A stretch of 64,000 nucleotides of DNA from Pseudomonadota bacterium (GTDB lineage Bacteria; Pseudomonadota; Gammaproteobacteria; Steroidobacterales; Steroidobacteraceae). The stretch lies in the NCBI GenBank assembly GCA_019352035.1, contig JABBNZ010000009.1, positions 3,989 through 67,988 on the forward strand, given 5' to 3'. A program made the translations under genes and the position numbers. Shown here in pieces: positions 1 through 64,000 of this stretch (position 1 is its first letter; each line of letters opens with the position of its first letter). The notes beneath the pieces were generated by a model, which saw only the letters and a list, made by a program, of their open reading frames with translations, had not been told where the DNA came from and did not search any database.

Positions 1-653
1 AGTACACCATCGCCAACAAGCGCCGTAGCCTCACCCTGGTCCACAAGGGCAATATCCAGAAGTTCACCGAAGGCGCGTTCCGCAACTGGGGCTACCAGCT
101 CGCCGAGCGCGAATTCCCCGGGGCCGTTTACACCTGGGAGCAGTGGGAGCGCACCAAAGCCGCATCCGGCGAGAAGGCAGCGAACGCGCAGATGGACGAG
201 GCGAAGCGCGGCGGCAGGATCATCGTCAAGGACGCCATTGCCGACATCACCCTGCAGCAGGTGCTGACGCGGCCCGATGAGTTCGACGTGATCGCCACGC
301 TGAACCTCAACGGCGATTATCTCTCCGATGCGCTCGCCGCCCAGGTCGGGGGCATCGGCATCGCCCCCGGCGGCAACATCAACTACATGACCGGCCATGC
401 CGTTTTCGAGGCGACCCACGGCACCGCGCCCAAGTACGCCAATCTCGACAAGGTGAACCCGGGCTCGTTGATCCTCTCCGGCGAGATGATGTTCCGCTAC
501 ATGGGCTGGACGGAAGCCGCCGACGCCGTCATCCGCGCCATGGACAAGACCATCGGCCAGAAGATCGTCACGTACGACTTCGCGCGCCTGATGGAAGGCG
601 CGAGCGAGGTCTCGACCTCCGCCTTCGGCGACGCCCTGATCAAGAACATGTAA
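1..653 (+). CDS. icd: NADP-dependent isocitrate dehydrogenase, C-terminal part (5' end lies outside the window)
   Basis: The frame is open from the window edge. Translation [19 protein letters not shown]...[28 protein letters not shown]...THGTAPKYA is typical of bacterial homodimeric IDH. Stop at 651-653. Confidence 0.93.
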
Positions 654-677
654 GGGCCTGATGTGCAAGAGCGGGGA

Positions 678-939
678 CTCGGTCACGAGGCATTTTCCGG
701 GAGCCTGAAAAGCAGGGCTCGGCGCACTGCGCCGAGCGGGATTTGTCAGGATGGCCAGTCCCCGGCCTTGCGCGCCGAGCAGGGACCGCGGGAGCGCGGC
801 AGGTTTTTCCGGCAGCCTGCGAGGGTTCGCCGCATGCGGCGAACGACCGCGCGGGATCGCGCGGGCCGGGTGCCCTGCCGCCAGGCAGGGCCAGAGCGGC
901 GCGCCCGGCGGCGTTCCCGGAAAATGCCTCGTGACCGAG
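678..939. repeat. Structured intergenic element bounded by perfect 25-bp inverted repeats (MITE/REP-like)
   Basis: CTCGGTCACGAGGCATTTTCCGGGA at 678-702 is the exact reverse complement of 915-939. Three internal palindromes lie at 717-737, 825-844 and 873-890. Confidence 0.6.
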
Positions 940-958
940 GCCGCGCGGACGCGAACCC

Positions 959-1570
959 ATGACGATCCTGGATTGGGCCCGCAAGGTTCAAGCGATCGCT
1001 CAGACCGGGCTGGCTTTCACACACGACCCCTTCGACCGCGAGCGCTACACCCAGCTCACCGAGCTGGTCGCGTCCATCCTCTGCACCGAGCTCGACATCC
1101 CCCTCGCCAAAGCGAAGGGATTCTGGGAAGGCGAGGAAGGCTACGCCACCCCCAAGGTGGACGTGCGCGGCGGAATCTTCGAGGAAGGCCGCGTGCTGCT
1201 CGTGCGCGAGCGCTCCGATGGCAAGTGGACGCTGCCCGGAGGCTGGGTCGACGTCAACGACTCGCCCTCCGGCGCCGTGGCGCGCGAGATCCGCGAGGAA
1301 TCGGGCTATCACGCCAGAGCGGTGAAGCTCGCGGCTCTCCTCGACAAGCGCCGCCACCCGCACCCGCCCGGCATCCATCACATCTACAAGCTCTTCTTCC
1401 TGTGCGAGCGCACCGGAGGCGCCCCCGCGGTGAGCACCGAGACCGACGCCGTCAGGTTCTTCGATCTGCACGCGCTGCCCGAGCTCTCGACCGGCCGCGT
1501 GCTCGCCTCACAGATCGAGCGCCTGCATCAACATCAGCTGCACCCGGAGCTGCCGACAGACTTTGACTGA
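959..1570 (+). CDS. NUDIX hydrolase with N-terminal helper domain
   Basis: 203-aa ORF with a Nudix box GGWVDVNDSPSGAVAREIREESGY. The N-terminal segment WARKVQAIAQTGLAFTHDPFDRERY resembles Nudix N-terminal domains. Confidence 0.85.
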   Translation: MTILDWARKVQAIAQTGLAFTHDPFDRERYTQLTELVASILCTELDIPLAKAKGFWEGEEGYATPKVDVRGGIFEEGRVLLVRERSDGKWTLPGGWVDVNDSPSGAVAREIREESGYHARAVKLAALLDKRRHPHPPGIHHIYKLFFLCERTGGAPAVSTETDAVRFFDLHALPELSTGRVLASQIERLHQHQLHPELPTDFD

Positions 1571-3284
1571 CATCGCCGCGCCAGCTTCCCGCCGCGTCGC
1601 CGGCGCGTTCGTGGAATACAACGCGGAATTCCGAGCGATCACGCGGCGTGCGCCCGTGCGTTTCGACAGCCGCGACTGGAAGGGCGGCCAGCGCGATGCG
1701 GTGGAGCGCATCGAGCTCTACGACCGCTTCGTCGCGAGCACGGTGGCGGAGCTGAAGGCCCTGCTCGGCGAGCGCGCGGAGGACCGCGCCCTGTGGATGG
1801 AGATCCGCGCCGACTTCGCCGAGCGCATCGGCGGCCTGCCCGATGCGGAGTTCACCAAGACGTTCTTCAGCTCGATCAGCCGGCGGCTCTTCGGCACGGT
1901 AGGCGTGGCCCCGGACCTCGAGTTCGTCGCGACCGATCTCGATCCGCTCGCCCACGTCACCTCCAGCGTGGTCACGAACACGTACATCAACCACGGCTCG
2001 CTCGCCCTTCTCTTCGAGGACGTGCTGGGCGACGTGCGCTTTCACACCCCGTGGAGGGACCTCGACAACAGCATCCGCCACGTGATCACCGAGGTACAGG
2101 CGCACCTCGATACGCGCGGGGAGCAGAGATCGGTGCAGCGCATCGAGGTGATCCGGCCCGTCTTCTACCAGGTCTTCCGCGCCTACATCGTCGGGCGGAT
2201 CGTCGGCCGCGGCTTCCTCGTGCCGCTGGTCATCGCGCTCAAGAACTCGGACGGCGGCCTGCTGGTCGATGCGGTGATGCTCGCGGAAGGCGACGTCAGC
2301 ATCGTGTTCAGCTTCTCGCGGTCGTACTTCCACGTGGACCTGGAGCACGTCGCGGAAGCCGTGGTTTTCCTGCGCTCCCTGGTGCCGCGCAAGCCCGTGA
2401 GCGAGCTCTTCACCGTGCTCGGCCGCGCCAAGCAGGGCAAGACGGAGCGCTACCGGGAGATCATGCGCCACCTCGCGGATACCCCGGACCGCTTCGTTCA
2501 CGCGCCGGGCGAGCGCGGCCTCGTCATGGTGTGCTTCGCGCTGCCCTCGTTCGATGTCGTCTTCAAGGTCATCCGCGACCGCTTCCCGTATCCGAAGAGC
2601 GCGCGGCGCGAGGACGTGCTGGCGAAATATCAGCTGGTCTTCCGCCACGACCGCGCCGGCCGGCTGGTCGACGCGCAGGAGTTCCGCCGCCTGCGCTTCC
2701 CGATGGCGCTCTTTGCGCCCGAGCTGCTGGCGGAGCTGCTGGCGGAAGCCTCCCTCACGGTGCGCGAGGCCGGCGAGCACCTGGTGTTCGATCACATGTA
2801 CATCGAGCGGCGCATGACTCCGCTCAACCTCTACCTGCGCGCCGCCTCACCGGCCGCCGCCGGGCAGGCGGCGCTCGATTACGGCCAGTGCATCCGCGAC
2901 CTCGCCTACACCAACATCTTCCCTGGCGATCTGCTGCTGAAGAACTTCGGTGTCACCCGCCACGGCAGGGTGATCTTCTACGACTACGACGAGCTCTGCC
3001 TGGTCACCGATTGCCACTTCCGCGATCTGCCGCAGGCGGCGAGCCTGGAGGACGAGATGCGCGGCGAGCCCTGGTTCTACGTCGGCGAGCACGACGTCTT
3101 TCCGGAGACCTTCATCAACTTCGTCGGCTTCGATGACGCCCAGCGCGCGGCGCTCCTGCGCACGCACGGCGAGATCTTCACGTCGCGATTCTGGCGGCAG
3201 GTTCAGCGGCGACTGCAGGATGGAGAGGTGCTGGAGGTGCTGCCGTATCATCCGCACCGCGTTAGAGTGGCGAGCGCCGGCTAA
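1563..3284 (+). CDS. aceK: Isocitrate dehydrogenase kinase/phosphatase
   Basis: 573-aa ORF with full-length resemblance to AceK (N-terminal ...FVEYNAEFRAITRRAPVRFDSRDW...IELYDRFV). It uses a TTG start that overlaps the NUDIX stop by 8 nt. Confidence 0.9.
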   Translation: MTDIAAPASRRVAGAFVEYNAEFRAITRRAPVRFDSRDWKGGQRDAVERIELYDRFVASTVAELKALLGERAEDRALWMEIRADFAERIGGLPDAEFTKTFFSSISRRLFGTVGVAPDLEFVATDLDPLAHVTSSVVTNTYINHGSLALLFEDVLGDVRFHTPWRDLDNSIRHVITEVQAHLDTRGEQRSVQRIEVIRPVFYQVFRAYIVGRIVGRGFLVPLVIALKNSDGGLLVDAVMLAEGDVSIVFSFSRSYFHVDLEHVAEAVVFLRSLVPRKPVSELFTVLGRAKQGKTERYREIMRHLADTPDRFVHAPGERGLVMVCFALPSFDVVFKVIRDRFPYPKSARREDVLAKYQLVFRHDRAGRLVDAQEFRRLRFPMALFAPELLAELLAEASLTVREAGEHLVFDHMYIERRMTPLNLYLRAASPAAAGQAALDYGQCIRDLAYTNIFPGDLLLKNFGVTRHGRVIFYDYDELCLVTDCHFRDLPQAASLEDEMRGEPWFYVGEHDVFPETFINFVGFDDAQRAALLRTHGEIFTSRFWRQVQRRLQDGEVLEVLPYHPHRVRVASAG

Positions 3285-3308
3285 AAAGGCGGTAAACTCC
3301 CCGCCCTC

Positions 3309-3509
3309 ATGAGCCGCCTCCTCGTCGTCCTCGGCACCGTTCTGATCGTCATCGGGCTGCTCTGGCGCTGGGTGAGGCGGCTGCCGCTCTTTCACCTGCC
3401 GGGCGACATCGTCATCGACCGGCCGCACTTCAAGTTCTTCTTCCCGATCACGACGATGCTGATCGTCAGCCTCCTCCTCTCGATACTGGCCTGGATCTTC
3501 AGGCGTTGA
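3309..3509 (+). CDS. Small two-TM membrane protein (DUF2905-like)
   Basis: 66 aa. It has hydrophobic N- and C-terminal helices flanking LPGDIVIDRPHFKFFFPITT, as I recall for DUF2905. Confidence 0.6.
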   Translation: MSRLLVVLGTVLIVIGLLWRWVRRLPLFHLPGDIVIDRPHFKFFFPITTMLIVSLLLSILAWIFRR

Positions 3510-4662
3510 GCGCCTGAGTCACGTCCGCCAGAAGGTCATCGATGTCCTCGAGGCCGATGGACAGGCGCACCGTCCCGTCGTTGATGCCCGAGACGGCCTG
3601 CTGATCGGCAGTGAGGTCGCGTCCGCCCATCATCTGTGCCGTGACCACCAGCGACTCCGTGGAGCCGAGGCTCGCCGCCACGGCGAAAAGCTGCAGCGCA
3701 TCGGCGAAGCGGCCGCTCGCCTCGAGGCCGCCCTTCAGATCGAAGCTCACGACGCTGCCGAATTCCTTCATCTGCGCGCGCGCCAGCGCATGCTGCGGGT
3801 GCGACGGCAGGCCCGGGTAGTGCACGCGAGCCACCGCCGGGTGGGCCGCCAGGAGCTCCGCGACGCGCTGCGCGCTCGCCGACTGGGCCTGGTAGCGGAC
3901 GAAATAGGTCCTCATTCCCCTGAGGATGAGATAGGCGGCGTGAGGATCGAGCGTCCCGCCGAGCACCCCGAAATCCGTGCGCAGCGAGCGGATGAGCTCG
4001 CCCCGCCCGATCACCGCCCCGCCGAGCACGTCACCCGCTCCGGAGGCGTACTTGGTCAGGCTGTGCACGAACACATCGATGTCGTAATCCCCGTGCTGGT
4101 GCAGGCCCGCGAACGTGTTGTCCATCACGAGAAGCGCGCCGGCGCTCCTGGCGAGCCGGGTGATCGCCGCGATATCGGCGACCTTGGTCACCGGATTGGT
4201 CGGACTCTCGAACCACACGAGCCGCGTCGGATGCGCCGCCAGGGCGCGCTCGATGCCGCCATGATCCTCGATCGACAGCATGGTATGCGTCACCCCGAAG
4301 CGGCCGAGGAGACGCCGGATGAGATAGCGCGTCGGGTTGTAGGTCTCGACGAAGCAGAGGATGTGGTCCCCCTGCTTGGCGAGCGAGAGCAGCGTCTGCG
4401 CCACGGCGCCGACGCCCGAGGCGGTGACGAGGCACTCCTCCCGGCCCTGCAGCTCCGCGAGCAGCAGCTCGAGCTGGCGCGTCGTGGGATTCGAGGCGCG
4501 AGTGTAGAAGAAGCCGGGCCGCTCGCCGCGCAGGTACCGCTCGGTCTCCTGCAGCGTATCGAATTCGAACTTGACGCTCTGATAGATCGGGGGCACCACC
4601 GGGCGGTTGTCGGGAGCGAGGTCGACCGGCGGCGGGTGATTGGCGCGGGTGGGTTTCTTCAT
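3499..4662 (-). CDS. Cys/Met-metabolism PLP-dependent enzyme (cystathionine gamma-synthase/lyase family)
   Basis: Contains YTRASNPT, DNTFAG and the PLP-lysine motif SLTKYASG. The ATG at 4662 forms an ATGA overlap with the upstream gene's stop. Confidence 0.88.
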   Translation of the reverse strand: MKKPTRANHPPPVDLAPDNRPVVPPIYQSVKFEFDTLQETERYLRGERPGFFYTRASNPTTRQLELLLAELQGREECLVTASGVGAVAQTLLSLAKQGDHILCFVETYNPTRYLIRRLLGRFGVTHTMLSIEDHGGIERALAAHPTRLVWFESPTNPVTKVADIAAITRLARSAGALLVMDNTFAGLHQHGDYDIDVFVHSLTKYASGAGDVLGGAVIGRGELIRSLRTDFGVLGGTLDPHAAYLILRGMRTYFVRYQAQSASAQRVAELLAAHPAVARVHYPGLPSHPQHALARAQMKEFGSVVSFDLKGGLEASGRFADALQLFAVAASLGSTESLVVTAQMMGGRDLTADQQAVSGINDGTVRLSIGLEDIDDLLADVTQALNA

Positions 4663-5453
4663 GGCCCGCAAAGCGTAAACCGATCCGCATCGAGATGGGC
4701 GGGAAACCTTTCACGGAATGCGCGCAGCGCGCGCAGGTCCAGCTCGACGGTATGGCGCGCGGGCTGCGCGCCGGGCTCGGCGAGCGGCTGGCCCAGAAAA
4801 TCACACATCAGGGTGTCGCCGCGATGCTCCGTCCCGCCGCCGTCCTGCCCGATGCGGTTCACGCCGGCCACGAACGCCTGGTTCTCGATGGCGCGCGCGA
4901 TGAGCAGCTGGCGCCAGGCATGGGCCCTCGCCGCCGGCCAGTTGGCGACATAGATGAGAAGATCATAGTCGAGGTCGGCGCGGCGCCGGCTGAAGACCGG
5001 AAAGCGCAGGTCGTAGCAAACGAGCGGACAGACCGTGAAGCCGCGCCACTGCACCGTCCATGAGGCGCGGCCCGGTGTGAAGTGCTCGTGCTCGCCGCCC
5101 ATGCGGAAGAGATGGCGCTTGTCGTAATGGCGCAGTGCGCCGCCCGGCTGCGCCCAGAGCAGGCGATTGTAATATCGGCCCTCCTCCGCGGTGATGACAC
5201 TGCCCGTCACGGCGGCATCCAGTTGATCGGCGAGCCGCAGCAGCCATGCCGTGGTCGGCCCTCCCGCCGGCTCCGCGGCGCGCTCCACCTCCATCGTGAA
5301 CCCGGTGGTGAACGTTTCCGGGAGGATCACGAGATCCGTCCGGCCCGCCAGCGGGGCGAGCAGTTCCTCGAATCGCCGCCGGTTCTCGCCCGGGTCCTGC
5401 CAGGCGAGCGCCTGTTGGACGAGCGTCACACGCAAGGTCATGTCTCGCTCCAT
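4659..5453 (-). CDS. Carbon-nitrogen hydrolase family protein (omega-amidase YafV-like)
   Basis: 264-aa ORF resembling the nitrilase superfamily (LVILPETF, VCYDLRFP). GGGAG lies 6 nt upstream of the ATG at 5453. An alternative ATG is at 5441. Confidence 0.82.
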   Translation of the reverse strand: MERDMTLRVTLVQQALAWQDPGENRRRFEELLAPLAGRTDLVILPETFTTGFTMEVERAAEPAGGPTTAWLLRLADQLDAAVTGSVITAEEGRYYNRLLWAQPGGALRHYDKRHLFRMGGEHEHFTPGRASWTVQWRGFTVCPLVCYDLRFPVFSRRRADLDYDLLIYVANWPAARAHAWRQLLIARAIENQAFVAGVNRIGQDGGGTEHRGDTLMCDFLGQPLAEPGAQPARHTVELDLRALRAFRERFPAHLDADRFTLCGP

Positions 5454-5466
5454 CCGTTGCTCCCTC

Positions 5467-6633
5467 TCATGCCCCCGAGCGGCTCAATCTCGCGCCCAGT
5501 GCTGCGAGCCGTTGCGCCGCCTCATCGAGCGTGTCGTCACGCTTGGCGATACAGAGCCGCACGACCGAGAGCGGCGGCGGCTCGGCATAGAAGGGAGAGA
5601 GCGGGATGGTGGCCACGCCTGCCTCGCTCAGCGCCCGCTCGGCGAACGCCACGTCGCCCGGCGGCAGCAGCTCGCCGAAGTCGAGCAGCTGGAAGAAGGT
5701 GCCGTGCGCGGGCGGCAGCGCGAAGCCGGAGCCCTCGAGGGCGCGGCGCAGGCGGTCGCGCTTGGCCTGGAAGAAGGCGGGCAGCTCTCGCCCCGTCTGC
5801 GGCCTCTCGGTGAGATACGCCGCGATGGCGTGCTGCAGCGGGTTTGCGATGCTGAACGTATTGAACTGATGAACCTTGCGCAGCTCGCTCGTGAGCGGCG
5901 GCGCCGCGACGCAGTAGCCGACGCGCAGACCGGTGGCGTGCAATGTCTTGCCGAAGGAAAAGACCGCGAAGCTTCTCTGCCGCAGCTCCGCGTGCGACAG
6001 CACCGAAGCATGCTTGCGGCCGTCAAAGAGCACGTGCTCGTAGACCTCGTCCGAGAGCACCACGATGTCGTGCCCCCGGATCAGGGCGGCCAGCGCATCG
6101 AGATCCGCGGCTGTCGCGGCGGTGCAGGCGGGGTTGTGCGGAGTGTTGAACAGGACCAGCCGCGTGCGCGCAGTGACGGCGCCGCGTGCGCGATCCCAGT
6201 CGTAACGGAAATCGGGCGGCATCAGCGGCAGCCGGATGCATCGGCCGCCCGCGAGGCGCACCGCCGGCTCGTAGGAATCGTAGGCCGGATCGAAGGCGAT
6301 GGCCTCATCCCCCGGCCCGATCACCGCCTGCACGGCGGAGTAGATCGCCTCGGTGGCGCCGAGGGTGATGGTGATCTGTGACTGCGGGTCGAATTCGCCC
6401 CCGTAGCTGGCGCCGAGCTTGCGTGCGATGCGCTCGCGCAGCTCCGGGACGCCTTCCATCGGCGCGTACTGGTTGTGACCCTGACGCATCGCCTCGCCCG
6501 TCAGATCCGCCAGCCGCGGGTCGATGTCGTAGTCGGGAAAGCCCTGCCCGAGGTTGAGCGCGCCGAGCTCGCGCGCGCGGCGCGAGATGACCGTGAAGAT
6601 CGTCGTGCCGACGTCGGGCAGCTTGCTAGGCAT
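5467..6633 (-). CDS. Class I/II PLP aminotransferase (methionine/glutamine aminotransferase YbdL-like)
   Basis: Contains LNLGQGFPDYDIDP, NTPHNPA and SFGKTLHATGLRVGY. The start was chosen at MPSKLPDVG, which overlaps the ppgK stop by 8 nt. Confidence 0.85.
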   Translation of the reverse strand: MPSKLPDVGTTIFTVISRRARELGALNLGQGFPDYDIDPRLADLTGEAMRQGHNQYAPMEGVPELRERIARKLGASYGGEFDPQSQITITLGATEAIYSAVQAVIGPGDEAIAFDPAYDSYEPAVRLAGGRCIRLPLMPPDFRYDWDRARGAVTARTRLVLFNTPHNPACTAATAADLDALAALIRGHDIVVLSDEVYEHVLFDGRKHASVLSHAELRQRSFAVFSFGKTLHATGLRVGYCVAAPPLTSELRKVHQFNTFSIANPLQHAIAAYLTERPQTGRELPAFFQAKRDRLRRALEGSGFALPPAHGTFFQLLDFGELLPPGDVAFAERALSEAGVATIPLSPFYAEPPPLSVVRLCIAKRDDTLDEAAQRLAALGARLSRSGA

Positions 6634-7375
6634 CCGCCTCCGCCGCCGCGAGCGCCGCGCCGATGACGCCCGCCTGATTGCCAAAGTGCGCCGGGCGAAC
6701 CTCGGCCTCGCAGCGCAGGAGCGGCGCGAAATCCGCGAAGCGCTCGCTGATGGCGCCGCCCAGGATGAACAGATCCGGCCAGAAGAGCGCCTGCATCCGG
6801 TCGAGATACACGTTCACCCGATCCATCCAGGCGCGCCAGTCGAGGTTGAGCATGGCCTTCACGTGCGCCGAGGCGTACTTCTCGGCCTCCATGCCGTTCA
6901 GCTCCATGTGCCCGAGCTCGGTGTTGGGGAAGAGGCGCCCCTCGATGAACAGCGCCGAGCCGATGCCGGTGCCGAAAGTCAGCATGACGACGGAACCGTT
7001 GTGTCCCCGACCGGCACCGAGGCGCATCTCCGCGATACCCGCCGCATCCGCGTCATTGAGGAAGAGCGCATCGCGATCGAGCGTGCGCCGGATGAGCGCC
7101 GCGCCATCGGCGCCGATCCAGGCATGATCGATATTGGCGGCGGTGCGGGCCCGGCCGCTCTTGACGACGACGGGGAACGCGAGCCCCACCCGCCCGGTGG
7201 CCGCAGGCAGCTTCGCGGCGAGGGAGGCGATGGTCGGCATCATGGCCTCGGGGGTCGAAGGCTGCGGCGTCGGCGCGGAGAGGGTCTGCCCCTCGAGGCG
7301 CCCGGCGTCGACGTCCACCACACCCGCCTTGATGAAGGAGCCCCCGACGTCGATTCCCAGCAGTCTGCGTGTCAT
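6626..7375 (-). CDS. ppgK: ROK-family polyphosphate glucokinase
   Basis: 249 aa. It has an N-terminal LGIDVGGSFIKAGVVD ATP-binding motif and ROK-like LGHMELNG. Confidence 0.82.
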   Translation of the reverse strand: MTRRLLGIDVGGSFIKAGVVDVDAGRLEGQTLSAPTPQPSTPEAMMPTIASLAAKLPAATGRVGLAFPVVVKSGRARTAANIDHAWIGADGAALIRRTLDRDALFLNDADAAGIAEMRLGAGRGHNGSVVMLTFGTGIGSALFIEGRLFPNTELGHMELNGMEAEKYASAHVKAMLNLDWRAWMDRVNVYLDRMQALFWPDLFILGGAISERFADFAPLLRCEAEVRPAHFGNQAGVIGAALAAAEADA

Positions 7376-7453
7376 TTGCGTTTTCCGATCAAAGGTTGGT
7401 GGCCGCGGCGCGCCGAATATTACGCCGGGCCCATCTTCGGCGGGTCTTGCCCA

Positions 7454-8794
7454 TCAGACGTTGAGCAGCAGGTGCTCCCGCTCCCAGGAGCTGATCACCT
7501 GCAGGAAGACCTCGTACTCGGCCTCCTTGACGATGGTGAAGGCGGAGACGAACGGCTCGCCGAGCAGCTTCACCAGCGGCTCGCTGTGGCGCAGCTCCCG
7601 CAGCGCCTCATCGAGCGAGCGCGGCAGGCCGAACGGCAGCTCGTGGGCGCTGCCGGAGATCGGATCGCTCGGCTGCAGCCCCTCGACCATGCCGAGGTAG
7701 CCGCACGCGAGCGACGCCGCGATGGCGATGTAGGGATTGGCGTCGGCGCCGCCCACGCGGTTCTCGACCCGGCGGTCCTCCGGGCCGGACATCGGCACCC
7801 GCAGCCCCGCGGTGCGGTTGTCATATCCCCAGTGCACGTTGATGGGCGCCGACAGATACCGGGTGAGGCGGCGATAGGAGTTGACGTTGGGGCAGAAGAG
7901 CGCCATGGCGGCGGGCAGGTATCTCTGCAGTCCCCCGATGTGCGCGAAGAAGAGCTGCGAGGGGGTGCCGTCCGGGTTGCTGAAGATATTGCGCCGCGTC
8001 TTGATGTCCACCACGCTTTGGTGGATGTGCATGGCGCTGCCCGGCTCCTTCGCGTGCGGCTTCGCCATGAAGGTGGCGTATATCTTGTGGCGCAGCGCGG
8101 CCTCGCGGGCCGTGCGCTTGAAGAGAAACGCCTGGTCGGCCAGGTCGAGCGGATGCCCGTGGATGAGGTTGATCTCCATCTGCGCCGGCCCGTCCTCGTG
8201 GATCAGCGTGTCGATCTCGATGTCCTCGTCCTCGCAGAACTGATAGATGTCGTCGAAGAGCGGATCGAACTCATTCACCGCCGCGATGCTGTAGGACTGC
8301 CGCCCGGGCTCCGCCCTGCCCGACCGGCCCACCGGCGCGCGCAGCGGATAGTCGGCGTCCTTGTTCTGCTCCACGAGGTAGAACTCGAGCTCCGGCGCCA
8401 CCACCGGCTCCCAGCCGCGCTGGGCGTAGAGCTCCACGATGTTGCGCAGCACGTGCCGCGGCGCCATGGTCACCCGCCGGCCGTCGGAGTAGAAGCAGTC
8501 GTGGATCACCTGCGCGGTCGGCTCCGCGGCCCAGGGCACGCGGCGCACGGTCTTCGGGTCGGCCTTGAGGATGATGTCGATTTCCGCCGGACTCATGGCC
8601 GCCCCGGTATCCGGCGGGTAATCGCCCGTGACCGTCTGCAGGAACACGCTCTCCGGCAGGCGCATGCCGCCGTCCTCGGCGAACTTCTCCGCCGGCATGA
8701 TCTTGCCGCGGGCGATCCCGGCCATGTCGGGAATGATGGCCTCGACCTCGGAGATGCCGTGGTCGCGGAAGAACTGGCGGATCTCACTCACCAT
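7454..8794 (-). CDS. Glutamine synthetase family protein (gamma-glutamylpolyamine synthetase, PuuA-like)
   Basis: GS catalytic-domain motifs are present (KPHAKEPGSAMHIHQS, NSYRRL, GYDNRTAGLRVP). The start is set at MVSEIRQFF (ATG 8794). The longer upstream extension is Arg/Gly-rich and looks like junk. Confidence 0.88.
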   Translation of the reverse strand: MVSEIRQFFRDHGISEVEAIIPDMAGIARGKIMPAEKFAEDGGMRLPESVFLQTVTGDYPPDTGAAMSPAEIDIILKADPKTVRRVPWAAEPTAQVIHDCFYSDGRRVTMAPRHVLRNIVELYAQRGWEPVVAPELEFYLVEQNKDADYPLRAPVGRSGRAEPGRQSYSIAAVNEFDPLFDDIYQFCEDEDIEIDTLIHEDGPAQMEINLIHGHPLDLADQAFLFKRTAREAALRHKIYATFMAKPHAKEPGSAMHIHQSVVDIKTRRNIFSNPDGTPSQLFFAHIGGLQRYLPAAMALFCPNVNSYRRLTRYLSAPINVHWGYDNRTAGLRVPMSGPEDRRVENRVGGADANPYIAIAASLACGYLGMVEGLQPSDPISGSAHELPFGLPRSLDEALRELRHSEPLVKLLGEPFVSAFTIVKEAEYEVFLQVISSWEREHLLLNV

Positions 8795-8802
8795 GGGCTG
8801 CC

Positions 8803-9558
8803 TCACCTGGATTCGGCGCGGTCGCGGCACGCGGCGCCGAAGGCCGCGAACATGGCGCGCGACAGCGGGTTCTCCATCACCTTCCACTCGGGATGCCACT
8901 GCACTGCGAGCGCGAACCGCGCCGCGCCCTCGACTCGGAATGCCTCGATCAACCCGTCGGTCGCACGCGCCTCCACCTTCAGCCCCGGGCCGAGACGCTC
9001 GATGCCCTGCCAATGGAGGGAGTTGACCTGTGCGCGGTGGATTCCCGCCAGCGAGCTGAGCACCCCTCCCGGCTCGAGGATGACCTCGTGCGCCGGTCCG
9101 TACTGCAGATCGAGCGGCTGGGTATCATCGTCCCGATGATCGAGATGCCCGGGAACCTCGTGAACGCGCTGATGGAGGCTGCCGCCGAATGCGACGTTGA
9201 CCTCCTGAAAGCCGCGGCAGATGCCGAGCACGGGTACCCCCGCCCGCACCGCCTTGCGGATGAGCGGCAGGGTAGTCGCATCGCGAGCAGGGTCGTGCAG
9301 CGTACCGGGGTGGCTCGGAGGCCCCTCGTAATGGCGCGGCTCGACATTCGACGGGCTACCGGTGAACAGGAGCCCGTCGAGGCGCTCCACCAGCTCATCC
9401 AGACGCAGCTCCTCGGCGAGCGCGGGGACGAGGAGCGGCAGCCCGTCGGCCGCATCCAGCACCGCCCGGGCATATTTCTCCCCCACCGCGTGGAACGGGT
9501 GCGGGCCGAGCATCCGCCGGTCTGCGGGAAGGCCAATGAGGGGGCGAGCCGGTGACAT
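8803..9558 (-). CDS. Gamma-glutamyl-gamma-aminobutyrate hydrolase family (class I glutamine amidotransferase, PuuD-like)
   Basis: Contains GICRGFQEVNVAFGG (nucleophile Cys) and QWHPEW, typical of peptidase C26/PuuD. Confidence 0.87.
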   Translation of the reverse strand: MSPARPLIGLPADRRMLGPHPFHAVGEKYARAVLDAADGLPLLVPALAEELRLDELVERLDGLLFTGSPSNVEPRHYEGPPSHPGTLHDPARDATTLPLIRKAVRAGVPVLGICRGFQEVNVAFGGSLHQRVHEVPGHLDHRDDDTQPLDLQYGPAHEVILEPGGVLSSLAGIHRAQVNSLHWQGIERLGPGLKVEARATDGLIEAFRVEGAARFALAVQWHPEWKVMENPLSRAMFAAFGAACRDRAESR

Positions 9559-9657
9559 GAGGGTGCAATTAGACCACAGGCAACCCCGCTCGCTATCCTC
9601 CCGCAGCTCCAGCCCATCATCGTTTTACATAATATTTAGTACCGAGGCCCCTCCCTA

Positions 9658-10923
9658 GTGCCCCCCCATGCCGCCTCGTATTACACCGCCTCCGCCGGTC
9701 CCGTCCCCCACCGGGCCGCACTCGCCGGCTCAGTCGAATGCGACGTTTGCGTGGTCGGCGGCGGCATCGCCGGATGCTCGGCGGCGCTGCACTTGGCCGA
9801 GCGGGGCTTCTCCGTGGTCCTCCTCGAGCAGCATCGGATCGGCTGGGGCGCCTCCGGCCGCAGCGGCGGCCAGGCACTCCCCGGCATCGCTTCAGGTCAA
9901 GCCAAGCTCCAAAGACTCATCGGTCGGACCGCGGCACGGGCCGTCTGGGACGTCTCCGTCGAGGGGCTCACGCTCATGCGCGGGCTCATTGCGCGCCACC
10001 GGATCGACTGCGACTGGGTCGAGGGCTCCATGCTGACGGCCGTGAAGCCGCGGCATGACCGGGAGCTGCGCCAGGAACTGGACGAGCTGCAGGAGAAGCT
10101 GGAATACCGCAGCGTGCGCTACATGCCGCGGGAAGAGGTTCAGGCGACGCTCGGCACCCGTCGATATCTCGGCGCGCTCCATGATTCCAACGGCGGGCAC
10201 CTCCATCCGCTCAACTACACGCTCGGCCTCGCCGCGGCAGCGGAGCGCGCCGGGGTGCGCCTCCACGAGGATACGCGGGCGCTCGGCTTCACATCCGCGC
10301 GCGTGCGCACGCCGGGCGGCGAGGTCCGTGCGCGCCACCTGGTCCTCTGCGGCAACGTGTATCTCGGCGACGCCGCCCCGGCCCTCGCCTCCAAGATCAT
10401 GGCTGTCGGCACTCACATCATCGCGACGGAGCCCCTCGGCAGGGACCGCGCGCGGGAGCTTATCGTCAACAACGCCGCCGTGAGCGACATGAACTGGGTG
10501 CTCGATTACTTCAGGCGATCGGCCGATCACCGCCTCCTCTTCGGCGGCCGGGTCAGCTACTCCGGGCTCGGCTCTTTCGAGGCCCCGGGCGCGACACGCG
10601 CGCGCATGCTCAAGGTCTTCCCGCAGCTCGCCGACGTCCGCGTGGAGTACTCGTGGGGCGGCCACGTCGACATCACGCTCAATCGCGCGCCGCACTTCGG
10701 GCGGCTGCTGCCGACCGTCTATTTCCTGCAGGGATTCTCGGGACACGGCATCGCCCTCGCCGGGATTGCCGGCAAACTGGCGGCCGAGGCGATCGCCGGT
10801 CAGGCGGAGCGATTCGATGTGTTCGCGCGCATCCCGCACCAGGATTTCCCGGGCGGTGCGATCCTGCGAAGGCCGGCGCTGGTGCTCGCGATGTTGTATT
10901 ACCGGCTGAGAGACCTGCTATAG
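9658..10923 (+). CDS. FAD-dependent oxidoreductase (gamma-glutamylputrescine oxidase PuuB-like)
   Basis: SYYTASA...CDVCVVGGGIAGCSAALHLAERG...GASGRSGGQ closely parallels the E. coli PuuB N-terminus. It has a GTG start and an AT-rich divergent promoter region at 9620-9645. Confidence 0.86.
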   Translation: MPPHAASYYTASAGPVPHRAALAGSVECDVCVVGGGIAGCSAALHLAERGFSVVLLEQHRIGWGASGRSGGQALPGIASGQAKLQRLIGRTAARAVWDVSVEGLTLMRGLIARHRIDCDWVEGSMLTAVKPRHDRELRQELDELQEKLEYRSVRYMPREEVQATLGTRRYLGALHDSNGGHLHPLNYTLGLAAAAERAGVRLHEDTRALGFTSARVRTPGGEVRARHLVLCGNVYLGDAAPALASKIMAVGTHIIATEPLGRDRARELIVNNAAVSDMNWVLDYFRRSADHRLLFGGRVSYSGLGSFEAPGATRARMLKVFPQLADVRVEYSWGGHVDITLNRAPHFGRLLPTVYFLQGFSGHGIALAGIAGKLAAEAIAGQAERFDVFARIPHQDFPGGAILRRPALVLAMLYYRLRDLL

Positions 10924-11943
10924 AAGCTCGGCGATCTGCACGGCATTCAGGGCGGCACCTTTCAATAACTGATCGCCGGCGACGAAGAGCGCGATCGAGC
11001 GGCCGCTGGGGTCGCTGATGTCGCGGCGGATGCGCCCGACGAGGATCGCGTCCTGGCCGGAGGCGTCCTTCGGCATCGGGAAGTAGTTGCGCTGCGGGTC
11101 ATCGACCAGCTTCACGCCGGGGGCGGTCTGCAAGATCTCGCGCACCTGCTCGGGGGTGATGGGGCGCTCGCATTCGAAGTTGATGGCGATCGAGTGGGCA
11201 CGCAGCACCGGCACGCGTACGCAGGTCGCGGCGATGCGGATGGAGTCGTCCCCGAAGATCCTGTGGGTCTCGCGCACGACCTTGGTCTCCTCCTCGTTGT
11301 AGCCTGTCTGCGGGTCGACCTTGGCGTTGTGGCTGAAGAGGTTGAAGGCGTACGGATGCGGCAGCACCCGGTTCTCGTAGGGCTTGCCCTCGAGATAGGC
11401 CCGGGTCGACTCGCGCAGCTCCTCCATGGCGGCGGCACCGGCGCCGGAGGCGGCCTGGTAGGTGGAGAGGATCATCCGGCGCACGGGGTTGGTGCGATGC
11501 ACGGGCCAGAGCGGCGTGATGGCGATGATGGTCGAGCAGTTGGGGTTGGCGATGATGCCGCGGTGCCCGCGCACCGCCTCCGGGTTGATCTCCGGCACGA
11601 CGAGCGGCACCGACGGATCCATGCGGAAGGCGGAGGAGTTGTCCACGACCGCCGCCCCCTGCTCCACGGCGAGCGGCCCGAACTGCTTGGAGGTGCCGCC
11701 GCCGGCCGAGAAGAGCGCGATGTCCACGCCGCGGAAGCTGTCCTCCTGCAGCTCGCGCACGGGCAGCGGCCGGCCCTTGAAGGGCAGCGTCCGGCCCGCG
11801 GAGCGCGCGGAAGCGAAAAGCCGCAGCTCCGACAACGGGAAACGCCTCTCCTCGAGGCAGCGGATGAGCTCGATACCGACGGCGCCGGTGGCGCCGACGA
11901 TCGCGACCACCGGCGCCGAGCCGGCTGAACGACCTGACTGCAT
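10918..11943 (-). CDS. asd: Aspartate-semialdehyde dehydrogenase
   Basis: Contains VAIVGATGAVG, IIANPNCSTI (active-site Cys) and a C-terminal GDQLLKGAALNAVQIAE. The start is at MQSGRS (ATG 11943). Confidence 0.93.
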   Translation of the reverse strand: MQSGRSAGSAPVVAIVGATGAVGIELIRCLEERRFPLSELRLFASARSAGRTLPFKGRPLPVRELQEDSFRGVDIALFSAGGGTSKQFGPLAVEQGAAVVDNSSAFRMDPSVPLVVPEINPEAVRGHRGIIANPNCSTIIAITPLWPVHRTNPVRRMILSTYQAASGAGAAAMEELRESTRAYLEGKPYENRVLPHPYAFNLFSHNAKVDPQTGYNEEETKVVRETHRIFGDDSIRIAATCVRVPVLRAHSIAINFECERPITPEQVREILQTAPGVKLVDDPQRNYFPMPKDASGQDAILVGRIRRDISDPSGRSIALFVAGDQLLKGAALNAVQIAELL

Positions 11944-11963
11944 GGCGGGACTCCACAACGAAC

Positions 11964-11994
11964 GAGGCCCCGACGGCTGTGCCGGCGGGGCCTC
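11964..11994 (-). terminator. Hairpin in the asd 5' leader (candidate attenuator terminator)
   Basis: On the minus strand the sequence is GAGGCCCCGCCGGCACAGCCGTCGGGGCCTC (9+4 bp stem), followed by GUUCGUUGU. It lies 21 nt upstream of the asd ATG. Confidence 0.6.
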
Positions 11995-12020
11995 TGGTTG
12001 ACTCGCGTTTTTCCGGCTGC

Positions 12021-12101
12021 TCAGGCGCGCGCGAGATCCACCAGAGCCCCGCCTCGGGGCTTCTTCAGGGTGATCTTGCGCGTTTTGATCTGCCGGGTCA
12101 T
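12021..12101 (-). CDS. Candidate 26-aa leader peptide MTRQIKTRKITLKKPRGGALVDLARA
   Basis: This ORF is absent from the track because it is under 60 aa. 9 of the first 14 codons are Thr/Ile/Lys. There is no SD, but the ATG sits 9 nt after a TTTACA-N17-TACGTT promoter-like element (12139-12111), so the transcript may be leaderless. Confidence 0.4.
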   Translation of the reverse strand: MTRQIKTRKITLKKPRGGALVDLARA

Positions 12102-12160
12102 AACGGATCGAACGTACCGGAAGCGTGGCCTGGTGTAAAGGGCTTTCCGCCCCTGCGCGG

Positions 12161-14341
12161 TCAGGCCAGCCGGATCTCGAAACAGCGATGGATCCGCGGG
12201 TTGCGCTCGAAATCGCGCGGCAGCGTGACGGCCGAGATGTCACGGATCACATGGCGCTCCTGCAGCGCGGGGTCCAGCCGGAAGCGCTGGGCGTTGGTGG
12301 AGAAGACGAGCAGGCCGCCGGGTGCCAGCAGGCTGACGCAAGACTCGATGAGAGCGGCGTGGTCCCGCTCGACGTCGAGCACTCCCTGCATGCGCTTGGA
12401 ATTGGAGAAGGTCGGCGGGTCGAGGAAAATGAGATCGTACCGCTCGCGCGTGCGGGCGCCGTCCCGCAGCCACTCCAGGCAGTCGGCCTGAATGTACTCG
12501 TGCAGCCGCGCGTCGGTGAGGCCGGCGTTGAGCCCGAGATTGCGCTGCGCCCAGTCGAGATACGTCCGCGACATGTCGACGGAAGTGGTCGCGGCCGCGC
12601 CGCCCGCGGCCGCATGCACCGTCGCAGTTCCGGTGTAGGCGAAGAGATTCAGGAAGCGGCGTCCGGCAGCCGCTTCGCGCAAACGCACGCGGGTGATCCG
12701 GTGGTCGAGAAACAGACCCGTGTCGAGATAGTCGTCGAAATTCACCAGGAACCGCAGCCCGTGCTCGAGCACCGTGTGAAAGCGCCCCTGCTCCCCCACC
12801 TTCCCGTACTGCTCGCCGCGATGGGTGCGGCGGCGGGTACGCACCTTGATCCGCTCCGCCGGGATTCCCGTGACGCCGGGCAGAGCCGCCAGCGCCTCGC
12901 TGCGGCGCCGGCGCACCGCCTCGACCTCGATCTCGGCCGGCGCGGCGTACTCCTGCACGTAGAGCCAGCTCTCCTGCGGCTCGACCGTGCGATACAGATC
13001 GATCGCGAAGGCGTACTCCGGCATGTCGGCATCGTACAGGCGGTAACACGACACGCCGGCCCTGTCGGCCCAACTGCGCAGACGCTTGAGATTCTTGGCC
13101 AGGCGATTGGCGAACATGCGCGCGCCCGGCGCCTCGCGCAGGGACGAGTCCTCCCGACCCAGGGTACCGGGCCGCCGCAGGCTCGAGGGCTCCACGGTCA
13201 TGCGCAGCAATCGGCATTCGATGGCGCCGTTCCACAGGGCGTGAGTACGAGCCGCGCGGATGCCGAGCTCCATGCCGAGCTGGGGAGTACCCGTGAGCAC
13301 GGCTGCCTGCCAACCGCTGAAGCGCTCGCGCAGCACCTCGCCGAGCTCGCGGTGCACGGAGCGCGCCGCCTCCACGTCATCCAGCCGGACTCCGTATGGC
13401 GGGTTGGTACAGAGGAGCCCGGGGCCGCCTGGCCGGGCCGGCGCCGACTGCGACAGCGGGCGCGCCTCGAACTGCACCCAGCCGGCGAGGCCGGCACGCT
13501 GCGCGTTCGCGCGCGCATCCCTCACCGCGGCCGGATCGCGATCCTGCCCCCGGATCAGCGAGGTCGGCTGCGCGCTCGCCAGGCATCGGGCCTGCGCCTC
13601 CTCGCGCAGGCGCCTCCACAGCGCCTCATCGTGCCCCCGCCAGCCGAGAAAGCCGAAGTACTCGCGCCGCAACGCCGGCGCACAGCGCGCGGCGATCAGG
13701 GCCGCCTCGATGACCAGGGTGCCGGAGCCGCACATCGGATCCAGGAACTCGGCACCGGCGGCGGCGAGCTCCGGCCAGCCGCTGCGCACCAGCACGCCGG
13801 CCGCGACGTTCTCCTTCAGCGGCGCTTCGCCGGCGGCGGCGCGGTAGCCGCGGCGATGCAGACTCTCGCCGGAGAGATCGAGCGACAGGGTGACCTGCGT
13901 CCCATGGGCATGGGCATGCACGCGCACACTCGGCCGGTCCAACACGATGTCGGGTCGTGCGCCGCTCTCATCCCGAAGCGCATCCACGATCGCATCCTTG
14001 AGCTTCAGCGCGCCAAAGTGGCTGTGCGTGATCGTGGGATGCTTGCCGCTGAAATCGCATGCGAGCGTTGCGTGAGGTCCGAGGTGCCGCGGCCACTCGA
14101 CCTCCCGGGCGGCGCCGTAGAAGGCTTCCGCGCTCTGCGCCTCGAACCGGGCGATCTCGAGAAAGACGCGGTTGGCGAGCCGCGACTCGAGGCAGGTGCG
14201 ATACGCGGCCTCGAGCGTGCCGGTGAACGCCACCCCCGTCGTGCGCTCACGGACTTCAGCCGCGCCGAGCGCCGTCACCTCCTTCGCGAGGAGGTCGGCC
14301 AGCCCGCGCGGCACGCTGGCCAGGAACTGATGGGAACTCAC
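12161..14341 (-). CDS. rlmL: Bifunctional 23S rRNA m2G2445/m7G2069 methyltransferase
   Basis: 726-aa ORF with THUMP plus two methyltransferase regions (DPMCGSGT, TNPPYG, FLDPPTFSNSK), resembling RlmKL/YcbY. Confidence 0.9.
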   Translation of the reverse strand: MSSHQFLASVPRGLADLLAKEVTALGAAEVRERTTGVAFTGTLEAAYRTCLESRLANRVFLEIARFEAQSAEAFYGAAREVEWPRHLGPHATLACDFSGKHPTITHSHFGALKLKDAIVDALRDESGARPDIVLDRPSVRVHAHAHGTQVTLSLDLSGESLHRRGYRAAAGEAPLKENVAAGVLVRSGWPELAAAGAEFLDPMCGSGTLVIEAALIAARCAPALRREYFGFLGWRGHDEALWRRLREEAQARCLASAQPTSLIRGQDRDPAAVRDARANAQRAGLAGWVQFEARPLSQSAPARPGGPGLLCTNPPYGVRLDDVEAARSVHRELGEVLRERFSGWQAAVLTGTPQLGMELGIRAARTHALWNGAIECRLLRMTVEPSSLRRPGTLGREDSSLREAPGARMFANRLAKNLKRLRSWADRAGVSCYRLYDADMPEYAFAIDLYRTVEPQESWLYVQEYAAPAEIEVEAVRRRRSEALAALPGVTGIPAERIKVRTRRRTHRGEQYGKVGEQGRFHTVLEHGLRFLVNFDDYLDTGLFLDHRITRVRLREAAAGRRFLNLFAYTGTATVHAAAGGAAATTSVDMSRTYLDWAQRNLGLNAGLTDARLHEYIQADCLEWLRDGARTRERYDLIFLDPPTFSNSKRMQGVLDVERDHAALIESCVSLLAPGGLLVFSTNAQRFRLDPALQERHVIRDISAVTLPRDFERNPRIHRCFEIRLA

Positions 14342-14448
14342 GCGGCGCGTCTCGCGCCGGGCGAGGGATCGCCGTGGTTTGTCTCCCCGTGTGGCATTTC
14401 CTTATGATAAGGCGCTCCCCCGCCCCGCAGCCACCCCGCGAGCACCCC

Positions 14449-15783
14449 ATGGCCCACTCCGACAGCCTTTCCCGCGACGCCGACCTCGATGCGTTCTGGA
14501 TGCCTTTCACGGCCAACCGCCAGTTCAAGGCGAAGCCGCGCCTGCTGGCCCGGGCGAGCGGCATGCACTACTTCACGCCCGAGGGCCGGCAGATTCTCGA
14601 TGGCGTCGCGGGGCTCTGGTGCGTGAACGCCGGCCATGGCCGCAGCGAGATCACCGAAGCGGTCGCGCGCCAGCTCGGGACCCTGGACTTCGCGCCGACC
14701 TTCCAGATGGCCCATCCGTCCGCGTTCGAGCTCGCCACGGCGCTCGCGCGCATCGCCCCGCCCGGCCTCGATCGCATCTTCTTCACCAACTCGGGCTCGG
14801 AGTCGGTCGATACCGCGCTCAAGATCGCGCTCGCCTACCATCGGGCGCGCGGCGATGCCGCGCGCACCAAGCTCATCGGCCGGGAACGCGCCTACCACGG
14901 AGTGGGGTTCGGCGGCATCTCCGTCGGCGGGATCGGCAGCAACCGCAAGACGTGGTCGGCCTCGCTCCTGCCGGGAGTCGATCACCTGGCGCACACGCAC
15001 GATTTGAAGCGCAATGCGTTCTCGCGCGGCCAGCCTGCCCACGGCGCGGAGCTGGCCGAGGAGCTGGAGCGGCGGGTGGCGCTGCACGATCCCTCGACGA
15101 TCGCCGCGGTGATCGTGGAGCCGATCGCGGGCTCGACCGGAGTGCTGATCCCGCCCCGCGGCTACCTGGAGCGCCTGCGCCAGATCTGCGACCGCCACGG
15201 CATCCTCCTCATCTTCGACGAGGTGATCACGGGCTTCGGGCGTGTCGGGGCACCCTTCGCCGCGCAGGAATTCGGCGTGACACCGGACATCATGACGACC
15301 GCGAAGGGTCTGACGAACGGCGCGGTCCCGATGGGCGCCGTGCTGGCGAAGCGGTCCATTCACGACGCCTTCATGCAGGGTCCGGAAGGGACGATCGAGC
15401 TCTTCCACGGGTACACGTATTCCGCGCACCCGACGGCCTGCGCCGCCGCGCTCGCCACGCTCGGGATCTATGCGCGCGAAGGGCTGCTGACACGAGCGAA
15501 ATCGCTCGCTCAGTACTGGGAGGATGCCGCGCACTCGCTGCGCGGACTGCCGCACGTGATCGACGTGCGCAACTACGGGCTGATCCTCGGCCTGGAGCTG
15601 GAGCCGGCCGCCGGCCGGCCCGGCGCCCGCGGATACGCGATCTATCTCGATTGCTTCGAGCGCGGTCTGCTCGTGCGCCAGAGCGGCGACATCATCGCAC
15701 TCTCACCGCCGCTCGTCGTCGAGCGCCCGCACATCGATCAGATGTTCGGAACGCTCGCCGAGGCGCTGCGCAATCAGCGGTGA
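14449..15783 (+). CDS. Class III aminotransferase (omega-amino acid/beta-alanine-pyruvate transaminase-like)
   Basis: Contains FWMPFTANRQFKAKPR, GLWCVNAGHGR and IFDEVITGFGR...TTAKGLTNG. The start is at MAHSDSL (ATG 14449). Confidence 0.88.
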   Translation: MAHSDSLSRDADLDAFWMPFTANRQFKAKPRLLARASGMHYFTPEGRQILDGVAGLWCVNAGHGRSEITEAVARQLGTLDFAPTFQMAHPSAFELATALARIAPPGLDRIFFTNSGSESVDTALKIALAYHRARGDAARTKLIGRERAYHGVGFGGISVGGIGSNRKTWSASLLPGVDHLAHTHDLKRNAFSRGQPAHGAELAEELERRVALHDPSTIAAVIVEPIAGSTGVLIPPRGYLERLRQICDRHGILLIFDEVITGFGRVGAPFAAQEFGVTPDIMTTAKGLTNGAVPMGAVLAKRSIHDAFMQGPEGTIELFHGYTYSAHPTACAAALATLGIYAREGLLTRAKSLAQYWEDAAHSLRGLPHVIDVRNYGLILGLELEPAAGRPGARGYAIYLDCFERGLLVRQSGDIIALSPPLVVERPHIDQMFGTLAEALRNQR

Positions 15784-15911
15784 CGGTGGTGCCTGCGGTG
15801 CACCAGCGTCATCCACGCCGCGGTGGCGACGACGACCAGGCTGCCAAGCAGCAGCCCCATGTCGAAAGTCGAGATGGCCCGGGTCGATTCGATCGTGACG
15901 GTCGGCAACAT
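15774..15911 (-). CDS. Possible 45-aa single-TM miniprotein with a His/Arg-rich tail
   Basis: GGAGAAATGTC precedes the ATG. The sequence is MLPTVTIESTRAISTFDMGLLLGSLVVVATAAWMTLVHRRHHRHR. I recognise no homology. Confidence 0.25.
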   Translation of the reverse strand: MLPTVTIESTRAISTFDMGLLLGSLVVVATAAWMTLVHRRHHRHR

Positions 15912-16037
15912 GACATTTCTCCGTGGCAGCGGAGCTTCGCTCGTGGTACAGGCTGCCAGCCTCGCCGGGCAGAGTGAAGCGGCGGCGCGCCGTTCTGCGA
16001 TGCGCTTCACCCTGCCCGTAAGTTATGTTTCATCTGC

Positions 16038-16883
16038 TCATGAGCCGGGTGTGACCGGTGTCGCATCCGCCACCTCGGGCGCCGGCGCCTCGGCCGCCCG
16101 GGCCACGGCAGCCGCCCCCTCCAACCGCACCGTCACGCGCCTGTCGAACGCGTAGGCGTCGAGGTCCTCCTCGGGGCCCGTCTCCCGCGCCGCGCCGTGC
16201 CCTTCGATCACCAGGCGGTCCAGCGGGCAGCCCGCCCTCTCCAACGCCAGGGCAACGGACTGCGCGCGCTGCACCGAGAGGTCGTCGTTGAATGTCGCCG
16301 GACCCCTGGGATCGGCATAGCCGTCGATCCGCACGCTCGCCCCGGGCGGCAGCGATGCGGCGAGCGCCCCGATCTTGCGCAGCGCCGGGCGCTGCAGCCT
16401 GTTGATGGAGGCATCGCCCGTCCTGAACATCACATCGGTCTCGATGTCATCCGACAACTGCACCGTGCGGTCGAGCTCGGCGCGCCGGGCGTCGACCGCC
16501 GCGAGCGAGTGGTTGAGGAGGTGGAGCTTCCCCGCCAGTCCCTCGCGTTCCCGCTCGCTGCTGCCGAGGCTCGCCGTCAGCGCCGAGTTCTGCGCCGCGA
16601 GGTCCTGATTGCGGGCCGCGAGCGCTTGGTTGGCGAGGAGCTGCCGGTGATAGTGATGCCCCAGCAGCGCGCCGGCCACGATGCCTACCATCGCGCCGAT
16701 CGGACCGCCCGCCGCCGCGCCGACCGCGGCCCCCGTGAATACGCCGATATTCTCCTGTTTGGACGCAGGTTGCCGCGCGTGGGCAACCGTCGGGGCGGCG
16801 GACGCCGGCAAAGCGGCGAGGGTCATCGCGGCGACCGTGACACCTACCGTTCCCACACGGATCTTGTTGCTCAGAATGCTCAT
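16038..16883 (-). CDS. OmpA-family protein with glycine-zipper and coiled-coil regions
   Basis: It has a signal peptide, GAAVGAAAGGPIGAMVGIVAGALLG, and a C-terminal OmpA-like domain (IDGYADPRGPATFNDDLSVQRAQSVALAL). GAGAGGG lies upstream of ATG 16883. Confidence 0.82.
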   Translation of the reverse strand: MSILSNKIRVGTVGVTVAAMTLAALPASAAPTVAHARQPASKQENIGVFTGAAVGAAAGGPIGAMVGIVAGALLGHHYHRQLLANQALAARNQDLAAQNSALTASLGSSEREREGLAGKLHLLNHSLAAVDARRAELDRTVQLSDDIETDVMFRTGDASINRLQRPALRKIGALAASLPPGASVRIDGYADPRGPATFNDDLSVQRAQSVALALERAGCPLDRLVIEGHGAARETGPEEDLDAYAFDRRVTVRLEGAAAVARAAEAPAPEVADATPVTPGS

Positions 16884-17008
16884 GTACTGGCCCTCTCGAT
16901 TTGATGCGGCGCGTCGCGCCGTCGAGGACCAGTACACGGGATGGGAGGGCGCCGCTCATGACACAAACCGGCCAGCGCGCTGACGCTTAATGGCGAATGA
17001 TGGCAGCG

Positions 17009-18787
17009 CTACTTCGGATAGGTGAGGCGGTCCTGGATGGCGAGCAGCACATCGCTGCGCGACACCTCACCGAGCAGGGTATGCCGCCATTGCCCCGGAG
17101 TGACCGGCAGCGCCGCCGCCTGCTCCCGCAGGAATCCGTCGAGCGCCTCGCACAGCGACATGTCGGGCGAGAGAGCGAAATTCACCGGGTTGGAGACCGC
17201 CTCTGCCGGGAGAGCCCAGTCGATCTCCCCCTGCTGCAGCCGCTCGAGCACCCTGCGGGGGTCGAACCATGCGACCAGGTCATCGCCGCTCGTGACGTAG
17301 ACCCGCTGCAGAGGCCGTTTGGGCAGCTGGTCATAGATGTCCGCCAAGCTCGTCGTCTCGGAGACGACGGCCGCCGGAGGCTTCACGAGCGCCTCCACGG
17401 TGCGCAGTCGCCAGTCATCGCCGTGCTCCGCCACGATCGCCTGATTGAGCGTCGCGTGATAGACGGACTTGCCATGCCGGTAAACCTTGGCCGTGTAGTA
17501 CGCCGCGGCGCAGGCCAGCATTCCGGGCAGCACCACGTCGTAGTCGAGAGTCATCTCGAAAATCATCATGAACGAGGTGAGCGGCGCCTGAGTCGTCGCC
17601 GCGAGAAATCCGCCCATGCCGACCAGCGCGTAAGCCGCCGGGACCGAGGCGATGTGAGGCATCAGACCGTGAAACACGCCGCCGAAGAGCGCGCCCACCG
17701 CGGCGCCGATGAAAAGCGAAGGCGTGAGCACGCCGCCAACGCCGCCGGAACCGACGGTCGCCGACGTCGCCAGTACCTTGGCGAGCAGAATCGTGAGCAG
17801 CGTCAAGCCGAGGACGTGTCCCTGCAAGATCGCGCTCACCACGCTGTAGCCGTTGCCCCATACCTGCGGCACTCCTGCGGAGATAAGGCCGGTGATCACG
17901 CCCCCGAGTCCGAGTTGCCAATAAAGAGGCAGCTTCAGCCGCACGAACTGGGACTTGGCGAAATCGAGCAACGTCAGGAAAGGGGGCGCCAGATGGCCGA
18001 GCAGCACCCCGAGAAAGACGTAAAAGATGAGCTCCCAATTGGATGCGAACACGACGTGCGGCACGTCGAAGACCGGACCGTAGCCGAGGAACCGATGGAT
18101 GACGGAACTGGAGACGGCCGAGGCGACCACCAGCGGAACGAAGCTCTCCATCGTGGTCGACCCGAGGACGATTTCCGTGGCGAACAGCGCGCCCGAGATC
18201 GGCGCGTTGTAAGCGGCCGCAATGCCTGCTGCCACGCCGCAGGCCACCATGAGCCGCAGGCGGGGCACTGGCGCGCGCGCGAGCAACCCCAACCTCGAGC
18301 CGAGCATTGCGGCAAGCTGCACCATCGAGCCTTCCCGGCCGATCGAGCCGCCGGATGAGATGGTGAGGAGGGAGGCGAAGCTCTTGAGGATCGAGGCGCG
18401 AAAGCCGATCTTGCCCTCGCCGACCTTGACCGCCTCGACGTAGTCGACGGCCTTGGAGGAAACGAACGTGCGGCGAACGAAGTACAGCACGGATCCCGCC
18501 AGAACGCCGCCGACCATCGGCACCAGCGCCCGGTGCCACCAGATGAGACTCGAGGCGGCCCCGACCAGCCCGGAGCCGTGGCCGCCGATGCTCGTGTACC
18601 CGGTGAAGAGCTTCGTGAAGAGGCGGATCAGCTCGCGGAAGATCACGCTCGCGAGCGCGCCGGCGATTCCGACCAGCGTCGCCCAGAAGATGATTCCGGC
18701 CAGATCCTCGTGGCCGAACAGGATCAGCCGCAGCCGGGTCAGCAGCGACAGCGGTACTCGCGCGAACTCTCGTGCCTTTACGTGCAT
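17009..18787 (-). CDS. ClC-family voltage-gated chloride channel/antiporter with C-terminal CBS pair
   Basis: Contains GSGGSIGREGSMVQ, GVGGVLTPSLFIGA and a CBS-like C-terminus. The ATG at 18787 is preferred over the TTG at 18886. Confidence 0.85.
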   Translation of the reverse strand: MHVKAREFARVPLSLLTRLRLILFGHEDLAGIIFWATLVGIAGALASVIFRELIRLFTKLFTGYTSIGGHGSGLVGAASSLIWWHRALVPMVGGVLAGSVLYFVRRTFVSSKAVDYVEAVKVGEGKIGFRASILKSFASLLTISSGGSIGREGSMVQLAAMLGSRLGLLARAPVPRLRLMVACGVAAGIAAAYNAPISGALFATEIVLGSTTMESFVPLVVASAVSSSVIHRFLGYGPVFDVPHVVFASNWELIFYVFLGVLLGHLAPPFLTLLDFAKSQFVRLKLPLYWQLGLGGVITGLISAGVPQVWGNGYSVVSAILQGHVLGLTLLTILLAKVLATSATVGSGGVGGVLTPSLFIGAAVGALFGGVFHGLMPHIASVPAAYALVGMGGFLAATTQAPLTSFMMIFEMTLDYDVVLPGMLACAAAYYTAKVYRHGKSVYHATLNQAIVAEHGDDWRLRTVEALVKPPAAVVSETTSLADIYDQLPKRPLQRVYVTSGDDLVAWFDPRRVLERLQQGEIDWALPAEAVSNPVNFALSPDMSLCEALDGFLREQAAALPVTPGQWRHTLLGEVSRSDVLLAIQDRLTYPK

Positions 18788-18962
18788 CTTCCGACTGGGC
18801 CCGGTCCTGATCCCGAACGGGCCGATTATGCATGCTGCCAGCCCCACACTGAGCGGGGCCTGAACAATGATCCCCAAAGTAGACAAATTCCGATCTATTT
18901 CCTAGCCTTCAGGATCACGCATTGCGCGACCCCCTTGTTCCACTCATTGCAGGAGAGCACTC

Positions 18963-19571
18963 GTGACCTTCACCCTTCCCTCGCTTCCGTTTGCGCCCGG
19001 CGCGCTCGCCGCCCGCGGCATGTGCCAGGAGACCCTGGAGTTCCATCATGGCAAGCACCATCAGGCCTACGTCACCGCGCTGAACGGTCTGGTGGACAAG
19101 AACGACGCCCTCAAGGGCAAGACGCTCGAAGAGGTGATCAAGCTCGCTCACGGCCGCGAGGATCTGACTCCCGTCTTCAATAACGCCGGACAGCATTGGA
19201 ACCACAGCTTCTTCTGGAACTGCCTCTCGCCCGAGGGCGGCGGCATCCCCGGCGATCTCGAGAAGAAGCTCGTCGCCGACTTCGGCAGCGTCGATAAATT
19301 CAAGGAAGCCTTCAAGGCGGCCGCGGTCGGTCAGTTCGGCTCGGGCTGGGCCTGGCTGGTGCTCGGCAAGGACGGGCGCCTGAAAGTCTCCAAGACCGCG
19401 AATGCCGGCCTGCCGCTCGCGACGGCCGAGGGCAAGGCCCTTCTCACCATCGATGTGTGGGAGCACGCCTACTACCTCGACTTCCGCAACCGCCGCCCGG
19501 ACTTCACCGACAACTTCCTGGCGAAGCTCGCCAATTACGAGTTCGCGGCGCAGCAGCTGAAGTCCGCCTGA
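18963..19571 (+). CDS. sodB: Fe/Mn superoxide dismutase (Fe type likely)
   Basis: Contains LPFAPGAL, FHHGKHHQAYV and DVWEHAYYLDFRNRRPDF. Confidence 0.93.
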   Translation: MTFTLPSLPFAPGALAARGMCQETLEFHHGKHHQAYVTALNGLVDKNDALKGKTLEEVIKLAHGREDLTPVFNNAGQHWNHSFFWNCLSPEGGGIPGDLEKKLVADFGSVDKFKEAFKAAAVGQFGSGWAWLVLGKDGRLKVSKTANAGLPLATAEGKALLTIDVWEHAYYLDFRNRRPDFTDNFLAKLANYEFAAQQLKSA

Positions 19572-19704
19572 GCACGAGGCGCCCCGCTCCGCCTCATGGG
19601 ATCCGCGGAGCGAACCAATGGGCGCGACGCTTGTCCCATGTGTGATGCCAGCGGCGGCCGTCACGGGTTGGTCTCGGTCGCAAAGCGGCATCGAGAGCCA
19701 GGGG

Positions 19705-19735
19705 GCCGGTCCCACGAGGGGCCGGCTCCCTTTTT
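19705..19735 (+). terminator. Rho-independent terminator downstream of sodB
   Basis: GCCGGTCCC-ACGA-GGGGCCGGC forms a 9-bp stem with one G-U pair, followed by TCCCTTTTTCT. Confidence 0.6.
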
Positions 19736-19902
19736 CTATTGGCGCGAAGTCGGCATCCTGTGCGTTGCCCGGCCAGCCCAGTCCCAGGGATGAACCTCGC
19801 GGCCCACGGAACGGCCTCCCTGAGACCCGCCAATCCGAGCGGAAACGCCCGGGGAAACGGCCGCTTACTCACTTGCTTTCGCACGGCGCGACGGGAAAAA
19901 AC

Positions 19903-22578
19903 ATGCGCGGGTATCTGATCACCGCTCTTGCCATCTGCATTGCAGGATTGGCCGTGCCTCGAAGTCACGCCGCAGCGGCAAATCCGCTCGGGACGCAGGT
20001 CGCGAGGGAGACGCTGGCGAATGGGCTGCGGGTCGTGGTGGTGCGGGATCCACTGGCGCCGGTGGTCGCGACTTCGGTGAATTACCTGGTGGGCTCCGAC
20101 GAGGCGCCGAAGGGGTTCCCGGGAATGGCGCATGCGCAGGAGCACATGATGTTCCGCGGCAGCCCGGGCCTGAGCGCCGATCAGCTCGCCGACATCGGCA
20201 GCATCATGGGCGGCAACTTCAACGCCGACACGCGGGAGAGCCTGACCCAGTATCTGTTCACGGTTCCGGCGCAGGACCTCGACCTTGCCCTGCGCATCGA
20301 GGCGATCCGCATGCGCGGAGTGCTCGATTCCGCGAGTCAGTGGAAGCAGGAGCGCGGCGCCATCGAGCAGGAAGTGGCGCAGGACTTTTCCGATCCCGAC
20401 TACGTCCTCTACGAGAAGATGCGTGCGCAAATGTTCGCCGGAACGCCGTACGCTCATGATGCGCTCGGCACCCGCCCTTCCTTCAATGCCACCACGGCGG
20501 CGATGCTGCACCGCTTCTACGACACGTGGTATGCGCCGAACAACGCCATCCTGGTGATTGCCGGCGACGTCGACCCGCAATCCACCCTGCTGGAGGTGAA
20601 GCGGCTGTTCGGCGGCATTCCCGCAAAGAAGCTGCCCGAGCGTCCCGCGGTGCGGCTCGGCCCGCCGCACGCCGCCGCCTTCAGCATGAGCACCGATCAC
20701 CCGAATGGCACGGCGATGATCGCGGTGCGCACACCGGGGCTCGACAGTCCGGATTTCGCCGCGCTCGAGGTGCTCTCGGATGTCCTCGACAGCCGCCGCT
20801 TCGCGCTCTTCGGGCTGGTCCCTCAGGGCAAGGCGTTGGATGCGGATTTCTCCCTCGACCCGCTGCCGCAGGCAGGGATCGCCTACGCCACGGTGTCATT
20901 CCCCGCGGGCCAGGACCCCAAGGCGATCGAAAGCGACATCCGCGCCATCCTCGCCGGTGTGGTGAAGCACGGCGTTCCCGCGAATCTCGTCGCGGCGGCG
21001 AAGCTGCAGGAGCGGCGCGCGGCCGAGTTCCAGAAGGACTCCATCGCGGACTTCGCCTCCGACTGGTCCGACGCGCTGGCGCTCTACAAGGTCGACTCGC
21101 CGAGTGATGAGCTCGCGCGGATCCAGAAGGTCACCGCGCAGGACGTCGATCGCGTCGCGCGGAAGTACCTCGATCTCGATCATGCGGTCACGGCCGTGAT
21201 GCTGCCGCGCGGCTCTGGAAAGCCCATGCCTTCCCGCGGCGGCTTCGGCGGCCAGGAGTCGATCTCCCTCGGCGCCGCGAAGCCGACCGCGCTGCCGACC
21301 TGGGCCAGCGTCGCGCTGAGCCGCCTGAGCGTGCCGCCCTCCACCCTGCATCCGGTGGTGACCCGGCTGCCGGATGGCCTCACGTTGGTCGTGCAGACAG
21401 AGAATGTCAGCAACACGGTGAGTATCTACGGCCACATCCGCAATCAGCCCGACCTCGAGGAGCCGCGCGGCGAGGAGGGCGTGGCCGCCCTGCTCGACCG
21501 TATGTTCATGTTCGGCAGCGAGCGGCTGCACCGGCTGCAGTTCCAACAGGCGCTGGATGCCATCGGGGCGAGCGAGCAGGCGGGCACCGACTTCGGTCTG
21601 CAGGTCCTGCCGGAGAATCTCGATCGCGGCGTGCAGCTGCTCGCGCAGAACGAGCTCGATCCCTACCTCCCCGCCAAAGCGATGGCGATCCTGCGCGATC
21701 AGCTCGCCGCAAGCGTCGGCGCCCGCAATCAGAGTCCGGGTTTCCTGACCCGGCACTCCTTGCGTCAGGCGCTCTTTCCAACGACCGACCCGAGCCTGCG
21801 CATGGCTACGCCGGCCACGGTCCGGGCGCTCACGCCCGATGAGGTGCGCGCCTATTACCGGAAGGTCTTCCGCCCCGACCTCGCCACCATCGTGGTCATC
21901 GGCAAGGTGACGCCGCGGCAGGCGCTGTCGGTCATCGAGAAGTATTTCGGCTCGTGGAAGGCAGTGGGACCCCAGCCGCCGACGGAGCTGCCGGCTGTGC
22001 CGCCGAATCGCCCCGGCGTCGTGGCCGTGCCCGACGCGAGCCGGGTACAGGACATCGTGGTGCTCGCCCAGACGCTGCCGCTCACCCGGAGCAATCCCGA
22101 TTACTTCCCGTTGGAGCTCGGCAATGCCGTACTCGGGGGCAGCTTCTACTCGACGCGTCTCAGCATCGCATTGCGCAAGCGAACCGGCCTCGTGTATTCC
22201 GTCGACTCGGCGCTCGAGGCAGGCAAGACCCGCAGCGCCTACCTCGTGGAATACGCCTGCGACCCGCCCAATGTCGCCAAGGCCGCCGCCATCGTCCGGC
22301 GCGAGATCGCCGAGATGCGGCGCAAGCCGGTCGGCAAGGAGGAACTGATGCGGGTCAAAGAGCTGCTGGTCCGGCAGATTCCGCTGGAGGAGTCGAGCGT
22401 GGATGCCATGGCGGGCGGCATCATCAGCCGCATCGACCTCGGGCTGCCGCTCGATGAGCCGACCATCGCCGCGCGGCACTACATCGGGCTCGGTCCCCGG
22501 CAGATCGAGGCGGCGTTCCGCAAGTGGATGCGCCCGAACGATCTCGTCCAGGTCAGCGAGGGGCCGCCGCCCCGCTAG
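19903..22578 (+). CDS. Secreted M16 (pitrilysin) family zinc peptidase, double M16 unit
   Basis: It has a signal peptide (MRGYLITALAICIAGLAVP), the HxxEH motif (HAQEHMMFRG) and two tandem M16 active/inactive halves in about 891 aa. Confidence 0.87.
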   Translation: MRGYLITALAICIAGLAVPRSHAAAANPLGTQVARETLANGLRVVVVRDPLAPVVATSVNYLVGSDEAPKGFPGMAHAQEHMMFRGSPGLSADQLADIGSIMGGNFNADTRESLTQYLFTVPAQDLDLALRIEAIRMRGVLDSASQWKQERGAIEQEVAQDFSDPDYVLYEKMRAQMFAGTPYAHDALGTRPSFNATTAAMLHRFYDTWYAPNNAILVIAGDVDPQSTLLEVKRLFGGIPAKKLPERPAVRLGPPHAAAFSMSTDHPNGTAMIAVRTPGLDSPDFAALEVLSDVLDSRRFALFGLVPQGKALDADFSLDPLPQAGIAYATVSFPAGQDPKAIESDIRAILAGVVKHGVPANLVAAAKLQERRAAEFQKDSIADFASDWSDALALYKVDSPSDELARIQKVTAQDVDRVARKYLDLDHAVTAVMLPRGSGKPMPSRGGFGGQESISLGAAKPTALPTWASVALSRLSVPPSTLHPVVTRLPDGLTLVVQTENVSNTVSIYGHIRNQPDLEEPRGEEGVAALLDRMFMFGSERLHRLQFQQALDAIGASEQAGTDFGLQVLPENLDRGVQLLAQNELDPYLPAKAMAILRDQLAASVGARNQSPGFLTRHSLRQALFPTTDPSLRMATPATVRALTPDEVRAYYRKVFRPDLATIVVIGKVTPRQALSVIEKYFGSWKAVGPQPPTELPAVPPNRPGVVAVPDASRVQDIVVLAQTLPLTRSNPDYFPLELGNAVLGGSFYSTRLSIALRKRTGLVYSVDSALEAGKTRSAYLVEYACDPPNVAKAAAIVRREIAEMRRKPVGKEELMRVKELLVRQIPLEESSVDAMAGGIISRIDLGLPLDEPTIAARHYIGLGPRQIEAAFRKWMRPNDLVQVSEGPPPR

Positions 22579-23191
22579 GCCCTCCGGCAGCGGCCTGCGC
22601 GCTCGCGACGACCGGAAGACGCAAGGTCACCCAGAACTTGCCCGCTCGGGACGGCGGCGCGGAGCAGTCGAAATGCGCCGAATCCACTTTGACGGGCATC
22701 GAGGCCAACATCGTCTGGCGGATCTGCCGCAGCAGCTGGCAATCGGACGCGTGGAGGGTTTTCGGCTTTCCGGGCGAGAGCCGGACGGTACCTTCGACAG
22801 CGTGGATGGGCGCCCCGGTCACGCCGGGCTGAAGCAGGAACGGCAGCTGAAACCGGACTTCCACGTGAGGAGATTTCAGGTCGCCGTCCGGCGTCGGACT
22901 GCAGTCGTACGGCAGGATGTTGATGCCCGCGGGCGGTGCCCCGAAGCGCAGCAGGATGCCCCGGAATTCGTACCAGAGCTGGTCGCAGGTGTAGGTGCGC
23001 GGAAGACTCTGGAAGTCGACGATCATGTCGTAGGTCCGCCAGATGGCAGGGCGAGCCGCCACCATGCCGCCCTGCGTCGCATCCCGAGCCGCCGGGGCCG
23101 GCGCGGCACGTCCGATGGATGACACGCTCCAAGCGCCGCCGAATGCCATTACACATGCGGCCACGCTGATGGCACTCAGATATCGTCTCAT
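22553..23191 (-). CDS. Hypothetical secreted protein with four Cys
   Basis: GGAGGG lies upstream of ATG 23191. It has a signal peptide (MRRYLSAISVAACVMAFGGAWS). I recognise no family. Confidence 0.5.
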   Translation of the reverse strand: MRRYLSAISVAACVMAFGGAWSVSSIGRAAPAPAARDATQGGMVAARPAIWRTYDMIVDFQSLPRTYTCDQLWYEFRGILLRFGAPPAGINILPYDCSPTPDGDLKSPHVEVRFQLPFLLQPGVTGAPIHAVEGTVRLSPGKPKTLHASDCQLLRQIRQTMLASMPVKVDSAHFDCSAPPSRAGKFWVTLRLPVVASAQAAAGGPSGAAAPR

Positions 23192-23339
23192 GCGCCCTCC
23201 GTCAAGTCTTTGTAATTCCTGGACTTCGATCTGCGGCAGTGGTCTTCGGTTCCCTTGCCACAATTCGCCATGATTCCGCCACGGCCGCGGCCGCAGAGGC
23301 GCCGAGACTCTCCCTCAGGCCTTGGCGGCGGACCGTACC

Positions 23340-24086
23340 ATGCTCACGAACCTCAGGATCTGGCTGAACCATTTCGAATATCACGCCCAGCAGCCGCGCG
23401 GCGCTGCGGGCGGCTCACCGGCCACGCTTGCGCCCGAAGAGCGCCGGCTCATCGCACGCTCCCTCGCCACCTTCCAATTGGGCGAGCAGTCCGATGGTGC
23501 CGGGCTCCTGCGGGCGGCCTGCCGCTTCGCGGCCGCTCACGGCGATGAGCTGTTGCCCCGGATCACCGAGCTCTTCGTTCGCGAGGAGCAGCGCCACGCG
23601 CGACTGCTGCGCGATTTCATGGACGAGCACGGCATTTCTGCGAGGGGGCGGCACTGGAGCGACGCCATATTCCGCCGCGTGCGCGGACTCGGCGGCTTCG
23701 AGCTCTACCTTCACGTCCTCATCACGGCCGAGCTCATCGGCAGCGTCTATTACCGCGCGCTCGAATCCGTCACCCGCTGCCAGCGGCTCAGGGTCCTCTG
23801 CCGCAGCCTGCTCGCGGACGAGCTCGCACACATCGGGTATGAGTCGGAGCTCATTCTCGAGCTGCGGGCCGAGCGGCCCGCGGCGCTGCGTGCGTTGCTT
23901 CGGCTGCTGCATCGCGCCTTTTTCTGCGGCGCTGCCTGCTGCGTCTGGATCTCCCACCGCGCGGTCCTGCGGCGCGCGGGCCACACCGGAGGCGGATTCC
24001 TGCGCCGGTGCCTGGATCAATACGCGTTCCATCTGGATCCGCCTGCCGGCTGGGCGGCTGCGGCGGCCGGCGCTCGGCGGCGCTGA
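23340..24086 (+). CDS. Ferritin-like (putative di-iron) domain protein
   Basis: Two ExxH motifs (REEQRHARLL, ADELAHIGYE) sit in a helical context. ATG 23340 is preferred over TTG 23322. Confidence 0.55.
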   Translation: MLTNLRIWLNHFEYHAQQPRGAAGGSPATLAPEERRLIARSLATFQLGEQSDGAGLLRAACRFAAAHGDELLPRITELFVREEQRHARLLRDFMDEHGISARGRHWSDAIFRRVRGLGGFELYLHVLITAELIGSVYYRALESVTRCQRLRVLCRSLLADELAHIGYESELILELRAERPAALRALLRLLHRAFFCGAACCVWISHRAVLRRAGHTGGGFLRRCLDQYAFHLDPPAGWAAAAAGARRR

Positions 24087-24093
24087 CCGACCG

Positions 24094-25674
24094 TCAGTGT
24101 CCCGCGCGCCGCGAGGCGTGCTCGGCGAGGTCCAGCCGCTGCCTCCACGGGTCGGCCTCGGACACCGGACCGTGCCCGGTGAAGTTCATGAGCTCGTCGG
24201 TGCTCGTGCGATATTCCGGCCAGGCAGGCTCTCCGCGCGGATCAGGGCGGCCGGTACGCGCGAAGGCGACCCAGTACGCGTGCACGGCGCGCGCCATGGC
24301 TTCGTCGGCGCGCGATGTCTTCTTGCCGTAGTGCGCCGCCACCGTGTCGAAGACGAATGGAATCTCGGACGCATGGGGTGCGCCGGGAACCGTGCCGCGT
24401 AGCGAAGTTGCCACGTAGCCGAAGCGATACTCGTATACGCGCTGGCCGCGAGCGGACAGGATCCGCGCGATGGCGCGAGCGGGCTCCACCATCCACTGAT
24501 CACCGCCGGCGGCGTAGGACACTTGCTGCAACGTGCGCCGCCCGTCAGGGTCGTAGACACGACGGGCCTTCGCGGCATCCTTGCCGAAGCCCCTCCACAC
24601 CGCCGGGAGAGAAGCCGCGGTCAGATGGCCGATCTCATCCGTGTTGGCGCCGATCATGACCGGCACGCGGGCGACTGCGCCCGATGCATATACCTTGACC
24701 GGCGCGCCCGGATAAAGGCCCGGGTCGAGAATGGGGCCGCCGACGTAGGTGTGGTTCGCGCCCATGGTGGCCATGTTGAGGCCATCCACCAGCCTCTGCG
24801 CCGGCAATGCACGCATCGCCGCCAACGCGGCAGGGCCCTCGCCGTCGATGCCGAGGTGACGCGCGAGCCTGAGGCCCATCGCCTCCGCCGAGTGCGGCGA
24901 GCCGGAGAGCGGCCGCGACGGGAAGATGTTGTCGCGTCCGCCGCCCGATTCGATGATCGCCTTCGCGAACAGACCGCGCGCGCGCGGACTCATGAGCAAC
25001 GCGTTGACGGATATTCCGCCCGCGGACTCGCCGAAGATCGTCACGTTGCGCGGATCGCCGCCGAACGCACCGATGTGGCGCCGCACCCATTCGAGCGCGG
25101 CGATCTGATCCATGAGCGCATAGTCGCCCCGACGGCCGGCGGCCGCGAGCCGGTCGAGCGCCGGAAAGGCGAAGAAACCGAAGTTTCCGAGGCGGTAATT
25201 GAAGCTGACGAGCACCACGCCGTCGCGGGCGAACTCCGTGCCGTCGTACACGGCCGGCGAGGTGCCGCCGTCCACGAATCCACCCCCATAAATCCACACC
25301 ATGACCGGCAGCTTGCGCGCGCCGGCCGATTTCGGACGCCATACGTTCAGATAAAGACAGCTCTCTCGCGACTCGGTCCGCAATGGTGCCGCATCGCCCG
25401 GAGTCGGCAGCTGCGCGCAGTCAGGCCCGAAGTGCAGTGCCGGCCGGACGCCGGCCCAGGGCTTGACCGGTTGCGGCGGCGCCCACCTGAGGGCGCCCAC
25501 GGGCGGTGCCGCGTAGGGGATGCCTTTGAACGTGATCACCCCGCGCTCGACTGCGCCGCGGACCATTCCGCCCCCGACGCGCACTTCCAGAGGCGCCGCT
25601 GCAACGCGCGCCTGTGCGGCCGCGGCGAGCGTAAGGACGGCGATCCCGGCGCAAGCGGCCCCAGGGAGAGACAT
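24094..25674 (-). CDS. Type B carboxylesterase/lipase, secreted
   Basis: It has a signal peptide, FKGIPYAAPPVGALRW, and the nucleophile elbow GESAGG. The real start is at MSLPGAA (ATG 25674), not at the 988-aa read-through ORF. Confidence 0.9.
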   Translation of the reverse strand: MSLPGAACAGIAVLTLAAAAQARVAAAPLEVRVGGGMVRGAVERGVITFKGIPYAAPPVGALRWAPPQPVKPWAGVRPALHFGPDCAQLPTPGDAAPLRTESRESCLYLNVWRPKSAGARKLPVMVWIYGGGFVDGGTSPAVYDGTEFARDGVVLVSFNYRLGNFGFFAFPALDRLAAAGRRGDYALMDQIAALEWVRRHIGAFGGDPRNVTIFGESAGGISVNALLMSPRARGLFAKAIIESGGGRDNIFPSRPLSGSPHSAEAMGLRLARHLGIDGEGPAALAAMRALPAQRLVDGLNMATMGANHTYVGGPILDPGLYPGAPVKVYASGAVARVPVMIGANTDEIGHLTAASLPAVWRGFGKDAAKARRVYDPDGRRTLQQVSYAAGGDQWMVEPARAIARILSARGQRVYEYRFGYVATSLRGTVPGAPHASEIPFVFDTVAAHYGKKTSRADEAMARAVHAYWVAFARTGRPDPRGEPAWPEYRTSTDELMNFTGHGPVSEADPWRQRLDLAEHASRRAGH

Positions 25675-25709
25675 GCGCAACGCACGCTGCACCCTTCCTG
25701 CGCGTACGC

Positions 25710-26789
25710 TCACGGCAGTCGCCTCCCCTCGAAGAAGTCCCGCAAGGCGCCGACACCCGGCGCCAGGTCGAGCTTCTTCTGAGTGATCCACGCGTCGTTG
25801 AAATACGTCGAGGCATATCGCTCGCCCTGGTCGCAGAGGATCGATACCACCGAGCCGGTCTCGCCCTTGGCGGCCATTTCCGATATCAGCCGGGCGCAGG
25901 CCCAGATGTTGGTGCCGGTCGACCCGCCGCAGCGGCGCCCGAGCCGCTCGCTGATGACACGGGTGGCGGCGATGCTGCAGGCGTCGGATACGGGAATCAT
26001 GCGATCGACGACCTCCGGAATGAACGACGGCTCCACGTGCTGACGGCCGATGCCCTCGATGCAGGAATCGCAGCGCTCGACGGCGGTGACGCTGCGATCC
26101 GCGTAGTGGCGATGAAAGACCGACGCTTCCGGATCGCTGACACAGATCTCGGTCGCGTAACGGTAGTAACGCACGTACCTTCCGAGCGTGGCCGAGGTGC
26201 CGCCGGTTCCGGCGCCGCAGACGATCCAGCGCGGGATGGGATGAGGCTCCTGGGCAAGCTGGCGGAAGACCGACTCCGCGATGTTGTTGTTGCCGCGCCA
26301 GTCCGTCGCCCGCTCCGCGTACGTGAACTGGTCCATGTAGTGGCCGGACACCTCGGCCGCCAGCCGCTCGGCCTCGACATGAACCGTCTTCGGGTCGTCG
26401 ACGAAATGGCACTCGCCGCCCTGGAACTCGATGGCGGCGATCTTCTCGGCGGCGGTGGACCCCGGCACGACCGCGATGAACCGTAGCCCGAGCATGCGCG
26501 CGAAGTACGCTTCCGAGACGGCGGTCGAGCCGCTCGAAGACTCGACGATCGGCATCTGCGGGCCGATCCAGCCGTTGCACAGCGCATAGAGAAACAGCGA
26601 GCGGGCGAGCCGGTGCTTCAGGCTGCCGGTCGGGTGGCTCGACTCGTCCTTCAGGTAGAGCTCGATGCCGGGATAGCCGGAGAGCTGCACCGGAATGAGG
26701 TGCGTGTCCGCGGAACGGTTGAAGTCGGCGTCGATGCGGCGGACCGCCTCGGCCGTCCAGGCGCGGGAGATTGAGAGTGCGCGGCTCAT
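25710..26789 (-). CDS. Fold-type II PLP-dependent enzyme (cysteine synthase family)
   Basis: Contains [17 protein letters not shown] (PLP Lys) and [11 protein letters not shown]. The start forms an ATGA overlap with the upstream dehydrogenase stop. Confidence 0.82.
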
Positions 26790-27793
26790 GATATGGGCTC
26801 CGTCGGCTCCGGCCGGATCGTCGGCCGCGGTTGCGGGTCGTTCCGCGCCTGCCGCGGCGGCTGCCCGCGCAGCACGCGCACGACCTCCTCGCTCGCCTTG
26901 CGCCGCAGATCGCGCAGCGAGGCATCGGATGAGAACGCGACATGGGGCGAGAGAATGACCTCGGGCCGCAGCAGCCCTGGAGGAACCCGCGGCTCCTCTT
27001 CCAACACATCGAGCGCCGCGCCGGCGAGCCTGCCACTCTCCAGCGCCGCAACGAGAGCACACGACTCGATCACCGCCCCGCGGCTCACGTTGACGAGAAA
27101 GGCGCCGGGCTTCATCAGGCCGATGCGCTCGCGGCCGAGCAGGTGATGGGTCTGCGCGGTGAGCGGGACGTGAACGATTACCACATCGGAGCCGCTCAGG
27201 AGGTCCTCGAGCGTCGTCGTCTCGACGATTGCGGCGACGGCGGCGTCCGCGCTTCGGGCGTGCCCCAGAAGGCGCACGCCGAAGGCGCGCAGCTTCTCGG
27301 CGGTTCGCCGCCCGGTGCGCCCCAAGCCTATGATCCCGCAGGTCAGGTCGCGTACCCGCCGCAGCCGCGCGCTCGCAGGCTCCCAACGCCCGGCCTTGAC
27401 CTCGCGATCGAAATGAACGAGTCCTCGCGCCCAGGCGAGCACCATCGCGACGGCGTGGTCGGACACCTCCTCGATGCAGTAATCCGGGACGTTGGTGACC
27501 CAGATGCCGCGCCGGGCGGCCTCATCGACCGCGATGTTGTCCAACCCGACGCCGAGGCGCGCGACGATCCGCAGCGAAGGGCTGGCCGCGATTGCGGCGG
27601 TGCTCACCGGCGCCCAGTTGGTCATGATGGCGGCGGGCCGGTGCTCGGCCGCAAGGCCCGCAATCACTTCGGCAGAGGCGGCCTTGGCCGGACCGGTCAC
27701 GAGGCGCAGTCCCGCGCCTTCGATGATTTCCGCCTCGATCGCGACGTCCGGCCAGGCATAGTCCGTGAGCAGAACGGTGGCGCGCGAGGTCAT
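26786..27793 (-). CDS. D-isomer-specific 2-hydroxyacid dehydrogenase family (PGDH-like)
   Basis: It has an NAD-binding [16 protein letters not shown] motif, VNVSRG and SPHVAFSS. The start is at MTSRATV (ATG 27793). Confidence 0.85.
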
Positions 27794-27879
27794 GGGGCCC
27801 AATCCTGATGATCCGGCATGGGTAGACCTTGACCGCCTATATGGCCCGAACGGGGTGGCGGCGGTCAAGGTCCCCGTTC

Positions 27880-27912
27880 AAACCGTGCATGCGGATTGGC
27901 CGCACACGGCTT
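27880..27912 (-). ncRNA. Group II intron domain V-like hairpin
   Basis: On the minus strand the sequence is AAGCCGUGUGCGGCCAAUCCGCAUGCACGGUUU. It has the AGC triad with a G-U pair, a 9-bp lower stem, a 2-nt bulge and a 4-bp upper stem, aligning with the ai5gamma DV consensus GAGCCGUAU...ACGGUUC. Confidence 0.75.
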
Positions 27913-27937
27913 GCCAGTGATCGGTCGGCACACAGCA

Positions 27938-28278
27938 TTACGCGTTCTCCTGCCAAAAGGCCCGCTCCGGGTAGCAGATGCTCCCGCGCAAGCGATGAAG
28001 ACCAAGATGCTCGAAGTACTGCGAGTCCGGCCGCTGGATTCGCCCGGGCGCAGGTGGCGTCCTTTGCGCGCGAGGCGCAAGGAGCGTAACCGGCGTATCA
28101 CGTACTCATCCAGACTGACGAACTGACGAGCGGCATTTCCTGTGCGGAAGTAGTTACCCCACCCCCGCAGCACGGGGTTCAGATCTGCGATGACTTTGCG
28201 CAGGTCCGCATGACATCGGGATCGCGGGGTCCGCTCCCGTACCCCCTGCCGGACTTCCCGCGGCGCCGCGGTCGCTCC
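27938..28278 (-). pseudogene. Group II intron reverse transcriptase/maturase, C-terminal fragment, frameshifted
   Basis: The X/maturase domain is in frame from 28278. After ...RKGRHLRPGES (about 28030-28045) the family-like tail YFEHLGLHRLRGSICYPERA continues only in another frame, with a stop at 27938-27940. No RT fingers/palm region is present upstream. Confidence 0.8.
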
Positions 28279-28429
28279 TCACCCGCCTCATGCTTACCGG
28301 GGTGGGACTTGCACCCACCGAGAAGGCGCAGGGAGCCATCAGCACCTCCGCCCAGTGGCGGCATCAGCCCTCATCGCGTCACGACGCACCATCGGCCCAT
28401 TATATCGGGCGCGCGGCCGTGCCCGGCGA

Positions 28430-29314
28430 TCACCTCCCGGCGCGCCGCATTGCGGCCCGGCCGAGCACCACGCCGAATTCCATCTCGCCCTCTCCGCGCC
28501 CGAGCGCCTCGAGCATGGAGTCGCGGATCACGCTCCCCACCGGCATCGGTGTCGTTGCCGCCTCGGCCGCCGCCAGCGCGAGGCGCACGTCCTTCAGACC
28601 CAGGCGCGCCTTGAAGCCCGCCGGCTCGAAGCGCCCCTCGGCGATGAGGCGTCCGTAGCCCTGATACACCGGACCGGGGAAAAGGCTCTGCCCGATGAGC
28701 TCGAAGAGGTCCCGCGGCTCGATGCCGTAGCCTGCGGTGAGCGCGGCGGCCTCGCCCATGGACTCTATCGCCGCCGCCAGCATGAAGTTGACGGCCAGCT
28801 TGACGACGTTCGCCTGGGAGGCCCGATCGCCGCAACGCCAGACCTTCTGTCCGACAGTTCCCTCGAGCAACGGCTGCACGGTCTCGGCGGCCTGGCGCGG
28901 GCCGGCCAGGACGACGGTCAGCTTGCCCGCGGCGGCGGCGTCCGGGCGGCCTAGGACCGGAGCAGCGAGATAACCCACTCCGCGCTCGCGGTGGTGCTCG
29001 GCGAGCTCGTCGGCGAGGGCCACCGAGATCGTGGCCATGTTGACATGAATCCGGGTTGCGGCGGGCGTGGCCCGCGCCAGCACGCCGCTGTCGACCAACA
29101 CGGCGCGAGTCACCTGATCATCGCTCAGCATCGAGAATACGACATCGCCCCGGAACGCCTCCTCGGCAGTGGCGGCGACCTGCGCTCCGCGCTCAGCGAG
29201 CCGCCGCGCCGGCTCCGGCGAGCGGTTCCAGACACGCAGCGTATGCCCCGCTTCGAGCAGGCGGCCCGCGACGGCGCTGCCCATGTTGCCTAGCCCGATG
29301 AAGCCGATGTTCAT
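28430..29314 (-). CDS. NAD(P)-dependent 3-hydroxyisobutyrate/6-phosphogluconate dehydrogenase-family oxidoreductase
   Basis: Contains MNIGFIGLGNMGSAVAGRLLEAGHTLRVWNRS and is HIBADH-like over its full length. The start is at ATG 29314. Confidence 0.85.
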   Translation of the reverse strand: MNIGFIGLGNMGSAVAGRLLEAGHTLRVWNRSPEPARRLAERGAQVAATAEEAFRGDVVFSMLSDDQVTRAVLVDSGVLARATPAATRIHVNMATISVALADELAEHHRERGVGYLAAPVLGRPDAAAAGKLTVVLAGPRQAAETVQPLLEGTVGQKVWRCGDRASQANVVKLAVNFMLAAAIESMGEAAALTAGYGIEPRDLFELIGQSLFPGPVYQGYGRLIAEGRFEPAGFKARLGLKDVRLALAAAEAATTPMPVGSVIRDSMLEALGRGEGEMEFGVVLGRAAMRRAGR

Positions 29315-29454
29315 GACGGCAGTCCTTGATCCTGCGGGGGGAGGGGGAAGCAATGGAGAATACGGCCCGCAAGGCCGTGAAGCCAGCGCCACCGTGAGCG
29401 CGGTGCGATGGAGCCGATCGCGGCGGTGGGCGCCACCGCGACCGGCCCGAGGCG

Positions 29455-29631
29455 TCAGTTCAGCTTCCCGTGCCCCTGCCGTCCGGGCGGCAAAATCATT
29501 CCGACCATGGACTCCTCGCCCTCATTCCAGGCATCGAGTCGTACGCGCTGCAGGAAATCATCCAGCGCCATCCACTGCCAGCCTTCCCAGACTCCCTGTT
29601 CCACTCGCAACAGAATCATTTGACGATTCAT
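29455..29631 (-). CDS. Hypothetical 58-aa protein (not in the ORF track)
   Basis: A perfect GGAGG lies 6 nt upstream of the ATG. The sequence is MNRQMILLRVEQGVWEGWQWMALDDFLQRVRLDAWNEGEESMVGMILPPGRQGHGKLN. I recognise no family. Confidence 0.5.
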   Translation of the reverse strand: MNRQMILLRVEQGVWEGWQWMALDDFLQRVRLDAWNEGEESMVGMILPPGRQGHGKLN

Positions 29632-29866
29632 ACGAGCCTCCTACAACCCGCAGATGATCAAAAGGCCGGCGGGACGAATGTCCCGCCGGCTGGAGTGCCA
29701 ACGCGCCGCGGGTTGATGAGGGCACGCTGGTCGGGGGAGAGGTTTTGCGGTTGATGGGCCTGGCAAGCAGGTACCGATCGCCCAGCCACGCGATGGCCTT
29801 GGCCCTCGCGGCGCTGTAGTCCACGACGTGCGGCTGCCGCCGCTCGGCCTTGCTTGTCTGCTGCAT
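29558..29866 (-). CDS. Hypothetical small protein (MQQTSKAERRQPHVVDYSAARAKAIAWLGDRYLLARPINRK...); 3' end uncertain
   Basis: GGAGAG lies upstream of ATG 29866. The first 40 or so residues look protein-like. The rest is low complexity, runs through a terminator hairpin, and overlaps the next ORF by 74 nt. Confidence 0.3.
   Translation of the reverse strand: MQQTSKAERRQPHVVDYSAARAKAIAWLGDRYLLARPINRKTSPPTSVPSSTRGALALQPAGHSSRRPFDHLRVVGGSYESSNDSVASGTGSLGRLAVDGAG
29660..29690 (-). terminator. Rho-independent terminator
   Basis: On the minus strand GCCGGCGGGAC-AUUC-GUCCCGCCGGC forms a perfect 11-bp stem, followed by CUUUUGAUC. Confidence 0.7.
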
Positions 29867-30107
29867 GATGCGCTCTCCGCAGTGAATGGACGCTTGGCAT
29901 CCTGTCCTGGTTCCTATGATCGGGCCGGCCAGCGCGAACTCAACCGCCGACATCTCCCCCCAAAGGGGGGGAACCGGCACTCCCGGTCGGGTGGTTTTCC
30001 AGCAGCATCAATGACTTATGTCATACGCGGCTGGCCGGATCGGCTTTCAGCCGTGTCAACCCGGGCCGCGGGCCGTCAGAGCAGGCTGACAGGCGAAGCA
30101 GCGGCGC

Positions 30108-30551
30108 TCAACGCGAATAGCCTCTGCGTTCGTGCAGATTTGGCATGGCAGCGCCCTCGGGCGCCGCGCGCCGGTCGAAAGCTTCGCGTGCGGCATCGAT
30201 CTCGGGGAGGTGACTGCGCACCCACTGGCCGAGCGCGCTCACTGGAGAATGCAACGACTGCCCGAGCGGCGTGAGTTCGTACTCGACCCGCGGCGGCACG
30301 ACCGGGAAGACCGTGCGCTTGACCAGGCCGTCGCGCTCGAGACCCCGCAGCGACAATGTCAGCATCCTCTGCGACACCCCTCCGATCGCGCGCTTGAGCT
30401 CAGAGAAGCGGCGCGGCTTCTCGGCCAGCATGATGATGATGAGGACGCTCCACTTCTCCCCCACCCGCGCCAACACCTGGCTGATCTTCGGGCATTCCTC
30501 ACTCGGCACGTGCCGGGGCGCGGCGGTTACACCCGTTTTACTCGGTCGCAT
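30108..30551 (-). CDS. HxlR-family transcriptional regulator
   Basis: Contains CPKISQVLARVGEKWSVLIIIML...PRRFSELKRAIGGVSQRMLTLSLRGLERDGLV...PPRVEYELTPLG. The start is ambiguous: ATG 30551, ATG 30575 or GTG 30584. Confidence 0.85.
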   Translation of the reverse strand: MRPSKTGVTAAPRHVPSEECPKISQVLARVGEKWSVLIIIMLAEKPRRFSELKRAIGGVSQRMLTLSLRGLERDGLVKRTVFPVVPPRVEYELTPLGQSLHSPVSALGQWVRSHLPEIDAAREAFDRRAAPEGAAMPNLHERRGYSR

Positions 30552-30634
30552 GCGTGTGCCTTCTTGTATCGGCATGGGGAGCACTCACATAATTAGCCTC
30601 AGTATTTATTTTATACCAGCCTCCGGAGACCCGC

Positions 30635-31246
30635 ATGAAACTCCTGCACGTCGATGCCAGCATTCTCGGAGAGAGCTCCGTCAGCCGCCAGCTGAGCGCC
30701 GCGGTCGTGGGGCGGCTGCGCCAGGCGCACCCCGGGATCGCGGTGACCCATTACGACCTCGGCGCCGAGCCGATCGGCCACCTGACGGGAGCGCATCTCA
30801 CCGCCGCCCAAGGGGGCCTGGCGCCTGGAAATACGGCCTTGCAGCAGGACGTGGCGCGGGGACTGCAGGCCCTGGAAGACTTCCTGGCAGCCGACATCGT
30901 CGTGGTCGGGGCGCCCATGTACAACTTCTCGGTGTCGTCGCAGCTCAAGGCTTGGATCGACCGGCTGGCGGTCGCGGGCAAGACCTTCCGCTACACTGAG
31001 AAAGGGCCCCAGGGTCTTGCCGGCGGCAAGAAGGTGATCGTCGCCTCTTCGCGCGGCGGCTTCTACGGACCGGACACGCCCGCGGCATCGCTCGATCACC
31101 AGGAGAGGTACCTGATCGGCATCTTCGGCTTCTTCGGCATCACCGACATCACGTTCGTCCGTGCCGAGGGCCTCAACATCAGCGCCGATCATCGCACGAC
31201 ATCGATCGCCGCAGCCACGGCCGAAGCCGCGGGGCTCGCCGCGTGA
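30635..31246 (+). CDS. azoR: FMN-dependent NADH-azoreductase
   Basis: Contains [20 protein letters not shown]...[17 protein letters not shown]. It is divergent from the HxlR gene. Confidence 0.88.
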
Positions 31247-31283
31247 TCCCCTCGAAGCCGCCGCTCGGCGGCGGGAGAATCGA

Positions 31284-32225
31284 ATGAGTACGCAATCCGA
31301 ACGCAACGTGTCGCGCGTGGTACGCGGCATGCCGACTTCCGACGGCGCCGGCGTCAGGCTGACGCGCGTGATCGGTCAGCCCCGGCTGCCGGATCTCGAT
31401 CCGTTCCTGATGCTCGATGAGTTCGGGACGGACAACCCCGGCGACTACATCGCGGGGTTCCCCGATCATCCTCACCGGGGATTCGAGACGGTCACCTACA
31501 TGCTCGACGGCAGGATGCGCCATCGCGACAATCACGGACACGAGGGCGTCCTCGTGCCGGGCAGCGTCCAATGGATGACGGCGGGGCGCGGCATCGTGCA
31601 TTCGGAGATGCCGGAGCAGCAGGAAGGCCGCATGCGCGGCTTTCAGCTCTGGATCAACCTGCCCGCGCGCGAGAAGATGACGGCGCCGAAGTACCAGGAG
31701 TTCGAGCCGCAGCGGATTCCGGCCGTGGATATCGGGGATGGAGCGCGCGTGAAGGTGATCGCCGGGCGAGTGGCGGGCGTCACGGGCCCGATCGTGCAAG
31801 CGGCGACCGATCCGACGTATCTGGACGTGGAGCTCGCACCGGGAGCGACGCTGTCGCAGCCGCTCACCCGCGGCTACTCGGCATTCCTCTATGTCTACGA
31901 GGGGACGGTGCGGGTCGGCACCGGCGAGTCCGCCGCGACCGTCGCCGCTCACGAGCTCGCCGTGTTGACCGATGGCGATTCGGTGCGGCTGGAGGGCCGC
32001 GAGCCGCCGCGCGACGGCGCCTTCACACAATCGCCAGGAGCGATTTTGGACGGCGCGCTGCGCCGGGCCGGGAGGGCCGAGACCCAGGATGGGCCGGGCA
32101 ATCGGGCGATTCTGCTCGCCGGCCGCCCGCTGCGGGAGCCCGTGGCCAAACACGGACCTTTCGTGATGAGCACACGCGAGGAGCTGATCCAGGCCTTCGA
32201 GGACTACCAGAGCGGGAGGTTTTAG
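31284..32225 (+). CDS. Pirin family protein
   Basis: Contains FPDHPHRGFETVTYMLDG..HRD..G and a pirin C-terminal domain. GGGAG lies upstream of ATG 31284. Confidence 0.9.
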   Translation: MSTQSERNVSRVVRGMPTSDGAGVRLTRVIGQPRLPDLDPFLMLDEFGTDNPGDYIAGFPDHPHRGFETVTYMLDGRMRHRDNHGHEGVLVPGSVQWMTAGRGIVHSEMPEQQEGRMRGFQLWINLPAREKMTAPKYQEFEPQRIPAVDIGDGARVKVIAGRVAGVTGPIVQAATDPTYLDVELAPGATLSQPLTRGYSAFLYVYEGTVRVGTGESAATVAAHELAVLTDGDSVRLEGREPPRDGAFTQSPGAILDGALRRAGRAETQDGPGNRAILLAGRPLREPVAKHGPFVMSTREELIQAFEDYQSGRF

Positions 32226-35200
32226 TCGGCGACGGCGGGCATCGCCGGCCCGGCGAGCCCCTGCCGCTGCTTCTCGTGATCGGCCGCCAGCAGGAGATAG
32301 ACGGCCGGCACGATGAAGAGCGTGAAGATCGTGCCGATGGAAAGGCCCGTGAAGATCACGATGCCCATCGCTCGCCGCCCGGCCGCACCGGCGCCCGTCG
32401 CGATGACGAGCGGCACGACGCCGAGCACCATCGCCGCCGTGGTCATCAGGATCGGCCGCAGCCGCACGGCCGCCGCCTCCACGATCGCGGCCCGCTTCGG
32501 CTTGCCGGCCCGCTGCTCGTCGTTGGCGAACTGCACCATCAGGATGCCGTGCTTGCTGATGAGGCCGAGCAGGGTGACGAGGCCCACCTGGGTGTAGATG
32601 TTGATCGAGGTGAGGCCGACGTTGATGAACAGCAGCGCCCCGAACAACGCCGCCGGCACCGACACCAGGATCACCACCGGATCGCGGAAGCTCTCGAAGA
32701 GCGCCGCCAGGGCGAGGTAGACGATGATGAGCGCGAACCCGAACGTGTAAAGGAATTCGTTGGAGCCCTGCATGAATTGCCGGGATTCGCCGGAATACTC
32801 GGCCGTGTAGCCGCTCGGAGCCACCTGCTCGAGCGTCTTGCTGAGGAAGGCGAGCGCCGCGCCCTGGGACACGGCCGGAGCCCCCGCGATGGTCGCGGAG
32901 TTCAGCTGCTGGAAGTGGTTGATCGACTCCGGCACGGTCTGGCGCTTCAGGTGCGCGATGGTGCCGAGCTGCACCAGCTGCCCGTTGGCGGCGCGCAGAT
33001 AGAGCTGCAGCACCTGGTGCGGATTCAGCCGGTACTTCTGCAGCACCTGCGGGATGACCTGGTAGGAGCGCCCGTCGATCGTGAAGTAGTTGACGTAGCC
33101 GCCGCCCATCGCGGCGCCGAGAACCGAGGCGACCTGCTGGTTGGTGAGGCCGAGATCGGCCACCATGTCATGGTTGACCTCGATCGTCTGCTGCGGCTCG
33201 TCGATCTTCAGGTCGCCATCCACGAACCAGAAGAGCCCGCTCGCCTTGGCGCGGCTGAGGACCTGCTGCTCCACCCGGTAGAGGTTCTGGATGGGCTCGC
33301 TCGTGGTGATCACGAACTGCACCGGCAACCCCTGCGCTCCGGGCAGCGGCGGGAACTGGAATGCCGCCACTTCCGCACCCGCGATGCTGTTCCACTTCTT
33401 CTGCAGTACCTGCTGCAGCTGGTCGGCCGAGCGGCTGCGCTCGCTCCAGGGCTTGAAGAGGATGCCGCCGAGTCCTTGCGATACCGACGGCGCGCCGACG
33501 ATCTGGAACGCACCGCGATATTCCGGCAGTGTCTTCGCGGCATCCAGCGCCTGCCGGGAATAGGTCTCCATCTGCGTGATGGTCGCATCCGGCGGTCCGA
33601 TGAGCTGATAGGCCACGAAGCCCTGGTCCTCCTGCGGGGCGAGCTCGGACGAGGAGGTCATGAAGAGATAGGGCAACGCGGCGAGGAGCAGGACCAAGAG
33701 CACGATGATCACCGGCCAGGTCTCGAGCCAGCTCGAGAGCGTCCGCTGATAGCCCGATCTCAGGCGCGCGAACCAGCGATCGACCAAGCGGACGAACCGG
33801 TTCTCCTCCTGCTCGGGTCGGAAGATACGCGAGCACATCATGGGCGAGAGCGTCAGCGCGACGATCGCCGACACGGTGATGGCCCCGACGAGTGTGAAGG
33901 CGAACTGGGTGAAGAGCGCCCCGGTCAGGCCGGCCTGGAAAGCGATCGGCGCATAGGCGGCCACCAGCACCACGGTCATGGCGATGATCGGACCGCCGAG
34001 CTCGCGCGCGCCCGCGATCGCCGCCGCGAACGGCGTCACGCCTTCCTTCATGTGCCTGTCGACGTTCTCGACGACGATGATCGCATCGTCGACCACCAAT
34101 CCGATCGCCAGCACCAGCGCGAGGAGCGTCAGCAGGTTGATGGAATACCCGAGCATCAGCATGATGACGAACGCGCCCACCAGCGAGAGCGGCATGGCGA
34201 TCGCCGGGACGGCGGCGGCCCGGGGACTGCCGAGGAAGAGAAAGATGACCGCGGTGACGATCAGCAGCGCTTCCACCAGCGTCTTGATGACATCGCTGAT
34301 CGAGGCGTTGATGAATGAGCTGGCGTCGAAGGCGATGGCCTGCGAGATGCCCTGCGGAAGCTGTCGCGCGATCCCCGGCAGGGCTGCTCTGACGGCACGC
34401 GCAACCGTGAGCACGTTTGCGGTCGGTGACGACTTGATGCCTATGAAGACGCCATGAAGGCCGCTATAGGAGACGCTGGAATTGTAATTCTGGGCGCCGA
34501 GGACGACGGTCGCCACGTCCTCGAGCCGCACAATCGCGCCATTGGCCTGGCGGACCACGAGCCGCTTGAACGCCTCGAGCGAGTGCGGATCGGTTGACGC
34601 GGTCAGATTGACACTGACCATGTCGCCCTTGCTCTCACCCGCGGCCGAGAGATAGTTGTTGGCGGCGAGCGCCGCGTAGACGTCGCTCGCGGTGACGCCG
34701 TGCGCAGCCATCCGCTGCGGATCGAGCCAGGCGCGCAGCGCGAAGGTGCGCCCGCCCACGATCTCGGCGGTCTGCACGCCCGGGATGGAATTGAGCTTCG
34801 GCTGCACCACCCGCAGCAGGTAGTCGGTGACGTCATTCACCGGCAGCACCGTGCTCGAGTAGTTGAGGTACATGACGTCCGTGGTCTGGTTGGCCGCCAG
34901 CGAGATGACCGGCAGCTGCGACTGCGGCGGCAGCTGGTTGCGCACCGCGTTGACCTGCGCGCTGATCTCGGTGAGCGCCTTGCTCGCCGGATAGTTCATC
35001 TGCAGCGTCGCCGTGATGGTGGAGCTGCCGGCGCTCGAGACCGAGGAGAGGTAATCGATCCCCTGCGCCTGGGCGATCGCGGCCTCGAGCGGCTGCGTGA
35101 TGAAGCCGGCCACGGTCTGCGCGTCCGCGCCGTAGTAGGCGGTCGACACGGTGATGACGCCATTCTCCGTCTGCGGGAACTGTGTCACCGGCAGCTGGAA

Positions 35201-35290
35201 AATGGCGCGCAGGCCGAGCACCAGGATCAGGAGACTCACGACCGCCGACAGCACCGGCCGGCGGATGAAGAGATCGGTGAACTGCTTCAC
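32222..35290 (-). CDS. RND efflux transporter, inner-membrane permease (AcrB/MdtB family)
   Basis: 1022 aa with N-terminal MKQFTDLFIRRPVLSAVVSLLILVLG and the typical 12-TM/2-loop layout. Confidence 0.93.
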   Translation of the reverse strand: MKQFTDLFIRRPVLSAVVSLLILVLGLRAIFQLPVTQFPQTENGVITVSTAYYGADAQTVAGFITQPLEAAIAQAQGIDYLSSVSSAGSSTITATLQMNYPASKALTEISAQVNAVRNQLPPQSQLPVISLAANQTTDVMYLNYSSTVLPVNDVTDYLLRVVQPKLNSIPGVQTAEIVGGRTFALRAWLDPQRMAAHGVTASDVYAALAANNYLSAAGESKGDMVSVNLTASTDPHSLEAFKRLVVRQANGAIVRLEDVATVVLGAQNYNSSVSYSGLHGVFIGIKSSPTANVLTVARAVRAALPGIARQLPQGISQAIAFDASSFINASISDVIKTLVEALLIVTAVIFLFLGSPRAAAVPAIAMPLSLVGAFVIMLMLGYSINLLTLLALVLAIGLVVDDAIIVVENVDRHMKEGVTPFAAAIAGARELGGPIIAMTVVLVAAYAPIAFQAGLTGALFTQFAFTLVGAITVSAIVALTLSPMMCSRIFRPEQEENRFVRLVDRWFARLRSGYQRTLSSWLETWPVIIVLLVLLLAALPYLFMTSSSELAPQEDQGFVAYQLIGPPDATITQMETYSRQALDAAKTLPEYRGAFQIVGAPSVSQGLGGILFKPWSERSRSADQLQQVLQKKWNSIAGAEVAAFQFPPLPGAQGLPVQFVITTSEPIQNLYRVEQQVLSRAKASGLFWFVDGDLKIDEPQQTIEVNHDMVADLGLTNQQVASVLGAAMGGGYVNYFTIDGRSYQVIPQVLQKYRLNPHQVLQLYLRAANGQLVQLGTIAHLKRQTVPESINHFQQLNSATIAGAPAVSQGAALAFLSKTLEQVAPSGYTAEYSGESRQFMQGSNEFLYTFGFALIIVYLALAALFESFRDPVVILVSVPAALFGALLFINVGLTSINIYTQVGLVTLLGLISKHGILMVQFANDEQRAGKPKRAAIVEAAAVRLRPILMTTAAMVLGVVPLVIATGAGAAGRRAMGIVIFTGLSIGTIFTLFIVPAVYLLLAADHEKQRQGLAGPAMPAVAD

Positions 35291-35298
35291 GCCGCGCC

Positions 35299-36435
35299 TC
35301 AGTGCTCCTGCGGAGACGGATTGGGATTGTCGAGCGGCAGCACGCTGTTGTTCACGATCAGCCGCGTGCCGTTCTTGATCTTCATCTGGCCGCTGCTCAC
35401 GACGACATCGCCGGCGACGAGGCCCTTGACGACAGCCACCTGATCGCCCCGCGTCGGCCCCAGCGTCACGAATCGGAGCAGCGCCACCGGATGGCCGCCC
35501 GCTTTGGCGGGCTTGCGCACGAGATACACCGTCTCACCGTACGGGTTGTAGGTGATCGCGGTCTGCGGCAGCGTGAGATAACGCTCCTCGGCTCCCGCCT
35601 CGACGTCGGTGCGGACGAACATGCCCGGCAGGAGCTTGTGCTGCGGATTGCGGATCGTCGCCTCGGCCAGGAGGTTGCGGGTGGACGGATCGACCAGCGT
35701 ATCGATGGAAGTGATCTTGCCCGCGAAGGTAGCCCCGCGGAAGGCATCCGCCGTCACGCGGACTGTCTGGCCCACGCTGACACGAGACAGATCGTCCTGA
35801 GGGAGGCGGAAGTCGACGTAGATGGGGTCGACCGACTCCAGAGTGACGATGGGGTCGCCGGGGTTGAGGTACTGGCCGGGATTGACCGTGGTGATGCCGA
35901 GACGGCCGCTGAACGGCGCCCGGATGGTCTTCTTCGCCACCAGGGCGGCCTGCGCCGCCTCCTGGTCGCGGGCGCTCTTCAAATTGGCCTCATCGGTGTC
36001 GAGCTGCGCCCGGCCGATCGCCTGCGCCTGGTACTGGATGAGATCGCGGTGATAGGTCAGCGCGGAGAGATTGGCCGCTGCACGCAACGCCTTGAGCTGC
36101 GCGATATCGGGATCGGCATTGAGTTGCACCAGCGTCTGCCCGCTTCGCGCGTCCGCGCCGGACTGGAAGTCCACCGCGCGCACGAGGCCCGCCACTTCGG
36201 TAGTGACCTCGACGCCGTGAACGGCCCGCAGGCTCCCCACCGCGCGAATTTCAGGCTGCCATTGCGAGTATTCGGCGGTGGCCGTGCTCACGGTCTGGGG
36301 CAGTGAGGCATTCTTCACCATGGCTTTGCGGATGAAATGGGCCTTCACCACCGTGTTGAAGACCACCGCGCCACCGACGAGAAGAACCATCACGGCCAGC
36401 ACGATGGCGAGCCGACGTTTCATCACGCTCTTCAC
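35299..36435 (-). CDS. RND efflux periplasmic adaptor (membrane fusion protein)
   Basis: It has HlyD_D23-like regions and an N-terminal TM segment. GTG 36435 lies 5 nt after AGGAG. An alternative ATG is at 36423. Confidence 0.87.
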   Translation of the reverse strand: MKSVMKRRLAIVLAVMVLLVGGAVVFNTVVKAHFIRKAMVKNASLPQTVSTATAEYSQWQPEIRAVGSLRAVHGVEVTTEVAGLVRAVDFQSGADARSGQTLVQLNADPDIAQLKALRAAANLSALTYHRDLIQYQAQAIGRAQLDTDEANLKSARDQEAAQAALVAKKTIRAPFSGRLGITTVNPGQYLNPGDPIVTLESVDPIYVDFRLPQDDLSRVSVGQTVRVTADAFRGATFAGKITSIDTLVDPSTRNLLAEATIRNPQHKLLPGMFVRTDVEAGAEERYLTLPQTAITYNPYGETVYLVRKPAKAGGHPVALLRFVTLGPTRGDQVAVVKGLVAGDVVVSSGQMKIKNGTRLIVNNSVLPLDNPNPSPQEH

Positions 36436-36609
36436 AGCAACTCCTGATGACCCGGTCCCCTTCCTCCGGCGCGCCTGGGAAGGACTTCGAGCAGCCGCAC
36501 CCATGGGGCGGGCCGCGCCAGGACGTGGACCAACCGGGAAACTGCAAGAAGTGCGCTACTTTAGCAGAATGCCCGGCTGTCTCTCCTCTCTCTAAGGTAT
36601 GGTGCGCCG

Positions 36610-37385
<776 letters not shown>

Positions 37386-37389
<4 letters not shown>

Positions 37390-38189
37390 GGATGAAACCG
37401 GTGGCGGGCATCCTGCTGCGCCAGTTCTACCTGCTGCGGGGCAGTCCGGTGCGCGCGCTTCCCATGTTCGCCTGGGTGGCCATCGACATCGTGGTGTGGG
37501 GATTCATCACGCGCTACCTCAACTCGATGGCCGCGGGCCGCTTCGATTACATGCCGAGCCTCCTCGGCGCGGTCCTGATGTGGGATTTCTTCACGCGCAT
37601 CATGCAGGGGGTGAGCACGGCATTCCTCGAGGATGTCTGGGCGCGCAACTTCCTCAACCTCTTCGCCACCCCGCTCACGATCCCGGAATACATCCTCGGC
37701 CTCGTGATCACCAGCATGGGCACGAGCGCGGTGGGGCTCGCCGTGATGCTCGTGCTCGCGACGGCCGTATTCGGCCTGCCGTTCTTTTCGCTGGGAGCCC
37801 TGCTCGTTCCGTTCCTTCTCGTTCTGTTCGGCTTCGGTATCGCGCTCGGCATTCTCGCGAGCGCGCTCGTGCTGCGTCTCGGGCCGGCATCGGAATGGCT
37901 CGTATGGCCTCTCCCGGCCCTGCTCTCGCCGTTCGCCGGCGTCTTCTACCCGCTCGCGACGCTGCCGCGCTGGATGCAGGCGGTCGGACATCTCCTGCCG
38001 CCATCGTATGTGTTCGAGGGCATGAGGGCGGTGCTCGCAGGCCGGCCCCTCTCGGCGGCCAGCCTGGCTGTCGGCGGCGCCATCGCCGGGCTCGACATCC
38101 TGCTCGCGGCCTGGTTCTTCACGCGCGTCTTTCGTTACGCCATCCGCACGGGGCTCCTCGCCCGGTACAGCGCGGAGAGCTCGGCTTGA
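37386..38189 (+). CDS. ABC-2 type transporter permease
   Basis: 267 aa with six hydrophobic segments. Its start forms an ATGA overlap with the ATPase gene. Confidence 0.82.
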
Positions 38190-38449
38190 TCCCAGGCACT
38201 GATCCGCCGCCGCCGCGCGCGGCGGCGCCTGCCGGATGATGGCCGGCAGGCCTGATCCTGGCCTGCGCTCCCTTGCCGCGGTCCGGCCTGAGCCATCCCA
38301 TCGGCGGCGGCCATGGCGCCCTGCTCGACATCCTCCCGGCCGCGCGTGACGGCGGCCTTGCTCCCGATCGCCTGGCCGCCGACCCCGCGCCGCTTCCACG
38401 GCCGATCCGAGCGAGCGCCGCAAGAGCGGCGGGGCGAACCGAGGAAAGC

Positions 38450-38479
38450 TTGCCAGAATTTCACATTTTGCGGTAACTT
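38450..38479 (+). promoter_or_regulatory. Sigma-70-like promoter candidate for the lipoprotein gene
   Basis: TTGCCA-N18-TAACTT sits in the only AT-rich patch of the 330-bp spacer. Confidence 0.4.
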
Positions 38480-38521
38480 ACATGTTTCATGTTTGACCCA
38501 TTTGTCTGTCCGGAGGTTGCG

Positions 38522-39181
38522 GTGAAGAAGTCCTTTCTCGTTCTCTGCGTAATTACGGCCGGCGCACTCGCCGCCTGCAGCTCACCCAACGCCGACTGGC
38601 AGAAGGCGACGCAGCAGAACACGGTGGTCGCCTACCAGAGCTTCATCAAGGAGCACCCCAGCGATGCCCGGGTGGAGCAGGCGCGCAACCGCATCAATGC
38701 ACTGACGGACGAGCAGGCGTGGAGCGCGGCGAAGAGCGCGGACACCCTGGACGCCTACCAGCAGTATCTGCAGCAGGAGCCGAATGGCATGCATGCGGCC
38801 GATGCGCAGGACAAGGTGAACAGCCTGCAGCAGTCCGCCGCCTGGCAGACCGCACAGTCCACCAATACGACCGAAAGCTATCAGGACTTCCTGTCGAAGT
38901 ACCCGAACGCGCCGCAGGGTGACCAGGCGAAGGCGGCACTGAAGAAGCTGACGGGCTACCAGGCAGTGCTCGCCGTGGTGCATACCCAGGCCTACGGCGA
39001 GAAGCTCGCCAAGACCCTGAAGAGCAAGTTCGGCAACGAGCTGCAGGACGTGGTGGTCGTGCCGCACGGCAAGCTGTTCGAGCTCCGCTCGGCGCCGATG
39101 ACCGAGTCCCAGGTGAAGACCGCCTGCGAGAAGGTGCGCAAGGCGCATTACCGTTGTGACGTGGAAAAGAGCGTCTCCTGA
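38522..39181 (+). CDS. Lipoprotein with three ~36-aa repeats and a SPOR-like C-terminal domain
   Basis: GGAGG lies 5 nt before GTG 38522. It has the lipobox LAAC. The repeats follow W..A...NT...YQ.F...P......A. The C-terminal ~70 aa have a beta-alpha-beta-like pattern. Confidence 0.65.
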   Translation: MKKSFLVLCVITAGALAACSSPNADWQKATQQNTVVAYQSFIKEHPSDARVEQARNRINALTDEQAWSAAKSADTLDAYQQYLQQEPNGMHAADAQDKVNSLQQSAAWQTAQSTNTTESYQDFLSKYPNAPQGDQAKAALKKLTGYQAVLAVVHTQAYGEKLAKTLKSKFGNELQDVVVVPHGKLFELRSAPMTESQVKTACEKVRKAHYRCDVEKSVS

Positions 39182-39247
39182 CGCTCACCCGCCCGCTTTA
39201 CTCGTCTCGGACGGCCCGCCGCCGGCACATCGCCTGCGGCGGGCCTC

Positions 39248-39276
39248 TTGCATCTGCCGTCGGCATCCGGTAAAGG
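39248..39276 (+). promoter_or_regulatory. Promoter candidate of cassette copy 1
   Basis: TTGCAT-N17-TAAAGG lies directly after a 10-bp-stem hairpin (39213-39245). It is positionally equivalent to the copy 2 element. Confidence 0.45.
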
Positions 39277-39412
39277 ATCGCGCGATGATCGGCGGCATCT
39301 TCCTCTCTGCAGAATCTCTCAGCGCCCGCGGACTGCCGCGCGAAGCGGAGAGCCCGGCCCTTGTCGTTCCGGGTGACCCGGCCTCGCGCATTGCGCCAGG
39401 CTCCGGGTCTGC

Positions 39413-39832
39413 GTGACCGGCGCGGACGATCTGCCGGCAGATGTGTGCGCGCTGCTTCACGAGCACATCGAGTCTTACGAGCAGCTCGAGACGCTGCTGC
39501 TCCTGCGGCGTGAGCGCTACGAGGAATGGACAGGCCAGGGACTGGCCGATCGCCTGCGCGTGCAGGCGGATCTCATCGGCACCGCGCTCGCAGGTCTCGA
39601 GGCGAGCGGGCTGGTGCAGGTCCTCGCCACCGCTCCCGCGCGCTATGCCTACCGGCCCGCGAGCGCCGGGCTCGACGCCGCCGTGAGCCGTCTCGAGCGC
39701 GAGTACGCGGAGCGGTCGATCCTCATCATCCAGCTGATGAGCGCCAACGCCATCGAGCGCCTGCGCACCGCGGCCCTGCATACGTTCGCGGACGCTTTCG
39801 TGTTGAACAGGAAGGGCGATGACCGTGGCTGA
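39413..39832 (+). CDS. Cassette protein A1: uncharacterised 139-aa soluble protein, winged-helix-like
   Basis: It has a GTG start and is conserved with A2. The segment GLADRLRVQADLIGTALAGLEASGLV resembles a MarR-type wHTH. The C-terminal LMSANAIERLRTAALHTFADAFVL is invariant between the copies. Confidence 0.7.
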   Translation: MTGADDLPADVCALLHEHIESYEQLETLLLLRRERYEEWTGQGLADRLRVQADLIGTALAGLEASGLVQVLATAPARYAYRPASAGLDAAVSRLEREYAERSILIIQLMSANAIERLRTAALHTFADAFVLNRKGDDRG

Positions 39833-40091
39833 GGCGGTTTACATCCTTTGCGCGATCACGAGCATCCTCTGCGCGGCGCTGCTCCTGCGCGGGTACCGTG
39901 CGACGCGCACCTGGCTGCTCTTCTGGGCGAGCATCTGCTTCGTGTTCCTCGCCATCAACAACGTGATCCTGTACATTGATCTCGTCGTAATCCCCGCGAG
40001 CTCTCCCATCGACCTCTTCTGGTATCGCAATACGGCAGCGGTGATTGGAGTGCTGGTGCTCGTCTTCGGCCTGGTCTGGGAATCACGCTAG
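39819..40091 (+). CDS. Cassette protein B1: 90-aa three-TM miniprotein (DUF5985-like, from memory)
   Basis: It overlaps the A1 stop by 14 nt. It has three hydrophobic helices and the motif LLLRGYRATR..LLFWA...F.FLAINN. Confidence 0.7.
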   Translation: MTVAEAVYILCAITSILCAALLLRGYRATRTWLLFWASICFVFLAINNVILYIDLVVIPASSPIDLFWYRNTAAVIGVLVLVFGLVWESR

Positions 40092-40100
40092 GAGCCTGCC

Positions 40101-40370
40101 GTGAAGCTCTTCATGTGGGGTGTCCTGGCGATGGCGAGCCTCGTCGCGGCGCTCTTCTTCCTGCGCTACTGGCGCGAGAGCCGGGACCGGCTGTTCGTTT
40201 TCTTCGCGCTCGCGTTCGCGGGCCTCGCGGCCAACTGGACCGGGCTCGCCATCATCGATCAGCCTACCGACGAGGCCCAGCAGAAGTACGCGTACGTCGC
40301 GCGGCTCGTCGCCTTCCTGGTGCTCATCATCGGCATCTTCGACAAGAACCGCCGCAGCGGCCGGCTGTAG
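40101..40370 (+). CDS. Cassette protein C1: 89-aa three-TM miniprotein, paralogue of B
   Basis: AGGAG lies 6 nt before the GTG. It carries FFLRYWRESRDRLF.FFALAFAGLAANW and a C-terminal DKNRRSGRL. Confidence 0.7.
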   Translation: MKLFMWGVLAMASLVAALFFLRYWRESRDRLFVFFALAFAGLAANWTGLAIIDQPTDEAQQKYAYVARLVAFLVLIIGIFDKNRRSGRL

Positions 40371-40436
40371 GAATAAATAAGAGGGTGCAAGAGGCGCACG
40401 CGCTCCCGCACGGCGGCGGGCCGCCTGCGGGGGTTC

Positions 40437-40465
40437 TTGCGTCTGCCGACTCATTGCGGTAAGTA
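40437..40465 (+). promoter_or_regulatory. Promoter candidate of cassette copy 2
   Basis: TTGCGT-N17-TAAGTA lies directly after the hairpin at 40406-40430. Confidence 0.45.
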
Positions 40466-40542
40466 TTTGGAATGAGCGTCGCGGCGCCCCAACTCGACCC
40501 CGGCCTCCCGGCCCGGATCATCGTGGCCGGCTCCGGGCGTTC

Positions 40543-40962
40543 GTGATCGACGCGAGCGACCTCCCGGAAGATGTGCGGGCGCTGCTTCAGGAGCACATCG
40601 AGTCCTACGAGCAGATGGAGACTCTCCTGCTCCTGCGGCGCGAACGCCACGAGCAATGGACGGCCTCGGGCCTCGCCGGCCGCCTGCGCGTGCGGGCGGA
40701 GCTCATCGATACCGCCCTCGCGGGCCTGGAGGCGAGCGGCCTGATCGAGGCCATCGGCGCCGCCCCCCTGCGATTCGCCTACCGGCCCGCCGGCGCCGGG
40801 CTCGATGCCGCCGTGGGCCGGCTAGAGCGCGCATACACCGAGCGGCCGATCCTGGTCATCCAGCTCATGAGCGCCAACGCCATCGAGCGCCTGCGTACCG
40901 CGGCGCTACACACCTTCGCCGACGCCTTCGTGTTGAAGAAGAAGGACAGGGACCGTGGCTGA
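40543..40962 (+). CDS. Cassette protein A2 (139 aa)
   Basis: It has a GTG start and is 76% identical to A1 by hand alignment. Confidence 0.7.
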   Translation: MIDASDLPEDVRALLQEHIESYEQMETLLLLRRERHEQWTASGLAGRLRVRAELIDTALAGLEASGLIEAIGAAPLRFAYRPAGAGLDAAVGRLERAYTERPILVIQLMSANAIERLRTAALHTFADAFVLKKKDRDRG

Positions 40963-41215
40963 GGGGGTCTACATGCTGTGCGCAGTCACGAGCATTCTCT
41001 GCGCGCTGCTTCTACTGCGCGGATACCGCGCGACGCGGGCGCGGCTGCTCTTTTGGGCGAGCCTCTGTTTCGGGTTCCTCGCGCTCAACAACGTGATCCT
41101 GTACATCGACCTGGTCGTCCTGCCGACGCAGATCGACCTCTTCTGGTACCGCAATACCTCGGCCGTGGCTGGAATGCTGATGCTCGTTTTCGGCCTCGTC
41201 TGGGAGTCCAGCTAG
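40955..41215 (+). CDS. Cassette protein B2 (86-aa three-TM miniprotein)
   Basis: Its GTG start overlaps the A2 stop by 8 nt, and it is collinear with B1. Confidence 0.7.
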   Translation: MAEGVYMLCAVTSILCALLLLRGYRATRARLLFWASLCFGFLALNNVILYIDLVVLPTQIDLFWYRNTSAVAGMLMLVFGLVWESS

Positions 41216-41224
41216 GGAGCCGCC

Positions 41225-41494
41225 GTGAAGATCTACGTATGGGGTGTCCTGGCGATGGCGAGCCTCATCGCGGCGATCTTCTTCCTGCGCTATTGGCGCG
41301 AGAGCCGGGAGCGGCTGTTCGCCTACTTCGCGCTCGCCTTCGCGGGCCTCGCCGCCAACTGGACCGGGCTTGCCATGATCGACCATCCCGCGGCCGAGGC
41401 ACGGCAGGAATACGCCTACGTGGTGCGGCTCATCGCCTTCGTGATCCTGCTCATCGGCATCCTCGACAAGAACCGCCGCAGCGGCCGCCTGTGA
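41225..41494 (+). CDS. Cassette protein C2 (89-aa three-TM miniprotein)
   Basis: GGGAG lies 5 nt before the GTG. It is 78% identical to C1. Confidence 0.7.
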   Translation: MKIYVWGVLAMASLIAAIFFLRYWRESRERLFAYFALAFAGLAANWTGLAMIDHPAAEARQEYAYVVRLIAFVILLIGILDKNRRSGRL

Positions 41495-41506
41495 CCGCCG
41501 CGGCGC

Positions 41507-42991
41507 TCAGCCGAGGGGACCACCTACGGCGAGCAGCAACTGGATGGTATCGAGATACTGCCGCTGGTGCGCCCGCAGGAAGCCGAGCTCCGCCCGCTGG
41601 CGCTGACGCTGGGCGTTGAGAACCTGCAGCAGGCCTGAATCTCCCGCCTGATAGCTCTGCCGTGCAAGCTCCAGGCTCGCCTCCGCGGTATCCCGGGCAT
41701 TCGACTGGGCGGCGACGAGCTGCGCGTCATGATCCAGCGCATCGAGCAGATCGGCGACCTGGCCGAAGGAATCGAGCACCACCTCCTGATAACGGTCGGC
41801 GCTAGCATGCAGCGCATCGAGCGCCGCCCGCCGCTCGGCGCGCAGTGTTCCGCCGTCGAAGAGCGGCTGGGTCAGGCCCGCGATCAGCGACCATGCCGTC
41901 GAAGAGACATCGAAGAGCTTCGCTGGACTCAGCGCCTGCTGGCCGAGAGTGGCCGTCAATGCGATCTGGGGATACAGATTGGCGGTCGCGACACCGACCG
42001 CGGCCGTGGCCGCATGCAGCTGCGCTCGCGCCGCCAGGATGTCGGGACGGCCGCGCACCAGCTGCGAGGGCACGCTCACCGGCAACTCCCGGGGCAAGCG
42101 GATGCCGGTGAGCTCGAGGTCCGGCTGTGCCCAGTCGGCGGGCGGCTGGCCGAGCAGCACCGCGAGCGCGTGACGCGCCACCGCCAGCTGCTGATAGAGA
42201 GGCGGCAGCAGGGTCTGGTCGCTTGCAAGCTGGCTGCGCGCGGTCAGCACGTCGAGCTTCGACACCGAGCCGTTGGCGAACGCGGTGCGCACGAGGCGCA
42301 GATTGCTGCGGTCCTCGGCCAGCAGCTGCGCGGCCGCTCGGATCTGGCCGCGGGTCGCGGCGATGATGACCGCCTCCGAAGCCACATCGCCGGTGAGCGT
42401 CAGCCGGGCCGCCTCGAGCTCGCTGCGCTCATACTGCTCGAGCGCCTTCTGCTCCTCGATCGAGCGGGCAGTGGCGCCATCGTAGTCGAGCAGGTAGCGC
42501 ACGCTCGCGCCCACGGCCTCGTAGGTGAAGGGGGCGACGTCGAAGGTCCCGAGGAATTCCGCCCCATACTTCTGCCGTCCCGTCCCGGCCTGCAGCCCGA
42601 TCTGCGGATAGAGCTGTCCCGTCTGCGCCGCGACCAGCTCCCTCGCCTGCGCCAGCGTGGCCTTCGCGGCCGCGAGATTTCGATTGTCGGCCAGCGCCTG
42701 TCGCATCAGCTGGTCGAGCTCGGATGATCGGAACAGGGTCCACCATCTGGGGCCGGCGGCCGCGCCCAGCACGATCCGCTGCACGTAGGGGCCGGCCGCG
42801 GGCGCGCGCCGCGCCGCTGCCGCGGCCGCGGTGTCGACGGGATTTGATTCGCCCGCCGGGCGGTACGCGCGAGTGGCCGGCACCGCCGGGCGATGGAAGT
42901 TGGGGCCGACGGTGCAGCCGCAAAGGAGAGCCGCGGCGGCGGCCGCGGCGGCGGCCCGCGCTGCTCGTCTTCGGCGGGGATCGAGGCTCAC
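41507..42991 (-). CDS. NodT-family efflux outer-membrane lipoprotein
   Basis: It has the lipobox LLCGC, then TVGPNFHRP, and two OEP repeats. Confidence 0.9.
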   Translation of the reverse strand: MSLDPRRRRAARAAAAAAAAALLCGCTVGPNFHRPAVPATRAYRPAGESNPVDTAAAAAARRAPAAGPYVQRIVLGAAAGPRWWTLFRSSELDQLMRQALADNRNLAAAKATLAQARELVAAQTGQLYPQIGLQAGTGRQKYGAEFLGTFDVAPFTYEAVGASVRYLLDYDGATARSIEEQKALEQYERSELEAARLTLTGDVASEAVIIAATRGQIRAAAQLLAEDRSNLRLVRTAFANGSVSKLDVLTARSQLASDQTLLPPLYQQLAVARHALAVLLGQPPADWAQPDLELTGIRLPRELPVSVPSQLVRGRPDILAARAQLHAATAAVGVATANLYPQIALTATLGQQALSPAKLFDVSSTAWSLIAGLTQPLFDGGTLRAERRAALDALHASADRYQEVVLDSFGQVADLLDALDHDAQLVAAQSNARDTAEASLELARQSYQAGDSGLLQVLNAQRQRQRAELGFLRAHQRQYLDTIQLLLAVGGPLG

Positions 42992-42995
42992 CGCA

Positions 42996-44504
42996 TCACT
43001 CCATCACCGCCGGGCTCTGTGCGCGCGCACGCGCCGGCCGCAGCAGCAGCACCAGGGGAATCAACGCCAGCGTCATCACGAACATCAGCTTGAAATCGTC
43101 GTTGTACGCGATCATCTGCGCCTGCCGGGTCACCTCGGCATTCAATGCGGCGAGGCCCGCGGGAGCGGTCAGGCTGAACGGGGCGGGGATCCGTATCTGG
43201 CCGCCCCAGGGAAGGATGTGGGATGCGAGGCGCTCGTGCATGACTTGTGTGTTGCGCGTCAGGAGCGCTCCGGTTGCGGCTATTCCGATGCTGCTGCCCA
43301 CATTGCGCAGCAGGTTGAAAATCGACGTACCTTCGGACCGGTATTGTACCCCGAGAGTCGCGAACGCCACGGTGGTCAGCGTGACGTAGGTGAGGCCGGT
43401 GCCGAGCCCCTGGATGAAAGTGCTCGACCAGACGAGGGTCGGCGGCATCCGGGTGGAATAGCCGCACATCATCTCGAGCGAGGCGGCCGTCACGGCGATG
43501 CCGATGGCGATGAGGAGCCGCGAATCGACGCGGCCGATGAGCCTGCCGGCGACATACATGGAGATGAAGCTGCCGAAGCCGCGCGGCGCCATGGCTATTC
43601 CCGAGGTCATCACCGGATACCCGAGCAGACTCTCGAGCAGAGGCGGCAGCAGCGCTAGCGTGGCGAAGAGCACCACGCCCACTACGAATACCAGCAGATT
43701 CCCCATCGAGAAGTTGGTGTCCTTGAACAGACCCGGGCTGACGAACGGCTCCCGCGCCGTCAGCGTATGCACGATGAAGACGTATAGCGCCGCAACGGCG
43801 ACGCCGGCCTCGATCCAGATCTCCGGCGAGCTGAGCCAGTCCTTGAGCTCGCCGCGATCGAGCAGGATCTGCAGCGCGCCGACGGCCAGGCTGAGCGCCC
43901 CGAACCCCAAAAAATCGAAGCGGCTGCGGCGGCCCTCCGTCTCGCGCACGTAGGCCATGAGGCCAATGGCCGAAAGCACGCCGAACGGCACGTTGATGTA
44001 GAACACCCAGCGCCAGCTGTAATTGTCGGTGAGCCAACCGCCGAGCACCGGCGCCAGCATCGGTCCCAACACCACGCCCTGGCCCCAGAGCGCCATGGCG
44101 CGCCCGTGCCGCTCCGGGGGATTGATGTCGAGAAGCACGGCCTGCGACAACGGCACGAGACCCGCCCCCGAGAGCCCCTGCAGCACCCGGAAGAACACGA
44201 TCTGGTCGATCGACTGCGCCATGCCGCAGAGCATGGAGCTGACGGTGAAGCCGATGACCGAGGCGACCAGGACCCGCTTGCGGCCAAAGCGCCCGGCGAG
44301 CCAGCCGGAGAGCGGCGTCATGATCGCCGCCGCCACGATGTAGGAGGTCAGCACCCAGTCCATCTGCTCGAGCGATGCCGAGAGGTTGCCGCCGATGTGC
44401 GGCAGCGCGACGTTGGCGATGGTCGTGTCGACCGCCTGCAGCACGGTGGCGAGCGTGACGGAGGCGGTAATGAGTCCGCGATGCTGCGACGGGCCTGCCG
44501 GCAT
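42996..44504 (-). CDS. emrB: DHA2-family MFS multidrug efflux permease (EmrB/QacA type, 14 TM)
   Basis: Contains LATVLQAVDTTIANVALPHIGGNL and LAGRFGRKR. The frame is distinct from the artefactual 523-aa ORF. Confidence 0.9.
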   Translation of the reverse strand: MPAGPSQHRGLITASVTLATVLQAVDTTIANVALPHIGGNLSASLEQMDWVLTSYIVAAAIMTPLSGWLAGRFGRKRVLVASVIGFTVSSMLCGMAQSIDQIVFFRVLQGLSGAGLVPLSQAVLLDINPPERHGRAMALWGQGVVLGPMLAPVLGGWLTDNYSWRWVFYINVPFGVLSAIGLMAYVRETEGRRSRFDFLGFGALSLAVGALQILLDRGELKDWLSSPEIWIEAGVAVAALYVFIVHTLTAREPFVSPGLFKDTNFSMGNLLVFVVGVVLFATLALLPPLLESLLGYPVMTSGIAMAPRGFGSFISMYVAGRLIGRVDSRLLIAIGIAVTAASLEMMCGYSTRMPPTLVWSSTFIQGLGTGLTYVTLTTVAFATLGVQYRSEGTSIFNLLRNVGSSIGIAATGALLTRNTQVMHERLASHILPWGGQIRIPAPFSLTAPAGLAALNAEVTRQAQMIAYNDDFKLMFVMTLALIPLVLLLRPARARAQSPAVME

Positions 44505-44536
44505 GGCTCGTGGGCTTCCTCGGCGTGCTGCGCAGG

Positions 44537-45676
44537 TCAGGTTGCCGCGACCGACGCACTGCGTTTCACCCGGCCCGGGCGGGTATCCACCGTGACCGCC
44601 GCGCTCAATCCCGAGCGCACCGCCGGCAGAGGCCCGTCCAGATGCAGCCTGACGTCGAGCCGCTGCACGACCTTCACCCAGTTTCCGGTGGCGTTCTGCG
44701 GCGGCAGCACCGAGAACTGCGCACCGGTCCCGGGCGTGATGCTCGATACGACGGCGCGGAAGGTCCGCCCCGGGTAGGCGTCAATGTGCACCGTCGCGGG
44801 CTCGCCGGGCCGCATGTGGGCCAGCTGGTTTTCCTTGAAATCCGCCTCCACCCAGGTGTCGTGACTCGAGACGAGCACGAAGGCGGGAGTGGCGGCCGGC
44901 AGATAGCCGCCGACCTGCAGATGCTCGACCCCGGTCACGATCCCGTCCGCGGGCGCCTTCACGGTGGTATACGAGCGCTCGAGCAACGCGCGATCGAGCG
45001 CCGCCTGGGCCTGCTCGACCAACGGATGGGCATTCACCGCGATGTCGGGTTGTCCACCCAGCCTCGCGAGCGCGGCGGTGATCTGCTGCTTCGCCGCGGC
45101 GACGCTCTGCTGCGCCTCGCTGCGGGCGAGCCGCGCCCTGTCCAGCCGCGATCGCGAGGCGATGCCGCTCGCGAGGAGCCGCGACTCGCGCCGGTACTCA
45201 CGGTCGGCATAGGCGAGTGCGCTTTGCGCCGATTTCAGGCCCGCGAGCCGCTGCCGATAGTCCGCCTTCAGCGTCTCGACCTGCAGCCGCGCACCCTCCA
45301 GGCGCGCCCGCGCCGCCTCGACCGCGATGCGGAACGGCCGGTCGTCCAGCCGAAACAACACCTGGCCGCGGCGCACCTGCCGGTTGTCGCGCACGTCGAC
45401 CTGACTGACTCTGCCCGACACATTGGCGCTGATCGCCACCTCGGCGGCGCGCAGGTAAGCGTCGTCGGTCGACTGATAGCGGCCGCTCGTCAGGTAGACG
45501 TACACCCCTGCCGCCGCCATAAGGAGCGGCACGCCCCATATGAGCGGCAGGCGCAGCCGCTCGCGCAGCGGCTGCTTCGCCGGCGCCTCGTGCTCTTGCG
45601 GCCGCGGCGGCGCGGGCGCATCGCCGCCGGGCGGCTCCCGGGCCGGATCGGCTCCGCGAGCCGTGGTGGCGCTCAT
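44537..45676 (-). CDS. emrA: HlyD-family efflux adaptor (EmrA-like)
   Basis: It has a TM anchor, then TDDAYLRAAEVAISANVSGRVSQVDVRDNQ, and a coiled-coil hairpin. The start is at MSATTARG (ATG 45676). Confidence 0.88.
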   Translation of the reverse strand: MSATTARGADPAREPPGGDAPAPPRPQEHEAPAKQPLRERLRLPLIWGVPLLMAAAGVYVYLTSGRYQSTDDAYLRAAEVAISANVSGRVSQVDVRDNRQVRRGQVLFRLDDRPFRIAVEAARARLEGARLQVETLKADYRQRLAGLKSAQSALAYADREYRRESRLLASGIASRSRLDRARLARSEAQQSVAAAKQQITAALARLGGQPDIAVNAHPLVEQAQAALDRALLERSYTTVKAPADGIVTGVEHLQVGGYLPAATPAFVLVSSHDTWVEADFKENQLAHMRPGEPATVHIDAYPGRTFRAVVSSITPGTGAQFSVLPPQNATGNWVKVVQRLDVRLHLDGPLPAVRSGLSAAVTVDTRPGRVKRSASVAAT

Positions 45677-46164
45677 CGCGAGGACCTCTGTGACTTCTCG
45701 GGGGCACGGTCGGGATCCGGCCGGGCCAGCGGCGGGAGCGACGACAGGTTGGCATGGACGCGCTCCAAGAGCCCGATCAGCGTCGAGCGCTCCTCGTTCG
45801 AGACTCCGTGGAGCGTTTCGGCGCGTGTTTCGGCAATGAGGCGCCCGATGTGCTCGAGCACGGGCCTGCTCTTCGAGGTCAGCCACAGGGTATGCGCCCG
45901 CCGGTCCGCCGGATCGAAGCGCCGCTGCACCCAGCCGTCCGCCTCCATCCGGTCGAGAATCCTGACCAGCGTCATGGGATCGAGCTCCGTCAGCTCCGAC
46001 AGGCGCTTCTGGCTCACCCCTTCGTTGTTCTCCAGATGGAGCAGCGCCCGGCACAGCGGTAGGGTGAGGGAGAGCGCCTGTGCGCGCTCCTCGAACCGCC
46101 GCGTATAGAGGCGGGTCGTATCCTTCAGTAGGAATCCGAGCTGGCGGTTGAGATCCATAGTCAT
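45673..46164 (-). CDS. MarR-family transcriptional regulator
   Basis: Contains LTLPLCRALLHLENNEGVSQKRLSELTELDPMTLVRILDRMEADGWVQRRFDPADRR. Its stop forms an ATGA overlap with the emrA start. Confidence 0.9.
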   Translation of the reverse strand: MTMDLNRQLGFLLKDTTRLYTRRFEERAQALSLTLPLCRALLHLENNEGVSQKRLSELTELDPMTLVRILDRMEADGWVQRRFDPADRRAHTLWLTSKSRPVLEHIGRLIAETRAETLHGVSNEERSTLIGLLERVHANLSSLPPLARPDPDRAPEKSQRSSR

Positions 46165-46294
46165 AAGCGACTATATAGTATCAGCTCTTATCATATCATG
46201 TGATAGCACTGTTCGCCCCCGGGCAGCGGCTCGCCTGTAGAATCCGCTGCACGATCGGCCCCCCCACCCGCAAGCACGAAAGGCGCAATCCTCG

Positions 46295-47947
46295 ATGTTC
46301 GCTCGCTGGATGTCCTCTTCAGTCCCCTCTTGCCGCCGCGGGTGGCCCGCCGCGGCATGCGCCGGGTTTCTCGTCTTTTCGTCGCTGGCCTCGGCCGCGG
46401 CCGCCGCGTCTTCGGCCGCCACGGGCCCGGCGCCGGAGCCCTTCGTTCCGACGCCCGCGCAGCTATTCGGTCCGCTTTTCGTGCGCGTGCAGATGGATGC
46501 GTTGTTCAAGGACGAGAAGGCGTTCCCCGATGCGGCGCCCAAAGCCGCGCCGAGCGTCATCCTGCGCCGCTATCGCGCGGCCCACCCGCGCTCGCGTGCC
46601 GCGCTCCTGCGGTTCGTGCAGCGCAACTTCTCCCTTCCCCTGCCTGCGAAAACGCCCCCCGCCCTGCCCGAGAAGAGCCTGAGGGCGCACATTGCGAGAC
46701 TCTGGCCGCTGCTGACACGTCAGCCGGCGGTCCCCCCCCCGTATTCGTCGCTCCTCTACGTGCCAAAGCCCTATGTGGTCCCCGGCGGCCGTTTCCGGGA
46801 GTTCTACTACTGGGACTCCTACTTCAGCATGCTCGGGCTGATCCCCGATGGGCATCTCGCCACGGCGCGCGACCTCGTCGACGATTTCTCCTACATGCTG
46901 CGCGAGTACGGGCACATTCCCAACGGGTCCCGCACGTACTACCTGTCGCGCTCGCAGCCTCCGGTCTACTACCTGATGGTGGGCCTCCTCTCCCGCAATC
47001 CGGCGAGCGCATGGTCGCAGCACCTGGCCGACCTGGAGCGTGAGTACGAGTACTGGATGCAAGACTCGGCGGGGCTGCGCCCGGGACAGGCGCGACGCAA
47101 CGTCGTCGAGATGCCCGACGGCGCCATTCTCAACCGTTACTGGTCCGCCTCGGACACGCCGCGCGATGAGTCCTACCGCGAGGACGTCCTGCTCGCGCGC
47201 GCCTCCGGCCGGCGCCCGGCTCAGGTGTATCGAGATGTCCGTGCCGCAGCCGAGAGCGGCTGGGATTTCAGCTCCCGCTGGCTCGCGGACGGCCGCCATC
47301 TCACCACGATCCGCACGACCGACATCGTGCCGGTCGATCTCAACAGCCTCCTCTATGGGCTGGAACGGGCAATCTCCCGCGGCTGCGGCGCGCGTCACGA
47401 ACTGGCCTGCGAGCGAGATTTCGCCGCGCGCGCCCGCCGCCGCCGCCAGGCGATGGATCGCTACCTCTGGAGCGCCAAGGCCGGATATTTCACGGACTAC
47501 GACTGGCGCGATCACCGGCGCAATCCGGAGCTCAGCGCGGCGACCCTGTATCCGCTCTTCACCGGCGTCGCCGACTTGCGCCAGGCCGATGCCGTTGCCG
47601 CGGTCACGAAAGCGCGGCTGCTCAAGGAAGGCGGCCTCGTCACGACCAACATCGATTCCGGACAACAGTGGGATGCTCCCAACGGCTGGGCACCGCTGCA
47701 GTGGATCGCCGTCATCGGGCTGCGCCGCTATCATCACCCGGCGCTCGCTCGCGAGATCGCCGGCCGCTGGCTCGCAACCGTTCAACGGGTTTTCGCCAAC
47801 ACCGGCAAGCTGGTCGAGAAATATGACGTCGAGCACATCCTTCCCGGCGGCGGCGGGGAGTACCCTCTGCAGGACGGTTTCGGCTGGACGAACGGCGTGA
47901 CCCGTGCGCTGCTCGGGCTCTACCCGCGCCTCAGTCGCCACCCGTGA
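46295..47947 (+). CDS. treA: Periplasmic alpha,alpha-trehalase (GH37)
   Basis: It has a signal peptide, the GH37 signatures PGGRFREFYYWDSYF and QWDAPNGWAPLQW, and DEKAFPD. Confidence 0.92.
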   Translation: MFARWMSSSVPSCRRGWPAAACAGFLVFSSLASAAAAASSAATGPAPEPFVPTPAQLFGPLFVRVQMDALFKDEKAFPDAAPKAAPSVILRRYRAAHPRSRAALLRFVQRNFSLPLPAKTPPALPEKSLRAHIARLWPLLTRQPAVPPPYSSLLYVPKPYVVPGGRFREFYYWDSYFSMLGLIPDGHLATARDLVDDFSYMLREYGHIPNGSRTYYLSRSQPPVYYLMVGLLSRNPASAWSQHLADLEREYEYWMQDSAGLRPGQARRNVVEMPDGAILNRYWSASDTPRDESYREDVLLARASGRRPAQVYRDVRAAAESGWDFSSRWLADGRHLTTIRTTDIVPVDLNSLLYGLERAISRGCGARHELACERDFAARARRRRQAMDRYLWSAKAGYFTDYDWRDHRRNPELSAATLYPLFTGVADLRQADAVAAVTKARLLKEGGLVTTNIDSGQQWDAPNGWAPLQWIAVIGLRRYHHPALAREIAGRWLATVQRVFANTGKLVEKYDVEHILPGGGGEYPLQDGFGWTNGVTRALLGLYPRLSRHP

Positions 47948-48040
47948 ATGACCGCAACCTGGAGCTTCGGGGCCGCCGGGAAGCGAGGCGCGCCCCGGGG
48001 CGGGTAGGCGGCCGGCTCCCGCAGGCGTAAACTCCATCTC

Positions 48041-48307
48041 ATGGCAACGGGTTGGGCAGGCGACGGCGCCGTACAAGATCAGATCGATGCGACCGTGACC
48101 GACGGCATTCAGCGCGCGAAGAGCCGCCTGCCGCAGGGGCCCGGCCTCACGCATTGCGCGGACTGCGGCGCGGCGATCCCCGAAGCGCGGCGCACGGCCA
48201 TTCCCGGCGTGCGCCTGTGCATTGCGTGCCAGGATGCGGCCGATCGCGATGTCGCGCGGTTCAGCGGCTACAACCGCCGCGGCAGCAAAGACAGCCAGCT
48301 CCGCTGA
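48041..48307 (+). CDS. DksA/TraR-family C4 zinc-finger protein
   Basis: CADCGAAIPEARRTAIPGVRLCIACQ is a four-Cys zinc finger. Confidence 0.82.
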   Translation: MATGWAGDGAVQDQIDATVTDGIQRAKSRLPQGPGLTHCADCGAAIPEARRTAIPGVRLCIACQDAADRDVARFSGYNRRGSKDSQLR

Positions 48308-48338
48308 GCGCGGGCCGCGCGTCTAAAACTCCTATCCT

Positions 48339-50174
48339 GTGCCCCTGATCGCGCTCCTCGACGCCAGGCTTGCGCTCGGCGACCACCCGCTGCTCGACGG
48401 CGCCCGGCTCGCCCTGCAGCCCGGCGAGCGCCTCGGCCTGATCGGCCGCAACGGCACCGGGAAATCGACGCTGCTGCGGATCATCGCCGGCCAAGGCTCT
48501 CTGGACGAGGGCGAGCGGCAGGTGCGCGAGGGACTGCATATCACGCTGGTCGAGCAGGAGCCCGAGCTTGCGCAGGCGCCTACCCTGCGCGAGAGCCTGC
48601 TCGAGCGCGCGCGAATCCTCGCGAGCGCGCCGGCACGCGCCGCCCTGCTCGGTGATGAGCGCGAGCGCTGGAGCTTCGAGACGCGCCTCACGCAGTTCCT
48701 GCACCGTTTCGAGCTGGATCCTGACACGGCTCCGGCGACGGCCTCGGGCGGTGAGCGCAAGCGCGCGGCCCTCGCTCTTGCCCTCGCGATGAAGCCGGAG
48801 CTCCTCCTGCTCGATGAGCCCACCAATCACCTCGACATTGCCGCCATCGAGCGCCTGGAAGAGCTGCTGCTCAAGGTACCGGCCGCGGTCGTGATCACCC
48901 ACGATCGGGCCTTTCTCGACCGCATCACCACGCGGATCGTGGAGCTCGACCGGGGCGTTCTTCGCTCGTACCCCGGCAACTTCGCGGCGTACGAGGCGCG
49001 GCGGGAGCAGGAGCTGGCCGCGGAAGACCTGGCGGGCCGCAGGTTCGACAAATTCTGGGCGCAGGAGGAAGTCTGGATCCGCAAGGGCGTCGAGGCCCGC
49101 CGGACGCGCAACGAAGGCCGGGTACAGCGCCTGGAGCGGCTGCGGCTGGAACGGGCCGCCAGGCGCGAGCGGCTCGGCACGATGAAGATGAGTCTGGATG
49201 CGGGTCAGCGCTCAGGTCAGCTCGTTGCGGAGCTGACAGACGTCGGCAAGAGCTTCGGCGGACGGCCGTTGGTATCGCACCTGTCGATGCGCATCCTGCG
49301 CGGCGATCGCATCGGACTCATCGGCCCCAACGGCGCGGGCAAGACCACCCTCATCCGCCTGATTCTCGGCCAGTTGCCGCCCGATGAGGGCAGCGTGCGG
49401 CTCGGCACGAATCTCGAGATCGCCTACTTCGACCAGCTCCGGGAGCAGCTCGACCCGCAGGCCACGGTCGCCGACATGATCAGCCCGGGATCGGAGTGGG
49501 TGACGGTCGCCGGCGAGCGCAGGCACGTCATGAGCTATCTCGGCGACTTCCTCTTTGGCGCGCAGCGGGCGCGCTCTCCCGTCAAGATGCTCTCCGGCGG
49601 CGAGCGCAACCGGCTGCTCCTCGCGCGGCTCTTCGCCCGGCCCGCCAATCTGCTCGTGCTCGATGAGCCCACCAACGATCTCGACATCGAGTCCCTCGAG
49701 CTGCTCGAGCAGCGCCTGCAGGACTATACCGGCACGCTGCTGCTCGTGAGCCACGACCGCCGCTTTCTCGACGACGTCGTGACGCAGACGCTCGCCGCCG
49801 AAGGTGGCGGGACGTGGCGCGAGCACGTGGGCGGCTACAGCGATTGGTTGCGAAGCACCGTGGCAGCCGCGGAAAACTCCGGCAACACGACGCGGGAGGC
49901 GGCAACCCGGGCAGCGCCGGTTCAGTCCAAGCCGCGCACGCGCCTCGGCCACAAGGAGCAACGGGAGCTGGCCTCGCTGCCCGGCGAGATCGAGACGCTC
50001 GAGCAGGAGCAGGCGGCGATCACAGCGCGCATGAGCGCGCCGGACTATCACCAGCAAGGCGCGCTGAAGATCCGAGCCGACCGGCAGCGGATCGAGGAGA
50101 TCGAGGCCGTGCTGCTCACGAAGTTCGAGCGCTGGGAGGCGCTGGAAGCCGAGCGCAGCCGCCTCACCCGGTAA
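48339..50174 (+). CDS. uup: ABC-F family ATPase (Uup-like)
   Basis: It has two ABC cassettes (GRNGTGKST, GPNGAGKTT, LSGGER x2) with no TM domain and a C-terminal coiled coil. The N-terminus parallels E. coli Uup. Confidence 0.9.
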   Translation: MPLIALLDARLALGDHPLLDGARLALQPGERLGLIGRNGTGKSTLLRIIAGQGSLDEGERQVREGLHITLVEQEPELAQAPTLRESLLERARILASAPARAALLGDERERWSFETRLTQFLHRFELDPDTAPATASGGERKRAALALALAMKPELLLLDEPTNHLDIAAIERLEELLLKVPAAVVITHDRAFLDRITTRIVELDRGVLRSYPGNFAAYEARREQELAAEDLAGRRFDKFWAQEEVWIRKGVEARRTRNEGRVQRLERLRLERAARRERLGTMKMSLDAGQRSGQLVAELTDVGKSFGGRPLVSHLSMRILRGDRIGLIGPNGAGKTTLIRLILGQLPPDEGSVRLGTNLEIAYFDQLREQLDPQATVADMISPGSEWVTVAGERRHVMSYLGDFLFGAQRARSPVKMLSGGERNRLLLARLFARPANLLVLDEPTNDLDIESLELLEQRLQDYTGTLLLVSHDRRFLDDVVTQTLAAEGGGTWREHVGGYSDWLRSTVAAAENSGNTTREAATRAAPVQSKPRTRLGHKEQRELASLPGEIETLEQEQAAITARMSAPDYHQQGALKIRADRQRIEEIEAVLLTKFERWEALEAERSRLTR

Positions 50175-50216
50175 TCGGGCGGTGATGTCGGGAAGCGGGC
50201 CGCGGGGACCGGCGTC

Positions 50217-50993
50217 TCAAGGGCGCCGCGCGATGAGCGCCACCAGACTCGCGATTTCCGTGAGCTCGCCGAGGGCGGCGAGCGCGCCGCGCAAATCGGC
50301 CTCGAAGGCGCCGAGTCTCGGCCCCAGCTTCTCGGGCGAGCAGGTGGACATCGAGAGCGCCCTGCCGAGGAGCTCATCCGCCGATATCGGCTTGCGGATG
50401 ACGATACTGATCGCCTCGAGCTCGTTGAAGGACGAGGCGAGCAGCAGCGACTCATGCGAGCGGTAGTCGGCCGCTTTACGCTCGGAGATTACCGACTCGT
50501 CGCCGCGGCCGTATCGGTTGGCAACATCGTGCAGCACGTCGGCCCAACGGTTCTCGGCCGTCTTCGGATGCTCGTCGTGAAAGAGCGCGATCGCACCGCC
50601 CGGCGCGATGATGGCGTCGAGCCGCATCAGAGTCGCGGCCCGATCCATCCAGTGAAACGATCGGCCCATCGTGACCAGTCGGTAGGGCCCCATGCCGGGC
50701 GTCAGGTCGTCCGAGCCACCGCCCCACAACGTCAGCTTCACACCCGCGGCTCGGGCCGCCTCCTCCGCCGCCGCGAGCATGGTGGGCTCCGGATCGGCGG
50801 CAGTCACCCGCATGCCCGCGGCCGCGAACGGCATTGCGAGAAGCCCCGGGCCCGTGCCGAGATCCAGCAGCGAATCGCCCTCTCTCATTCCCGTCAGCTC
50901 GATCACGCGCTCGATCAGGCGCGGGGGATACCCCAGGCGGTAACGGGTGTAGAAAGGGACGGTGCTTTGAAATCGGCTGGCGTGGCAGCTCAT
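50217..50993 (-). CDS. Class I SAM-dependent methyltransferase
   Basis: It has motif I LLDLGTGPGLLAMPFA. The start is at MSCHASRF (ATG 50993). Confidence 0.8.
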   Translation of the reverse strand: MSCHASRFQSTVPFYTRYRLGYPPRLIERVIELTGMREGDSLLDLGTGPGLLAMPFAAAGMRVTAADPEPTMLAAAEEAARAAGVKLTLWGGGSDDLTPGMGPYRLVTMGRSFHWMDRAATLMRLDAIIAPGGAIALFHDEHPKTAENRWADVLHDVANRYGRGDESVISERKAADYRSHESLLLASSFNELEAISIVIRKPISADELLGRALSMSTCSPEKLGPRLGAFEADLRGALAALGELTEIASLVALIARRP

Positions 50994-51068
50994 GGCGACA
51001 TTCTCCCATGTTTGTGCAGGGCGGGGCCGAATCGCTAAGATGGCACGGTATGGCGAGCAGCCCCGCCG

Positions 51069-51692
51069 ATGAACGACCCTGAGCTCGTGAAGCCTCATTC
51101 CGATGCATGCAAGCGCAATCAGGGCCCGATACTCGAGGTGCTGCGGGATCACTTCGCGGATCGGCGGCACGTGCTCGAAATCGGCAGCGGCACGGGTCAA
51201 CATGCGGTGCATTTCGCCGCCGCCCTGTCCTGGCTCTCCTGGCAGACATCCGACGTGGACGGCAATCTTCCCGGGATCCGGTCATGGATCGAGGAATCGG
51301 GCCTCCCCAATCTCCCGCCGCCGATCGCGCTCGATGTGACAGGTCCGTGGCCCACGGCGCGCTTCGATGCCGCCTTTACCGCGAACACGCTGCACATCAT
51401 GGGCTGGCCCGAGGTGCAGGCGTTGTTCGCTGCGATTGCGCAAGTGCTCGCCCCGGATGCCGTTCTCGCCGTGTACGGGCCTTTCAACTACGACGGCCGC
51501 TTCACCAGCCCGAGCAACGCCGCGTTCGACGATTGGCTCAAGCAGCGATCCCCTCGAAGCGGAATCCGTGACTTTGCCGCCATCGACCAGCTCGCCCGCT
51601 CGATCGGCTTCATCCTCGTGGAGGACCGCCCGATGCCGGCGAACAATCGCACTTTGGTCTGGCGGCGCACCGCGGTAAAAGGACGGGTATAG
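51069..51692 (+). CDS. DUF938-family (methyltransferase-fold) protein
   Basis: Contains RNQGPILEVL, VLEIGSGTGQHAVHFA, ANTLHIM and YGPFNYDGRFTSPSNAAFD. Confidence 0.8.
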   Translation: MNDPELVKPHSDACKRNQGPILEVLRDHFADRRHVLEIGSGTGQHAVHFAAALSWLSWQTSDVDGNLPGIRSWIEESGLPNLPPPIALDVTGPWPTARFDAAFTANTLHIMGWPEVQALFAAIAQVLAPDAVLAVYGPFNYDGRFTSPSNAAFDDWLKQRSPRSGIRDFAAIDQLARSIGFILVEDRPMPANNRTLVWRRTAVKGRV

Positions 51693-51739
51693 TCGGGATG
51701 CGCGCGCGGTAAGCGCAGACGGTACCCGGGGAGAACGCC

Positions 51740-52126
51740 ATGCGATTGCTGGGGAATATCCTCTGGCTGTTTTTTGGGGGACTCGCCACCGGGATCGGCT
51801 GGTGGGTGGCGGGCTTGGTGGCTGCCCTCACCATCATCGGCATTCCCTTCGCCATAGCGGCCTTTCGCATCGGCACTTTCTCCTTCCTGCCCTTCGGACG
51901 GGAGATCGTGGACCGGCCGGAGCGCGGCGAGGGACGCAAGCTCCTCATCCTGATCGGCAACATCGTCTGGATCGTACTGGGCGGCATATGGCTCGCGTTG
52001 GCGCACCTCTTTTTCGCCCTGGTGCTCGCCATCACCGTCATCGGCATACCCTTCGCCGTCCAACACCTGAAGCTGGCCCACCTTTCTCTCACCCCGTACG
52101 GCAAGATGATCGTCGTGCGGCCGTAG
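51740..52126 (+). CDS. yccF: YccF-family inner-membrane protein
   Basis: Contains LGNILWLFFGGL...TIIGIPFA and a duplicated YccF motif. Confidence 0.85.
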   Translation: MRLLGNILWLFFGGLATGIGWWVAGLVAALTIIGIPFAIAAFRIGTFSFLPFGREIVDRPERGEGRKLLILIGNIVWIVLGGIWLALAHLFFALVLAITVIGIPFAVQHLKLAHLSLTPYGKMIVVRP

Positions 52127-52148
52127 CAACGCGGCCAGTCCGCCGGAT

Positions 52149-52739
52149 TCAGTGACCGCCCTGAACCAGCAGACCGGCATCCCTCAGCGCGGCGGCGAGA
52201 CCCGCCTCGATCTGCGCGGCCTGCGGTCGGCAGATGTGCTGCAGGTGCATCACGGGGCCGGTGAGCACTTCGAGACCGCGCTTGAGGACGCTGCCGGAGG
52301 CACGGATACCGGCCTTGTGCTGATCGAAGCGCTGCGCCGGCGTGTAATCGCTCATGCCCACATACACGCCGAACGGCCCCCCTCTACGGTCGCGATAGTC
52401 GAGAAGCACCAGATAGAGGTTCGACCGGCCCTTGCGCGAGGCTTCAAAGCGAGCGGCGATCTCGTAGGCGGTCGCAAGCCAGTCGACATAGGTCATCGGA
52501 AGCCACTCCGGAATGGAGCTCGCCGCGCGATTCCAGAGCCTGTCGAGAGCTGAATCGAAGTCGATCCCGAGCTCGGCGCGCATCCACAGCTCGTGGATGC
52601 AATGCGCTCCGGCCGGTCCGTCCCCCTCGCCCAGCGCGGCCTGCAGACGGTCTCGAAGCTCGATACTGCGCAACGCCCGCAGAGGTCGGGTCGCGGGCGG
52701 CGCCCGCATCCAGTTGGAGGAGCCTGGGTGCAATCGCAT
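52149..52739 (-). CDS. Hypothetical protein, possible GIY-YIG-like C-terminal core
   Basis: LYLVLL...FGVYVGMSDYTPAQRFDQHKAG resembles a GIY-YIG first motif plus the conserved Arg and His. The start is uncertain. Confidence 0.4.
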   Translation of the reverse strand: MRLHPGSSNWMRAPPATRPLRALRSIELRDRLQAALGEGDGPAGAHCIHELWMRAELGIDFDSALDRLWNRAASSIPEWLPMTYVDWLATAYEIAARFEASRKGRSNLYLVLLDYRDRRGGPFGVYVGMSDYTPAQRFDQHKAGIRASGSVLKRGLEVLTGPVMHLQHICRPQAAQIEAGLAAALRDAGLLVQGGH

Positions 52740-53086
52740 CTGTGACGCTCTTCGCCGCGGGTGGGCCGATCCCGGGGGACGCGGCGCCGCGCCGCTCCGA
52801 CCCGGTTACCAGCCGCCGTCGATGGTCGCGCGCGTCTGCGCTACGGCGACACGCCGGATCGCAGGCATTTCCTCATCCGATCTGCCATAGCGGCCGCCGA
52901 AGTTGCCATCGCCGATGCACTCCCGGACGGCGGTGGGGTCCTGCAAGGCGCGCAGGCGCGAGAAGTCCATCATCGGCTTCTGATGAGCCGCGGTTCATGT
53001 CCGGCGATTTTCATGGCTGGCGCTCGTGTATGGAAATGGCCGGTCCCGGCAGTTAGTCTGCGGTCCCGGTATCCCGGGGTGTCACC

Positions 53087-53424
53087 ATGATAGCCGATCA
53101 CGCCAAGACCGAGCGCCACCCGAATGAGCTCCTGATCACCGCATGGAATTTTTTCGATGGTGTCACCACCCGTGCCTGCGCGCGCGTCATCGTCATGGAA
53201 GGTTGGTTCCCTGCTACGCAATGCCCGCGTACTCCAGGGACGGAAGCGTCCTCTGCTTCTTCCAAAGCTCCTGGAAATTCAAGACAAGATACTCGACGCT
53301 GGGCTTCAGCGATGAGGCCAACCTCGACGACGGGCGCATATGGCCGACCGCCTTCGCGCTGAAGGAGGTCACGGACGCCGAAGAGGCGAGGATCGTCGCC
53401 CTCATCAGGAAAGCCGTGAGCTGA
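53087..53424 (+). pseudogene. DUF1801/YdhG-like protein, probably frameshifted or N-terminally truncated
   Basis: The C-terminal 67 aa ([67 protein letters not shown]) match the family. The upstream part (..NELLITA..) is in another frame. Confidence 0.5.
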
Positions 53425-53431
53425 GCGTCCC

Positions 53432-53797
53432 CTACGCTCCCGGTATCGGCAGCACGGGCATGATCTCGACGGCATCGCCCGGAAAAGTAGCGAAGTGCGG
53501 GTGCTTCTCGAACAGCCTGGCGGCGGCTTCGTGCGAGTCCGCGCGCACGATCGTGAAGGCGGCCATGTGATTGCCGGTGTCTTCGATTCCTCGTTGCGTG
53601 ACCTTCTTCGTCTTCCCCAAGGGTCCTCCCATTCCGAGGATGGAGGCCTGATGCTTCTCGACCCAGGCTTTCCACGCCACCATGCCCTCACGCTCCTTCG
53701 CGCGGCGCTCGGACTCGGGAAGGGCATCCCACTGCGCTCGCCGGGGACTGGTCTTACTGCCCAGGAACACCGCGAGATAGGTATCGTTCGCGCTCAT
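53432..53797 (-). CDS. Hypothetical small soluble protein (ferredoxin-like/YCII-like fold suspected)
   Basis: AGGAG lies 8 nt before ATG 53797. It is 121 aa (YLAVFLGS...FTIVRADSHEAAARLFEKHPHF). I cannot name the family with confidence. Confidence 0.55.
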   Translation of the reverse strand: MSANDTYLAVFLGSKTSPRRAQWDALPESERRAKEREGMVAWKAWVEKHQASILGMGGPLGKTKKVTQRGIEDTGNHMAAFTIVRADSHEAAARLFEKHPHFATFPGDAVEIMPVLPIPGA

Positions 53798-53973
53798 CTG
53801 CAAGTCTCCTGTCTGCAATTGCGGCCGAGCGGCTGCCCGGCCTCATATTACCGGCCGAACGGGAAGGCCGCGGATCGACAGCCGCGCGCAGTGCGTCGCT
53901 TTCCCGGCGGAACCACGGCCGCGCTCTCGCTCCTATAATGCCCCTCTCTGCCACCATTCGAGCCCGAGGCCCC

Positions 53974-55500
53974 ATGACCCGTCAACGCCCCGATCCGCGC
54001 GAGACGCCGCCCACCGCAGGGCGCAACCTGGGATTCGTCGCCCTGTTTCTGGTCGAGATGTGGGAACGGTTCGGCTATTACGGCATGACCGCCGTGGTGG
54101 TGCTCTTCATGGTGCAGAAGCTGGGATATTCGGACGACCGGGCCAATCTCACCTTCGGCGCCTTCGCAGCCATGGCCTACGCGGTTCCGGCGCTCGGCGG
54201 TTGGATCGGCGACCGCGTGCTCGGCAGCCGCCGCACCGCGTTTTTGGGCGCCATCATGCTGGCGGCGGGTTATGGCATGCTCGCCCTCCCCTACGCCTCG
54301 ATCCTGTTTCCGGCGCTGGGCGTGATCGCCGTCGGCGGCGGCATCTTCAAGGCCAACCCCGCCAATTTGATCTCCAAGCTCTATGAAGGGGACACCGCCA
54401 GGATCGACAGCGCCTTCACGATGTACTACATGGCGGTCAACGTCGGCTCGACGCTCTCGCAGCTCGCCACGCCTCTCATCGCACTCTGGATCGGCTGGCA
54501 CGTCGCATTCGCCGTGTGCGCGGCCGGTCTCCTCATCGGCATCCTGAATTTCCTGGCGATGCGCCGTTATCTGGCGCACGTCGGATCCGAGCCCGATTTC
54601 GAGCCGTTCCCGCTCAGGAAAGGGATCGCGGTCGTGGCGGGCGCGCTGGCCGCCATGGCCATGGTCGCCGCCATCATTCAGCACCTGGCCGTGGCGCGCG
54701 CCACTGTCTGGCTGGCGTTCGCCGCGCTGGTGGCGATCTTCGGTTACCTGATCTGGAAGGGCAGCCCGCAGGAGCGCAAGGGGCTGTGGGCGATCATCAT
54801 TCTCACCGCGGAAACGATGCTCTTCTTCATTTTCTATCAACAGATGTCCACGTCCCTCACCCTGTTCGCCCTGCGCAACGTGGACCTCCATCTGGACATT
54901 CTCGGATTGCACTATTCCGTTCCCGCCGGGCAGGTGCAGGCTCTGGACCCCCTGTGGATTTTCGTCCTGAGCCCCATCCTGGCCTGGTACTACAACCGCT
55001 TGAGCCGCGGCCGGGGCGACTTCCACATCGCCTCGAAATTCGCCATCGGATTCGTGGTGTTGAGTGTTGGATTCTTCGTCTACGGGGCGAGCGGGCTGTT
55101 TGCGGTCAACGGCAAAGTCGGCTTCGGCTGGATGATCGCGGGCTATGGCCTGCAGTCCCTGGGAGAGTTGCTCATCAGCGGCCTCGGGCTCGCCATGGTC
55201 GCTCGTTACGTGGGCCCTCGCCTGCGCGGGTTCATCATGGGATCGTGGTTTCTCGCGACGGGCATCTCGCAGTACATGGGCGGTTTCGTGGCCACCTATG
55301 CCGCCGTGCCGCAACACGACACGGATCCGGTGAAGACCCTCCCGCTCTACACCCACCTCTTCTGTGGACTCGGCGTCGTGGCGGTGATCGGCGCGCTGCT
55401 GGCAACCGCGGTCATCCCCCTCATGAAGCGCTTGTCCGCGAATGAGACGGGCGCGGCCCTGCCCGCAGGCATTCCCGGCACGATTCGCGCCGAGGAATAG
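53974..55500 (+). CDS. POT/PTR2-family proton-dependent oligopeptide transporter
   Basis: It has the FLVEMWERFGYYGM signature and GGWIGDRVLG. ATG 53974 (GAGG 5 nt upstream) is preferred because ATG 53938 lies inside a perfect TATAAT at 53934-53939. Confidence 0.88.
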   Translation: MTRQRPDPRETPPTAGRNLGFVALFLVEMWERFGYYGMTAVVVLFMVQKLGYSDDRANLTFGAFAAMAYAVPALGGWIGDRVLGSRRTAFLGAIMLAAGYGMLALPYASILFPALGVIAVGGGIFKANPANLISKLYEGDTARIDSAFTMYYMAVNVGSTLSQLATPLIALWIGWHVAFAVCAAGLLIGILNFLAMRRYLAHVGSEPDFEPFPLRKGIAVVAGALAAMAMVAAIIQHLAVARATVWLAFAALVAIFGYLIWKGSPQERKGLWAIIILTAETMLFFIFYQQMSTSLTLFALRNVDLHLDILGLHYSVPAGQVQALDPLWIFVLSPILAWYYNRLSRGRGDFHIASKFAIGFVVLSVGFFVYGASGLFAVNGKVGFGWMIAGYGLQSLGELLISGLGLAMVARYVGPRLRGFIMGSWFLATGISQYMGGFVATYAAVPQHDTDPVKTLPLYTHLFCGLGVVAVIGALLATAVIPLMKRLSANETGAALPAGIPGTIRAEE

Positions 55501-55581
55501 CCGCGCATTGCCCGCTCAAAACAGCGAGCCGCCCGTGAGCTCGGCGAGCGTGCCCGTGAAGAAGATGCGGCTCATGGCCTT

Positions 55582-55968
55582 CTACCGCGCCGCTTGCGCC
55601 CTGGAATCCCGCCGCAGACTGACGGCGGTCCAGACCGCCGCAGCGCCGTCGATGACGCCGAACACGATGAGGATGGGCGGCGCCATGTGCAACGCCACGA
55701 AGAGGCCGAGCACGATGGGGACGAGAAGCCTCACGTGCACGGACCATTGGAAGAGCGCGACGCTCTCGGTGCGAGACGCCATCAAATCATAATAGCCGAG
55801 AATCAGCGCCAGCATTCCAACGATCCGGATCCAAACCTCTCGCGTCAGCGGAAAACCAAACACGCTCAGAAGCAGATTCGGATCCAGAATGAGCGTGAGG
55901 CCGAGGGCGAACATGTAGAGGGAGAACACTCGCAAGCTCGTGGCCGCTCTGCTCATGGAGCCCCTCAA
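55582..55968 (-). CDS. Hypothetical four-TM membrane protein
   Basis: 128-aa ORF with four hydrophobic segments. I recognise no family. Confidence 0.5.
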   Translation of the reverse strand: MRGSMSRAATSLRVFSLYMFALGLTLILDPNLLLSVFGFPLTREVWIRIVGMLALILGYYDLMASRTESVALFQWSVHVRLLVPIVLGLFVALHMAPPILIVFGVIDGAAAVWTAVSLRRDSRAQAAR

Positions 55969-55972
55969 TCTG

Positions 55973-56596
55973 CTAGTCAGAGCGCTCGGCCGTCAGCACG
56001 AAATGATACTGGAGAGGCTCCTGCTCGGTGACACGCAGGCCGGCGCGCTCGAGACGCACGCGCGCTTCGGCGGTGGTGTAAACGTGATCGCGCGGAGGAC
56101 CCACGGGCCGCTCGACCGCCGCATTCCAATCCACCACGACGACTCGCCCGTGCGGCTTCAGCAACGCGGCGAGCTGAGCCGTGGCCTCGTCGCCCAACTC
56201 GTGCAGCACGTTGATGGCGAGAACGGCATCGACGCTGCCGGAGAGGGCGGCAAGCTCGCGGCTGTGCCGGGGCGAGACGTTTGGCGCCTGCGCCAGAGCC
56301 GGGTTGGCGCGCAGTCGCTCGAGCATCTGGGGCTGCTCGTCGAGCGCCACGATCTGCAGGTCCGGGCGGCGGCGTGCGAGCTCCAACGCGAACAGACCCG
56401 TGCCGGTCCCGAAGTCGAGCACGCGGGCCCCCTCGGGAGCGGCCAGCAGCGCGAAGATCCGGTCGGGCGGCAGAATCTCGAACCGGGCGCGATCGTCCAG
56501 CATCGAGGCCCGCCGGGCATCGAAACGCTCGGGCTGGCGCGCACCCTGCCGGTCCTGACCGTGTCCGTGACCACCGTGATGGGAATGCTCGGGCAT
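55973..56596 (-). CDS. Class I SAM-dependent methyltransferase with His-rich N-terminus
   Basis: GAGGAGG lies upstream of ATG 56596. It starts MPEHSHHGGHGHG and has motif I VLDFGTGTGLFALELA. Confidence 0.8.
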   Translation of the reverse strand: MPEHSHHGGHGHGQDRQGARQPERFDARRASMLDDRARFEILPPDRIFALLAAPEGARVLDFGTGTGLFALELARRRPDLQIVALDEQPQMLERLRANPALAQAPNVSPRHSRELAALSGSVDAVLAINVLHELGDEATAQLAALLKPHGRVVVVDWNAAVERPVGPPRDHVYTTAEARVRLERAGLRVTEQEPLQYHFVLTAERSD

Positions 56597-56649
56597 CTGC
56601 GAATCCTCCTCTGAAAATATGATAATCCCGACCCGAGCGGGAGCTGCAA

Positions 56650-57516
56650 ATGATTGACATCGACGAGACAGTCTTCGAAGCCGAAGTGATTCGGGCATCG
56701 CATGCCACGGCGGTGCTGGTGGACTTCTGGGCGCCATGGTGCGGGCCCTGCCAGGCCCTCGGCCCGCTGCTCGAACGCCTGGAGCAGAGCTACGACGGCC
56801 GCTTCCGCCTGGTGAAGGTCAACTCGGACGTGAGCCCGGGAGTTGCCGCCCGGTATGGAGTGCGTGGGATCCCGAACGTCATTGCGTTCGTCGATGGCGA
56901 GCCGGTCGACCGCTTCGTCGGGGCGCTGCCGGAAAATGAGATACGCGCCTTCATCGATCGGGCCATTCCCGACGCTGCCGAGCGGCAACGCCGCAACGCG
57001 GCCAATCTGGCCGGAGCGGGACGGATCGAGGAGGCGGCGGCCGCCTTGCGCGCCGCCATCGAGCTGAACCCCGCCAATGAGTCCGCACACCTAGATCTGG
57101 CCGAGCTGCTGCTCGAGCGCATGCCGCCGCCGGTCGAGGCCGAGCGGCTGTCGCAAGCCGAGGAGGCCCTCGAGGCGGTCGGGCGGGCCGCGCGAGAAAG
57201 CCGGTGGCACGGGCTCGCAATGCGACTCTCCAGCCTGCGCGGCGCTGCCTCCCTGCCCCCCGTCGCGCAGCTGCTTTCCCGCGTGGCCGCCGAGCCCTCC
57301 GACTTGGGGGCGCGCGGCCAGCTCGCCCAAGCTCATATCGCGCAGCGCCAGCTCCCGCAGGCGCTCGAGCAGCTGCTGGAGATCGTCGCCCGCGGACGGG
57401 GCGAGACGCGCGAGGCGGCGCGGCTGCAGATCGTGGCCGTGCTGCAGCTGCTCGCCGATCAACCGCAGATCGCCTCGGATTATCGGCGCCGCCTGGCGCT
57501 CCTCCTGCACCGTTGA
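56650..57516 (+). CDS. Thioredoxin-domain protein with C-terminal TPR-like domain (YbbN/CnoX-like)
   Basis: It has the WAPWCGPCQ active site, followed by about 170 aa of helical TPR-like repeats. Confidence 0.85.
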   Translation: MIDIDETVFEAEVIRASHATAVLVDFWAPWCGPCQALGPLLERLEQSYDGRFRLVKVNSDVSPGVAARYGVRGIPNVIAFVDGEPVDRFVGALPENEIRAFIDRAIPDAAERQRRNAANLAGAGRIEEAAAALRAAIELNPANESAHLDLAELLLERMPPPVEAERLSQAEEALEAVGRAARESRWHGLAMRLSSLRGAASLPPVAQLLSRVAAEPSDLGARGQLAQAHIAQRQLPQALEQLLEIVARGRGETREAARLQIVAVLQLLADQPQIASDYRRRLALLLHR

Positions 57517-57645
57517 GCGCGCCCGCACGGCGTGACCGCGGCTACGTAATTCCACGTATTCCCGGGGCCCGCGCCAATCGCCAAGCTCAGGGACGGCCGC
57601 TGCCGCGGAGAGTGGTTTTTTATCCCTCATGCTGCCCGTGGAAAA

Positions 57646-59598
57646 ATGACCCAGCGACGCGCCGTGCCGAGCCCCCTCGATGACTTCCGGGTGCGTGACG
57701 TGAGCCCGCCAGGCCGCCCTTCCTCCGCGGAGGATCGCTGGCGGCTCTGGCCGGCGATCGCCCTCATCTTCGTGCCCTTCCTCGGGCTGATCGCGTTGCA
57801 GGGCTACCAGGTTCTCAGCCAGTCGCCGCGGACCACGCTCACCGAGCAGCTGGTCTCGCACAACATCGAGGTCATCCTCACCGCGCAATCGCTGAGAAGC
57901 GCGATCCAGAATGCCGAGCGGGGTCAGCGCGGCTACCTGCTCACGGGTGAGACCTCCTACCTCGCGCCGTACCAGGCGGCGGTCCTCAGCGTGCCGCCGC
58001 TCCTCAACCGCCTCACGGGTCTCACGGCATCCGATCCGGGACAGCAGCGCCAGATCGCCGCGCTGATCCCGCCGATCAACGCGAAGCTCGCGGAGCTTCG
58101 ACAGTCGATCGAGGTGTATCGGACGGCGGGATTTTCCGCGGCCAGGCGCATCGTGAAGTCCAACGCCGGCCTCGCTGACATGCAGTCGATCGAGCTCGGG
58201 ATCGACGGGATGATCGACACGGAGAGCAAGCACAGGTCCCGCCGGCTGGCGGCGCTCGCCGCGCAGGAAAGCAGGGTGGATCGGACGGCGATGGCGAGCG
58301 CCCTGCTCGCCCTCGTGCTCATGCTGTCCGGACTGATCCTCACCCTGCTCACCTTTCGCAGAGGCCGGCGCCTGCAGGATGAGATCCAGCGGCGCGCCGA
58401 GGAGGCGGCCGGCGCCAATCGACAGCTCGAGGAGCGCAACACGGAGCTCGCCCGCGCCGGCGATCTCGCCCGCGGCGCGAAGGAGGAAGCCCGGCGCGCC
58501 GAGCAGGCCAAGGGACGGTTCCTCGCGACCGCGAGCCATGACCTGCGCCAGCCGCTGCAGGCGGTCTCGCTCCTCAACGGCACGCTGCGGCGCATGGTGA
58601 GCGATCCGGACGTGACCGAGGCACTCAGGCAGCAGGATGAGGCGATCAGTGTCATGTCGAAGCTGCTCAACGCCCTGCTCGACATCAGCAAGCTCGAAGC
58701 GGGCGTGATCGAGCCGCAACCGAGGACCATTCCCCTCTCCCAGGTGCTCGCGGCCATGGAACTGGAGTTCCGGAGCATTGCCGCGAACAAAGGGCTCGAG
58801 CTTCAGGTCGTCGCGTGCGACGCCTGTGTGCGCACCGACCCCGGGCTCCTCGAGCAGATCCTGCGCAACCTGGTCTCGAACGCGATCAAATACACGCCTA
58901 CCGGGTCCGTACGCCTGCGCTCCGTATTGGATCCTCCGTGGGTGAGCATCGAAATCACGGATACCGGCGTCGGCATCCCGGCCGATCAGCTGCAGCTGAT
59001 CGGAGAGGAGTTCTACCAGATCGGCGTGCCGAGCAACAGCACCCGCGAGGGCTACGGGTTGGGGCTGAGCATCGTGCAGCGCCTGATCAAGCTGCTCGCG
59101 CTCGAGCTGAAAGTCACATCGGAGAAGGGCAAAGGCTCCATCTTTTCCGTCCGGCTCCGCCAGAGCGCGGCAGTGCCCACCCAGGAGCGCCCGCAAGCCG
59201 ACCCTGTGCGCGATCGTGAGGAACGGGACGTCGATGCCAGCATTCTTCTCGTCGAAGACGATCCTGATGTGCGCAATGCAACGCGGATGCTGCTCAGGAC
59301 GGAAGGCTACCGGGTAACGGCCGCTGCCTCCGTCGCGGAGGCGGTGCGGAGCCTCCAGGAGAATCGGCGCACCGATCTGCTCGTCACGGATTTTCACCTT
59401 GCCGGCGGCGAGACCGGCGTTCAGGTGATCTCGCGTCTGCGCGAGGAGCTCGGCGCGACGCTCAAGGCGGTCCTCATCACGGGGGATACCTCCTCGGCGA
59501 TCAAGGAGCTTGCGCATGACCCGAACCTGCGGATCGTCAGCAAGCCCGTCCAGGCGGAGGCGTTCCTCGAGCTCGTGCGCGTCCTGTTGATTGCGTGA
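57646..59598 (+). CDS. Hybrid sensor histidine kinase/response regulator with CHASE3 sensor domain
   Basis: It has CHASE3 (ERGQRGYLLTGETSYLAPY), a TM segment, a coiled coil, the H-box ASHDLRQPL, HATPase motifs (N, G1, G2) and a C-terminal receiver (LLVEDDPD...DLLVTDFHL...SKP). Confidence 0.9.
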   Translation: MTQRRAVPSPLDDFRVRDVSPPGRPSSAEDRWRLWPAIALIFVPFLGLIALQGYQVLSQSPRTTLTEQLVSHNIEVILTAQSLRSAIQNAERGQRGYLLTGETSYLAPYQAAVLSVPPLLNRLTGLTASDPGQQRQIAALIPPINAKLAELRQSIEVYRTAGFSAARRIVKSNAGLADMQSIELGIDGMIDTESKHRSRRLAALAAQESRVDRTAMASALLALVLMLSGLILTLLTFRRGRRLQDEIQRRAEEAAGANRQLEERNTELARAGDLARGAKEEARRAEQAKGRFLATASHDLRQPLQAVSLLNGTLRRMVSDPDVTEALRQQDEAISVMSKLLNALLDISKLEAGVIEPQPRTIPLSQVLAAMELEFRSIAANKGLELQVVACDACVRTDPGLLEQILRNLVSNAIKYTPTGSVRLRSVLDPPWVSIEITDTGVGIPADQLQLIGEEFYQIGVPSNSTREGYGLGLSIVQRLIKLLALELKVTSEKGKGSIFSVRLRQSAAVPTQERPQADPVRDREERDVDASILLVEDDPDVRNATRMLLRTEGYRVTAAASVAEAVRSLQENRRTDLLVTDFHLAGGETGVQVISRLREELGATLKAVLITGDTSSAIKELAHDPNLRIVSKPVQAEAFLELVRVLLIA

Positions 59599-59618
59599 GC
59601 AGGCGAAAGGAAAGCCCG

Positions 59619-61232
59619 CTACGCTGCGGCATCCGGCCATGAGACGCTCCCGAGGAGAGCCGCCGCGGCCAGCTCAGCCATCATGATGGTCGGAGCGTTG
59701 GTGTTGCCGCCGACGAGCTTGGGCATTGCCGAGGCATCGATGATCCGCAGCGCCTCCGTACCTCGCACCCGCAGGCCTGCGTCCAGCACGGCACTCGGAT
59801 CGCGGCCCATCCGACAGCTGCCGCAGGGGTGATAGATGGTCTCCGCCTTGCGCCTGACCACGGCCTCGAGCTCGCCGGCCGTCGTGACCCCCTCGCCCGG
59901 AAAGACCTCCGCGCCGCGGTAGGCGGCGAACGGCGCGGCACGGATGATATCGCGCGCGAGCCGTACGCCCTCGAGGAGAGCCTCGAGGTCGCCCTTCCCC
60001 GTCAGATATCCGGCCTGGATGCGCGGCGGGTCCAGCGGCCGCGGCGAGCGCAACGAGATCACGCCGCGGCTGCGAGGCCGCAGCACGCACGCATGCACCG
60101 TGAACCCATGGCCCGGCAGCCGGTTGCGGCCGTGATCGTCGAGCTGCGCGGGCACGAAGTGCAGCTGCAGATCCGGTCGAGCATCCGCAGCGAGCCGGCT
60201 GCGGACGAACCCTCCCGCCTCGGCAATGTTGCTGACACCGGGTCCGGAGTGCGTCAGGAAGTACCGCAGAGCGACGCCCACTTCCTGCAGTCGGGTGAAG
60301 TCGTAGCTGATCGGTTGTGTGCAGCGGCTGACGGTGCAGAAGTCGAGATGGTCCTGGAGGTTGCGGCCAACCTCGGGACTGTGTGCCACGACCGGCAGGC
60401 CGTGCCGGCGCAGATCCTGCGCCGGTCCGACGCCGGAGAGCAGCAATAGCTGCGGGGAGCCGATCGCGCCCGCTGACAGCAGCACTTCCCGCTCGGCTTG
60501 GACCTGCTCGCTGCCGCCCCGATGCCGGTATTCGACGCCCACGGCCCGTCTTCCCGCAAACACGACGCGCGTAACGAGGACCCCGGTGCGGATCTCGAGG
60601 TTCGCCCGGTGTCGGGCCGGCGCGAGATATGCGACGGCGGCACTGCACCGGCGGCCGAGGCGCTGCGTGACCTGATAGAAGCCAACGCCCTCCTGCCGGG
60701 CGCCGTTGAAGTCGTCGTTCCCCGGCAACCCGCACGCCCGACCTGCCGCGACGAATACCTGGCTCAGTGGATTACGGAACCTGAGATCCTCGACCGACAG
60801 CGGCCCGCCGACTCCGTGGTAGGCATCCGCTCCGCGAGCCTGATCTTCCGCCTTGCGGAAGAAGGGCAGCACGCGCTGCCAGCTCCACTGCTCGCCCGCG
60901 AGCGCCGCCCATTCGTCATAGTCGAGAGGATGGCCACGCGTGTAGCACATCGCGTTGATCGAGCTGCTGCCGCCGAGCACCCTGCCCCGCGGCCAATACA
61001 GGCGACGATTCTGCAGCTCCGGCTGCGGTTCCGTGTAATACCGCCAGTCGACGTGCGGGTCATTTACGATCCGCGCAAGGCCCGCGGGCATGTGGATCCA
61101 AGGGCTTGAGTCCGGGCCCCCGGCCTCAAGCAGGAGCACCCTCAAATCCGGGCGCGCGGACAGCCGGTTGGCGAGCACGCACCCCGCGGACCCTGCCCCG
61201 ACGATGATGTAGTCGAAAGTGTTGCGTCTCAT
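59619..61232 (-). CDS. GMC-family FAD oxidoreductase (choline/alcohol dehydrogenase-like)
   Basis: Contains FDYIIVGAGSAGCVLANRLS, the GMC signature GGSSSINAMCYTRG and a C-terminal HPCGSCRMG. The start is at MRRNTFDY (ATG 61232). Confidence 0.9.
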   Translation of the reverse strand: MRRNTFDYIIVGAGSAGCVLANRLSARPDLRVLLLEAGGPDSSPWIHMPAGLARIVNDPHVDWRYYTEPQPELQNRRLYWPRGRVLGGSSSINAMCYTRGHPLDYDEWAALAGEQWSWQRVLPFFRKAEDQARGADAYHGVGGPLSVEDLRFRNPLSQVFVAAGRACGLPGNDDFNGARQEGVGFYQVTQRLGRRCSAAVAYLAPARHRANLEIRTGVLVTRVVFAGRRAVGVEYRHRGGSEQVQAEREVLLSAGAIGSPQLLLLSGVGPAQDLRRHGLPVVAHSPEVGRNLQDHLDFCTVSRCTQPISYDFTRLQEVGVALRYFLTHSGPGVSNIAEAGGFVRSRLAADARPDLQLHFVPAQLDDHGRNRLPGHGFTVHACVLRPRSRGVISLRSPRPLDPPRIQAGYLTGKGDLEALLEGVRLARDIIRAAPFAAYRGAEVFPGEGVTTAGELEAVVRRKAETIYHPCGSCRMGRDPSAVLDAGLRVRGTEALRIIDASAMPKLVGGNTNAPTIMMAELAAAALLGSVSWPDAAA

Positions 61233-61350
61233 CGGACCCGCTCGCGTCAGCCTCGGCGTCTGCCCACGAGATCGTGCCACCTGCGAGCAGGATCTGCATG
61301 AGGCGCGTCTCCCGCGCCTCGATGACGGCGCGGAGCTTCCGGGAATCGGG

Positions 61351-61755
61351 CAATGTGCGGAAGGCCGCGTAACCGCGCTCGAGGCGTTCACGCGCTGCGC
61401 CGCCGCGGAGTATCATGACCTCGGCGTGCGCTTTACAGTCGTCAACATGCCGCTCGTGCGTACCGCGGTGGCGCCGAGCCGCGTCTATGAGCGGTTCCCC
61501 CTGCTGCGGCCCGAGCAGGCCGCCGGGATCCTCTGCAAGGCGGTCATCCACCGTCCGGCGCGGCTCGCGCCCCCGCTCGGCAGACTCGCGCAGATGGTCG
61601 AGGCGCTCGCCCCCGGCTTGAATCGCGCCGTCATGAGCGAGAGTTATCGGCTCCTGCCTGAATTGGAAGCGGCGGGCGGCCAGCCCGGCGCGCAGACACG
61701 CCTCGCGCCAGAGGCGCTCGCGATCGCGGCGCTCCTGCATGGCGTTCGAGGATGA
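61351..61755 (+). pseudogene. Short-chain dehydrogenase/reductase remnant (C-terminal third only)
   Basis: ALEAFTRCAAAEYHDLGVRFTVVNMPLVRT is the SDR region just after the YxxxK motif. The Rossmann N-terminus is absent and the expected YxxSKAAL region is degenerate, with a stop in frame. Its stop forms an ATGA overlap with the ALDH start. Confidence 0.6.
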
Positions 61756-63218
61756 GTCCGCAGGAGAATCAAGGGCCGGCCCACGGGGCCGTCACTGCCG
61801 GCCCGCCAGCCGCTGCCGAGGCGCTGCTCGAGCGCCAGCGCGCCGCATTCATCGCGGAAGGAACGGTCACGGCGCGTGTCCGCCTCGACAGGCTGGCTCG
61901 AGCGCTCGACCTGTTGGTCACCCATCAGCAGCGGTTCTGCGATGCCCTAGCCGAGGACTACGGCCAACGGCCGCCCGCCGTGACACTGCTGATGGACGTG
62001 TACCCCGCCGTGCAGGCGATACGCCACGCGCGGCGGAACTTGCGGCGTTGGATGCGGCCGCGGCACGTGAGCACCGGGTTACCGCTCGGCGTTCCGGGCA
62101 CGAGCAGTGAGATCCTGCATCAACCCCTCGGTGTGGTGGGGATCATCAGCCCGTGGAACTTCCCGGTCGCGCTCTCGTTCGGGCCGCTTGCGGCAGTGCT
62201 CGCGGCGGGCAACCGCTGCCTGATCAAGCCCTCGGAAATCACTCCGGCGACCACCGCCCTGATGCAGGAGCTGATCCGCAGGCATTTCGATCCGTCCGAG
62301 CTAGCGGTCGTGTGCGGGGGACCGGAGATCGCGGAGGCGTTCTCGCGGTTGCCGTTCGATCATCTGATGTTTACCGGGTCGACGGCAGTGGGGCGCAAGG
62401 TCATGGAGGCGGCGGCGCAGCATCTCGTGCCCCTCACTCTGGAGCTCGGCGGCAAATGCCCCGTCATCGTCGGCCGCTCGGCCGATCTCGGCCGAGCAGT
62501 CGATCGCATCCTCCTCGGCAAGCTGGCGAACGCCGGTCAGGTCTGTCTGGCTCCCGATCATGTGTTCGTCCCTCGCGAGATGCTCGAGCCTTTCGTGAGC
62601 GCAGCGCAATCCTGGGTCGGCCGGGCGTACCCAGCCTGGGCCACGAATCAGGACTACCCGAGCCTCATCTCAGCGCGCCATGCCGCACGCGCCCACGAGC
62701 TCGTCGCGGATGCCGTCTCCAAGGGCGGCCGGGCGGTCACGCTGCAGGACGCGCGGCCGGCGGCCCGGGACGAGCGGCGCTTCCCACCCACCCTGGTGCT
62801 CGATCCGACCGAGAGCATGCGCATCATGCGGGAGGAGATCTTCGCCCCGATTCTGCCGGTCCTGACCTACGACCGGCTCGAGGACCCGCTCCGTGAGATC
62901 GGCGGGCGACCACGCCCCCTCGCCCTCTACTACTTCGGCAGCGACAGCCGGGAGCTGGGCCAGATCCTCGGCCGGACCGTCTCGGGAGGAGTGACGGTGA
63001 ACGACATCGCCGCACACTTCATGGTGCAGAACCTGCCCTTCGGCGGCGTCGGAGCGAGCGGCATGGGCGCCTATCACGGCGAGCAGGGATTCAGGCAATT
63101 CAGCCATGCGCGCGCGATCTTCCGGCAGACTCGGCTCGATCTGGCGGGACTCATCGGCCTGCGGCCCCCCTATGGGGCGCGGATGCGCCGGTTTCTGGGA
63201 ATACTGCTTCGCAGGTGA
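61752..63218 (+). CDS. NAD(P)-dependent aldehyde dehydrogenase (coniferyl-aldehyde dehydrogenase-like, class 3)
   Basis: Contains FTGSTAVGRKVM, LELGGKCPVIV (catalytic Glu) and NAGQVCLAPDHV (catalytic Cys). Confidence 0.9.
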   Translation: MSPQENQGPAHGAVTAGPPAAAEALLERQRAAFIAEGTVTARVRLDRLARALDLLVTHQQRFCDALAEDYGQRPPAVTLLMDVYPAVQAIRHARRNLRRWMRPRHVSTGLPLGVPGTSSEILHQPLGVVGIISPWNFPVALSFGPLAAVLAAGNRCLIKPSEITPATTALMQELIRRHFDPSELAVVCGGPEIAEAFSRLPFDHLMFTGSTAVGRKVMEAAAQHLVPLTLELGGKCPVIVGRSADLGRAVDRILLGKLANAGQVCLAPDHVFVPREMLEPFVSAAQSWVGRAYPAWATNQDYPSLISARHAARAHELVADAVSKGGRAVTLQDARPAARDERRFPPTLVLDPTESMRIMREEIFAPILPVLTYDRLEDPLREIGGRPRPLALYYFGSDSRELGQILGRTVSGGVTVNDIAAHFMVQNLPFGGVGASGMGAYHGEQGFRQFSHARAIFRQTRLDLAGLIGLRPPYGARMRRFLGILLRR

Positions 63219-63514
63219 GCGGCGCCGGCTCGCGCTCGGGCGCCAGCCGCTCCGGCCGGCGACGTTGGCGCGCGACGGGCGCACGCATCAGCACTTCTAC
63301 GTGTTGGCGCGGCCGGAATCCGGCAATCTCGGGCTGTGTCCCGACCTGGGCCGCGCGGCCCGGGTTACGCTGTTATGATCATGCCAAGCCTCAGCCCGAT
63401 GGTACGCTCCCCCTTGACTCACACCGGCTACCGCGACCAGCCCGATCCGCAGGCGCCGCCGATCTCCTCGCTTCGTGATGATCCACCGTTGGCCGCCTGA
63501 CGTCACAGGCACGG

Positions 63515-63943
63515 TCATCGCATTCCGGACGCACGCCACAGTGGAACACCATCGGCTTCGCGCAGCCGCATGCTCTCACTGCCCTTCTTCACCTCCGAGG
63601 CGAGCAGGGCGGCCTTGCCCTCGTAGATCACCGGCGAGCCGGTGACTTCGATCAGGTCGTGCGGCGTCACCTTCATCGTTTGCCGATCCACAAACCAGCT
63701 TGGCCCGAGATGCACGGAGAGAACGCCCTTGGCGGTCTTCAGCATGAGGTGAACGCCAGCGTATCCGCGCCGGCCGTAGACGACTTTGTCGACGGAAATC
63801 ACCTCGCCGGAGATCGTCCAGACGGTTTGCGCGTTGTATCTGCCGCCATAAGCTCCGGTCACGGCGCCCTGGGCGAGGGACTCGCGCGGCGGCGCCAGCA
63901 TCAACACCGAGGCTGCGGCCGCCAGCACGAGAAGGGTTTTCAT
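63515..63943 (-). CDS. Hypothetical secreted protein
   Basis: AGGA lies 7 nt before ATG 63943. It has a signal peptide (MKTLLVLAAAASVLMLAPP) and the motif HLGPSWFVDRQ...GDxIEVTGS. I cannot name the family. Confidence 0.55.
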   Translation of the reverse strand: MKTLLVLAAAASVLMLAPPRESLAQGAVTGAYGGRYNAQTVWTISGEVISVDKVVYGRRGYAGVHLMLKTAKGVLSVHLGPSWFVDRQTMKVTPHDLIEVTGSPVIYEGKAALLASEVKKGSESMRLREADGVPLWRASGMR

Positions 63944-64000
63944 GATTCGATCCTGCAATGAATGAAAGAGTTCGCGATCATTTTTACCGCCACGGCGCGG

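Follow-up and report, generated by a model that had tools for sequence, protein, structure and literature searches.

A leader element was found on the minus strand directly upstream of the asd gene in the analyzed 64,000-nucleotide stretch of DNA (hereafter, the window). The element includes a sigma-70-type promoter, a 26-codon open reading frame (ORF) rich in Thr and Lys codons and a set of mutually exclusive RNA helices ending in a predicted terminator. Sequence comparison and folding models allow us to assume, with a probability of about three in four, that it is a ribosome-mediated Thr/Lys leader-peptide transcription attenuator controlling asd. The most likely effect of the switch is an increase in asd transcription under a shortage of threonine or lysine. 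An attenuator had been proposed here in the initial annotation, and this interpretation was supported: the ORF and stems are conserved, the codon bias lies in frame and the predicted stall boundary fits.

Organization of the asd locus

The asd gene (10918–11954, minus strand) encodes a protein of 341 aa of the asd_B type, which matched NF011456 (1e-128). Its Shine–Dalgarno (SD) sequence GGAG is located at 11954–11951, the ATG at 11943 and the stop codon at 10920–10918. The upstream gene rlmK/L (12161–14341, minus strand; NF008748 match, 4e-269) lies outside the element, and rlmK/L transcripts must enter it. The rlmK/L–asd synteny was found in close relatives only; another upstream gene is present in locus L001, Bradyrhizobium and others. 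Since the upstream neighbour varies between lineages, the element belongs to asd.

The short ORF was left uncalled by gene callers in all ten close-relative loci with called genes listed. A search of the window with Rfam covariance models gave no match at the gathering score, and in the region 11700–12400 no leader or riboswitch family, Thr_leader (RF00506) included, was found even at E ≤ 10. There was also no covariance match to the Lys riboswitch (RF00168); its five-helix junction is absent, and only nested hairpins are predicted.

Promoter and leader ORF

The -35 box TTTACA (12134–12139, minus strand) and the -10 box TACGTT (12111–12116, minus strand) are separated by a 17-nt spacer, and the leader ATG (12101) is located 9 nt downstream, as had been annotated. 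This arrangement is kept in homologues. Of 31 non-redundant homologues, 27 carry a -35 box of TTTACA or TTGACG and a 17-nt spacer, 30 have the ATG 6–11 nt past the -10 box, and none shows an SD sequence before the leader ATG. The same promoter stands directly before asd in loci L083 and L084, where the leader is absent; thus, it is asd's own. The simple promoter scan of the window did not report this promoter because it has 8 of 12 consensus positions, while the scan threshold was 9. As the ATG follows the -10 box at 9 nt, we infer a 5′ UTR of about 0–4 nt, that is, a leaderless or nearly leaderless transcript. The leader ORF is probably translated from such leaderless mRNA.

The leader ORF (12021–12101, minus strand) consists of 26 codons and TGA and encodes MTRQIKTRKITLKKPRGGALVDLARA; it opens at the ATG that had been annotated, and ORFs of 21–29 codons were found in all homologues. 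The regulatory block comprises codons 5–14 (I K T R K I T L K K; 12060–12089, minus strand) and ends with the tandem Lys13-Lys14 (AAG AAG, 12065–12060, minus strand), the last predicted stall site compatible with antitermination. Codons 2–14 of the window ORF include 4 Lys, 3 Thr and 2 Ile. Across the family, Thr (30%) and Lys (20%) make up 50% of the in-frame codons before the inner hairpin, compared with 10% and 5% in the other two frames of the same region, 9% in the C-terminal part of the ORFs (Fisher p 1e-34 against the pre-hairpin part) and about 18% expected from base composition. Positions -1 to -5, -7 and -8 before the hairpin are mainly Thr or Lys. Asn, Gln, Glu, Asp and His are almost absent before the hairpin, though A-rich codons serve them too, and Met codons are added in some members (L119: TKRTMKTMT). 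The leader had been described as rich in Lys, Thr and Ile; Thr and Lys are indeed enriched family-wide, but Ile is minor across the family and may also be sensed in the window's clade.

Close relatives share the N-terminal block KTRKI(T/I)(L/I)K(K/T/N)P, with synonymous substitutions in its codons, and the codons of the hairpin loop vary freely and non-conservatively (RGG, WQG, FPG, RPG). In some of these relatives Thr, Asn or Glu replaces one of the two critical lysines, and the small number of regulatory codons in the window's clade counts against the attenuator reading. The GCGCGC motif near the ORF end is read in differing frames among homologues (…RA, …AR or …CAC before the stop), which indicates that the constraint acts on the RNA. 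A TnaC-like arrest peptide was rejected as unlikely on account of these differing frames of the conserved 3′ motif. The distance from the ORF stop to the terminator is 19–33 nt in 36 of 37 homologues.

Alternative RNA structures

The inner hairpin is formed by segment 1 (AGCCCCG, 12055–12061) and the core of segment 2 (CGGGGCU, 12045–12051), both on the minus strand, like all the structures described below. This pairing, proposed earlier, was recovered in the repeat search of the window as inverted repeat I14 (7 nt, 100% complementary). The hairpin is present at the same place in all homologues, with arms that vary (GCCC/GGGC, GGCC/GGCC, CCAC/GUGG, CUCC/GGAG). In addition, the minimum free energy (MFE) folds contain an outer helix, P1. 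Its 5′ strand (CGCGC-AGAUCACC, 12069–12082) includes the conserved Lys-Arg codons AAA ACG CGC, and its 3′ strand (GGU-GGAUCU-CGCGCG, 12028–12042) alternatively serves as the antiterminator extension. Columns 25–27 of P1 pair with columns 74–76 in 30–34 of 35 sequences, and the pair 29:72 covaries (CG 15, AU 10).

The core of segment 2 is common to the inner hairpin and the antiterminator, whose 5′ strand, GGCGGGGCUCUGGU … CUCGCG (12030–12053), is complementary to the 3′ strand, CGCGAG … ACCAGAGGCCCCGCC (11984–12007). The latter overlaps the 5′ arm of the terminator and contains the repeat D2, AAAACGCG, which is also present in region 1. The antiterminator had been placed at 12053–12040 with 11998–11984, where inverted repeats I12 and I2 were found, but the helix is longer than claimed, as CUCGCG (12035–12030) also pairs with CGCGAG (12007–12002). 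Its stabilisation in the window is -21.5 kcal/mol versus -6.3 in shuffled leaders (z -5.6); over 31 leaders the mean z is -2.7, with values below -1.64 in 23. In 26 of the 31 leaders, 3–7 of the 4–8 nucleotides that pair in the antiterminator also belong to the 3′ arm of the inner hairpin, and in four of the remaining five the inner hairpin had been mis-assigned automatically and was later assigned by hand. According to the pairings in the window and the family statistics, the antiterminator is mutually exclusive with both the terminator and the upstream inner hairpin. The initial annotation had assumed a single set of alternative pairings; exclusive pairings exist, but they form two tiers, with P1 opposed to the antiterminator extension and the inner hairpin opposed to the antiterminator core.

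The terminator hairpin that had been predicted before the asd ATG, GAGGCCCCG-C-CGGC-ACA-GCCG-U-CGGGGCCUC (11964–11994, -26.7 kcal/mol), was found as inverted repeat I1 (14-nt arms, 93% complementary). Its core GCCCCGC…CGGGGC is nearly invariant across the family; a REP-like repeated element was considered and rejected, as this core occurs once in the window. The hairpin is followed by the U-rich tail GUUCGUUGU (11955–11963), which is weak (5 U in 9 nt), and termination is predicted 20 nt before the ATG. The tail is GUUCGUUUU in close relatives and UUUUUCGUU or UUUUUUGUU in most other homologues, so that a canonical GC-rich stem followed by 5–7 U is present in the majority of the family, while the hairpins of L017 and L102 have no U run. 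In view of these two homologues and the weak tract of the window, intrinsic termination is not guaranteed everywhere. The simple terminator scan of the window did not report the hairpin, probably because a 1×1 mismatch interrupts the stem.

Conservation, distribution and covariation

The same leader plan was found upstream of asd in at least about 37 loci among the matches listed, which belong to Steroidobacteraceae, other Gammaproteobacteria, Bradyrhizobium, Acetobacteraceae/Acidisphaera and metagenome contigs. The plan includes the sigma-70-type promoter, the ATG, a short ORF, the inner hairpin, a near-invariant GGCCCCGCC hairpin and, usually, a U run. The asd scans of GTDB genomes and JGI metagenomes yielded, among the matches listed, mostly distant asd genes (51–80% identity), and close relatives were gathered by a separate search for contigs encoding a similar protein. 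The ORF, inner hairpin, antiterminator complementarity and terminator are kept in ten close relatives (asd 88–95% identical) and about 26 more distant loci.

An nhmmer search revealed one copy of the leader in the 64-kb window and 42 plus-strand matches in 172 related loci. All 42 are located upstream of asd; 38 are full-length or nearly so, and four are cut by contig ends. Six minus-strand matches were weak (E 0.018–0.48), five of them falling on the reverse complement of the terminator. Using the covariance model R1, scores of 56–115 bits were obtained for 35 leaders.

Analysis of 14 leaders using MAFFT and RNAalifold recovered the terminator alone because the 5′ domain was misaligned, and this alignment was replaced by covariance-model realignment. 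The covariation of the off-state structure was 0.178 versus 0.127 in shuffles (0 of 500 reached it; slid controls, maximum 0.136), and that of the antiterminator, computed on an alignment not fitted to it, was 0.164 versus 0.100 (0 of 500; slid controls, maximum 0.088), though the sequences are related and kinship inflates such scores. The gain over column shuffles is modest (70% versus 65.5% paired). Double changes were found at five or more antiterminator pairs. The terminator core never varies and therefore gives no covariation evidence. In the alignment of relatives, the mini-ORF and the stems turned out to be conserved.

Folding and the modelled position of the stalled ribosome

The 167-nt leader folds at -80.6 kcal/mol versus -63.2 ± 3.6 for 200 dinucleotide shuffles (z -4.9; none as good), and its MFE structure holds both the 1:2 hairpin and the terminator. 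For masked folding, the ribosome footprint was set to reach 12 nt beyond the first base of the A-site codon, a footprint size that is a general-literature value. When the A site is placed at codon 12, 13 or 14 of the window ORF (Leu12, Lys13, Lys14), the antiterminator folds at -45, -41 and -32 kcal/mol, respectively, and with stalls from codon 16 onward it cannot form. In truncated transcripts of all 37 homologues, upstream sequence keeps the terminator 5′ arm paired as long as the stall lies no further than about codon 13–14, or codon 16–17 in the two longest leaders (L017 and L089). The drop in pairing past this boundary is sharp in most homologues and less so in L007, L008, L010, L095 and L102. 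The folds of the window and the homologues agree in placing the last stall that would permit antitermination at the tandem Lys codons to which the initial annotation had pointed. They also agree with its expectation that a ribosome stalled at the Lys/Thr/Ile codons would mask segment 1 and favour the 2:3 pairing.

Masked equilibrium folding gives a usable outcome for the window and some two thirds of the homologues and is treated as supportive only. It is uninformative for about ten homologues with very stable terminators, in which the terminator was preferred wherever the ribosome stalled, and in free truncated RNA the antiterminator was often favoured even without a ribosome. Because equilibrium folding is ambiguous, the model, like that of the trp attenuator, depends on kinetic, co-transcriptional folding.

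Proposed mechanism

The asd product catalyses the last step shared by the Lys, Thr and Met (and Ile) branches and also feeds diaminopimelate. Transcription would start from the TTTACA-N17-TACGTT promoter at the leader AUG or a few nucleotides before it, and the 26-codon ORF would therefore be translated without an SD sequence. When Thr-tRNA and Lys-tRNA are plentiful, the ribosome would pass the Thr/Lys block and reach the UGA, at which point either the inner hairpin 1:2 would form again or the ribosome would cover the 3′ part of region 2. This would leave the terminator 5′ arm free, the GAGGCCCCG…CGGGGCCUC hairpin would form and RNA polymerase would stop 20 nt short of the asd ATG. If either Lys-tRNA or Thr-tRNA is scarce, the ribosome is expected to stall at about codons 5–14, most effectively at 11–14 (T L K K), covering segment 1 together with the outer helix's 5′ strand. 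This would free GGCGGGGCUCUGGU…CUCGCG to pair with CGCGAG…ACCAGAGGCCCCGCC once the latter is transcribed; with the antiterminator formed, the terminator would be absent and asd would be transcribed. Joint counting of Thr and Lys codons would thus give multivalent control of asd.

Alternative explanations

The short ORF could regulate asd otherwise, namely through Rho-dependent termination or polarity, mRNA stability, access to the ribosome-binding site (RBS) or general translation capacity, which we consider unlikely. The weak U tract of the window, the missing U run in L017 and L102 and the equilibrium preference for the terminator in about ten homologues are in line with control without intrinsic termination, but the canonical stem and 5–7 U of most homologues argue against it. 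Segment 2 of the window is also complementary to the asd RBS region (inverted repeat I6), but this complementarity is not kept even in close relatives, and SD sequestration by segment 2 or 4 was rejected for this reason. A general translation sensor would leave the strict choice of Thr and Lys codons unexplained.

It is a rather doubtful further suggestion that the leaderless RNA ending at the terminator (about 135–140 nt) or its Thr/Lys-rich peptide accumulates and acts in trans on further aspartate-pathway genes, in the manner of rnTrpL/peTrpL in tryptophan regulation, or that the leader and asd_B moved horizontally between Alpha- and Gammaproteobacteria as a promoter–sensor–gene cassette. 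That the leader RNA or the 26-aa peptide works mainly in trans, with cis control of asd being secondary, would be compatible with attenuation and is very unlikely. The leader sequence is strongly conserved, and a precedent exists in the leaderless trp attenuator RNA and peptide that act in trans in Alphaproteobacteria (PMC6614838, PMC7298713). However, what is conserved in the C-terminal half is an RNA motif read in varying frames, which argues against a peptide-level role for it, the hairpin-loop codons vary non-conservatively, and in the related loci searched with nhmmer the element never occurs other than directly upstream of asd.

A riboswitch-like RNA that binds a metabolite or protein, with the ORF being incidental, is highly improbable. 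The conserved motifs GUGCGCGCG and GGCCCCGCC, together with the GACAUAG spacer motif of one subgroup, would suit such an RNA, but it matches no Rfam family, the Lys riboswitch included, and its nested hairpins form no multi-helix junction. Moreover, the start codon is at a fixed distance from the promoter, and deep divergence and indels have left the frame and the Thr/Lys codons intact. Finally, no other terminator lies between rlmK/L and asd and short ORFs are common in GC-rich DNA, but the view that the hairpin is a plain rlmK/L terminator, the ORF and pairings being due to chance in a GC-rich spacer, appears effectively refuted by the comparative data, since the whole element, with its own conserved promoter, is found upstream of asd also where rlmK/L is not the neighbour, and the z values are about -5 for the fold and -5.6 for the antiterminator.

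Comparison with known systems

The putative asd attenuator shares with the enterobacterial attenuators thrL and trpL a short ORF rich in end-product codons upstream of a biosynthetic gene, and mutually exclusive 1:2, 2:3 and 3:4 pairings; if the prediction holds, it also has an intrinsic terminator just before the structural gene, as they do. Like thrL (Thr and Ile), it would be multivalent. However, it has no sequence or covariance-model similarity to thrL (RF00506), and its target is asd, a common-pathway enzyme gene, rather than thrABC. Unlike in thrL and trpL, the codons are those for Thr and Lys, sometimes Met; the ORF has no SD sequence, probably starts at the mRNA 5′ end, runs through region 2 and stops 19–33 nt before the terminator; and there are two tiers of alternative helices.

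The Lys riboswitch (L-box, RF00168), reported by Rodionov et al. in 2003, is said to control lysC, asd and dap genes in Firmicutes and some Gammaproteobacteria. It likewise provides terminator-based control of the aspartate pathway at the RNA level, in response to lysine, but binds its metabolite directly via a five-helix junction and does not need translation.

In Sinorhizobium and other Alphaproteobacteria, the rnTrpL/peTrpL leader peptide is translated from a leaderless mRNA starting at AUG (PMC10117765). Ribosome-dependent attenuation and a leaderless leader-peptide mRNA would be common to this system and the asd leader. The trp system differs in that it senses Trp, controls trpE(G), has another sequence and structure and has demonstrated trans functions.

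The initial annotation knew of no leader-peptide attenuation of asd. No homologous case was found, but a Thr/Lys-rich sORF of Sinorhizobium meliloti, SEP5, located in the asd 5′ UTR and shown to be translated by Ribo-seq and Western blotting, has been suggested as a leader peptide and described as confined to Sinorhizobium (Hadjeras et al. 2023, PMC10117765). We confirmed that the gene downstream of SEP5 has Semialdhyde_dh domains. Like the window's leader, SEP5 is a short reading frame lying directly before asd, and 6 Thr and 3 Lys codons are clustered in it; however, it encodes 39 aa, has an SD sequence and carries the cluster at the 3′ end of the ORF just before the stop. Its hairpins differ from those of the asd leader, and a search of the SEP5–asd spacer of two loci (L173 and L174) using model R1 with filters off gave no match (best E 0.16, elsewhere in the locus). 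Thus, SEP5 is a functional analogue only. No description of asd attenuation was found in the work of Naville & Gautheret 2010, Sun et al. 2013, Korolev et al. 2016, the Caulobacter map or the Bradyrhizobium TSS and sORF papers, and a literature search on SMc04410 gave no match.

The regulation of asd outside enterobacteria and Firmicutes is poorly known, and this family offers a simple account of how the common pathway could come under multivalent control in Bradyrhizobium, Acetobacteraceae, Steroidobacteraceae and their relatives. It supplies the missing annotation of a conserved putative attenuator family without an Rfam model and adds a proteobacterial leader peptide that is probably translated from leaderless mRNA, as well as a sequence-defined Thr/Lys-responsive part for metabolic engineering. 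No principle is overturned: the proposed mechanism is of the classical Yanofsky type, and the asd leader would be a case of classical attenuation in an uncatalogued family.

Organization of the asd leader

The minus-strand region between the bifunctional rlmK/L gene (family match 4e-269; stop codon 12163–12161) and asd (asd_B type, NF011456, 1e-128; ATG 11943) was re-read and subjected to a repeat search, and the promoter, small ORF, 7-bp 1:2 pairing, 2:3 complementarity and terminator of the initial annotation were all found in the same positions. A −35 box TTTACA (12139–12134) is followed, after a 17-nt spacer, by a −10 box TACGTT (12116–12111), which lies 9 nt before the ATG (12101) of a 26-codon leader ORF, MTRQIKTRKITLKKPRGGALVDLARA, ending with TGA at 12023–12021. 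The inner hairpin (segments 1:2) consists of AGCCCCG (12061–12055) and CGGGGCU (12051–12045), the putative antiterminator (2:3) of GGCGGGGCUCUGGU (12053–12040) and the complementary ACCAGAGGCCCCGCC (11998–11984). The putative terminator hairpin (3:4; 11994–11964) is followed by GUUCGUUGU, a GGAG Shine–Dalgarno sequence and the asd ATG. All of these arm pairs also emerged independently from the repeat search (I14, I12/I2 and I1, respectively), as did a 1:4 complementarity (I7). In addition, region 1 and the spacer each contain a copy of AAAACGCG that is complementary to CUCGCGCG; this direct repeat (D2) is the usual sequence signature of competing pairing partners. A search of Rfam found nothing on the leader, neither at the gathering score nor at E ≤ 10.

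The asd frame also lacks stop codons further upstream, across the entire leader and into the end of rlmK/L (a 441-aa “ORF”, 10918–12243, minus strand), which is a by-product of the G+C content of about 70%; the true asd start is the ATG at 11943, to judge by the preceding GGAG and the fit to 341-aa homologues. Segment 2 (GGCGGGGCUC, 12044–12053) also shows 90% complementarity to GAGUCCCGCC (11944–11953, minus strand; I6), the ribosome-binding region of asd, with which the 3′ arm of the terminator could likewise pair. The sequence on the ribosome-binding side is not conserved in close relatives, so the complementarity of segment 2 is probably due to chance. The asd gene is convergent with a gene for a DAO-family FAD-dependent oxidoreductase (9658–10923, plus strand; PF01266, 3e-69), and their 3′ ends overlap by 6 nt (10918–10923), leaving no space for a terminator. 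A 315-aa ORF (9892–10839, minus strand) is a shadow ORF of the oxidoreductase gene. The long ORFs upstream of rlmK/L at 14338–15977 (one of 405 aa on the minus strand, two of 469 and 532 aa on the plus strand) gave no Pfam or NCBIfam match.

Conservation and distribution of the leader

The asd protein was 100% identical to one Proteobacteria MAG protein and 88–95% identical to many Steroidobacteraceae MAG proteins. Ten close relatives share the arrangement of rlmK/L, a 217-to-226-nt spacer and asd; the spacers align well, and the small ORF was uncalled in all ten. Both promoter boxes and the ATG are retained, as is the block K-T-R-K-I-(T/I)-(L/I)-K-(K/T/N)-P, whose codons show synonymous differences (AAG/AAA, ATC/ATT, CTG/CTC). 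The codons of the inner-hairpin loop vary non-conservatively (RGG, WQG, FPG, RPG), the hairpin itself being kept, and the terminator is identical except for its loop.

Upstream regions of distant asd genes were taken from GTDB and metagenome scans. Among the matches listed, the same leader plan was found in at least two further gammaproteobacterial MAGs, at least five Bradyrhizobium species (e.g., MFTTTKRTTKTTTASGARGGVRT), Acidisphaera, and Acetobacteraceae and Rhodospirillales MAGs, and on at least about 15 metagenome contigs. Since the gene upstream of the leader differs among lineages, the element is assigned to asd rather than rlmK/L. An nhmmer leader profile revealed a single copy in the 64-kb window (12145–11956, minus strand) and, over 172 related loci, 42 plus-strand matches, every one upstream of asd (38 complete or almost complete, four cut by contig ends); of six weak minus-strand matches (E 0.018–0.48), five fell on the reverse complement of the terminator. 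The covariance model of the family (R1) scored 35 leaders at 56–115 bits. Thus, the leader ORF and the stems, whose conservation in relatives the initial annotation had left to be checked, are both conserved upstream of asd, which supports its interpretation. In Acetobacteraceae/Rhodospirillales-type leaders (L013, L016, L017, L116, L119), the spacer between stop codon and terminator shares a GACAUAG motif, which is missing from the other subgroups.

Two loci with 77% identical asd (L083:300–400, L084:2960–3030) carry the same promoter, CTTTACAC-N-GGTAGCGT, directly before asd, with neither a leader ORF nor a terminator in between. It follows that this is the asd promoter and that asd can occur with or without the attenuator module, which has been gained or lost within the group.

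Translation start and codon content

Among 31 non-redundant members, 27 contained a TTGAC/TTTAC box, a 16–18-nt (mostly 17-nt) spacer and a recognisable −10-like hexamer; the leader ATG lies 6–11 nt past this hexamer in 30, and no Shine–Dalgarno sequence was found before it in any of the 31. Transcription usually begins ~7 nt past the −10 box, so the 5′ UTR would measure roughly 0–4 nt. The promoter–ATG spacing and the lack of a Shine–Dalgarno sequence point to a leaderless mRNA as the most likely template for translation of the ORF. The leader stop codon is located 19–33 nt 5′ of the terminator in 36 of 37 members (6–9 nt in L102).

Leader peptides were anchored on the first codon of the inner hairpin. 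Before the hairpin, 107 Thr and 72 Lys codons were counted among 361 (50%), versus 34 Thr and Lys codons among 365 (9%) in the rest of the ORF (Fisher p 1e-34). Positions −1 to −5, −7 and −8 are mostly Thr or Lys, and a conserved CGC (Arg) occupies position −6. In the other two frames, the pre-hairpin nucleotides gave 10% and 5% Thr+Lys, base composition predicts about 18%, and Asn, Gln, Glu, Asp and His, whose codons are also A-rich, are nearly absent. The enrichment thus concerns the amino acids and not A-richness as such. Met codons are added in a few members (L119, L099, L102). Of the Lys/Thr/Ile-rich leader proposed initially, Thr and Lys hold family-wide, whereas Ile is common only in the clade of the window; the regulatory codons of this clade are few, which is a weak point of the reading.

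The 3′ end of the ORF is a conserved RNA motif, (G/U)GCGCGC, whose reading varies among members (…RA*, …AR*, …CAC* or …VCVQ*). Its pairing with the conserved AAA-CGC region (columns 25–27 with 74–76 in 30–34 of 35 sequences) explains the Arg codon and the “ARA” end, so that a functional peptide need not be assumed.

Folding and covariation

The 167-nt leader had an MFE of −80.6 kcal/mol versus −63.2 ± 3.6 for shuffles (z −4.9). In its MFE structure, the 1:2 hairpin is nested inside a longer outer helix, P1 (12082–12069 with 12042–12028), accompanied by the terminator. The off state (P1, inner hairpin and terminator) was evaluated on A5, an alignment fitted to R1: 70.1% of cells were paired versus 65.5% in column shuffles (slid controls, maximum 52.7%), and covariation was 0.178 versus 0.127 (0/500 shuffles reaching it; slid maximum 0.136). 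In the on state, the 3′ arm of the inner hairpin and the next bases pair with the terminator 5′ arm and the 5–6 nt preceding it, and the P1 3′ strand pairs with a motif of the spacer, which is CGCGAG in the window. On A5, which was not fitted to this state, pairing reached 66.9% versus 61.5% (slid maximum 50.7%) and covariation 0.164 versus 0.100 (0/500; slid maximum 0.088), with double changes at columns 62:126, 63:125, 66:122, 71:117 and 72:116.

An alignment-free test, in which the inner-hairpin 5′ arm was masked by a ribosome, gave −21.5 kcal/mol for pairing of the terminator 5′ arm with the window leader versus −6.3 for dinucleotide-shuffled leaders (z −5.6). Over 31 members, z averaged −2.7 (below −1.64 in 23), and the partners overlapped the inner-hairpin 3′ arm in 26; the automatic assignment of the hairpin was wrong in four of the remaining five.

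Stalled ribosomes were modelled as covering mRNA to 12 nt past the first base of the A-site codon, the general footprint and toeprint figure, on nascent window transcripts ending in the terminator loop. With Leu12 or Lys13 in the A site, the antiterminator (−45 and −41 kcal/mol, respectively) took up the whole terminator 5′ arm; with Lys14 (−32 kcal/mol, pairing GAGGCCCC), the final arm bases (GCC) were free; with Pro15, GAG alone was paired; and with Arg16 or the stop codon, nothing of the arm was paired. These folds agree with the proposal that stalling at the Lys pair favours 2:3. Each of the 37 homologues shows this boundary immediately 3′ of its last Thr/Lys codon, and in most of them it is sharp. 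In full-length equilibrium folding, the terminator probability in the window was ~0 for stalls at codons 4–12 and about 1 from codon 16 on, at the stop codon or without a ribosome. For ~10 homologues with very stable terminators, termination was predicted at every stall position, so the switch must be kinetic, as for trp.

Proposed mechanism

These characteristics allow us to assume, with a probability of about three in four, that the asd leader is a classical ribosome-mediated attenuator sensing Thr and Lys, as far as sequence and modelling can tell. With ample Thr-tRNA and Lys-tRNA, the ribosome would get to the stop codon, region 2 would either be covered or be drawn back into the inner hairpin, and the terminator would form, ending transcription 20 nt before asd. 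When Lys-tRNA or Thr-tRNA is scarce, the ribosome would stall in the block ending at Lys13-Lys14 and mask segment 1 and the P1 5′ strand; the antiterminator would then form and asd would be transcribed. A weak point is the poor U tract, GUUCGUUGU in the window and GUUCGUUUU in close relatives.

At two loci (L017:270–320, L102:2880–2910), the leader ORF and a GCCCCGCC…GGACGGGGC hairpin are kept and GCGC… replaces the U run, a further weak point; any termination at these loci might depend on Rho, or else the hairpin could serve a different function. No rlmK/L terminator was recognisable at 12140–12160 (minus strand), between the stop codon and the asd promoter, so rlmK/L transcripts must enter the leader, and the attenuator hairpin probably terminates rlmK/L transcription as well.

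Comparison with known systems

The literature consulted (Naville & Gautheret 2010; Sun 2013; Korolev 2016; the Caulobacter map; Bradyrhizobium TSS and sORF papers) yielded no description of an attenuator for asd, the exception being Hadjeras et al. 2023 (PMC10117765), who suggested that the Sinorhizobium sORF SEP5 is a leader peptide. Asd attenuation thus appears undescribed, as noted initially, but an asd leader peptide had already been suggested. The 5′ UTR that harbours SEP5 belongs to a gene termed “aspartate dehydrogenase”; six of the SEP5 codons are for Thr and three for Lys, and both Ribo-seq and Western blot show its translation (PMC10117765). The gene 3′ of SEP5 carries Semialdhyde_dh domains and is therefore asd, ~113 nt downstream of the sORF (…LARKTTAKTTTKTV*; L174:2553–2672, L173:2501–2617). 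Unlike the asd leader described here, SEP5 has its own Shine–Dalgarno sequence, a 39-aa ORF, a Thr/Lys cluster at the very end and different downstream hairpins (CCCCGG-UAAGG-CCGGGG; GCGGUC-GGA-CCGC then GGUUUCC), and the R1 search of the SEP5–asd region (L173, L174) did not detect it. SEP5 is an analogue that probably arose independently.

The element is one member of a conserved and apparently uncatalogued family of probable asd attenuators reading Thr and Lys, sometimes Met, and belongs to none of the Rfam leader families. Leaderless leader peptides are already known from trpL in the same bacteria (PMC10117765). The mechanism would be of a well-known kind, functionally the same type as the thrL and trpL attenuators, and a leader peptide before asd had already been hinted at in one genus, Sinorhizobium.
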